DNA of 40,370 bases from Burkholderiales bacterium (GCA_013044025.1 JABEVD010000125.1:1-40370), one strand, 5' to 3'. Shown: positions 1-40,370, counted from the first letter of the stretch. Made by a program: numbers and translations. The notes: generated by a model from the letters alone, not told the origin.

Positions 1-24
1 ATCAAGAACCACTGAAAGAACAAG

Positions 25-1248
25 ATGAGCGAAATCAAGAAAGCAGTGCTCGCCTACTCGGGAGGGCTGGACACCTCCGTCATCCTCAAATGGCTTCAGG
101 ATACCTACGAATGCGAGGTCGTGACCTTCACGGCGGACATCGGCCAGGGAGAAGAACTGGAGCCGGCCAGGGCCAAGGCGCTGAAAATGGGCATCAGGCC
201 CGAAAACATCTATATCGACGACCTCAGAGAGGAATTCGTTCGCGACTTCGTGTTTCCGATGTTCCGTGCGCACACCCTCTACGAAGGAGAATACCTGCTC
301 GGCACTTCGATCGCGAGGCCGCTCATCGCCAAGCGCCAGATCGAGATCGCGAGAGAAACCGGAGCGGATGCCGTGAGCCATGGCGCAACCGGAAAGGGCA
401 ACGACCAGGTGCGCTTCGAACTCGGCTATTACAGCCTCGCCCCCGGAATCCGCATCATCGCTCCCTGGCGCGAATGGGATCTGCTCTCCCGCGAAAAGCT
501 GCTCGCCTATGCGGAAAAATCGGGCATCCCGATCGAAATGAAGCACAGGGCGGGAGGATCTCCCTATTCCATGGATGCGAACCTGCTGCACATCAGCTAC
601 GAAGGACGGCACCTGGAAGATCCTTCCGCAGAAGCGGAAGAATCGATGTGGCGCTGGACGGTTTCTCCCGAAGCTGCGCCTGATGAAGCGGAATATGTCG
701 ACATCGTCTTCGAACATGGCGACATCGTGGCCATAAATGGCGCGAAAATGACGCCTGCGGCAGTGCTTGCAGAACTCAACAGGATGGGCGGACGTCACGG
801 CGTAGGACGCCTCGATCTCGTGGAAAACCGCTATGTCGGCATGAAATCCCGCGGATGTTACGAAACCCCCGGCGGAACCATCATGCTGCGCGCGCACCGC
901 GCAATCGAATCGATCACGCTCGACCGCGAAGTCGCCCACCTCAAGGACGACCTGATGCCGCGCTATGCCAGCATGATCTACAATGGCTACTGGTGGGCGC
1001 CGGAGCGGATCGCGCTGCAGGCGCTGATCGACCACACCCAGCAGCATGTGAACGGATGGGTGAGGATCAAGCTCTACAAGGGCAACGTCACCGTGGTCGG
1101 CCGCGCCTCTTCATCCGACTCGCTGTTCGACCCCAATATCGCCACGTTCGAAGACGATCGCGGCGCTTACGACCAGAAGGACGCAGCCGGCTTCATCAAG
1201 CTGAACGCGCTGCGTCTCCGAATCGCATCCAGACTGAGGAACAAATGA
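25..1248 (+). CDS. argG: Argininosuccinate synthase
   Basis: 407-aa ORF with [12 protein letters not shown]-loop, [21 protein letters not shown] and [10 protein letters not shown] motifs. Confidence 0.98.
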
Positions 1249-1553
1249 GTCAATTCGACAATGTCAGCGTGGTGAAGAAATCCAACGTGTTTTTCGATGG
1301 AAAATGCGTGAGCCATACCCTGCTGTTTCCGGACGGAACCAGAAAAACGGTGGGCGTGATCCTGCCTTCCACCCTCACTTTCAACACGGCAGCACCGGAG
1401 ATCATGGAAATCCATTCCGGATCCTGCCGGGTGAAAATCGCGGACGGCGAGTGGCAGGACTGCAAGGCAGGGGAATCCTTCAGCGTTCCCGCGAACAGCC
1501 ATTTCGTGATCGAAACCTCCGGGCCGCTCGATTACGTCTGTCACTTCTGCTAG
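1245..1553 (+). CDS. ppnP: Pyrimidine/purine nucleoside phosphorylase (DUF1255 cupin)
   Basis: ATG overlaps the argG stop (ATGA); [25 protein letters not shown]...F.VPANSHF...DYVCHF is typical of PpnP/YaiE. Confidence 0.9.
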
Positions 1554-1561
1554 GAGAGAAC

Positions 1562-2050
1562 ATGCCCTCTTTCGACATCGTCTCGGAAGTCGACAAGACG
1601 GAGGTCAAGAACGCGGTCGAGCAGACCAACAAGGAAGTCGGCACCCGCTTCGATTTCAAGGGTTCCGACGCCCGCGTCGAGCAGGCCGAACTCGAGCTCA
1701 CCCTCTTCGCCGACAACGACTTCCAGCTCGGCCAGGTGCAGGACATCCTGAACGGCAAGCTCACCAGGCGCGGCGTCGACATCAAATGCCTGGAAGTTCC
1801 GGAAAAGATCAAGAAAATCAGCGGCAACAAGGTGAAGCGCACCTGCAAGGTGAAGGTCGGGGTGGAATCCGATCTCGCCAAAAGGATCGTCAAGCTGATC
1901 AAGGACAGCAAGATGAAGGTCCAGGCGAGCATCCAGGGCGACACGGTGCGGGTTTCCGGCGCCAAACGCGACGACCTGCAGGGCGCGATCGCCCTGGTGA
2001 AGAAGGGCGTCAGCGATTTCCCGCTGCAATTCCAGAATTTCAGGGACTGA
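1562..2050 (+). CDS. yajQ: YajQ family nucleotide/c-di-GMP-binding protein
   Basis: AGGAG RBS; [11 protein letters not shown]...RFDFKGS...[22 protein letters not shown]...LQFQNFRD. Confidence 0.96.
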
Positions 2051-2051
2051 G

Positions 2052-2591
2052 ATGAAGGTACTGATTCCGCTGGCGGAAGGCTTCGAGGAAATCGAGGCGG
2101 TCACCGTGATCGACCTGCTGCGCCGCGCAGGAATCGAAGTGACGAGCGCCGGGCTCGATAAAGGGCCGGTCGTGGCGAGCCGTGGCGTGGTGCTGATCCC
2201 GGACACCGAACTCGACTCGGTTCTCGATGCCGCATTCGACATGCTGGTGCTTCCGGGAGGCGCAGGAACGAAGCATTTGCGCGAGGACCCGAGAATCCTT
2301 TCCCTCGTGAAAAGGATGAATCAGGAAGGAAAATGGGTCGCCGCGATCTGCGCAGCTCCTTCCGTGCTCGCGGTATCCGGAATTCTCGAAGGAAGGCGCG
2401 CCACCTCGTTTCCAGGATCGCTGGAAGCTTGCGGACACCCCAACGAGGGAACCCCTCTTTTTCGGGACGGCAACATCGTCACTTCGCGCGGTCCGGGCAC
2501 CGCCATGGATTTCGCCCTGGAGCTCGTCGAAATCCTCTCGGGGCGGGAGAAGAGGCAGGAAGTCGAGGAAGGGCTCAAGCGAGATTTTTGA
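2052..2591 (+). CDS. DJ-1/PfpI family glyoxalase/deglycase (YajL/ThiJ-like)
   Basis: GFEEIEAVT, LVLPGG, AAICAAP nucleophile Cys, TSRGPGTA. Confidence 0.92.
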   Translation: MKVLIPLAEGFEEIEAVTVIDLLRRAGIEVTSAGLDKGPVVASRGVVLIPDTELDSVLDAAFDMLVLPGGAGTKHLREDPRILSLVKRMNQEGKWVAAICAAPSVLAVSGILEGRRATSFPGSLEACGHPNEGTPLFRDGNIVTSRGPGTAMDFALELVEILSGREKRQEVEEGLKRDF

Positions 2592-3270
2592 TCCAGGCGC
2601 CGTAAATCGTTGCCGCAATGCGGTTCAGATTGACAACCCTTTCCCCGAGTCCTTCCCGGATCGATTCGGCACCCTGAACGCTCTCCGAAAGATGCGCTTC
2701 GATTTCTGCAGCGCCATGCAGACACCAGGCCTCCACCATCTCCGAAGTCATTTCCACATGGCATTGCAGCCCGAGGTGCGGCCCCACCGCGAAAGCCTGG
2801 TTTTCGCACCATCGACTCGATAGCAGGCGCTTCGCCCCGGATGGAATGGAAAAGGTTTCCCCATGCCAGTGGAATGCCTCGAAGGAATCCAGTCCGCCGA
2901 ACCAGGGGCAATCCGCTTCGACCACGTCCACCCTGCCCCAGCCGATTTCGCGGAATTCGTTGCGGCCCACCGTGCCGCCCAACGCTTTGGCCATCAGTTG
3001 CCCGCCGAGACAATGCCCGAGAACCGGGATGTCCCGGTCCATCGCATCGCGGATGAGACGAAGGGAATGGGAAATCCAGGGAAGGTCGTCGTTCACGCTC
3101 ATCGGCCCGCCCATGAACACCAGGCCGGAATAAGGGGATGCGCTATGCGGCACCGCTTCCGCCCGGTCCACCTTGACGATTTCCCAGGGAATGGCCGATG
3201 CATCCAGAAATTCGCCCAGAAAACCAGCTCCCTCGGTTTTCGCATGACGAAAAATCACCACAGGTTTCAT
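2575..3270 (-). CDS. Type 1 glutamine amidotransferase-like protein
   Basis: MGGPMSVND, GHCLGGQL (Cys), WHGE and QCHVE (His-x-Glu). Confidence 0.9.
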   Translation of the reverse strand: MKPVVIFRHAKTEGAGFLGEFLDASAIPWEIVKVDRAEAVPHSASPYSGLVFMGGPMSVNDDLPWISHSLRLIRDAMDRDIPVLGHCLGGQLMAKALGGTVGRNEFREIGWGRVDVVEADCPWFGGLDSFEAFHWHGETFSIPSGAKRLLSSRWCENQAFAVGPHLGLQCHVEMTSEMVEAWCLHGAAEIEAHLSESVQGAESIREGLGERVVNLNRIAATIYGAWIKNLA

Positions 3271-3331
3271 ACGCGCCTCGCAAAATTTGCCACGGGAATC
3301 TTAGCCGAGCGTGGCCCGGTCCGCAATCCTC

Positions 3332-3340
3332 TGTTAAAAT
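3332..3340 (+). promoter_or_regulatory. Putative extended -10 promoter for aroC
   Basis: TGTTAAAAT (TGn+TAAAAT) 21 nt upstream of the aroC ATG. Confidence 0.45.
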
Positions 3341-3361
3341 CTGTTTTTTTCAGGAACGCCC

Positions 3362-4459
3362 ATGTCAGGAAACACCCTCGGTACGCTATTCACCGTCACC
3401 TCCTTCGGCGAAAGCCACGGACCTGCGATCGGCTGCGTCGTGGACGGCTGCCCGCCCGGAATGGAGCTTTGCGCGGAAGACATTCAGAAGGATCTCGACC
3501 GCAGGAAGCCGGGCACTTCGAGACATGTGACGCAGCGGCGCGAATCGGACAGCGTGGAGATCCTCTCCGGCGTATTCGAAGGAAAAACCACCGGCACCCC
3601 GATCGGACTCCTGATCCGCAACGAAGACCAGAGAAGCCGCGATTACGGCAACATCATGGACAGCTTCCGTCCCGGACATGCGGACTACACCTACCTGCAG
3701 AAATACGGGATCCGCGATCATCGCGGAGGTGGAAGATCTTCCGCACGCGAAACCGCAGTCCGGGTAGCTGCGGGCGCGATCGCAAAAAAGTGGCTCCACG
3801 AGCGGCATGGCGTGGTCATCCGCGGCCACCTCTCGAAGCTCGGCCCGATCGAAATTCCCTTCGTCTCCTGGGAAGAGGTGCAAGCCAATCCGTTTTTCGC
3901 GGCGAACGGGGCAATCGTCCCGGAACTGGAAGCCTACATGGATTCGCTGAGAAAATCCGGAGACTCGGTGGGCGCAGAAATCACGGTGGTCGCCGAAAAC
4001 ATGCAGGTGGGATGGGGCGAACCCGTCTATGACAGGCTGGATGCCGAAATCGCCTATGCCTTGATGAGCATCAATGCGGTGAAGGGAGTGGAAATCGGAG
4101 ACGGTTTCTCGGTCGTCGCGCAAAAGGGTAGCGAACACGGCGACGAAATGACCTCGGAAGGTTTTCTCAGCAACCATGCGGGCGGCATCCTGGGCGGCAT
4201 CTCGACCGGGCAGGACATCGTGGCGAGAATGGCGGTGAAACCCACTTCCAGCATCCGGCTTCAGAGGCGCAGCATCGACAAAACCGGTGCGGATACCCTG
4301 GTCGAAACCCATGGCAGGCACGACCCATGCGTGGGCATTCGCGCCACCCCGATCGCGGAAGCGATGCTCGCGATCGTGCTCATGGACCATGCGCTGCGGC
4401 ATCGTGCGCAGAATGCGGACGTGATCTGCGCCACGCCGAAACTCCACGGAAAAAGCTGA
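3362..4459 (+). CDS. aroC: Chorismate synthase
   Basis: [33 protein letters not shown] signatures. Confidence 0.98.
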
Positions 4460-4460
4460 A

Positions 4461-5597
4461 ATTCCCTACTGGCACCTTTCCGGCTTCTATTTCGCCCATT
4501 TCGCGTTCATCGGCGCATTCACTCCATACTGGAGCCTTTACCTGAAATCGATCGATTTCAGCGCATTCCAGATCGGCATCGTGACTTCGGTGATGCAGGC
4601 GATGCGGATTTTCGCTCCCAATCTTTGGGGCTGGCTTGCCGACAGGACCGGAAAGCGCGCTTCCCTGGTGCGCATCGCCTCCTTCATCAGCCTCATTCTT
4701 TACACAGGCTATTTCTTCGGCAAAAGCTTCACCTGGATCTTCCTGGTGACCGCGCTGATGAGCTTCTTCTGGAGCGCCTGCCTGCCGCTCGTGGAAGCCA
4801 TCACGCTCAGCCACCTCCGCGGCAGCGTGGAAAAATACGGAATGATCCGCTCCTGGGGATCGGTGGGTTTCATTTTCGCCGTGATCGGACTCGGCTACCT
4901 GCTCGACAGGTTTCCCCTTTCCTCCCTGATTTGGGCGACGACCGGCTTCATGGCAGGCATGGTGATTTTCGCGAGAAGGATTCCGGAAGTGGAGGAACAC
5001 CATCACGAGGCCGAAGCGGTTCCCGTCCTCTCCATCCTCGGCAGGAGCGAAGTGATCGCGCTCTTCGCATCCTGCCTGCTGATGTCGGCCGCGCACGGCA
5101 TCTATTACGCATTCTATTCGATCTATCTCGCAGACCACGGTTACCTGAAAAGCAGCATCGGCTGGCTCTGGAGCATCGGCGTGATCTGCGAGATCGGCGT
5201 GTTCTTTTTCATGCCGAAGATCATGGCCAGATTTTCCCTGAAGGCCATTCTCGCCTTCAGCCTGGCTTGCGCAGTGGCGCGCTTTTTCATGATCGGCTGG
5301 GGGGTCGGGTTTCTATCCCTTCTGATCATCGCCCAGGTACTGCATGCAGCGACCTTCGGTTCGCACCATGCCGCGGCCATGGCAGCGATCCATCATTTTT
5401 TCAGGGGACGACACCAGTCGAGAGGACAATCCTTCTACACCAGCCTGGTATACGGCGTGGGCGGCACGCTGGGGGCATTCGCAGGAGGGCTTGCATGGGA
5501 AAGACTGGGGCCCGCCCCGACCTTCGGAATCGCCTCGCTCGCCGCGCTGGCAGGACTCGTCTGGCTCGGCGCGAAATTCAGGATTTCACCCGGATGA
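4461..5597 (+). CDS. MFS transporter (MFS_1-like/HcaT-like); start codon uncertain
   Basis: Many hydrophobic segments, WGWLADRTG motif A, RSWGSVGF. The frame is open upstream of the called GTG (4581) through IPYWHLSGFYFAHFAFIGAFTPYW, which looks like TM1; no ATG/GTG/TTG precedes it. Confidence 0.8.
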   Translation: MPYWHLSGFYFAHFAFIGAFTPYWSLYLKSIDFSAFQIGIVTSVMQAMRIFAPNLWGWLADRTGKRASLVRIASFISLILYTGYFFGKSFTWIFLVTALMSFFWSACLPLVEAITLSHLRGSVEKYGMIRSWGSVGFIFAVIGLGYLLDRFPLSSLIWATTGFMAGMVIFARRIPEVEEHHHEAEAVPVLSILGRSEVIALFASCLLMSAAHGIYYAFYSIYLADHGYLKSSIGWLWSIGVICEIGVFFFMPKIMARFSLKAILAFSLACAVARFFMIGWGVGFLSLLIIAQVLHAATFGSHHAAAMAAIHHFFRGRHQSRGQSFYTSLVYGVGGTLGAFAGGLAWERLGPAPTFGIASLAALAGLVWLGAKFRISPG

Positions 5598-7683
5598 TCT
5601 TGCTCACATCCGGAATCCTGCGCAGCGCCCGCATCACCTGGGCAAGATGCACGCGGTTGCTCACCTGCAGGGTGAAATTGATGTTGGTGTAGCTCCCCTC
5701 GCCTTCCATGCTGATGTTCTCGATGTTGGAACCGGCGGCGGCGATCTCCGCAGCCACCTTGGCGAGCACCCCTCTCTGGTTCCTGACTTCGAGCCGGATG
5801 CTGACGTCGAATTGCCGGGTGATGTCGCTGTCCCATTCCACATCCAGGCATTTCGCCGGATCGACCCGGCTCTTCCTGACGTAAGAACAATCGTGGGTAT
5901 GGATGGTGAGCCCCTGCTCCTTCTTGATGACGCCGAGGATGTCGTCGCCTGGAATCGGATAACAGCATTTTGCGAATTCGACCGCCATTCCTTCCGATCC
6001 GCGGATCACCAGCGGCGCGGGCTTTTCTTCCTGGGAAGCCCCTTCCCCGCTCAGGAGGCGCTTGGCGACCACGATCCCGAGCCTTCTGCCCAAGCCGATG
6101 TCGGTGAGGATGTCCTGCCTGGATTTTGCTCCGGTGTTCCTCAGGAGACGCTCCCATTTTCCATCGTCGATGGATTCGGAAGGGATTTTCAGGGCTGCGA
6201 ATGCCTGATTGAGCAACCTCTCCCCGAGCTGGGCGGACTGCTCGTACTGCATGGTCTTGAGATAATGGCGGATATGCGTCTTGGCCTTGCCGGTGATGAC
6301 ATATTCCAGCCAGTTCGGGTTGGGCTTGGCATAGGGCGCGGTGAGGATTTCCACCGTGTCGCCGTTCCTGAGATGGGTCCGCAACGGCTTCAGTTCGCCG
6401 TTGATCCGCACCGAAAGACAGCGACTGCCGATGTCGGTATGCACGCTGTAGGCGAAATCGACCGGCGTCGCTCCCTTGGGCAGCACCAGGATCTTTCCCT
6501 TCGGGGTGAACACATAGATTTCGTCCGGGAAAAGATCCACCTTCAGATGCTCCAGGAATTCGACCGAATCGGTGCTCTCTCCCAGCGATTCGAGCAGGCT
6601 TTGCAGCCACTGGTGGGTCTTCCTCTGCATCTCGTTCAGGTTCGATTCCGAACTCTTGTACAGCCAGTGCGACGCGACGCCGGATTCGGCGATCTTGTGC
6701 ATTTCCGCAGTCCGGATCTGGATCTCGATCGGGGTGCCGTAGGGGCCGAACAGCGAAGTGTGCAGCGACTGGTAGCCGTTCGATTTGGGCAGCGCGATGT
6801 AATCCTTGAATTTCCCGTGTATCGGCTTGTACAGGCTGTGCAATACGCCGAGCGCATGGTAGCAGGTCGGGATGTCCTTCACCACCACGCGGAATCCGTA
6901 GATGTCCTGCACCTCGGAAAAGCTCAACTGCTTTTCGACCATCTTGCGGTAGATGCTGTAGAGATGCTTCTCCCGCCCGGTGGTCTGCGCATCGATGCCG
7001 GCCTCCTTCAGCTTCTGCACGATGTTTTCCAGGATCTTGTCCACCACCTTGCGCCGGTTTCCCCGCGCCGCCTTGATCGCCTTGTTGAGCACGCGATAGC
7101 GAAGCGGGTAGAGATGCTTGAAGGAGAGGTCTTCGAGCTCCTGGTAGATGCTGTTGAGACCCATGCGGTTGGCGATCTGGGCATAGATCTCCAGCGTTTC
7201 CTTGGCGATGCGCTTTCTCTTGGCAGGATACATCGCGTCCAGCGTGCGCATGTTGTGCAGGCGATCGGCGAGCTTGATCAGGATGACGCGGACATCGCTC
7301 GCCATGGCGAGCAGCATCTTCCTGAAATTCTCCGCCTGCGCATCTTCCTTGGTCTGGAACTCGATCCTGTCGAGCTTGCTGACGCCGTCGACGAGATCGG
7401 CCACAGGCTGGCCGAACAGGTCGATGATCTGCCTTTTCGGCACGGAGGTATCCTCCATGACGTCATGCAGGAGCGCAGCACAAAGGGTCTGCGCGTCTAG
7501 CCGCCATTCCGCGAGAATGCCGGCAACGGCCAGGGGGTGGGAAATATAGGGCTCTCCCGATATCCTGAACTGCCCCCTGTGGGCCGCCTCGCTGAACCGG
7601 TAGGCGGCTTCGAGCTGCGCGGCGTCTTCCGGCCTCAGATAGCCGGCCATTCCGCGAATGGGAAGTTTTTCTTCTCCGGGCAA
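5578..7683 (-). CDS. spoT: Bifunctional (p)ppGpp synthetase/hydrolase
   Basis: HD hydrolase motifs (SGEPYISHP, ALLHDVMED), synthetase (KDYIALPKSNGYQSLHT), TGS (VFTPKG, DFAYSVHT), AKCCYPIPGD and ACT; gmk-rpoZ-spoT synteny. Confidence 0.95.
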   Translation of the reverse strand: MPGEEKLPIRGMAGYLRPEDAAQLEAAYRFSEAAHRGQFRISGEPYISHPLAVAGILAEWRLDAQTLCAALLHDVMEDTSVPKRQIIDLFGQPVADLVDGVSKLDRIEFQTKEDAQAENFRKMLLAMASDVRVILIKLADRLHNMRTLDAMYPAKRKRIAKETLEIYAQIANRMGLNSIYQELEDLSFKHLYPLRYRVLNKAIKAARGNRRKVVDKILENIVQKLKEAGIDAQTTGREKHLYSIYRKMVEKQLSFSEVQDIYGFRVVVKDIPTCYHALGVLHSLYKPIHGKFKDYIALPKSNGYQSLHTSLFGPYGTPIEIQIRTAEMHKIAESGVASHWLYKSSESNLNEMQRKTHQWLQSLLESLGESTDSVEFLEHLKVDLFPDEIYVFTPKGKILVLPKGATPVDFAYSVHTDIGSRCLSVRINGELKPLRTHLRNGDTVEILTAPYAKPNPNWLEYVITGKAKTHIRHYLKTMQYEQSAQLGERLLNQAFAALKIPSESIDDGKWERLLRNTGAKSRQDILTDIGLGRRLGIVVAKRLLSGEGASQEEKPAPLVIRGSEGMAVEFAKCCYPIPGDDILGVIKKEQGLTIHTHDCSYVRKSRVDPAKCLDVEWDSDITRQFDVSIRLEVRNQRGVLAKVAAEIAAAGSNIENISMEGEGSYTNINFTLQVSNRVHLAQVMRALRRIPDVSKIIRVKS

Positions 7684-7688
7684 GATGC

Positions 7689-7895
7689 CTACGCCTGCCC
7701 CTTGTTGAGAATTTCGAGCCCGACCTTACCGGCCGCGACTTCGCGCAGCGCGATCACGGTGGGTTTGTCGCGATGCGGTTCCACCATGGGATTCGATCCG
7801 TTGGCGATCTGCCTGGCGCGAATCGTCGCGGCCAGGGTGAGTTCGAAACGGTTGGGAATGTTTTCGAGACAATCGTCGATGGTGATGCGTGCCAT
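7689..7895 (-). CDS. rpoZ: RNA polymerase omega subunit
   Basis: [32 protein letters not shown]. Confidence 0.97.
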
Positions 7896-7905
7896 ATTGC
7901 TTCCT

Positions 7906-8514
7906 TCAGATGAGCTTTTGAATCAGTTCCTGGTGGCGGTCGAGCTGGCTCTTCATCCCGAGCCTTTCGGCCCGCACGATGGCGAAAAGATCCCGCTTCG
8001 CCTCCTCCATGTCGTCGTTAATGATAACATAATCGAATTCCCCGACATGCCCCATCTCCTCGCGCGCGGCTGCCACGCGGCGATCGATCACCTCCGCGCT
8101 GTCCTGGCCGCGTCCGGTGAGGCGCTGCCTGAGCGCCTCGATCGATGGAGGAAGGATGAAAATGCCGATGATGCCTTCGACCAGCTTCCTCACCTGGAGA
8201 GCGCCCTGCCAGTCGATTTCGAGCAGGATGTCGTTGCCTTTTCGGCGCTCCTCCTGGATCCATTTCTGCGAGGTTCCGTAATAATTTCCATGCACTTCCG
8301 CGCTCTCCAGGAATTCCCCCCTGCCCTGCATCTCGACGAATGCTTGCTTCGAAACGAAATGATAGTCCCGTCCGTCGATTTCGCCGGGCCTCGGCGCCCT
8401 CGTGGTGAAGGAGATGGAAAGATGGACGATGGGGTCCGCTTCGAGCAGCGCCCGCACCAGGCTGGTCTTGCCCGCGCCGGAAGGGGCGCTCACGATGAAA
8501 AGATTTCCGCTCAT
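7906..8514 (-). CDS. gmk: Guanylate kinase
   Basis: [10 protein letters not shown]-loop, [22 protein letters not shown]; start could also be 8526. Confidence 0.97.
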
Positions 8515-8570
8515 GGCATTGTGCATCAAAATGGGTGATTTTAACGGGTTGTGTTGCGCACAGGAAGCTT

Positions 8571-9227
8571 TCAGTTCACTTCGAGCAGGAAAACATTCTC
8601 CAGGAGGCGGGTCAGGCCGCGCGTCCTGAATCTCGGGTTTGCTTCGAGCGCGTCGATCGAGGCGATTCTTTTCACTTCAGCGAATCCTCCGAAAAGCGCC
8701 TCCACTTCTTCTTCGGAAACGGAAAAAGGCGGCCCGCTCATTTCGCCCTGGTCGTATTCGAGCGCGATCAGCAGGACTTTCGTGCCGACCGGAAGGATTT
8801 TCGCCAGATGTTCCGCATAGCGCTCGCGCATTTCGGCAGGAAGGGCGATCAGGGAAGCGCGATCGTAGACCGCCCCCACCCCGGCAAGATCCTCTTCCTC
8901 CAGATCGAAGAAATCGCCGCACAGCACGCCGATTCCATCAGCTTCGCAGAATTCGAATTTTCCGATGTGACCATGGGAAGGCCGCATGCCGTTCTCCTCG
9001 AAAAAGGACTGGACCGCGAGGCTGCTGATTTCCACGCCCAGCACGCGATGATGCGCATCCCTGAGCCAGAGCAGATCGAGCGACTTTCCGCAAAGCGGGA
9101 CGAACACCTCGCAGCCTTGCGGCATGCCGAGTTGTTTCCAGAATTGTTGCAGATGCGGATTGAAATCCTCCTGATGAAATCCCGTCTCTTTTTTCTCCCA
9201 ACGTTCCAGCCAGAAATCTTTTTCCAT
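8571..9227 (-). CDS. tpm: Thiopurine S-methyltransferase
   Basis: GGAGG RBS before MEKDFWLERW; VFVPLCGKSLD, YDRASLIALP, GPPFSV. Confidence 0.94.
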   Translation of the reverse strand: MEKDFWLERWEKKETGFHQEDFNPHLQQFWKQLGMPQGCEVFVPLCGKSLDLLWLRDAHHRVLGVEISSLAVQSFFEENGMRPSHGHIGKFEFCEADGIGVLCGDFFDLEEEDLAGVGAVYDRASLIALPAEMRERYAEHLAKILPVGTKVLLIALEYDQGEMSGPPFSVSEEEVEALFGGFAEVKRIASIDALEANPRFRTRGLTRLLENVFLLEVN

Positions 9228-9314
9228 TTTTCCTCCCTGTCCACTTGTAGGCGGCGAGCCTGAGGTTATATCATGTTTTTTATACGCCACGGTTGCATTC
9301 TGGAGAAGAGCGCC

Positions 9315-9911
9315 ATGGAAGACAACATTTACGAAGCCCTGTACCGCTATACCCGCGCGCTTTCGGTTGCGCTGGGATTTCGCGACCAGATGACCCAGCT
9401 CCATTCGGAAAGGGTTCGGGCGCTTTCCGTCGAGCTCGGCAAGCGCTGCCGCCTGGACGAACAGGAGATCGAATCGCTGAAAGTGGGCTCTTCCTTTCAC
9501 GATATCGGCAAGATCGGCATTGCGGACCGGATCCTGCTCAAACCCGCCCCTTTCGACGACGACGAATGGAAGATCATGAAACGGCATCCGGAAATCGGAG
9601 AAAGAATCATGCTCTCCACCGGATTCGAAGGGGCCGAACTGGCCGCCCGAGTGATCCGCCACCATCACGAACATTACGACGGCGGCGGATATCCGGACGG
9701 GCTATCCTTCGAACAGATTCCGGTCTGCGCCAGGATCATCTCGATCGCCGACAGCTACGATGCGATGGCGGTGACCCGCGCCTATCACAGCGCGAGAAGC
9801 CACCAACAAATCATGGACATCCTGGAGCGGGAAACCGGCAGGAAGCATGATCCGGATCTGATGAGCATCTTCAGGGGATTCATCGAAAATAGCCAATTCC
9901 GGGCGGCCTGA
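9315..9911 (+). CDS. Stand-alone HD-GYP domain protein (putative c-di-GMP phosphodiesterase)
   Basis: HSERV, HDIGKIG, HHHEHYDGGGYPDGL, ADSYDAM; GGAG RBS before ATG 9315. Confidence 0.9.
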   Translation: MEDNIYEALYRYTRALSVALGFRDQMTQLHSERVRALSVELGKRCRLDEQEIESLKVGSSFHDIGKIGIADRILLKPAPFDDDEWKIMKRHPEIGERIMLSTGFEGAELAARVIRHHHEHYDGGGYPDGLSFEQIPVCARIISIADSYDAMAVTRAYHSARSHQQIMDILERETGRKHDPDLMSIFRGFIENSQFRAA

Positions 9912-9916
9912 AGCGC

Positions 9917-11242
9917 CTAGCTCACCCAGACGGTTTTGACGTTGACGAATTCCTGTACGCCGAACGAGGAGAGTTCACGGCCGAATCCGGAAGCCTTCAC
10001 CCCTCCGAAAGGAAGCCTGGCATCGGATTTCACCATTGCGTTGACGAACAGGCTGCCCGCCTCGATCCGGCTTCCCAGGCGCTGCGCCCGGTCGATGTCG
10101 CGACTCCAGACCGAAGCGCCGAGTCCGTATCTGGTGTCGTTGGCAAGCCTTACCGCATCTTCCTCATCCTCCGCATGCAGCAACACCGCGACCGGGCCGA
10201 AAACCTCCTCGCGAAGCACCCGCGAATCGGCCGCAACCCTGTCCAGGATGGAAGGCCTGTAATGAAATCCGGGACCTGAAACCGGCTCGCATCCGGTGAC
10301 CGGGACTGATCCCCTTTCGATCGCATCCCGCACCTGTTCGTGCAGCAGATCGCGCAGGTCGGCACGAGCCATGGGACCGATGGCGCATCCTTCCTGCATG
10401 GGGTCGCCGATCCTGAGCGATTCGACTCCTTTCCTGAAACGGAAAAGGAATTCCTCCCCGATCCCGGGAACGAGGATGATGCGCTTTGCGGCAATGCACG
10501 ATTGCCCGCAATTCAGGAAACGGGAAGCAATTGCCGCATCCGCAGCCGCCTCGATGTCCGCGTCATGAAGGACGATGAAAGGGTCCGAACCGCCGAGTTC
10601 AAGCACGCATTTTCTGAGATTCCTGCCCGCCATCGCAGCCACTTTTCGCCCTGCGGCTTCGGAACCGGTGAAGGTGACCGCATCGGAAAGGGAAATCGCG
10701 CGCTCCGCCAGATCGGTTTCGATCAGAAAAGTCGAGAAGGGGAATCCGCATTCGCGAAACAGCCTTTCGATTTCCAGGGCGCATTGCGGCACATTGGGCG
10801 CATGCTTCAGGGCGAAGGCATTTCCCGCGCAAAGTGCAGGGACCGCTGCGCGAAAAACCTGCCAGTAGGGGAAGTTCCAGGGCATGATGCCCAGCACCAC
10901 GCCGAGCGGAAGATACTCGACATGGCTGCTCGATGCATCTGTTGCCACTTCCAGAGGCTGGAGAAAATCGCGCTCGGAGTAATACTCGCAAAGGGTGGCG
11001 CATTTTCTCACCTCGGCCCGCGCCTCTCCGATCGGTTTCCCCATCTCGACGGTGATGAGGGATGCATGGCGATCGCATTGCTCGCGCAACCTTTGGGCAA
11101 GCAGCGCAAAATTCCGCCGCCTGTCGTGTGCAGCATCGAGTCCGCGCAGTTGCGCGAATCCGGACAAAAGCCCCGCCTCGTCGAGGCATGGATATTCGGC
11201 GAGGACTTCCCCGGTCGCCGGATTGAGGCTCCTATGCGGCAT
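9917..11242 (-). CDS. NAD(P)-dependent aldehyde dehydrogenase, succinate-semialdehyde dehydrogenase (Sad)-like
   Basis: PWNFP, FTGS, ELGGSDP (catalytic Glu), NCGQSC (catalytic Cys), EEVFGP, PFGGVKASGFGRE. Confidence 0.9.
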   Translation of the reverse strand: MPHRSLNPATGEVLAEYPCLDEAGLLSGFAQLRGLDAAHDRRRNFALLAQRLREQCDRHASLITVEMGKPIGEARAEVRKCATLCEYYSERDFLQPLEVATDASSSHVEYLPLGVVLGIMPWNFPYWQVFRAAVPALCAGNAFALKHAPNVPQCALEIERLFRECGFPFSTFLIETDLAERAISLSDAVTFTGSEAAGRKVAAMAGRNLRKCVLELGGSDPFIVLHDADIEAAADAAIASRFLNCGQSCIAAKRIILVPGIGEEFLFRFRKGVESLRIGDPMQEGCAIGPMARADLRDLLHEQVRDAIERGSVPVTGCEPVSGPGFHYRPSILDRVAADSRVLREEVFGPVAVLLHAEDEEDAVRLANDTRYGLGASVWSRDIDRAQRLGSRIEAGSLFVNAMVKSDARLPFGGVKASGFGRELSSFGVQEFVNVKTVWVS

Positions 11243-12554
11243 CTTGTGTCGGCAAATGCAGCACGATCAGGAAATTGGAATGTTTTCCGTCCGGATTCGG
11301 AACCCGCGCAAAACGGCTTTCCACCCGGACTTTTGCGCCGCCCCCGGTCGAAAGCGTCACATCGACGGGATGCACATTCCGGATCAGGGCTTCGGCGAGC
11401 AGATCCTCGAGCCCCATTTTTCCCTCGAATTTGAGCAGTTGCGTTGCATCGACTCCCGCCGCCTCTTCTGCATCGACGCCGAGGAGTTTTTCAGCGGCAG
11501 GATTGAGTCCGGTCACGATTCCTTGCGGATCGACATCGAGCACCGCATCGCCCGTCATCTCCTGCAGGAACTTCGTGCGCATGTTCTCGATTTTTGCGAC
11601 ATGACGCTCCGCCTCGTAGGATTCCAGCGTCCTGCAAAGCTGGGCATTGGCCGATTCGAGAACAGAAATCCTTCTTTCCAGAAGTTCCGTCATCCTCGAC
11701 ACCCGCTGCTCCAGCCGGTAACGATGCTCCGCCAGCTCCTCTTCCATCGCCTTCTTTTCGGTGATGTCGAGCATCACCCCCTGCAGGTACATCATGTTGC
11801 CCGTTTCGTCCCGGACCACGCTCGCCTCGTCGTGGAACCAGCGGGTCTCTCCGGCGCGGGTGAGCATGCGGTAATCGCAGCGGAAGGATTCACCGGTATT
11901 GCGACTGTGCAGATAGGATTGCATCACCGCATCCCGGTCTTCTGCATGGATCTGCTGAAAGCGCAAATCCCGCCTTTCCAGCCATTCCTCGACCACGAAT
12001 CCGAGCCGCTCGATCTGCGGACTCACGAAGATCAGTCTGCCTTCCTCCTCGAAACTCAGGATGTAGGTGATGGAGGGAAGATGCTCCACCAGCCTGCGGT
12101 ATCTTTCTTCCGCAGAACGCTTTTCTTCCAGCAGCCTCTGTCCGCTCAGCACGCGCTGGATGACCGCAGGCAGCAGCTCCAGATACCGCCCTTCGCTGTC
12201 CTTGATGAGGTAGTCTCGTGCGCCCCGCTTCATCGCCTCGACTGCGATGGCGATGTTGTCCGATCCGGTGAGCTTCAGGACCGGCACGTGGATATTGCCC
12301 ATCTCGTCTGCAATCTCGGCCAGAAAATCGAGCCCGGTCATGTCCGGAAGATGATAGTCGAGCAGGATGCAATCGAACTTGTGTTCGCGGGCGAGCTTCA
12401 ATCCTTCCTGGCCGGTATCCGCCTCGTAGAGTTCGAAATCGTAATCAGGATGTTTCTGCAGCGCCCTGCGACAGGCCATGCGATCCACGGCATCGTCCTC
12501 GACCAGGAGTCCGACGATGTGGCGCGAAAGCTTCCGGTCTTCTGCTTCGTTCAT
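11232..12554 (-). CDS. Response regulator REC-PAS-coiled coil-PAS with no output domain
   Basis: LLVEDD / LLDYHLPD / LTG / YLIK receiver; PAS-PAC (FVSPQIE...IHAEDR...RWFHD...DITEKK); second PAS (VDPQGIVTGLNPAAEKLLG). Confidence 0.85.
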   Translation of the reverse strand: MNEAEDRKLSRHIVGLLVEDDAVDRMACRRALQKHPDYDFELYEADTGQEGLKLAREHKFDCILLDYHLPDMTGLDFLAEIADEMGNIHVPVLKLTGSDNIAIAVEAMKRGARDYLIKDSEGRYLELLPAVIQRVLSGQRLLEEKRSAEERYRRLVEHLPSITYILSFEEEGRLIFVSPQIERLGFVVEEWLERRDLRFQQIHAEDRDAVMQSYLHSRNTGESFRCDYRMLTRAGETRWFHDEASVVRDETGNMMYLQGVMLDITEKKAMEEELAEHRYRLEQRVSRMTELLERRISVLESANAQLCRTLESYEAERHVAKIENMRTKFLQEMTGDAVLDVDPQGIVTGLNPAAEKLLGVDAEEAAGVDATQLLKFEGKMGLEDLLAEALIRNVHPVDVTLSTGGGAKVRVESRFARVPNPDGKHSNFLIVLHLPTQDAA

Positions 12555-12961
12555 GACGGCATCTCGCTGATCGTCCAGTAGGTGTTGATCGAACGCATCA
12601 CTTCGACAAACTGCCTGTAATCGACCGGTTTGGCCATATAGCCTGCAACCCCCAGTTCGAAGCTGTCCACCTTGTCCTTCTGTTCCGCAGAGGTGGTGAG
12701 CACCACGACCGGGATGGACCGGTATGCAGCATGCCCCTTCACCTCCTTCAGAAACTCGATCCCGCCCATCCTCGGCATGTTGAGGTCGAGCAGGATGATG
12801 CAGGGGCGATCCTGCAAAGCCAGGGATTGAAGCGCATCTTCCCCGTTTTCCATGTGCACCAGGGGATTGGTCACATGCAGTTCCTTCAGCGCGCGCTTCA
12901 CCGTCATCGCATCCACCTGGTCATCCTCGACCAGCAGGATTGGCTTGTTGTTAAGCCTCAT
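12551..12961 (-). CDS. Single-domain response regulator, Rcp1-like
   Basis: ILLVEDD, LLDLNMP, VVVLTTS, YMAKP and C-terminal YW typical of phytochrome-associated Rcp1-type regulators. Confidence 0.9.
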   Translation of the reverse strand: MRLNNKPILLVEDDQVDAMTVKRALKELHVTNPLVHMENGEDALQSLALQDRPCIILLDLNMPRMGGIEFLKEVKGHAAYRSIPVVVLTTSAEQKDKVDSFELGVAGYMAKPVDYRQFVEVMRSINTYWTISEMPS

Positions 12962-14012
12962 TGACTTCCACTCCTTCCCTGTCGATGCTGCCGACCAACG
13001 GCAGCGTGAAATAAAAAGTGCTGCCTGTTCCGACAGCCGATTCAAGCCAGACTTTCCCGCCGTGCATTTCCACGATCTTCCTGACGAGGGCGAGTCCCAC
13101 CCCCGTGCTCTCGACCCTGTCGCGCGGCGCAAGCGTCTGGAAAAGATGAAAAATGCGCTCGAAATGGCGCTCCTCGATTCCCGGCCCGTTGTCCCTGACG
13201 TAAAATTTCCAGTCATCTTTTTCTGCGATGCAGCCGATCCGGACTTCCCCTTGCGGCTTGTCGATATACTTCATCGCATTCGAGATCAGGTTCTGGAAAA
13301 CCTGCTGGATGCGGGTTTTCTCGACGCGCAATTCCGGAAGACTGGTTTCCACTTCCACGCTGATCGCTTCATGAGGTCCCAGGGAGTCGATGATTTCGTG
13401 CAACAGCAGATTCAGATCGACCCGAACGAGTTCCTCATGCACCCTGCCCACCCTGGAATACTGGAGGATGCCGTCGATGAGGGCGTCCATCCTCCTGGTT
13501 CTGCCGACCAGAAGACGCAGATGCTCGCGGCCCTCTTCGTCGAACTTGTCCGCGTAATCCTCTGCGATCCACTGGGTGAGCGAACCGATGGCGCGCAGCG
13601 GCGCCTTCAGATCGTGTGATACGACATAGGCGAAATTCTTCAGCTCTTCGTTGGCGCCTTTCAGATCATGCATCAGCATTTCCTGTTGGCGGTTCTGTTC
13701 ACTGAGCTCTGCAGTCCGTCTCGACACTTCCTCTTCCAGGATGTCACGCTGATTCTTCAGCAGGTCACGGGTCTTCTCGAGTTCTGCGATATTGTCCTGG
13801 AGGGGGCGAAACAACTGGAAGTAGAGGATGGGGGAAACCAGCAGGGTGAGAAACAGGCCGTCGAGCAGATTCTCGGTCATCAGGGGAAGATTGTGCATCT
13901 CCTCGAAGAGGATCATCAGGATGATTTCCGTGGAAAAGATCGATGCGGCGACGATGACGAGCGCGCGGAGAACGCCTTTTTTCGGTGCGGATTCCATGCC
14001 GTTGCCAATCAT
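12951..14012 (-). CDS. Membrane histidine kinase (Cph1-like transmitter, two TM helices)
   Basis: FAYVVSHDLKAPLR H-box, QNLISNAMKY N-box, DNGPGI, IFHLFQTL, GVGLA; two N-terminal hydrophobic helices; GAGG/AAGG upstream of ATG 14012. Confidence 0.92.
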   Translation of the reverse strand: MIGNGMESAPKKGVLRALVIVAASIFSTEIILMILFEEMHNLPLMTENLLDGLFLTLLVSPILYFQLFRPLQDNIAELEKTRDLLKNQRDILEEEVSRRTAELSEQNRQQEMLMHDLKGANEELKNFAYVVSHDLKAPLRAIGSLTQWIAEDYADKFDEEGREHLRLLVGRTRRMDALIDGILQYSRVGRVHEELVRVDLNLLLHEIIDSLGPHEAISVEVETSLPELRVEKTRIQQVFQNLISNAMKYIDKPQGEVRIGCIAEKDDWKFYVRDNGPGIEERHFERIFHLFQTLAPRDRVESTGVGLALVRKIVEMHGGKVWLESAVGTGSTFYFTLPLVGSIDREGVEVNEA

Positions 14013-14114
14013 CGATTCACCTTTCCTCAAAACTGCCTGAACCAAGCCGGAGGCAGATTCTGCACACCGAATCTGGACCAAGTCAAGAAATGCAGCGCCG
14101 CAAGACATCGGTTG

Positions 14115-14555
14115 CTAGTCCGGCCTGCCCGAGTTGCGCAGCATTTTTTCCACCGCATCGGCATGCATCTCCTCGGCAACGATCAACTCCCTTGCATATT
14201 CCTCGAGCAGGACCGATCCATCCCTGGAAAGATCGAGCAGTTCGTAATAGGCGGCAAGCGTCTTTTTCTCATGATCGAGGGACTCGCGCAGGATGGCGTC
14301 GATGTCGTGGCGGTGAGATTCGAGCAAGGGGCCGATGCCGAGCGAGGGATGGCCGCCCAGATGGGTGATCATCTCGCCGGCCCGCCTGGCGTGTACGATG
14401 CTTTCCTCTGCCTGTTTTTCCAGCCAGTGGACGATGGGAATCCTGCCGTGCCCGTACACCATGAAGGCGTAGTGCGTATAACGGACCACGCCGGCAAGTC
14501 CCGCTTCGAGAATATGGTTGAGCAAGGCTACCGCCCGATCCCTGTCGACTGCCAT
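14115..14555 (-). CDS. Ferritin-like (bacterioferritin-like) domain protein
   Basis: Four-helix pattern with ESIVH and EEMH (ExxH-like) motifs and ITHLGGHP. Confidence 0.82.
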   Translation of the reverse strand: MAVDRDRAVALLNHILEAGLAGVVRYTHYAFMVYGHGRIPIVHWLEKQAEESIVHARRAGEMITHLGGHPSLGIGPLLESHRHDIDAILRESLDHEKKTLAAYYELLDLSRDGSVLLEEYARELIVAEEMHADAVEKMLRNSGRPD

Positions 14556-14588
14556 GATCTTCTCCCATTGTCGAGTGAGATGAAAAGC

Positions 14589-14618
14589 ATTATAGGACGG
14601 CTTTCCGCAACGGTCGAA
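14589..14618 (-). promoter_or_regulatory. Putative sigma70 promoter of the ferritin-like gene
   Basis: Minus strand TTCGAC-N18-TATAAT, 33 nt upstream of the ATG. Confidence 0.45.
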
Positions 14619-14619
14619 A

Positions 14620-15907
14620 TCAGTCGACGGAATCAGGCAGCAGGAGGTCGTTTCTCGTCAGGGGCAGCGCAAGCGGCCTCCTCGCCTTTTTCGCAGCAAG
14701 GATCTGGTAGAGACCGAGATAACCCGCCTCGAACTGCAATGCGCAAGCGGCCATGTACAGGCGCCATATCCTCCAGAGGCGCTCCGATACATGCTGCAGC
14801 GCATCGGCATGATTCGACTCCAGCCTCCTCACCCATTCTCTCAGGGTGAGCGCATAATGCTGCCGCATCGACTCGACATCGTGGATCTCGAAAAGACATT
14901 CTTCCATGCGGCGCAGGACATTGCTGACCCAGTCGAGCTCCCCCGTCCGGGAAGACATAGCGGTTGATGAATTCCGTCTCCACGCAGCTCACCCAGCCGT
15001 CTTCGTCGTGGGTGATGCCGTGATTGAGAAAGAGTCCGCCCGGCATCAGCAGCCTGTGCACCAGGGAAAAATACATGTTGAGGTTTTTCAGGCCGACATG
15101 CTCGAACATGCCGACGCTCGCAATCTTGTCGTAAATTTCTTCTCCCTGCAGATCGTGGTAGTCTTTCAGTTCGACCGTGACACGGTCTTCGATGCCCAGT
15201 TCGGCGATTTTCGCTTTCACGAATTGGTGCTGATTGCGGCTCAGGGTGATGCCGTGGGCAATCACTCCGTAATGCGTGGCCGCGCGGATGAGGAGCCCTC
15301 CCCATCCGCAGCCGATGTCGAGAAAATGTTCCCCTTCCCGCAAGCGTAGTTTCCTGCAGATGAGGTCGCGCTTGTTCTTCTGGGCTTTTTCAAGGGAATC
15401 CGAATCGCTCGTGAAATAGGCGCAGGAATAGTTCATCGCCTCGTCCAGCCACAGGCGATAGAATTCGTTGGAAACGTCGTAATGGTAGCCGATCGCCCGA
15501 CGGTGTTTTTCCCGCTCGCCCGAAAAACCGGAATGCCATTTCCTGGGAGGCCCGCGATCCTGCCTGACCGAATCGTCCTTCAAGCGCATGGCCTGGAGAA
15601 AAAGGGCCAGTTTTTCGTCGATGGAAAACTTCAGATCCTTCAGGGAATCCTTGAGTTCGATGGCAGGATAGATGCTTCCTTCGATGTCCAGGTTTCCCTC
15701 GACATAGGCGCTGGCAAGTCGCATCGGGTCTGCATGGAGCACGAGATCCCGGAGCGTTTCCTCCCGGTTGAAAACCAGCGTGCAAGCGGATTCCCTCCCG
15801 CCGAAATCGAAGGTTTCGCCGCTCCACAGCCTGATGGCGAGGTGACTTCGGCCGAACAATTTTTCCAGGATCCCGGCTGCGCTGCTTTGCTGCACTTTCG
15901 CGTCCAT
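14620..15907 (-). pseudogene. cfa: Cyclopropane-fatty-acyl-phospholipid synthase family SAM methyltransferase, frameshifted
   Basis: AGGAGG RBS; HYDVSNEFY, MNYSCAYF, LDIGCGWG, SVGMFEHVG, FINRYVFPDG in one frame, continuing as ELDWVS...HYALTLREW in another; one extra G in the G5 run at 14940-14944. Confidence 0.85.
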
Positions 15908-15920
15908 ACCCACCTCCTGT

Positions 15921-15950
15921 TCCTACCCTGTATAGTCCGACAGGGCAGGA
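15921..15950 (-). terminator. Stem-loop downstream of gpmA (no U-tract)
   Basis: Minus strand TCCTGCCCTGT-CGGACTAT-ACAGGGTAGGA, an 11-bp stem with one G-U pair. Confidence 0.35.
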
Positions 15951-15960
15951 TTGCAAACCG

Positions 15961-16638
15961 CTAGGGCAGGAGGCGTTTTTCCCGGATTTCGAGGTTTGCG
16001 TCGAAGCAATACAGAATCGGCACGCCGGAAGGGATCTCCACATTTTCGATCCGTTCCGGGGAAATTCCTTCGAGATGCATGACGAGGCTTCTCAGGGTGT
16101 TGCCGTGGCTCACCACGAGGAGACTTTTTCCTGCGGCGATGCGCGGAGCGAGAACTTCATTCCAGTAGGGAAGCAGTCTCTTCTGGCAATCGGCAAGGCT
16201 TTCGCTCGCCGGAAGCAGCGCGGGGTCGAGATCGGCATAGAGCGGATCGAAACGGGGGTGGCGCGGGTCGTCAAGATCGAGCGGAGGAGGCGCTTCGAAA
16301 TAACCGCGCCACCAGAGACGCGCGCGTTGTTCGCCCCAGAGGGCGAAAATTTCCTCCTTGTTCATTCCCTGCAGTTTGCCGTAATGCCGCTCGTTGAGGC
16401 GCCACGAAGAGTACCTCGGCAGTTCCTCCTTCAGGATGCAATCGACCGTCTGGTGCGCGCGAAGCAGAACCGAATCGTGCACTTCGTCGAAATGGAGCCC
16501 CGCATCATCGAGCCTTTTTCCGGCCTGCCTCGCCTGGGAAAGTCCTTGCTCGTCGAGTGCAATGTCGGTCCAGCCGGTGAATCGGCCGCAAAGATTCCAT
16601 TCGCTGCTGCCGTGCCGGAGGAGGACCAGGCGGATCAC
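15961..16638 (-). CDS. gpmA: 2,3-bisphosphoglycerate-dependent phosphoglycerate mutase
   Basis: LVLLRHG, RFTGWTD, LNERHYGKLQG, ESLAD, SHGNTLR; GTG overlaps the upstream TGA (GTGA). Confidence 0.85.
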   Translation of the reverse strand: MIRLVLLRHGSSEWNLCGRFTGWTDIALDEQGLSQARQAGKRLDDAGLHFDEVHDSVLLRAHQTVDCILKEELPRYSSWRLNERHYGKLQGMNKEEIFALWGEQRARLWWRGYFEAPPPLDLDDPRHPRFDPLYADLDPALLPASESLADCQKRLLPYWNEVLAPRIAAGKSLLVVSHGNTLRSLVMHLEGISPERIENVEIPSGVPILYCFDANLEIREKRLLP

Positions 16639-17267
16639 TCCGCAGACTCTTTCAGCACCTGCGTAAGATGATGGTGATCGTCCCATTTCTCCAGATGCAG
16701 GCCGTGATCGTCGATGTGGAACCAGTTGAGCGCGCAGTTGGGGATGGAAAAATCGCGAGGGGTGTGAAGCGGCCTTCCCGTGGCGCGCCGATACAGGATA
16801 TCGAGCACTCCGGCATGCGTGACCGCCGCGATGGTCTGTCCGGCATGATGACGCCTCATGGCATCGACCGCCCGCCCGACCCTGCCTGCGAAATCGTGCA
16901 GGCTCTCGCCGGTCTCGAAATCGTAATCTGCATCGCGGCTTCGGTAATGCAGGCTGGCTCGAGGATGCAGAACCTCACCTTGCGCTGCGGTGATTCCCTG
17001 GAAAATGCCGTAATGCCGCTCCCGGAGTTCGCTGCAACGCACGACTTCGAGTTCTCTTCTTGCCGCGAGCATGGATGCGGTGTCGAAGGCCCGGACGAGA
17101 TCGGAGCTGTAGATGGCGGAAAATTGGTGGTGGGCGGCATTGAAGGCCATCGCCACAGCCTGCCTCTTTCCGGTTTCGTTGAGCGCGATGTCTGTCTGTC
17201 CCTGGATGCGCTTTTCCACATTCCAGTCGGTTTCGCCATGTCGGATGAAGCAGATCCTGGTGGGCAT
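16635..17267 (-). CDS. Histidine phosphatase family protein (GpmB/CobC-like)
   Basis: RHGETDWN, YSSDLVRA, LRERHYG, GES, THAG. Confidence 0.9.
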   Translation of the reverse strand: MPTRICFIRHGETDWNVEKRIQGQTDIALNETGKRQAVAMAFNAAHHQFSAIYSSDLVRAFDTASMLAARRELEVVRCSELRERHYGIFQGITAAQGEVLHPRASLHYRSRDADYDFETGESLHDFAGRVGRAVDAMRRHHAGQTIAAVTHAGVLDILYRRATGRPLHTPRDFSIPNCALNWFHIDDHGLHLEKWDDHHHLTQVLKESAE

Positions 17268-17497
17268 CTAGCAGTCTGTCGGGATTGAAACAGCCGGGAA
17301 AGCAGGTATTGGGGGCATTTTGGTCGGTTTCGGATCCATCCTCGAAGGCGAACGAAGCCATGAACGCATCCACCATCCAGGGAATGCGCCGGGACAATCA
17401 ACCTTGCACAGGCTCGCCGGGAGGCATGCCATGCCGCCCGGTGTCAGGACCAGCCTGACAGGATCGATTGTCGCGAAACGGGAATTCGCTTCCCGGA

Positions 17498-17860
17498 TCA
17501 GAGAATGTCCGCGATGCTCTTCGCTGCGCGCTTGGTGTCGAGGAATATGAGACCCAGTTTCGCGTCCTTCCTCGCGATGACCGTGAGAACCGCGTCTTTT
17601 CCCGCATGGCTCATCAGGATGTAGCCTTCCTCACCCTTCACCATTACCTGTTCCAGCGTCCCCCTGGAAAGCTCCCTCGCCGTGCGCTCCCCGAGGGAAA
17701 GCATGGCTGCCGCCATCGCGCCGACACGATCTTCATCCACTTCCTTGGGCAACAGGGCCACGATCGTCAGGCCGTCCGAGGAAATGATGGCTGAAGCCTC
17801 GATATCGGCCGATGCGCCGCTGAGGTCGCTGAGAATAGTTCTTAGTATTTGTTCCCGCAT
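17498..17860 (-). CDS. Roadblock/LC7 domain protein (MglB-like)
   Basis: 120 aa; IEASAIISSDGL, DRVGAMAAAMLSLG, QVMVKGEEGYILM, KLGLIFLD; AGGAG RBS. Confidence 0.92.
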   Translation of the reverse strand: MREQILRTILSDLSGASADIEASAIISSDGLTIVALLPKEVDEDRVGAMAAAMLSLGERTARELSRGTLEQVMVKGEEGYILMSHAGKDAVLTVIARKDAKLGLIFLDTKRAAKSIADIL

Positions 17861-17885
17861 TGTTGTCTCCTGACTTGACTACTGC

Positions 17886-17891
17886 ATTATA
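17886..17891 (-). promoter_or_regulatory. Perfect -10 hexamer upstream of the roadblock gene (internal promoter candidate)
   Basis: TATAAT 25 nt upstream of the ATG in a 90-bp gap, preceded by an A-tract; no good -35. Confidence 0.4.
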
Positions 17892-17950
17892 ACCCGCTTC
17901 CCGGATTTTTTTCATGAACAAATGAAGATGCGTCCACTCTTTGCGAATTT

Positions 17951-18586
17951 TCAGCCATACCGATAGCTGAGCGCCTGCACCAGGGTCACGAATTCGTCCC
18001 CCTGCAGCCTGGGAGCGCCATCGATGATCAGCACAAAGGACTGATTTCCCATGTACATCGGAAAAAAACCCAGCTCGGACTGACCCGCCGGGTCCATGAT
18101 CGCCCAGGCGTTGCTGTTGATGTTCAGATTGTTCTTGAGAAGCAAGGCATGGCGGTTGCTCATGGTGAGGATGTCGCCAGCCAGCGCCGCAATCTCGACT
18201 GCCGCCTCGTGGTAAAAACCGGAAGTCACCAGATAGAATCCGCTGTCATCGGCGAGAATGGAGCGTCCCGTACTGGAAAGTGAGGCCAGCAGATTGGGCA
18301 GGATCGACTCCAGGCTTCCCTGTGGCATCCGCTTCGGCGTTTCCGTCCCGCGCACGAAATCCAGTCTCTGCAGCCGGTACAACAACTGCACCGCGTCGTC
18401 AGGAGAACCGAGTTCGGACCAGGCCATGAGCTGTTCTTCGGAAGGAGGACGGTTCGTCCCTTCCGTCAAAAGCCTGATCAGCATTTTTCTGGCGCTGTCG
18501 AGATGGGCGCTGGCAACCGCGTAATACGCACCTGCCGGCGTGACCTCTGCAAACAGCGAGCGGTTTAACGTCAGTATATCCGGCAT
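17951..18586 (-). CDS. Hypothetical protein, probable winged-helix plus roadblock/profilin-like fusion
   Basis: 211 aa, 1-nt gap after the GTPase; C-half SILADDSGFYLV...EIAALAGD resembles roadblock; N-half LLYRLQRLDFV resembles a wHTH. Confidence 0.7.
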   Translation of the reverse strand: MPDILTLNRSLFAEVTPAGAYYAVASAHLDSARKMLIRLLTEGTNRPPSEEQLMAWSELGSPDDAVQLLYRLQRLDFVRGTETPKRMPQGSLESILPNLLASLSSTGRSILADDSGFYLVTSGFYHEAAVEIAALAGDILTMSNRHALLLKNNLNINSNAWAIMDPAGQSELGFFPMYMGNQSFVLIIDGAPRLQGDEFVTLVQALSYRYG

Positions 18587-18587
18587 T

Positions 18588-19130
18588 TCAACCTTCCAGC
18601 CCCGGGTCGATCGAGAACAACATCGCCATGACGAGATTCTTCACATCCTCGCGACTTCTGCCATCGATCTCGAAAATCGGCGGGCGCATGCCCATTTTCT
18701 CCAGCATCCTGGCATAGGTTCCCGCGGTCGGAGTCGGCTTGAGATCGGTCTTGGTGACCCCGATCACGACCGGTGCCCCTTTCAGCATGTCCTTGAATGC
18801 ATCCAGAAAGAACTCCATGTCCTTTTCCGGATTCTGCCTGCTGTTGTCGAGCAGCAGGATCAGGCCGATCGCGCCGTTGCTCAGGATTTCCCACATGAAA
18901 TCGAAGCGCTCCTGGCCGGGCGTTCCATAAAGATGGACCTTCGATCCGTCGTCGAGATGCAGCAGGCCATAATCCATGGCCACCGTGGTATACCCCTTCC
19001 TGTTCAGCGTCATGTCGGAAGCATTCGCATCCGTGGTGACGGGCGGAATATCGCTGATCGCACCGATGGCCGTGGTTTTCCCCGCACCCACGGGACCGGT
19101 GAAAATGATCTTGTTGTCCAGCTTGCGCAT
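18588..19130 (-). CDS. Small ATP/GTP-binding protein, MglA/CvnD-like GTPase
   Basis: G1 GPVGAGKTT, G2 TTVAMDYG, G3 GTPGQERF, G4 TKTD. Confidence 0.92.
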   Translation of the reverse strand: MRKLDNKIIFTGPVGAGKTTAIGAISDIPPVTTDANASDMTLNRKGYTTVAMDYGLLHLDDGSKVHLYGTPGQERFDFMWEILSNGAIGLILLLDNSRQNPEKDMEFFLDAFKDMLKGAPVVIGVTKTDLKPTPTAGTYARMLEKMGMRPPIFEIDGRSREDVKNLVMAMLFSIDPGLEG

Positions 19131-19148
19131 CCAGTCTCTCCCCTTTTC

Positions 19149-20261
19149 TTACAACCCGACAATCCTGCGCAGCAACCTGGAAAGCATTCCTCCCTTGGCT
19201 TCGTCCTTCACGAGCACCGGCTCGACGGGCGGCGTCTCGGCCGCTTCTCGTCTGGATTCGATGACATCGAGCAAGCCGATGCTGTAGGCTGCAGAAAGAA
19301 AATCAAAAAGATTCGCAGGCGGTACATTCAGCATGCGCACCGCGACAGGAAGACTGGAAGGCGACCTCACCAGGAAAGCGGCCATCCGGAGCGCATTCGG
19401 GATGGGCGCCATGCGCGTCAGATTCGGCCAGTATTTCAGCTTGACCGGCGCATGCACCGGGATTCCGTCCGGCAGCCTGCCGCGGCTCGTCCAGATCGCC
19501 ACCTGCCAGAGCAGCCCGACGAAATTGGAGACCACGATGTTGCGGTTGTCCGGCTTGTCTTCCTTCTGCAGCGCACGGGTGGTGATGATCACCCCCTCGT
19601 TTTCGCATGCGTTTTTCAACTGAGTCAGATCCTGAAGCACCATCACCCTTTCCTGCTCCGGAAACACGATGAGGCTGTTCTGGTTTGCGATCATCACCAT
19701 GCTCGGGCGCTTCGCCTGCAGGATTTCCTGCAAGGTGCCGAGCAGTCCGCGAGTCGGATCGAAACGACCGACCTGCTCCGGCATCTTCTGCATGGCAGGC
19801 TGCGAGGAAGGCGCGTTCACCGAAGAAGGAACCGGCTGGGATGCGAGTTCCGGCTGTGCATTCTGCACGACTTGCAGCGGCGGGGACTGGGGCGGGGACT
19901 GGGGCGGATTCTGCCGGCCCGGCGTGGTGCGCTCCGATAACACCTGGCGCAACAGGGGGAACAGCGTTTCGATCCTGACCGGCTTCACCAGCACCGGCAC
20001 CGGCGCATCCGGCAGGGAAATCATGCTGACGATGAGGGTCGGCAGGTCCGGATTTTCACTGCCATGGTTTTCCCAAAGCAGGTTGCCGTCCACGCAGTCC
20101 ATATCTACGATGGCAAGATCAGGCTTCATGCCGATCGCATCCTCGGCCAGTTCGTACCTTTGCATGGTGTGCATCTTGAATGCCATGCGAAACACAGCCT
20201 GCTTGCGACTGTCCATGCCCACCGTCTTTACACAAATCACCTTGTTTTGCGTCGCGCTCAT
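19149..20261 (-). CDS. Atypical receiver-domain protein with Pro/Gln-rich linker and C-terminal helical domain
   Basis: PDLAIVDMD, LIVS, LVKP receiver core lacking the beta1 acidic pair; NPPQSPPQSPP linker; amphipathic C-tail MLSRLLRRIVGL. Confidence 0.75.
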   Translation of the reverse strand: MSATQNKVICVKTVGMDSRKQAVFRMAFKMHTMQRYELAEDAIGMKPDLAIVDMDCVDGNLLWENHGSENPDLPTLIVSMISLPDAPVPVLVKPVRIETLFPLLRQVLSERTTPGRQNPPQSPPQSPPLQVVQNAQPELASQPVPSSVNAPSSQPAMQKMPEQVGRFDPTRGLLGTLQEILQAKRPSMVMIANQNSLIVFPEQERVMVLQDLTQLKNACENEGVIITTRALQKEDKPDNRNIVVSNFVGLLWQVAIWTSRGRLPDGIPVHAPVKLKYWPNLTRMAPIPNALRMAAFLVRSPSSLPVAVRMLNVPPANLFDFLSAAYSIGLLDVIESRREAAETPPVEPVLVKDEAKGGMLSRLLRRIVGL

Positions 20262-20271
20262 CTTGCGTTCC

Positions 20272-21789
20272 TCATGCTGCGATCTGTTGTGTTCTTAGCT
20301 GCAGGCGCTTGTACAAACTGTTCATCATGGAAATCACTTCGGCCGGCGGCCTTTGCGCACGCTTCTTGATTTCCGAAGCCATGCTGGTGAAGCGCGCAAG
20401 CGCGTCCATGCGATCGTACAAATCGAGCAGCGGCCTGTAGAGCTGCACTTTCTGCGGATCGGCAAGAATTTCACGTTCGAGCAGTTCGAGCGCTTCGTCG
20501 ATCTGCCCATATTCGATATAGGAATCCACTTCGGCCAGGACCGCGTCTCCATCGTGCCCGGTTTCGTAGGTCTCGTTGGATACCGATGCGCTTACGAGAT
20601 CCAGCCCTTTCGAAGTCACCATTTCGACCGGATAATATCCGAAATTCCTGCCGATTGCCTCGAGATGGCGCCGCTCCTTCGCCTGAGCAAGCGCTTCCAG
20701 AACCGGATGAGTCCCCATCGAGAACCCCACGCCGAGCAGCCTTTCCTTCAGGTCGCTGCCATAATTGTCCAGCACGTTGAAAAGCTGCCAGAGCGTCTTC
20801 GCATATTCGTCGACTTCCTTCCTGAAGTAATACAGCTTCAGGATTTCGGTGAAATTGACCAGCGCTTTGGGCTGCTCGACAATCGCGCGCTTCAGGACCG
20901 GAATCGCGCATTCGTAATTCTGGAAGGAAAGATACAGTTTCGCAGCCAGCGCTGCAGGAACCAGGGTATCGATTACATCGCGCTCCTGGCTGGAAAGCGG
21001 ATCCAGCGGTGCAGTCCCTTCCACCACCTGCTTGCCGAGGCGGGGCGCCGCACGCCTTTCGGCCGGGGGAGCGGCGGGCTTTTCCGCGGATTCCCGGATT
21101 TCTTCGCGCGCAGGAACGGGCCTGACCTCTTCCGGAGCGGGCGCGGCCGGCTTTGTCGGTTCCACCGGCGGGGCAGGCTTGGGCGCTTCCGGAACGCCGC
21201 CCAGGATGGAATTGATTTTTTCGAAACTGATTCCCAGGCAGGCTTCTGCGAACACCCGAAGCTGCAGGTTGCCGCTGTCTTCCTTGAGTCCTGCGACGAA
21301 CGCCCGCTTGAGGAAATCGGCTCGCTCGCCCGCCTCCGACAATTTTTCCAGAACCAGCGCGTAATTGTCGATCTGGCTGAGCTGGAAATAAACCTGGAGC
21401 AGCTTGCGCAAGGCATTGAGGTCGGAATGGCCGGCGCTGCTGTCTACATACCAGCGCAACGTCTCCGCGGCCCGCTCGTAGTATCCGTATTCGATATAGA
21501 TGTCCACGCCCTCGAGGGGATCGACCTCGCTGACCTCGATGACTTCGCTGGTGCGAACGCCGGCTGTCTGCGCCTCGACTTCTGGCGCAGCACTTTCCTG
21601 CGCGCTCCATTGTCCGGCCTCGTTCTTCCTCGACTTGATCTTCTGTACCGCAAGCTTCTTCGCAGCCATCGACCTGTTTCGATGGACCAGGAAAAACAGC
21701 GCCGCGATCAGCACGATCACGCCTGCTGCTGCGCCAAGCGTGACCGGGTCGGCCAGGATTTCCTCAACTTGTTCGATCAGATCCTCCAT
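20272..21789 (-). CDS. Single-pass membrane protein with FimV-like TPR repeats
   Basis: N-terminal TM (LGAAAGVIVLIAALFFLV) then basic residues; DPLEGVDIYIEYGYYERA and LAEVDSYIEYGQIDEA resemble the FimV DPLAEADIYIAYG motif; Pro/Ala/Glu linker. Confidence 0.75.
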   Translation of the reverse strand: MEDLIEQVEEILADPVTLGAAAGVIVLIAALFFLVHRNRSMAAKKLAVQKIKSRKNEAGQWSAQESAAPEVEAQTAGVRTSEVIEVSEVDPLEGVDIYIEYGYYERAAETLRWYVDSSAGHSDLNALRKLLQVYFQLSQIDNYALVLEKLSEAGERADFLKRAFVAGLKEDSGNLQLRVFAEACLGISFEKINSILGGVPEAPKPAPPVEPTKPAAPAPEEVRPVPAREEIRESAEKPAAPPAERRAAPRLGKQVVEGTAPLDPLSSQERDVIDTLVPAALAAKLYLSFQNYECAIPVLKRAIVEQPKALVNFTEILKLYYFRKEVDEYAKTLWQLFNVLDNYGSDLKERLLGVGFSMGTHPVLEALAQAKERRHLEAIGRNFGYYPVEMVTSKGLDLVSASVSNETYETGHDGDAVLAEVDSYIEYGQIDEALELLEREILADPQKVQLYRPLLDLYDRMDALARFTSMASEIKKRAQRPPAEVISMMNSLYKRLQLRTQQIAA

Positions 21790-21807
21790 TGACCGGCGTA
21801 TTCCTGC

Positions 21808-22578
21808 TTACGGAACCTGATAGTCCGCCTCGGTCACGAGATCCGTCCCGCACTCCAGAGTCTCGATCCAGTCGATGAAGCGGTTCACCATTTCCTTTCC
21901 CTTGAAATAGCCGCCATGCTGGGGAACGATGCATTCGATATCGAGTTTCCTGCCCATGGCCGCCCACAGTCTGCAAACCTTGTTGTTCGACATGTAGCGC
22001 TGATGAAAGCCCACCGAATGAGCGGTCTCGAGATGCCTGTCGAAATCCGCGATCGGCTGACCTGCCTGGGCTCCATCCATCAGGGAAGCGCCCATGTCTC
22101 CAGAAAACAGGATCTTGCTGACCGGATCATAGACCTGGAAATTGCCCACCGCATGCAGATAATGCGCCGGAACGATCTTGAGTTCGGTTTCCCCGAGCTT
22201 CAGGTTCATTCCGCCTGGCTGGACCGGAATGACGCGTCCTTCCGTCAGTCCCTTGACACAGAAATGCGGCAGGAATCGCTCCCATTCCCTGGCGATCACG
22301 ATGTTCGCATCGGTGATCAGCAGCCAGCCGTTTGCGGACGCGATGATGTCCGGATCCTCATGGGAAGCAAAAATGTATCGGGTATGCGAAGGCAGGACAT
22401 AATTGGCCATCTCCGCGAGCAGGTGCTTGTAGGTCAGATTGCCTCCCGGATCGAGAAGCATGGACTCTCCGTTGTCGACGATGAGAAACTGGTTGGACTG
22501 GATACCCTCTCCCTGAACCAGTTCGGTAAAGGCGATACATTTGTGGCTTCCATCGTCATAAAGTACTACTGCAGGCAT
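21808..22578 (-). CDS. MBL-fold di-iron protein, ODP (oxygen-binding di-iron protein)/FprA-N-like
   Basis: GGAGG RBS before ATG 22578; IQSNQFLI, LLDPGG, SHEDPD, AHYLH, LFSGD, FHQRYM, IVPQHG; no flavodoxin domain. Confidence 0.85.
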   Translation of the reverse strand: MPAVVLYDDGSHKCIAFTELVQGEGIQSNQFLIVDNGESMLLDPGGNLTYKHLLAEMANYVLPSHTRYIFASHEDPDIIASANGWLLITDANIVIAREWERFLPHFCVKGLTEGRVIPVQPGGMNLKLGETELKIVPAHYLHAVGNFQVYDPVSKILFSGDMGASLMDGAQAGQPIADFDRHLETAHSVGFHQRYMSNNKVCRLWAAMGRKLDIECIVPQHGGYFKGKEMVNRFIDWIETLECGTDLVTEADYQVP

Positions 22579-22644
22579 TCCCCCTCCCAGCCGGCGCGCA
22601 TTGCTTGCCACGCACCATTTTCATTTTGGACACCAACATCCGGA

Positions 22645-23019
22645 TCACATCGTATGTGTCAGGCGAGCCGTTTTGGCTGCGCCACCGAGATGCTCCTCAA
22701 TTTTTCTCCGCAACATCTTGCTGTTGTCGCTTTCGTCGAAATGAACTCCGACGCCCTGCAAACGCCCGCCGTGACAACCCTTGGGCGTGATCCAAGTCAC
22801 CTCGCCGTTGGCCAGGATCTTCTCCGGCGCATCCATCAGGCTGAGCAATATGAACACTTCGTCCCTCAACTTGTAGGGGTGAACCGTAGGAATGAAGATC
22901 CCCCCGTTCTTCAGGAAAGGAATGTAGGCGGCTGCAAGGGCCGCCTTGTCCTTGACCGAAAGCGCGAGCATCTTCGGAATATCGGGCGCGGCCGCCTTCG
23001 TCGCAGTTACGTTTGTCAT
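22645..23019 (-). CDS. pilZ: Type IV pilus assembly protein PilZ
   Basis: LSVKDKAALAAAYIPFLKNGGIFIPT, YKLRDEVFILL, WITPKG, GVGVHF and C-terminal THTM match the Pseudomonas/Xanthomonas pilus PilZ type. Confidence 0.9.
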   Translation of the reverse strand: MTNVTATKAAAPDIPKMLALSVKDKAALAAAYIPFLKNGGIFIPTVHPYKLRDEVFILLSLMDAPEKILANGEVTWITPKGCHGGRLQGVGVHFDESDNSKMLRRKIEEHLGGAAKTARLTHTM

Positions 23020-23144
23020 GTCTCCGTGACGCCCTCATTCCGGACCGTATTCATGGCCTCGCCGGATTGACCGAATTTACGGTGCCGGACGATAAGTCGC
23101 AGCCAGTCCGGGGCAACCGCCTTGTCCAAGATCACTTCCTTCAC
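23016..23144 (-). CDS. Putative small protein (42-45 aa) translationally coupled to pilZ
   Basis: GAGGAAGG 8 nt before GTG 23144 (alternative GTG 23153); MKEVILDKAVAPDWLRLIVRHRKFGQSGEAMNTVRNEGVTET; TGA overlaps the pilZ ATG (ATGA). Confidence 0.4.
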   Translation of the reverse strand: MKEVILDKAVAPDWLRLIVRHRKFGQSGEAMNTVRNEGVTET

Positions 23145-23231
23145 TTCATCCACCTTCCTCACAGAATATCAAGCGTATGAAGCCTGAAACAGAATCCAAC
23201 GCAGAAACCATACCGGCAGGAATGCTTAGGC

Positions 23232-23261
23232 AGTATAGCGCCTGTCAAAGAATTTAATCAA
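23232..23261 (-). promoter_or_regulatory. Putative sigma70 promoter of the pilZ-roadblock operon
   Basis: Minus strand TTGATT-N18-TATACT in an AT-rich intergenic region. Confidence 0.55.
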
Positions 23262-23307
23262 GTCCGGCCAATACCATGCGCATTATATATGCAATATGGA
23301 TGCAACT

Positions 23308-24024
23308 TCAGAAGCTTTCGTTGCTTCCGAGATAGCGCCACTTCCCGGGCGGCAGCTCTCCCAACCTCACCTTTCCGATCCTGACCCGCTTCAATCCGGT
23401 CACCCTGAGACCGACGAGCTCGCACATTCTCCGGATCTGGCGTTTTTTCCCTTCCTTCAGGATGAATTTCAACTGGTCTTCGTTCTGCCTGCTGACCCTT
23501 GCCGGTTTCAGCGCCACGCCATCCAGGGAAAGGCCGTGATTGAGGAGCGCGAGCCCCCGATCGTCCAGCCTGCCTTGCACCCGAACCAGGTATTCCTTTT
23601 CGATTTCGGAAGACTCCCCGATCAGCAGTTTCGCGATCGTGCCATCCTGGGTCAGCACCAGGAGACCGGTGGAATCGATATCCAGCCTGCCCGCCGGGGC
23701 AAGCCCTTTCAGATGGTCCGGAGAAAAGGTTTTTCCCTCCCCATGCATCGATTCACGGTTGACGAGCGAAACCGCGGCCTTGTATCCCTTTTCCGGCTGA
23801 CCGGAAACGTAACCCACGGGCTTGTGGAGCAAGATGGTGACGGGCGCCACGCGACGAGCCTCCCTGGAGAGGGAAATCTTCTGGGCGGGGTCGATCCTGG
23901 TGCCGAGTTCGGTCACTTTCTGCCCGTCCACATACACCCATCCCATCGAGATGAAATGATCCGCCTCCCGGCGCGATGCGATGCCCCGCTCGGACATCAG
24001 CTTGGAAATCCTGACCTTTTCCAT
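23308..24024 (-). CDS. rRNA pseudouridine synthase, RsuA/RluF family
   Basis: S4 domain (SRREAD), [19 protein letters not shown] catalytic motif, [10 protein letters not shown]. Confidence 0.93.
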
Positions 24025-25391
24025 CAATTGGGCTCGAACCAGGCAAGTTTCTCGCGCAGGCTCACCACGCCGCCCACGATGATGAGGGTGGGGGGCGTGA
24101 GTTTCGCATCCATGGCGATCCGGTAGAGATTCGCGAGCGTACCGGTCAGGACTTTCTGGTTCCGGGTGGTTCCCTGCTGCACCACGGCCGCGGGAGTCGA
24201 TTCTGGCAATCCGTGCTCGATGAGCTTCGAACAGAGCACTTCGAGTCCGGTGAGCCCCATGTATACAACCACGGTCTGACGCGGTCTTGCCAGCATCTCC
24301 CAGTCCAGATCCATGCTGCCGTCCTTGAGGTGCCCGGTAACGAACACGCAGGACTGGGCATGATCGCGATGGGTGAGCGGGATGCCGGCATAACTCGCCA
24401 CCCCGGCTGCGGCGGTGATGCCGGGCACGACCTGGAAAGTGACGCCTCGCGCGGAAAGGGTCTCGATTTCCTCCCCTCCCCTGCCGAAAATGAAGGGATC
24501 CCCGCCCTTGAGCCTCAACACGCGCTTTCCTTCCTTCGCGAGCCTCACCAGGAATTCGTTGATTTCCTCCTGGGGCATGGCGTGATCGCTCTTTTTCTTG
24601 CCGACATAGATGCGGGTCGCATCGCGCCTCGTCATCTCCAGGATGGGCTTGGAGACCAGATTGTCATAGAGCACCACATCGGCCTTGTGCATGAGGCGAA
24701 GCGCGCGAAAGGTGAGGAGATCCGGGTCTCCCGGCCCTGCGCCGACCAGATACACTTCTCCCTGGTGAATTGCGCCTTCCTGCAACCCCTCTTCCAGCAT
24801 CGCCTCGGCGCGCTTCTCGTCTCCGAGCAGCACCTTTTCTGCGATCTTCCCTTCGAAAACGTCCTCCCAGAAAATCCTTCTTTCGGAAGGACTCGAAATT
24901 TTCTGCTTCACCTTTTCGCGAAAACGCGCGGCGAAGGAAGCGAGCCTGCCATATCCTTCCGGAATCAGCGACTCGAAGCGGGCGCGCAACAGGCGGGCCA
25001 GCACCGGAGAAGCCCCTCCAGTGGAAAAAGCCACCATGAGCGGAGAACGGTCCAGGATGGAAGGCATGACGAAGGAGCAAAGATCCGGGTTGTCGACCAC
25101 GTTCACCGGAATGTTTCTTTCCCGGGCGAGCCTGGAAACCTCCACATTGACTTCGCGGTCGTCGGTTGCCGCGATCGCAAGGGTCATTCCATCGAGATGC
25201 TGGGCGGAGAATCTTTCGGCAACATGCTCCACTTCGAGCCTGTCGAAACCTTCCGAGAGCGTGGGCGAGACCACCTTCACTTTCGCCCCGGACTGGGCCA
25301 GGATGGAAGCTTTCCTGAGGGCGACCTCCCCGCCGCCCACCACCAGGCAGGTCTTTTGCTTCAGATCGAGAAAAATCGGGAAATAATCCAT
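24024..25391 (-). CDS. cysG: Siroheme synthase
   Basis: [57 protein letters not shown]; TGATG overlaps at both ends. Confidence 0.96.
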
Positions 25392-26380
25392 CACGCAACC
25401 CTCGCGGCAAAGGAAATGTCGCGCCCGCTCCACCATTGCGCGGCCATCCTTTCCGCCTCCTCCAGACTCGACAGGCGCAGGTGGTATTTGAGCACGACGG
25501 CTGCGGTTCCGATCACGCTCATTCTGCCGTATTCGTCGTCGATTTCGCCGCGCCAGAGCTTGCCGATCCTCGACGCATCCATTTCCTCGTCCTTGACATG
25601 GCGCGCGGCGAAAAGCGCAGGCCATTCCTCTTCCCCCGGATGACCATCGATCACCGATTTCACCTTGCAGACGAGGTCCGGATTGCGCTCGGCCTCCCCA
25701 CCTTCTCCCTTGAAAACGATCAGGTTTTCTCCGAGAAGCTGCGCCGCTCCCTGATGGGAATCGAGATAGCCTGGGTGAAAAATGCCCTGAACGGAAAGCG
25801 CTGCTTTTGCGGGATTCAACATCCTGCCGATGGTGTGCACCGGCGAGCGCAGGCCGAAAAGCGAACGGAGATCCATGATTTTCTGGAGTTGAGGGCTCAG
25901 GGACGCGAACTCCACGAAGGCGAATCCCTTCTCCTTCACCCGGGATACGGCCGCTTCCGCAGAGGAAACAGGCTTGATTCCGAGGGAAGCGAGCGCGGCC
26001 GCCGCATACACCCGCTCGTCGCTCCCCGATACGCCGTGCATCAGCACGGAAATGCCGCGGCTCGCAAGCAGCAATGCGGAAAGCACATACCAGGGCAACT
26101 GCCTGCGCTTTCCGGCATAGCTCGACCAGTCGATATCGACTGCGGCTTCCGGGACCCCGATCGAATTCCTGGCTGCAGAAACGAATCCGGCCAGTTCTTC
26201 CGGGGTCTCCTCCTTCACCCGAAGCAGCATGAGAAAAGCGCCCAGTTGCACCGGCTCGACTTTCCCGGAAAGGATCATGCCCATGGCATCGCTCGCCTCT
26301 TGCCTGCTCAGGGCGCGCGAACCCTGCCTTCCCTTGCCAAGCGTCCGGATGTATTGCGCGAAAGGATGTTCTTCAGTCAT
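25391..26380 (-). CDS. Glycosyl transferase family 3 / YbiB-like (TrpD-like) protein
   Basis: HPFAQYIRTLGKG, QLGAFLMLLRVKEET, DWSSYAGKRR, LRSPVHT, GIFHPGY, KGEGGEAERNP. Confidence 0.88.
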   Translation of the reverse strand: MTEEHPFAQYIRTLGKGRQGSRALSRQEASDAMGMILSGKVEPVQLGAFLMLLRVKEETPEELAGFVSAARNSIGVPEAAVDIDWSSYAGKRRQLPWYVLSALLLASRGISVLMHGVSGSDERVYAAAALASLGIKPVSSAEAAVSRVKEKGFAFVEFASLSPQLQKIMDLRSLFGLRSPVHTIGRMLNPAKAALSVQGIFHPGYLDSHQGAAQLLGENLIVFKGEGGEAERNPDLVCKVKSVIDGHPGEEEWPALFAARHVKDEEMDASRIGKLWRGEIDDEYGRMSVIGTAAVVLKYHLRLSSLEEAERMAAQWWSGRDISFAARVA

Positions 26381-26507
26381 TTGATCAAGCCTCGATGATA
26401 ATTGCTGGTGCCTCGGCCAAAGCCGGGACTCCCGCATAGATTATCACCAAAACGCCGATTTCGATCCCACCCTTTCGGATTATCCTGCAAGGAAGATCCG
26501 CTTCCGC

Positions 26508-27599
26508 TCAGAGATGCGAAACCAGGACCGAAATCTCCGCCGAATCATCCTGCAACTTGACGAAGGTGGTCAGATCCGATTCGCTGCGGCACCAGGCATG
26601 TCCCGGAGCGACCTCCAATTCCTGCATGCTGGAAACCGGCTCGAACTCGAACCCGCAAATCCGCACGCAGCTCGAGCAAGATCCCTTCAGGGCGAGATAA
26701 AAATGTTTCTCGGGAGGCGTCCGTTCGTCCACGATGCGCCGAATGCGCACTTCGCGCCCTTGCCTCGTCGAACGATGCTCGATCTCCAGCAGGCGAAAAT
26801 CCTGACCGGACGGGTTTCTCAGACACATCTGGTAATTCCTGTCCTGTCCAGGATAGATCCTGATGCTGAGCGGATTGGTCCCGTCCTCGCGGGCAATGCC
26901 CAGCCGAAAGGGCAGGATGGCGCCGTCGCGAACGTAGATCGGCATTTGCGACAGGTCCGCCAACAGGCTCCTGTACAATCTGCCGCCTTCCAGCGGTCGA
27001 GCAATCCCTTCCTCTTCGAACGGATACCATTTGCAACCGCGGGGAAGATAGACATCCCGGTAAGGCCGGGTGGGCAGATTCGCCGTCTCATGCCGGGTCA
27101 GGACCGGCGCGACCAGGAAGTCCCTGCCGATCGTGAACTGGTCTTCCAGATGGGCATACACGACCGGATCGTCCGGATCGTTCAGAAAAAGCGCGCGAAG
27201 CACCGGCATTCCGGTCTGGTCGCACTGGTAGGCCGCATCGAGATAAAGCTGGTTGAGACGCGAACGCAACTGGAAATATTTCCTGCAGTTTCCCGGCACC
27301 GGCTCGTCGAATCCGTAGGCTTCGATGAACTGGTTCCTGTAACCGCTGCAACACCAGGGAAGGAACGCGCCCAATTGCATCCAGCGCGTCATCAGTTCGT
27401 AATTTCCCCGGATGTTTCTTCCAACCGAATGCGCGAAGGAATCGTTCGAACAGGTATTGATCGGCACCCCGTGCAGTCCGAGCTTCAACACCTCAGAAAT
27501 GTTGAATCGAAGATCGTCCCAACTGGATGTCATATCGTCGGTCAACGGTCCTTTCTGCAGTTCTGCATGCCCGTCACTTGCGATCGTGAAATTTCGCAT
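26508..27599 (-). CDS. C-terminal half of a GH31 (alpha-glucosidase-like) protein, degenerate
   Basis: SSWDDLR, YELMTRWMQLGAFLPW, GMPVLRALFL, QFTIGRDFLVAPV, VYLPRG..WY, PIYVRDGAILP; N-terminal domain and nucleophile region absent. Confidence 0.75.
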   Translation of the reverse strand: MRNFTIASDGHAELQKGPLTDDMTSSWDDLRFNISEVLKLGLHGVPINTCSNDSFAHSVGRNIRGNYELMTRWMQLGAFLPWCCSGYRNQFIEAYGFDEPVPGNCRKYFQLRSRLNQLYLDAAYQCDQTGMPVLRALFLNDPDDPVVYAHLEDQFTIGRDFLVAPVLTRHETANLPTRPYRDVYLPRGCKWYPFEEEGIARPLEGGRLYRSLLADLSQMPIYVRDGAILPFRLGIAREDGTNPLSIRIYPGQDRNYQMCLRNPSGQDFRLLEIEHRSTRQGREVRIRRIVDERTPPEKHFYLALKGSCSSCVRICGFEFEPVSSMQELEVAPGHAWCRSESDLTTFVKLQDDSAEISVLVSHL

Positions 27600-27709
27600 A
27601 GCGTATGCCTGAATTGTATTGGAATGTTCGAAAACTCATTCTTTCCGAAAACGACCGGAACTATCGATACGGAATACAATTTAGGCGATTATTATGAAAA
27701 AGACAATAT

Positions 27710-27730
27710 GCATGAAATGGTTTTTCATGC
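27710..27730. promoter_or_regulatory. Perfect 8-bp inverted repeat, operator candidate
   Basis: GCATGAAA-TGGTT-TTTCATGC in an AT-rich intergenic region upstream of the GH31 fragment. Confidence 0.4.
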
Positions 27731-27792
27731 GTCAAGTAACCAGGCCTATGAAAAACCGGGATAAAAACTCCGGAGGCCGGGTGAAACCAGAC

Positions 27793-28071
27793 TCATTCCG
27801 CGCAGCGCAGGCGGATCTTCAGTTCGTCGTTTTCTTCGAGAATGTCTGCAAACAGCGCAGCGAGCTCCGGGGAGGCATCGAAGTTTCTTTCCAGATCCCG
27901 CATCCTCCTCGCCCTCGCAAGCAGCCGGCTCGAAAAATGGCTGCGACTGGCTCCGGGAAAAAGCCCCTCTTCCACCCGAACCAGAAGCCATTCGACCTCG
28001 ACGAAAGTGGCTGCGGCCGCTTCCTCGATCGTCATCTCCTCGACCAGACAGGCTGTGAGCGCATCCTTCAT
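27793..28071 (-). CDS. cbpM: Chaperone modulator CbpM
   Basis: ATGA overlap with cbpA; WLLVRVEEGL, LARARRMRDLERNFDASPELAAL. Confidence 0.85.
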   Translation of the reverse strand: MKDALTACLVEEMTIEEAAAATFVEVEWLLVRVEEGLFPGASRSHFSSRLLARARRMRDLERNFDASPELAALFADILEENDELKIRLRCAE

Positions 28072-28964
28072 TCGGCCCTCCCGCGCGGATCGAACGGAAA
28101 TTCCCGCGCCATCTTCTCGTAAAACGCCTTCGCAGCCGGCGTATCGGCAGGAGGCAGGACAATCTCGGTCTTGAGGATCAGATCGCCAGGCGGATTGCCC
28201 GGGATTCCCTTGCCATGCACCCGCAGCGGCCGCCCTCCCCGCGTGCCGGGCGGGATCCTGACCTTGAGATCGCCATCGGGCATGCCCACCTGAACGATGG
28301 CGCCAAGCGCAGCCTCCCAGGGAGCGACCGGCAAGGCAAGATGCACATCGAGCCCTTCCACGCTGAATCGTTCATGCTGTCTGAAATGCACTTCCAGAAG
28401 CAGATCCCCGCCCTGCCCCGCCTGACCCGCGAGGCGGATGATCTGCCCCTCGTGCACGCCTTTCGGAATCTTCACGTTGAGGGTCCTGTTTTCCAGCAGG
28501 ACATGTCCGGAAGCATCCATTTTCGGCACGCGCAGTGCGATCTGACGAACCGCCCCCCGATAGGCATCCTCCAGGTCGAGCAGCACCTTGGCGTGATGAT
28601 CGGCTCGCCGCGGCTGCCCGCCCATCCGCCCGAAAATCTGCGAAAAAAAATCGCTGAAGCCGGCCGCTTCGCGGGGGTCGAACCCTTTGCCAGAAAATTC
28701 GAATCCGGCGTCCCAGTCCGGAGGGGGGCGAAAGTCCTGCCCCTGCCGATAACCCTGGCCGATCCTGTCGTAGGCGGCACGCTTTTCGGGATCGGAAAGC
28801 ACCGTGTAGGCCTCGTTGATCTCCTTCATTCGCCTTTCTGCGTCCGCTTCCCTGGAAACATCGGGGTGATAGCGCCTCGCCAGCTTGCGAAAAGCCTTCT
28901 TGATTTCATCCTGGGATGCGTCTTTCCGGACGCCCAGGATCTCGTAGTAATTCCTGAATTCCAT
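28068..28964 (-). CDS. cbpA: Curved DNA-binding protein / DnaJ class B chaperone
   Basis: J domain with HPD (RYHPDVS), FSDFFSQIFG, DnaJ C-terminal domain (PWEAALG), no zinc finger; cbpM downstream. Confidence 0.9.
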   Translation of the reverse strand: MEFRNYYEILGVRKDASQDEIKKAFRKLARRYHPDVSREADAERRMKEINEAYTVLSDPEKRAAYDRIGQGYRQGQDFRPPPDWDAGFEFSGKGFDPREAAGFSDFFSQIFGRMGGQPRRADHHAKVLLDLEDAYRGAVRQIALRVPKMDASGHVLLENRTLNVKIPKGVHEGQIIRLAGQAGQGGDLLLEVHFRQHERFSVEGLDVHLALPVAPWEAALGAIVQVGMPDGDLKVRIPPGTRGGRPLRVHGKGIPGNPPGDLILKTEIVLPPADTPAAKAFYEKMAREFPFDPRGRAE

Positions 28965-29030
28965 GCCCGGTCCTTTTCCAGAAGGATAGACGACGCGGGC
29001 ATGGATGGAAAGGGCGGCAAAGCCCCCGGG

Positions 29031-29660
29031 TCAGCGTTGCGCGACCAGGAATCCATAGGAGGAGGGAGCGGCCTTCTCGACCCTTGCCGGCTCGCGCGGC
29101 GATGCGACCGGCCCGCCTGCGACCACCACGGCGAGCGCCCTTCCGGAAGCCACCATCATTCCGGGAACGGCCAGGTTGGGAAAATCCTGCAGCGCTTTGC
29201 CCTGCCCGAGACCGGCATGCTTGCGCACTGGAACGGAAGATCCGGTGAGCCGGGACTGGTCCACATGGAAATCGTCGCAGGAAAGCAGCCTGACCGGACA
29301 GGGAATTGCATCGCCTGCGCGAAGCTCGACGAGGTCGCCAGGAACCAGCATTCCGGCATCGATCTCCCGCCATTGCGGCCCTTCGGATGCGGTATGCACG
29401 CAAAACAGGGCGGAAATTTCACGCGGCACCATCGAGCGACGGTCGCGGCGCAGCACCCGAACCGGCTGCCCCTTTTTTCTCGCGCCTCCGATCGCGGCAA
29501 GGCGGTCTTCCGCCTCCCGGTCCAGCAATCCATTCTCGGTGGTGCCGAGCCAGTCGAGCAACACCTCGCGTTCCAGCCTTGCGGCAATGATGAGCTGTTC
29601 GGTTTCGTTGCGCAGTGCGCGACGAAGGAATACTGCGAGCGCATGCAGTCTGAAGATCAT
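29031..29660 (-). CDS. Soluble P-type ATPase (MgtA-like) N-terminal plus actuator domain protein
   Basis: AAGGAG RBS; GTTENGLLDREAEDRL, LVPGDLVELRAGDAIP, VDQSRLTGSSVPVRK, VASGRALAVVVA; no TM helices and no DKTGT. Confidence 0.75.
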   Translation of the reverse strand: MIFRLHALAVFLRRALRNETEQLIIAARLEREVLLDWLGTTENGLLDREAEDRLAAIGGARKKGQPVRVLRRDRRSMVPREISALFCVHTASEGPQWREIDAGMLVPGDLVELRAGDAIPCPVRLLSCDDFHVDQSRLTGSSVPVRKHAGLGQGKALQDFPNLAVPGMMVASGRALAVVVAGGPVASPREPARVEKAAPSSYGFLVAQR

Positions 29661-29807
29661 TTCGCTCTCCTTCAACGTCGGCGACAGGACAGGAAGTCCG
29701 GTCGGCCTGATTCGACGATTCTGGAAGGCGGATGCAGGTTTCTCTCCGGCCTTCCCTCTAGTTTTGCCTAGCGGGAAGCACCTCGAGAAGAATGGAGGGG
29801 CTTTCGT

Positions 29808-29837
29808 CTAGGCGTTGGGTCTACAACAACTGTCCAA
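29808..29837 (-). CDS. Putative leader peptide MDSCCRPNA
   Basis: AAGGAGG (29846-29852) 8 nt upstream of TTG GAC AGT TGT TGT AGA CCC AAC GCC TAG, immediately after a strong promoter. Confidence 0.55.
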   Translation of the reverse strand: MDSCCRPNA

Positions 29838-29871
29838 GGCGAATGCCTCCTTTGGATATGAACACGCGCGA

Positions 29872-29900
29872 ATTCTAGCCCCCTGCAATGGAAAAATCAA
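29872..29900 (-). promoter_or_regulatory. Sigma70 promoter of the mgtA-like leader
   Basis: TTGATT-N17-TAGAAT. Confidence 0.65.
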
Positions 29901-29943
29901 GCCCTGCCGATTTCCTGCTAAAATCGGAATTTTTGGAATGCGC

Positions 29944-30474
29944 ATGGATCTCAGGATAGGGCTCGTCAGCATCAGCGACCGCGCATCGGGCGGAATTTAC
30001 GAAGACAAGGGAATTCCCGCGCTGAAGGCATGGCTCGACAATGCGCTCGCAACGCCCTGGAAATCGATCGAGAGACTGATTCCGGACGAGCGGGCGCTCA
30101 TCTCCAGAACCCTCGTCGAACTCGTCGACATCGAGGGTTGCTCGCTGGTGCTGACGACAGGAGGGACCGGCCCCGCGCCGCGAGACGTGACGCCGGAAGC
30201 CACCATCGATGTCGCGGACAAGGTAATGGACGGATTCGGCGAGCAGATGCGTTCCATCAGCCTGAAGTACGTTCCGACCGCGATCCTCTCCAGACAGGTC
30301 GGGGTCGTGAGAAAGCACGCGCTGATCCTCAACCTGCCCGGGCAGCCGAAGGCGATCGGCGAAACCCTCGACGGCATCTTTCCGGCGATTCCCTACTGCA
30401 TCGATCTCGTTGGCGGCGCCTGGATCGATACCAGACCGGAAGTGATCAGCTCCTTTCGTCCGAAGAAAAAATGA
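29944..30474 (+). CDS. mog: Molybdopterin adenylyltransferase
   Basis: VSISDRAS, LVLTTGGTGPAPRDVTPEAT, PTAILSRQ, NLPGQPKAI; start could be 29938; TGcTAAAAT extended -10 at 29916-29924. Confidence 0.95.
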   Translation: MDLRIGLVSISDRASGGIYEDKGIPALKAWLDNALATPWKSIERLIPDERALISRTLVELVDIEGCSLVLTTGGTGPAPRDVTPEATIDVADKVMDGFGEQMRSISLKYVPTAILSRQVGVVRKHALILNLPGQPKAIGETLDGIFPAIPYCIDLVGGAWIDTRPEVISSFRPKKK

Positions 30475-31033
30475 CTTCCGCCTTTTCCAGATCGTGGAGC
30501 GTATTGATGTTGAAAAAGGCAGCTGGTTCCGGAAAATCCACCCGGACGATATCGTGCCTTTCCTGCCATTCGATCACTTTTCTTCCGCCTGCATCGAGAT
30601 AGGCAGACAGATCTTCGAGCAGGCTTTTTCTTGCCAGCATGAAAGCCTGATGGGTCCTGCCCCCTGAAGCGGCAATCGCGATTTCCGCATTCCCGATCCG
30701 CGCGAGAAGCCTTTCGAGCAGATTTTCGGGAAAGAACGGGGTGTCGCAGGGTAAGGTCAGGACGAAGGCGCAGGATGCGGCCTGCAAACCTGCGCGAAGG
30801 CCGCAAAGCGGCCCTTCCCCATCGTCCGTCACCACCTTGCAGCCGAAACCGGAATAGGCTGCCAGATTGCGGTTCGCAGTGACGACGACTTCCTCCACAT
30901 GCGGCCGAATCCTTTCGATCGCCAGCGAAGCCAGGGATTTTCCGTGCAGCTCGACGAGTCCCTTGTCAACTCCGCCCATTCTGGAGCCCATTCCGCCCGC
31001 CAGCAGAACCGCGCTGACCTGCTCAACCGGCAT
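30446..31033 (-). CDS. mobA: Molybdenum cofactor guanylyltransferase
   Basis: [34 protein letters not shown]. Confidence 0.93.
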
Positions 31034-31493
31034 GCCAGTCGCCGGATACGCCACCGCGCTTTTCGAGGAGGCGGATGCCGGAGATGGTCATCCCGCGATC
31101 GACCGCCTTCAGCATGTCGTAGACGGTGAGCAGCGTGACGCTCACCGAAGTCAGCGCCTCCATTTCGACTCCGGTCCTGCCGACCGTTTCCGCGCCCGCC
31201 CTGCAGATCACGCCCTTTGCATCGAGCTCGAATTCGACCGCGACCCGGGTGAGAGGAACCGGGTGGCAAAGCGGAATGAGATCGGCTGTCCTTTTCGCCG
31301 CCATGATCCCGGCAATGCGCGCAACCGCGAGCACATCGCCCTTTTTCCCGTTTCCGCTTTTCACGATCTCCAGGGTTTCAGGCTGCATGTCGATCCGCCC
31401 CTCCGCCACCGCGACGCGGTTGCTTTCCCCTTTTCCGGATACGTCCACCATGCGGGCATTGCCAGATGCATCGAAATGCGTGAGATCAGCCAT
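31023..31493 (-). CDS. moaC: Cyclic pyranopterin monophosphate synthase
   Basis: [42 protein letters not shown]. Confidence 0.97.
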
Positions 31494-31947
31494 TTTCCTT
31501 TTCCCTTCTCCAGCGATTCGTCGCCAGCTCGTCGGACTCCTTCGCTTCCACCCAGCGTTCTCCGTGCCGGGTGATTTCCTTCTTCCAGAAGGGCGCCCTG
31601 GTTTTCAGATTGTCCATGATGAAGGAAGCCGATTCGAAGGCATCCTTCCTGTGGGAGGATGCTGCGAGCACCAGCACGATCTGATCCTGCGCATCGAGGC
31701 GCCCGACCCGGTGCAGGACCAGCGCATCGAGCAACTCCCAGCGATTTTTCGTTTCTTCCAGGATTATTCCGAGCGCCTTCTCGGTCATGCCCGGATAATG
31801 CTCGAGCACCATTCCCCCGATCTCCCCCGCCTGATCCCGGACCAGGCCGATGAAGCTCACGATCGCCCCCGCCCCCTTCACGCGCTGCCGCATCGCGGCA
31901 ATTTCAACGCCGGCATCGAAGTCCTGTTCCTGGACCCTGACTTCCAT
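31486..31947 (-). CDS. moaE: Molybdopterin synthase catalytic subunit
   Basis: [40 protein letters not shown]. Confidence 0.96.
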
Positions 31948-31948
31948 T

Positions 31949-32182
31949 TCAGCCCCCCGTCACGGGAGGAAACAGGGCGACTTCATCGTCCTCCGCGAGC
32001 CTGGCATCCATTCCGGCAAGCTCCTGGTTGACCGCGATCCGGAACGGGCCGGAAAGCGCCTCCTCCCACTTCCCTCCCCTTGCCCTGAGATGGGCCACCA
32101 GGGATGCTGCATCGGGCATCCCGGAGAGTTGTTCCGATTCGCCGAAAACTTCCCTGAGTCGCGCAAAATAAAGGATCTTCAT
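31949..32182 (-). CDS. moaD: Molybdopterin synthase sulfur carrier
   Basis: MKILYFARLRE...AVNQE...DEVALFPPVTGG ending in GG. Confidence 0.96.
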   Translation of the reverse strand: MKILYFARLREVFGESEQLSGMPDAASLVAHLRARGGKWEEALSGPFRIAVNQELAGMDARLAEDDEVALFPPVTGG

Positions 32183-33360
32183 GCCAGAAATTCCGAAAAA
32201 GGATAAAAGCGCACGGATTGACCATTTTTCATTCCTGATCCGGCAGGAATCATGACGAGCCCGTCTGCCCAGGAAAGGGAGGTCATCACGCCGGACCCTT
32301 GCGAAGGATAAAGGATTGCCCTGCCTTCCTCATCGATCCTGGCGCGCAGCCATTCCTCCCGGGCGGACGCCTTCCAGTCGAAGGCGGATTCGACTGCAAA
32401 GGAAAGCGGCTGCCATTTCGATGCGCCCTGCATTTTCAGAATGAAAGGCCTGGCAAACAGGCAGAAAATGGTGAAGGCGGAAACCGGATTGCCGGGAAGG
32501 CCGAGAAAGGGAATGCCGGAGAGGTCCCCGAATGCAAAGGGCTTGCCCGGCTTGATGTTCACTTTCCACATCTCGATGCTTCCGATCTTGTCCACCGCCG
32601 CCTTCACATGATCTTCCTCGCCAACCGACACCCCGCCGCAGGTCATCACCAGGTCGGCCTTTTCGGCCCCTTCCTGCAGTGCGCGCACCGTGCTTTCCAG
32701 GCTGTCCGGCACGATGCCGAGATCGACGATCTCGCACCCCAGCGAATCGAGGAGCCCGATCAGGCTGTATCGGTTGGAATTGTAGATTTTCCCCAGAGGG
32801 AGCGGGTTTCCCGGCATCACGAGTTCGTCTCCGGTGAAGAAGATCGCGACCTTCAGCTTGCTGAAAACGGAAACGCCGGAAATGCCGACCGATGCAATCA
32901 TCCCCAGTTCCTGCGGCCTGAGCCTGGTTCCCGCTTCGAGGAAAACGCTTCCACCGGCGATGTCCTCGCCGCGCCTCCTGATGTTGGCCCCCGGTTTCGG
33001 CGCCTTCAGGATCTTCACCCGACCGTCCGAGAATTCGCAATCTTCCTGCATCACCACCGCTTCCGTACCCTGCGGCACCGGTGCGCCGGTAAAAATCCTC
33101 GCAGCAGTGCCGGCATCGAGGGGGGCCGGCAAGCTGCCTGCGGCAATTCGCTGCGAGACGGAAAATTCCAGCGCTCCGGACGGGATCGCGAAACCGTCCA
33201 TCGCGCTGTTGTCGCAAGGCGGCACGTCGATGGGAGAAACGAGGGCTTCGGAAAGGATTCTTCCCGAAGCCTCTTCCGTATTCACCTGTTCCGAAATCCC
33301 CGCCTGCACTGCTCTGGAGAGCAGGAGATCGAGCGCTTCCTGCCTGGAAATTGCCGTCAT
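32179..33360 (-). CDS. moeA: Molybdopterin molybdotransferase
   Basis: NSAMDGFA, RIFTGAPVP, TGDEL, GGVSVGEED, KPGKP, GLPGNPVS; ATG at 33360 overlaps the mobB stop. Confidence 0.96.
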   Translation of the reverse strand: MTAISRQEALDLLLSRAVQAGISEQVNTEEASGRILSEALVSPIDVPPCDNSAMDGFAIPSGALEFSVSQRIAAGSLPAPLDAGTAARIFTGAPVPQGTEAVVMQEDCEFSDGRVKILKAPKPGANIRRRGEDIAGGSVFLEAGTRLRPQELGMIASVGISGVSVFSKLKVAIFFTGDELVMPGNPLPLGKIYNSNRYSLIGLLDSLGCEIVDLGIVPDSLESTVRALQEGAEKADLVMTCGGVSVGEEDHVKAAVDKIGSIEMWKVNIKPGKPFAFGDLSGIPFLGLPGNPVSAFTIFCLFARPFILKMQGASKWQPLSFAVESAFDWKASAREEWLRARIDEEGRAILYPSQGSGVMTSLSWADGLVMIPAGSGMKNGQSVRFYPFSEFLA

Positions 33361-33848
33361 TGTTTCAATCCGAGATAAGTTTTGATGAAGTGGGCGATGC
33401 GGTCCGCCGCATCGAGGTCGAAAAACGGAAGATTCGCCTCGATTGGCTCGTCGCTTGCAATTGCGACCACATGCGGATCGTGCGGATGGATCAGGGGTTT
33501 TCCCTGATTCTTGCGCCTCACCTCGATTTTCGGGATGGGATCGTGCTTGTATCCTTCCACCAAAACGATGTCGCAAGGGGAGAGCCTTGCAATGAGTCCC
33601 GCGAGATCGGTCTCTTTTTCCGATTCATGCAGGAGCACCCATCTTTCATCCGACGCGAGGAGCACTTCGCCTGCGCCCGCCTTCCTGTGGCGCCAGGAGT
33701 CCTTGCCCTGCCTGTCGAAGTCGAACCCGTGATGGGCATGCTTCACGACCGAAACCCTCAATCCTTCCGCAACGAAGATCGGGATGATTTTTTCGATGAG
33801 CGTGGTCTTGCCGCTCCCTGAATATCCGGCAAATCCGAATATTTCCAT
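33357..33848 (-). CDS. mobB: Molybdopterin-guanine dinucleotide biosynthesis protein B
   Basis: GYSGSGKTT, KHAHH, GKDSWRHRKAGA, LVEGYK. Confidence 0.95.
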   Translation of the reverse strand: MEIFGFAGYSGSGKTTLIEKIIPIFVAEGLRVSVVKHAHHGFDFDRQGKDSWRHRKAGAGEVLLASDERWVLLHESEKETDLAGLIARLSPCDIVLVEGYKHDPIPKIEVRRKNQGKPLIHPHDPHVVAIASDEPIEANLPFFDLDAADRIAHFIKTYLGLKQ

Positions 33849-33920
33849 AAACTACTTTTTAGCCCGGGAGAAGAAATGTTATATTTTGTCAAATCCAGAC
33901 CGGAAAGAAAAGTCGTGACC

Positions 33921-34895
33921 ATGGAATTGAAGGACGGATTCGGCCGAAAAATCGAATATCTGAGAATCTCGGTGACCGACCGATGCGATCTCCGCTGCAG
34001 CTACTGCATGCCGAAGGGATACAGGCAGTTCGAGGAGCCCGAGCACTGGCTGAACTTCGGGGAGATTGCGAGACTGGTGAACATTTTCGCCGGATGCGGC
34101 CTGAAGAGGGTGAGGCTTACCGGCGGAGAGCCGCTTTTGAGGAAAAATCTGCCAGAACTCGCCAGGAGAATTTCGGACACGCCCGGAATCGAAGACCTCT
34201 CCCTCAGCACCAATGCCACCCTGCTTGCCTCGCAGGCGAAGGATCTGAAGGAAGCCGGGGTCGACCGGCTCAACATCAGCCTCGATTCGCTCGACCGGGA
34301 AAGGATCCGCAGACTGACCGGAAGGGACGTGCTGGAGCGGATTCTGCAAGGAATCGATGCAGCCAGGGAAGCCGGTTTCTCCCTCATCAAGATCAACATG
34401 GTGGCGATCTCGGGCGCAAACGATTTCGAAATCGAGGAAATGGTGAAATTCTGCATGGAAAGAGGGCTGGTGCTGCGCCTCATCGAAACCATGCCGATGG
34501 GCGAAACCGGAAGAAGCCAGGGCTTCCTGGATCTCCAGCCGGTAAAAAACCGGCTCGCCGAAAAGTACGGGCTGGTTCCGGCGCTCATGCCGGGAGGAGG
34601 ACCTGCGCGCTATCTCCGGACTGCGGACGGCGCCTTCAGCCTGGGTTTCATCACCCCCATTTCCCAGCATTTTTGCGAAACCTGCAATCGGGTGAGACTT
34701 TCGGTGGACGGAAGCCTGCACCTGTGCCTGGGTCAGGAGGACAGGTTCGATTTCAGGCAACTCCTGAGGGGGGGCGCGTCCGACGAGGAAATCCTCTCCG
34801 CGCTGCATGTTGCGATCTCGAAAAAACCGGAGCGGCACGAATTCAGGGAAGCGCCGGGCAAGCTCGTGCGCTTCATGTCCGCCACGGGAGGTTAA
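33921..34895 (+). CDS. moaA: GTP 3',8-cyclase (radical SAM)
   Basis: YLRISVTDRCDLRCSYCMP (CxxxCxxC), LTGGEP, FCETCNRVR..LCL, C-terminal GG. Confidence 0.97.
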   Translation: MELKDGFGRKIEYLRISVTDRCDLRCSYCMPKGYRQFEEPEHWLNFGEIARLVNIFAGCGLKRVRLTGGEPLLRKNLPELARRISDTPGIEDLSLSTNATLLASQAKDLKEAGVDRLNISLDSLDRERIRRLTGRDVLERILQGIDAAREAGFSLIKINMVAISGANDFEIEEMVKFCMERGLVLRLIETMPMGETGRSQGFLDLQPVKNRLAEKYGLVPALMPGGGPARYLRTADGAFSLGFITPISQHFCETCNRVRLSVDGSLHLCLGQEDRFDFRQLLRGGASDEEILSALHVAISKKPERHEFREAPGKLVRFMSATGG

Positions 34896-34964
34896 ATTTC
34901 TGTTCATACAATTTGCATGACGATCGGCTACAATGGTCCTGCAAGCAAACAAGGAGCAGCAGGA

Positions 34965-35312
34965 ATGTATTCAGTCGATCGCAGTGTAGTCATCGTCAAG
35001 CCCAAGGAACCCTTTCTCGAATGGATCAGGAACCTTCCCGGTTCCGAAATCGACATCACGCTGGAGCAGTTGCGTGCCGATTCGACCGTCTATCTCATCC
35101 CCGATTTCGACGAAATTGAGGATGCGCTGGAAGCGATCGATCATATTTACGGCAAGATTTTCGAAACCGAGCTTGCGGAGTGGTCCGAGGAAGAAGACAC
35201 CTGGCCGCAGGAAAGAACCCTGAAGCATTTCTGGCAGTGGTTCGACGTCAAGCTGCATTCTCTCGTCATCGATGCCGCCGAAGAAGTCATGGGCGAAACC
35301 CGGATGAACTGA
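34965..35312 (+). CDS. Conserved-looking acidic hypothetical protein
   Basis: AGGAG upstream; MYSVDRSVVIVKPKEPFLEW...IFETELAEW...WPQERTLKHFWQWF, 115 aa. Confidence 0.75.
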   Translation: MYSVDRSVVIVKPKEPFLEWIRNLPGSEIDITLEQLRADSTVYLIPDFDEIEDALEAIDHIYGKIFETELAEWSEEEDTWPQERTLKHFWQWFDVKLHSLVIDAAEEVMGETRMN

Positions 35313-35370
35313 ACGAGCAATTTCTCCCTTCTCGCCTATACTCCGGTCAGGCAATGCAAGGGAGAACCAG

Positions 35371-35817
35371 ATGAAAACCAGAATCGTAGTCGCGCTGCTC
35401 GCGATTTCCCTGATTTCCTGCAGCAGCCCTGCAACCAAGCAGGATGTGGGCACAGTCACAGGAGGCGTGCTGGGCGGGGTGCTCGGCGCCCAGGTAGGAA
35501 AGGGAACCGGAAGGGATGTCGCGATCATCGCAGGCACCCTGGCGGGAGCCTATCTCGGGAGCATGGTCGGAAAAAGCATGGACGAAACCGACCGACTGAA
35601 GACGGCGCACGCCATGGAATACAATCCGTCCGGACAATCCTCTTCCTGGCGCAATCCGGACACCGGCAACAATTACACCGTGACCCCCACCCGGACCTAC
35701 GAAACCGCAGAAGGACCCTGCCGGAATTTCACCACGAAGGCGGTCATCGACGGGAAGAACGAATCCGTGCGGGGCAAGGCCTGCAGGCAATCCGACGGCA
35801 CCTGGAAAATGATGTGA
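35371..35817 (+). CDS. Glycine-zipper lipoprotein (17-kDa surface antigen-like)
   Basis: Lipobox LISC, GGVLGGVLGAQVGKG glycine zipper, WRNPDTG, CR...ACRQSDGTW. Confidence 0.88.
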   Translation: MKTRIVVALLAISLISCSSPATKQDVGTVTGGVLGGVLGAQVGKGTGRDVAIIAGTLAGAYLGSMVGKSMDETDRLKTAHAMEYNPSGQSSSWRNPDTGNNYTVTPTRTYETAEGPCRNFTTKAVIDGKNESVRGKACRQSDGTWKMM

Positions 35818-36198
35818 TCAGGGCTTCCAGCGCAACCAGACCCTCATCCTCCTGAATTCCTCGCTGCCGAGCGAATCGGGCAGGATGAGTGCAACCCGCC
35901 TCTTCTGATTGAGACCCGCAAGCCATGGCGAGACGAAAGTGCTGCCGTCCAGTTTCGCGCGTATTGCTTCGCCGCTTCCGGTGAAGAAAGTGCAATCTTC
36001 CTCCCCGAGATCCACGGAAACGACGGAATCGCCGAGCGCGAGCAGGGCATGGTGCAGAATCGAATGGATCATGCCGATCACGAGAAATGGCACGATCAGA
36101 AGCGGAAGAGAAAGATAAAGGACCAGCAGGATCGCGGAAAAATGCGCAAGGAAGAGGATAAAGGCAAGAAGCAGGGAGGGCCTGATCTCGACCTTCAT
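35818..36198 (-). CDS. YgfX/CptA-like inner membrane protein
   Basis: IRPSLLL start, two TM helices, STFVSPWL, LILPDSL..EEFRRMRVWLRW ending. Confidence 0.72.
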   Translation of the reverse strand: MKVEIRPSLLLAFILFLAHFSAILLVLYLSLPLLIVPFLVIGMIHSILHHALLALGDSVVSVDLGEEDCTFFTGSGEAIRAKLDGSTFVSPWLAGLNQKRRVALILPDSLGSEEFRRMRVWLRWKP

Positions 36199-36485
36199 TT
36201 TGCAGCAGGCGGCTGCGCCTGGAGCACCTGGAAAAACACCTCGTCATCCTTGATCATGCCGAGCTGACTGCGTGCTCTTTCCTCGATCGCTGCAGAACCC
36301 TGTCTCAGGTCGAGGACGTCAGCATAGATGGCGGCGTTTCTCGTCGCCATCTTGCGATTTTCAACCTCCTGCGCCCGGATCTGACGGTCCAGATCCCGCA
36401 CCTGAAACCAGCTCCCCTTCCCCATCCACAGGGAATACTGCATCAGGGCAAGCAGGCCGATCAGGGCAAGGCGCAGGGCGGACAT
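36195..36485 (-). CDS. ftsB: Cell division protein FtsB
   Basis: TM then QYSLWMGKGSW, coiled coil, AIEERARSQLGMIKDDEVF; follows eno. Confidence 0.93.
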   Translation of the reverse strand: MSALRLALIGLLALMQYSLWMGKGSWFQVRDLDRQIRAQEVENRKMATRNAAIYADVLDLRQGSAAIEERARSQLGMIKDDEVFFQVLQAQPPAAK

Positions 36486-37793
<1,308 letters not shown>

Positions 37794-38642
37794 TTATGAC
37801 TCAGCTGGTTGCTGGTGTTCGATGAAGCCCCGGCTTTTGACAAGAGCATCCAGTTCTTTCAGTGTTTCGAGCAGCGCTTTCATTTTCCCGAGCGGCCAGG
37901 CATTGGGGCCGTCGGAAAGCGCCTGATCCGGGTCCGGATGCGTTTCCATGAAGATGCCGGAAATCCCGGAAGCCACCGCGGCTCTTGCGAGCACCGGGAC
38001 GAATTCTCGCTGACCGCCGCTCCTGTCTCCCTGCCCGCCGGGAAGCTGGACAGAATGGGTGGCGTCATACACCACCGGGCATCCGGTATCCCGCATCACG
38101 GCCAGCGATCTCATGTCCGATACCAGATTATTGTAGCCGAAGGAAGCGCCTCTTTCGCAGACCAGAATGTTGTCCGCGCCGCTTGCAATCCTCGCCTTTT
38201 CGACGACCTGCCTCATGTCCCAGGGCGCAAGAAACTGCCCCTTCTTGATGTTGACGGGCTTTCCGCAGGAGGCCACCTTCTGGATGAAATCCGTCTGACG
38301 ACAAAGGAATGCAGGCGTCTGCAGCACGTCGACCACTGCCGCTGCCGCATCGATTTCGCCCACCTCGTGCACATCGGTCAGCACCGGGACGCCGATTTTT
38401 TCCCGCACTTCCGAGAGAATCCTCAATCCCTCTTCCATTCCGGGCCCCCGGAAGGATTTCGCCGAACTGCGGTTGGCCTTGTCGAAAGAGGATTTGTAGA
38501 TGAATGGTATCCCAAGCTCGTTGCAGATTTCTTTCAGTCGACCTGCCGTTTCCATGGCGAGTTCGCGCGATTCGATCACGCAAGGCCCGGCGATCAGGAA
38601 GAGCGGGTGCGCGAGACCCGCATCGAAATGGCATAACTTCAT
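37794..38642 (-). CDS. kdsA: KDO8P synthase
   Basis: [42 protein letters not shown]. Confidence 0.98.
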
Positions 38643-38645
38643 GGA

Positions 38646-40295
<1,650 letters not shown>

Positions 40296-40370
40296 TCATA
40301 TGATAGCCGAAAAGGGGGGTGGCTCACAATCGGCCTACCCTCCCCTGCGCACTGCCTCCACCTCCCCGCA

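Follow-up and report, generated by a model that had tools for sequence, protein, structure and literature searches.

Gene content and transcription signals of the locus

The window, i.e. the whole stretch of 40,370 nt analysed here (Burkholderiales bacterium, GCA_013044025.1 JABEVD010000125.1:1-40370), contains a run of genes that is listed in Table 1 together with its signals. The initial annotation had described seven co-oriented genes separated by gaps of 66, 18, 10, 18, 1 and 90 nt. All seven ORFs were confirmed on the minus strand, and the gaps agreed with the ORF coordinates and the sequence when the ODP gene was taken from its ATG, GTG at 22611 being an alternative start. Six of the seven domain calls were also correct, namely PilZ, ODP, the atypical receiver, the MglA-like GTPase and the two Roadblocks. 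Metagenomes from mine drainage, mine tailings and hot springs, settings with plausible gradients of O2 and iron, contain DNA of the locus.

Table 1. Positions of the genes and signals in the window, in the direction of reading
Feature	Position	Strand	Basis
Promoter-like site TTGATT-N18-TATACT	23232..23261	(-)	Consensus match only, 9/12
Leader, ~210 nt	23020..23231	(-)	Without recognised RNA element
PilZ, PilB/FimX adaptor type	22645-23019	(-)	PF07238 E 1.3e-7
ODP, oxygen-binding di-iron protein, metallo-beta-lactamase fold	21808-22578	(-)	PF19583 E 7.8e-68
Membrane-anchored TPR protein, 505 aa	20272-21789	(-)	Weak TPR_14 and TPR_19 matches
REC-like adaptor, 370 aa	19149-20261	(-)	AF2 model, Foldseek
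MglA-family small GTPase, Group 3 type	18588-19130	(-)	Motifs, PDB match to MglA
Roadblock-fold protein, 211 aa (MglB-1 type)	17951-18586	(-)	AF2 model, Foldseek
Second promoter-like site ATGAAA-N18-TATAAT	17886..17915	(-)	Consensus match only, 10/12
Roadblock/LC7 protein, 120 aa (MglB-2 type)	17498-17860	(-)	PF03259 E 3e-17

The site TTGATT-N18-TATACT, which had been read as the single promoter of the seven genes, is indeed present (23261..23232) and is kept in a near-identical genome (G344). Because the region holds five promoter-like sites, as compared with 2.3 +/- 1.6 in shuffled sequences, this site alone is not beyond chance. Nor is a single promoter established, since the better-scoring match (10/12 vs 9/12) sits in the 90-nt gap ahead of the last gene. 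No terminator-like site falls in any gap between two of the seven genes, and among the RNA-library contigs listed none bridges a gene junction by the 31-letter rule.

The leader was scanned for RNA elements. No Rfam family matched within 16500-24500 at E<=0.1, a scan of 22980-23320 at E<=10 gave chance-level snoRNA matches only, and the leader folded no better than its shuffles (z +0.78). The c-di-GMP-I riboswitch (RF01051) did not match the leader even at E<=10; one relative (L021) carries it at the equivalent place, with 50.9 bits against a cut-off of 35.

A conserved five-gene core with a Group 3 MglA GTPase

The last five genes form a core. The REC-like protein is encoded in 453 species genomes, and all 80 loci taken from these have the same members in the same order.

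The best PDB matches of the GTPase are MglA structures, with weak similarity (3t12, E 8.5e-5), while in Pfam it matched ATP_bind_1 (E 9.4e-17), Roc and Ras remaining below cut-off. An alignment of 20 GTPases revealed a P-loop, TT in G2, GTPGQ in G3, [TS]KxD in G4 and DxR in G5, the window protein having GTPGQ, TKTD and DGR. Residues G12-K18-T19, T48-T49, G69-T70-P71-G72, D156 and R158 are invariant, and Q73 is kept in 19 of the 20 sequences (R in L025). The marks of Group 1 MglA, an intrinsic Arg finger by the G2 Thr and TVPGQ in G3, are absent, with Thr-Thr and GTPGQ in their places.

The 120-aa Roadblock matched solved Roadblocks in profile searches (7f8m, 3e-28; 9jue, 2.4e-23; CvnB5, 1.8e-10) and shows 57-88% identity across 17 relatives. 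The 211-aa protein, which has an N-terminal helical extension of ~85 aa, matched no Pfam family, Robl_LC7 (PF03259) included; that family matched 17 of its 19 relatives weakly. Its AF2 model (pLDDT 84.8) retrieved Roadblock, MglB and Ragulator structures in Foldseek (3kye, 1.7e-4; 1j3w, 6.1e-4), and its profile matched CvnB5 (3leq) at E 4.3e-4.

The Group 3 MglA system has been described from beta- and gamma-proteobacteria including Neisseria, with a neighbouring receiver and winged helix-turn-helix protein (by Phyre2) and either one or two homologs of MglB (Wuichet & Sogaard-Andersen, Genome Biol Evol 2015, PMC4316618). The motifs given there for Group 2-5 MglA proteins match those of the GTPase. 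Because the GTPGQ/TT/DxR motifs, the REC-like/winged-helix protein with its variable linker and the two coupled MglB homologs all agree with that description, the REC-like protein, the GTPase and the two Roadblocks are assigned, by motifs, neighbours and taxonomic range, to the Group 3 system. One difference is the G4 lysine, often missing there, which every one of the 20 aligned sequences has. The combination of genes had been thought undescribed in a betaproteobacterium, but its core is in this publication (PMC4316618) and in a Snodgrassella study of 2024, in which mutation of a Roadblock in a Group 3 system changed colony-edge spreading and which ties the core loosely to pilus motility (PMC11112851). 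The sections of PMC4316618 consulted mention no membrane TPR gene, ODP or PilZ, and its supplementary table S2 may list such neighbours.

The TPR gene lies upstream of the REC-like gene in 80/80 loci and is a fifth invariant member, added here to the published core. NCBIfam gave only generic TPR matches for its product. Alignment placed an N-terminal hydrophobic segment in the protein, with ~16 residues ahead of it. The label 'FimV-like' was not borne out: the protein has no LysM match and no room for a periplasmic domain, and the FimV C-terminal model TIGR03504 matched one of 21 relatives (E 0.0065) and not the window protein. TPR proteins serve as MglA effectors in pilus formation in Myxococcus (PMC7519303).

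The REC-like protein: possible adaptor or transcription factor

The REC-like protein consists of a receiver fold, a Pro-rich disordered linker, an alpha/beta domain, a winged-helix-like domain and a C-terminal helix. It matched no Pfam or NCBIfam family; its AF2 model (pLDDT 82.4) matched receiver domains in Foldseek (3nhm, E 5.8e-5). Among 20 relatives searched against Pfam at E<=1, Response_reg appeared in one, at 0.18, and the sole match below 0.01 was a chance-level AAL_decarboxy. Invariant residues are D53, D55, K93-P94, W252, G261, R262, W278-P279-N280 and R283; in the C-terminal helix L360 is invariant, and R362, L363 and G369 are nearly so.

When Group 3 was defined, its proposed role was control of transcription by signal transduction, with a receiver and winged helix-turn-helix recognised by Phyre2 (PMC4316618), so that the REC-like protein would be a DNA-binding response regulator. 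The model agrees in placing three helices and a strand (residues 290-333) behind the receiver fold; an Asp still occupies the phospho-acceptor place of the receiver, which also retains the Lys-Pro pair. However, among the 20 aligned relatives no basic residue is conserved in the helix that sits at the recognition position (315-327), and the 80 loci share no conserved histidine kinase. The conserved C-terminal helix and the membrane-anchored, invariant neighbour would point to the membrane and not to DNA. We consider a module that controls transcription through this protein unlikely and treat the protein as a putative adaptor.

ODP recurs beside Roadblock genes

The window ODP scored 228.6 bits against PF19583 (cut-off 27.2) and matched solved ODPs over its full length (6qrq/6qwo, E 8.8e-63, with 6qrq over residues 5-249; 6qnm/6r9n, 7e-56). 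Twelve aligned sequences all keep H73, D75, D77, H139, H142, D161 and H221, and from the alignment these His/Asp columns are putative metal ligands. In this full-length similarity, in the His/Asp columns and as a stand-alone putative sensor encoded beside a candidate signalling partner, it resembles the ODPs of Treponema denticola and Thermotoga maritima, which sense O2 and Fe(II). The partner there is a cytoplasmic chemoreceptor, an MCP homolog acting on CheA (PMC7666581); the window ODP instead has a GTPase switch and Roadblocks as neighbours. The window's contig has no MCP or CheA match; 15 MCP and four CheA-type matches lie elsewhere in the genome.

Among the 73 loci with upstream sequence, an ODP gene stands directly upstream of the core, co-oriented and with a short gap, in 23 (Chromobacteriaceae, some Neisseriaceae, Gallionellaceae and Hydrogenophilus). 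It is absent from the other 50, among them every Acidithiobacillus, Neisseria and Kingella locus retrieved; ODP is an accessory and not a defining part of the system. In a 401-genome sample of the order, ODP was present in 86 genomes, mostly without the GTPase. Ten copies from eight genomes were at least 70% identical to the window ODP, eight of them lying within 4 kb of the GTPase and two directly beside a Roadblock gene. The seven sampled genomes that have an orthologous GTPase (at least 65% identity) and no adjacent ODP gave no ODP match anywhere.

The ODP-Roadblock neighbourhood recurs beyond the core. The window's own genome contains a second ODP (72% identity) followed after ~20 nt by an orphan Roadblock, 45% identical to that of the cluster, and in a genome of another family (G019) a fusion of AAA/STAND NTPase and Roadblock precedes an ODP, with no GTPase match. 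Among 24 longer ODP-containing proteins none has a Roadblock domain; the fusion partners are domains of sensing or signalling, with hemerythrin in 19 and HATPase_c, PAS and REC-GGDEF once each.

Complex prediction of ODP with two Roadblock copies gave a median score of 0.50 (runs 0.46, 0.54 and 0.50; best control 0.01), within a band that is more often wrong than right unless the pairing is likely beforehand. At least 84% of the contacts agreed between runs, and partner pLDDT was at least 85. In the calibration on 80 solved complexes and 110 mismatched pairs, the mark was reached by 58 of the former and 2 of the latter, scores <=0.60 comprising 7 of the 80 solved complexes and both mismatches; the ODP-Roadblock prediction differed in using custom alignments and three chains. 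The prediction weakly suggests an ODP-Roadblock complex.

These results bear on whether ODP and PilZ are mere neighbours of the switch, ODP working in a c-di-GMP or chemotaxis pathway and PilZ in the ordinary pilus machinery. The occurrence of ODP mostly without GTPase would fit this, as would a same-genus genome in which an ODP paralog is followed by GGDEF-EAL genes at the syntenic site, the presence of adjacent PilZ in two lineages only and the lack of a listed RNA-library contig across any junction. Against it, the placement of ODP, its orientation and its short gap are the same in 23 loci that belong to several families, and every member of its high-identity subfamily adjoins either the GTPase cluster or a Roadblock gene. 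The ODP-Roadblock pair is moreover duplicated in the window's own genome, a third such context exists in G019, and the predicted complex, tentative as it is, stands over near-zero controls. Mere proximity is improbable in our judgement, and a link between ODP and the GTPase switch is supported by comparison of genomes, to which the fusions of longer ODP-containing proteins and the syntenic ODP paralog ahead of GGDEF-EAL genes also contribute.

PilZ and a possible connection to type IV pili

The window PilZ matched PDB 4f48_B (E 2.7e-29, residues 17-124 vs 10-117) and 3cnr (E 2.6e-28), and shares the C-terminal THTM with 4f48_B. The alignment with the Xanthomonas PilZ (XAC1133) of the PilZ-PilB-FimX complex spans residues 17-124, THTM tail included. 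PilZ proteins of the XAC1133 type are not known to bind c-di-GMP. The cluster PilZ is the second copy in the genome, the housekeeping one lying on contig C119 between holB-type and TatD-type genes; it differs from XAC1133 in standing outside the tmk-holB-pilZ-tatD context, and its adaptor role is putative. Genome G041, which carries the cluster, likewise has two PilZ copies, one of them inside it. Genome G043 has an in-frame fusion of this PilZ with part of the TPR protein (residues 35-185). It is the single such protein among 5.8 billion and may be a deletion scar and not a functional fusion.

PilZ adjoins the cluster in one of the 80 loci, and its adjacency is confined to two lineages. Conservation beside the GTPase and Roadblock genes, which the initial annotation had expected of ODP and PilZ alike, was found for ODP (23 of 73 loci) and not for PilZ. 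Its expectation of type IV pilus genes in the host proved right, with PilB and four PilT-family genes over cut-off.

The initial annotation had proposed a polarity module, in which the GTPase, located at a polar landmark of FimV-like type, is driven by a di-iron sensor and steers pili in O2/Fe gradients independently of chemoreceptors. All parts needed are encoded (ODP, GTPase with two Roadblocks, membrane TPR protein and PilB-adaptor PilZ), the host has PilB and PilT genes, and the metagenomes that contain this DNA come from sites with plausible gradients. Nevertheless, the GTPase belongs to Group 3 and not to the Group 1 polarity MglA, having neither TVPGQ nor an intrinsic Arg finger; none of the FimV features looked for was seen in the TPR protein; the core persists at every locus surveyed while PilZ adjoins only one; and the genome has MCP and CheA-type matches for conventional taxis. 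If the Neisseria species among the core carriers are cocci without poles, the general role of the core cannot be polar steering. The polarity module is a doubtful explanation of the locus.

Proposed mechanism and comparison with known systems

The reading we prefer, at about even chances, is a Group 3 switch combining Roadblock cycling, membrane anchoring and ODP input with one possible PilZ output to pili. The GTPase is predicted to be cycled by the Roadblock pair (the 120-aa and 211-aa proteins). The TPR protein, through its single membrane-spanning segment, and the REC-like adaptor would probably keep it at the inner membrane; the TPR protein may act as anchor or as effector. Two accessory genes, ODP and the extra PilZ, stand at the head of the switch in this lineage. 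ODP would sense O2 or Fe(II) and pass the signal on to the switch, its most likely target being the MglB-like Roadblock, and through the extra PilZ the switch may have one output to the extension motor of the type IV pilus.

The Myxococcus xanthus polarity module (MglA, MglB, RomR/RomX and the TPR effector SgmX, which acts on type IV pili) has in common with this system a small GTPase with a Roadblock regulator, a TPR protein and a possible pilus output. The REC-like protein, with its receiver fold and disordered Pro-rich linker, may resemble RomR in architecture, but its C-terminus is a folded alpha/beta and winged-helix region, as compared with a Glu-rich one in RomR that binds RomX/MglA. 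Myxococcus MglA is of Group 1 and has TVPGQ as well as an intrinsic Arg finger, whereas the GTPase here has GTPGQ and no Arg finger. The Myxococcus genes are scattered, while gene layout predicts one operon here; the TPR protein is membrane-anchored, and in place of a Frz-type input the candidate is a di-iron sensor.

The actinobacterial conservons (CvnA-D, Group 2 MglA) share GTPGQ and DxR (PMC4316618), Roadblocks whose profiles here match CvnB5 (PDB 3leq), and the plan of an operon-encoded, multi-protein switch with a sensor at its head. Their sensor, however, is membrane-bound and histidine-kinase-like and their third protein is DUF742, which had no match in Pfam scans of the window proteins or of the REC-like and 211-aa relatives; the candidates here are ODP, the TPR anchor and the REC-like adaptor.

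The present analysis adds to the published core the TPR protein as fifth member, the placement of ODP, an ODP subfamily whose members adjoin the GTPase cluster or a Roadblock gene, two further ODP-Roadblock contexts, a weakly supported ODP-Roadblock complex, and a second, rarely adjacent PilZ. With ODP and PilZ joined to a little-studied Ras-like switch, the locus gives a hint that this switch may be set by oxygen or iron.

Composition of the seven-gene cluster

The initial annotation had described seven co-oriented genes with gaps of 66, 18, 10, 18, 1 and 90 nt, and this layout proved correct, with the ODP start at the ATG at 22578. The ORFs all lie on the minus strand and run in one direction (see the table). 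A single TTGATT-N18-TATACT promoter had also been proposed ahead of them. The site exists, but it was regarded as a mere consensus match because a scan returned five promoter-like sites in the region vs 2.3 ± 1.6 in shuffled sequences; a stronger match (10/12) lies inside the 90-nt gap ahead of the last gene. No riboswitch was found in the leader of the window. A leader ORF there was not taken as a gene, since G344, a near-identical genome, does not conserve it. The flanking genes are ordinary: pseudouridine synthase and siroheme synthase genes upstream, and two histidine-phosphatase-family genes and a cyclopropane-fatty-acid-synthase-type gene downstream. When synteny was compared for a seven-gene insertion, the two genes flanking the cluster were found on separate contigs in the same-genus genomes. 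A histidine kinase gene (HisKA and HATPase_c) and a gene for a REC-PAS-PAS protein, 3.4-6 kb downstream of the cluster, occur in G344 too.

The PilZ protein matches PF07238, and its residues 17-124, the C-terminal THTM included, align with the solved Xanthomonas pilus-assembly PilZ (4f48_B, E 2.7e-29; 3cnr), which has been crystallised alone and in complexes. The ODP protein matches PF19583 (E 7.8e-68) and, over its full length, solved oxygen-binding di-iron proteins (E 8.8e-63); seven His/Asp columns are invariant among 12 relatives. The closest solved relatives of the GTPase are MglA proteins, weakly matched (E 8.5e-5). Its last residues, I-D-P-G-L, are invariant in 20 relatives, an unusual degree of conservation in a small-GTPase tail; they may form a partner-binding motif. 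The 120-aa protein was a clear Roadblock in the Pfam scan. For the 211-aa protein, the model (pLDDT 84.8) resembles structures of Roadblock, MglB and Ragulator, with about 85 further residues forming a helical N-terminal extension. PilZ, ODP, receiver, GTPase and two Roadblocks were thus correctly named at the outset. The label "FimV-like" was dropped for the 505-aa protein, which gave generic TPR family signals only, with a hydrophobic segment at its N-terminus as read from the sequence and alignment.

The 370-aa REC-like protein fell into no Pfam family in the Pfam scan. Its model (pLDDT 82.4) was divided into the parts listed in the table, and its alignment retains an Asp at the phospho-acceptor place (D53) and the Lys-Pro pair K93-P94, with R262 and R283 invariant. 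The whole-model search gave no fold name for the C-terminal domains, receiver domains being the sole matches. Profile-profile comparison returned nothing for the middle domain as another Roadblock (E 0.51 and 0.61), and DUF742 (CvnC) matched neither the REC-like nor the 211-aa family. The Atlas contains unnamed stand-alone relatives of 180-228 aa.

Locations of the features discussed in the window, in other loci and in the REC-like model
Feature	Location	Remark
Seven-gene cluster	window 17498-23019 (-)	
Promoter-like site TTGATT-N18-TATACT	window 23261..23232	
Leader ORF	window 23016-23162 (-)	48 codons; stop overlaps pilZ start as ATGA
C-terminus of GTPase	window 18588-18630	
Histidine kinase and REC-PAS-PAS genes	window 11232-14108 (-)	
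REC-like model, receiver fold	residues 8-109	Foldseek matches receiver domains (3nhm, E 5.8e-5)
REC-like model, disordered Pro-rich linker	residues 112-149	
REC-like model, alpha/beta domain	after linker	
REC-like model, winged-helix-like unit	residues 290-333	
REC-like model, final helix	C-terminal	
ODP2 and orphan Roadblock genes, own genome	contig C85:11495-12609 (L019:1435-2549)	
NTPase-Roadblock and ODP genes, G019	L113:5468-7976	
ODP paralog locus, G144	L100:5900-11398	
c-di-GMP-I riboswitch aptamer	L021:5027-5113	50.9 bits (cut-off 35)
PilZ-TPR fusion ORF, G043	L114:8781-9470	229 aa
ODP gene, Paludibacterium denitrificans	L025:5730-6523	broken over two frames
211-aa Roadblock gene, P. 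denitrificans	L025:9773-10396	five stops

The core is a Group 3 MglA system

According to PMC4316618, Group 3 MglA systems occur in beta- and gamma-proteobacteria, Neisseria among them. MglA proteins of Groups 2-5 carry GTPGQ in G3 and a Thr where Group 1 has its arginine finger, and in Groups 2 and 3 the G5 motif is D-A-R, which is unusual. Our alignment showed the published Group 3 motif features in the window GTPase and 19 relatives. By these sequence features the core of the cluster is already catalogued, as a Group 3 MglA system, and the claim that the combination was undescribed in a betaproteobacterium fails for the core on what PMC4316618 reports. The mgl locus of Snodgrassella has likewise been assigned to Group 3 in PMC11112851; there, the G78R substitution in an orphan mglB led to altered flares at the colony edge on soft agar and conferred a colonisation advantage, which its authors read as altered pilus-dependent motility. 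Among the papers listed by the literature search, none was a functional study of a Group 3 system from either Neisseria or Xanthomonas.

Searching with a profile of the REC-like protein brought up relatives in 453 species genomes, and the best 80 loci of these were compared. The genes for the TPR, REC-like, GTPase, 211-aa and Roadblock proteins stood in identical order and orientation in all 80; hence the membrane TPR gene was counted as the fifth core member. Carriers of Group 3 systems include Neisseria, Kingella, Chromobacterium and Acidithiobacillus. The gene upstream of TPR varies, being of the rRNA/tRNA methyltransferase type in Neisseria loci, ODP and then PntB in Vogesella loci, and ODP and then ProQ in Crenobacter. 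In Paludibacterium denitrificans (L025) the ODP and 211-aa Roadblock genes are both disrupted, perhaps through errors in long-read assembly or because the cluster is decaying.

ODP is associated with Roadblock proteins

ODP lies immediately upstream of the TPR gene, in the same direction, in 23 of the 73 loci with at least 1.2 kb of upstream sequence, tblastn and phmmer agreeing; a stricter distance rule gave 21. Conservation beside the GTPase and Roadblock genes, expected of both head genes, was therefore seen for ODP but not for PilZ, which was near the cluster in one locus of the 80, that of a Gallionellaceae MAG (L021).

An even sample of the order (401 genomes) contained the GTPase in 27 genomes (E ≤ 1e-20), Roadblock in 28 and ODP in 86. 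Ten ODP copies, from eight of these genomes, were at least 70% identical to that of the window; eight were within 4 kb of the GTPase and two directly adjoined a Roadblock gene. No ODP match was found anywhere in the seven sampled genomes that have an orthologous GTPase (≥65% identity) without an adjacent ODP. The two Roadblock-adjoining copies are the second ODP of the own genome and that of its close relative G344. In the own genome this ODP2 is 72% identical to the window's ODP and is followed, about 20 nt on, by a 108-aa orphan Roadblock gene (PF03259, E 8.4e-12) whose product is 45% identical to the cluster's Roadblock. These two genes look like a duplicated ODP-Roadblock pair. A PAS-domain gene stands divergently upstream of them and a transporter-like ORF downstream. 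The Robl3 query found no orphan third MglB in five other cluster-bearing genomes.

Other ODP neighbours were seen as well. In G019, a genome of another family, ODP comes after the gene for a 534-aa AAA_22/STAND-type NTPase whose C-terminal domain is a Roadblock, and next in line are an OmpA-family gene and an unnamed gene for 231 aa; no match to an MglA-type GTPase was obtained in G019. In the same-genus genome G144, where the GTPase was not found, the same pseudouridine synthase gene is present, but the place of the GTPase cluster downstream of it is taken by an ODP paralog (tblastn identity about 44%) and, after this, by two further genes, one encoding GGDEF-EAL and the other PAS-GGDEF-EAL. 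Among 24 longer ODP-containing proteins, hemerythrin was the companion in 19, HATPase_c, PAS and REC-GGDEF in one each, and two had no other domain; none of the 24 was an ODP-Roadblock fusion. Because neighbours and fusions range in this way from Roadblock and NTPase-Roadblock to GGDEF-EAL, hemerythrin, HATPase_c, PAS and REC-GGDEF, ODP behaves like a portable sensor that can be paired with signalling partners of various kinds, and one of its subfamilies is tied to Roadblock proteins.

To our knowledge there is no solved ODP-Roadblock complex. For ODP plus a pair of 120-aa Roadblock chains, complex prediction returned a median score of 0.50 (runs 0.46, 0.54 and 0.50), the best control reaching 0.01; the runs share at least 84% of contacts, with partner pLDDT of at least 85. 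When the tool was calibrated, 58 of 80 solved complexes came up to the mark, as did two of 110 mismatched pairs, and scores of 0.60 or less were found in only seven of the 80 solved complexes and in both passing mismatches. The prediction thus supports binding weakly and makes it only slightly more likely.

The PilZ link is lineage-specific

The own genome has two PilZ genes of the pilus-assembly type. Since one sits in a thymidylate kinase - DNA polymerase III delta' - PilZ - TatD context, the window PilZ was taken as an extra copy. Same-genus genomes without the cluster have one PilZ copy (G144, G097) or two (G043), and the cluster carrier G041 has two, one of them within the cluster. In L021, a c-di-GMP-I riboswitch aptamer precedes a PilZ-ODP-TPR-REC-GTPase-Roadblock operon; this riboswitch was detected neither in eight other ODP-containing loci scanned nor in the window.

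The second PilZ copy of G043, 73% identical to the window's by tblastn, is the PilZ domain of an ORF in which it continues in frame into residues 35-185 of the TPR protein, with housekeeping genes around. This protein could be a working fusion, or a remnant left behind when the cluster was deleted. It is the sole such protein among 5.8 billion searched, so it was counted as a hint and rejected as a Rosetta stone. Taken together, the extra copy, the single adjacency and the single fusion mark the PilZ tie to the module, as judged from gene content, as real in this lineage but narrow.

Host, habitat and expression

The assembly (2.56 Mb, 242 contigs) is 88% complete. Type IV pilus genes, implied by the idea of a pilus-steering pathway, are present in the host, with PilB above its cut-off and four PilT-family genes above theirs. 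The genome also gave 15 MCP and four CheA-type matches, none of them on the window's contig. As only one of eight other same-genus genomes has the GTPase, the module is patchy in the genus. The window stretch was present in seven DNA runs from four studies, whose sources were mine drainage, mine tailings and a hot spring. RNA library X8, in which DNA carry-over is possible, has contigs on portions of the PilZ, ODP and REC-like genes, on the TPR gene in its 5' part and on the last gene at its 3' end; uncovered stretches carry no information. No gene junction was bridged by the listed X8 contigs under a 31-letter rule; in record 17 the PilZ side amounts to 30 letters. Hence, the X8 contigs and DNA runs give no basis for co-transcription.

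Proposed mechanism and significance

The initial annotation was confirmed as an observation and holds in part as an interpretation: its parts stand except the FimV-like one, and its core is not new. As far as our literature searches reach, with the PMC4316618 supplements and Muok et al. 2019 outside their scope, the new elements are the invariant TPR gene, the ODP-Roadblock association and the lineage-specific extra PilZ.

GTPase cycling would be governed by the Roadblock pair. Beyond the Roadblock partnership, we infer that the switch would be held or read out at the inner membrane by the TPR protein and the REC-like adaptor, that ODP would signal O2 or Fe(II) to it via an MglB-like Roadblock, and that the extra PilZ would couple the output to PilB. 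We take this whole chain as the most likely reading and give it an even chance of being right. As a separate idea, R262 or R283 of the REC-like protein might provide the arginine missing from Group 2-5 GTPases and their MglB proteins. A broader reading, which we consider rather improbable, is that ODP serves as a general O2/iron input of Roadblock-regulated NTPase switches. By binding Roadblock proteins that resemble MglB, ODP would then control the nucleotide state not only of Ras-like GTPases, as here, but of other P-loop NTPases too, e.g. the NTPase-Roadblock fusion of G019; in this lineage the switch would also control the motor for pilus extension, with a dedicated PilZ adaptor on a membrane TPR scaffold as the link.

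Group 3 systems are widespread, as the REC-like relatives in so many species genomes indicate, and have no established input, output or phenotype. One ODP subfamily recurs in exclusive partnership with the Roadblocks of the module, which offers O2 or Fe(II) as a concrete, testable candidate input. A candidate anchor or effector is given by the invariant membrane TPR gene, and the extra PilB-adaptor PilZ suggests one candidate output. If ODP acts on the Roadblock, ODP signalling would reach beyond chemoreceptors and would exemplify the wiring of a bacterial Ras-like switch to a chemical cue. Should the general-input reading also be true, ODP would be the first example of a small-molecule sensor with a demonstrated direct action on the regulator of a bacterial small GTPase.
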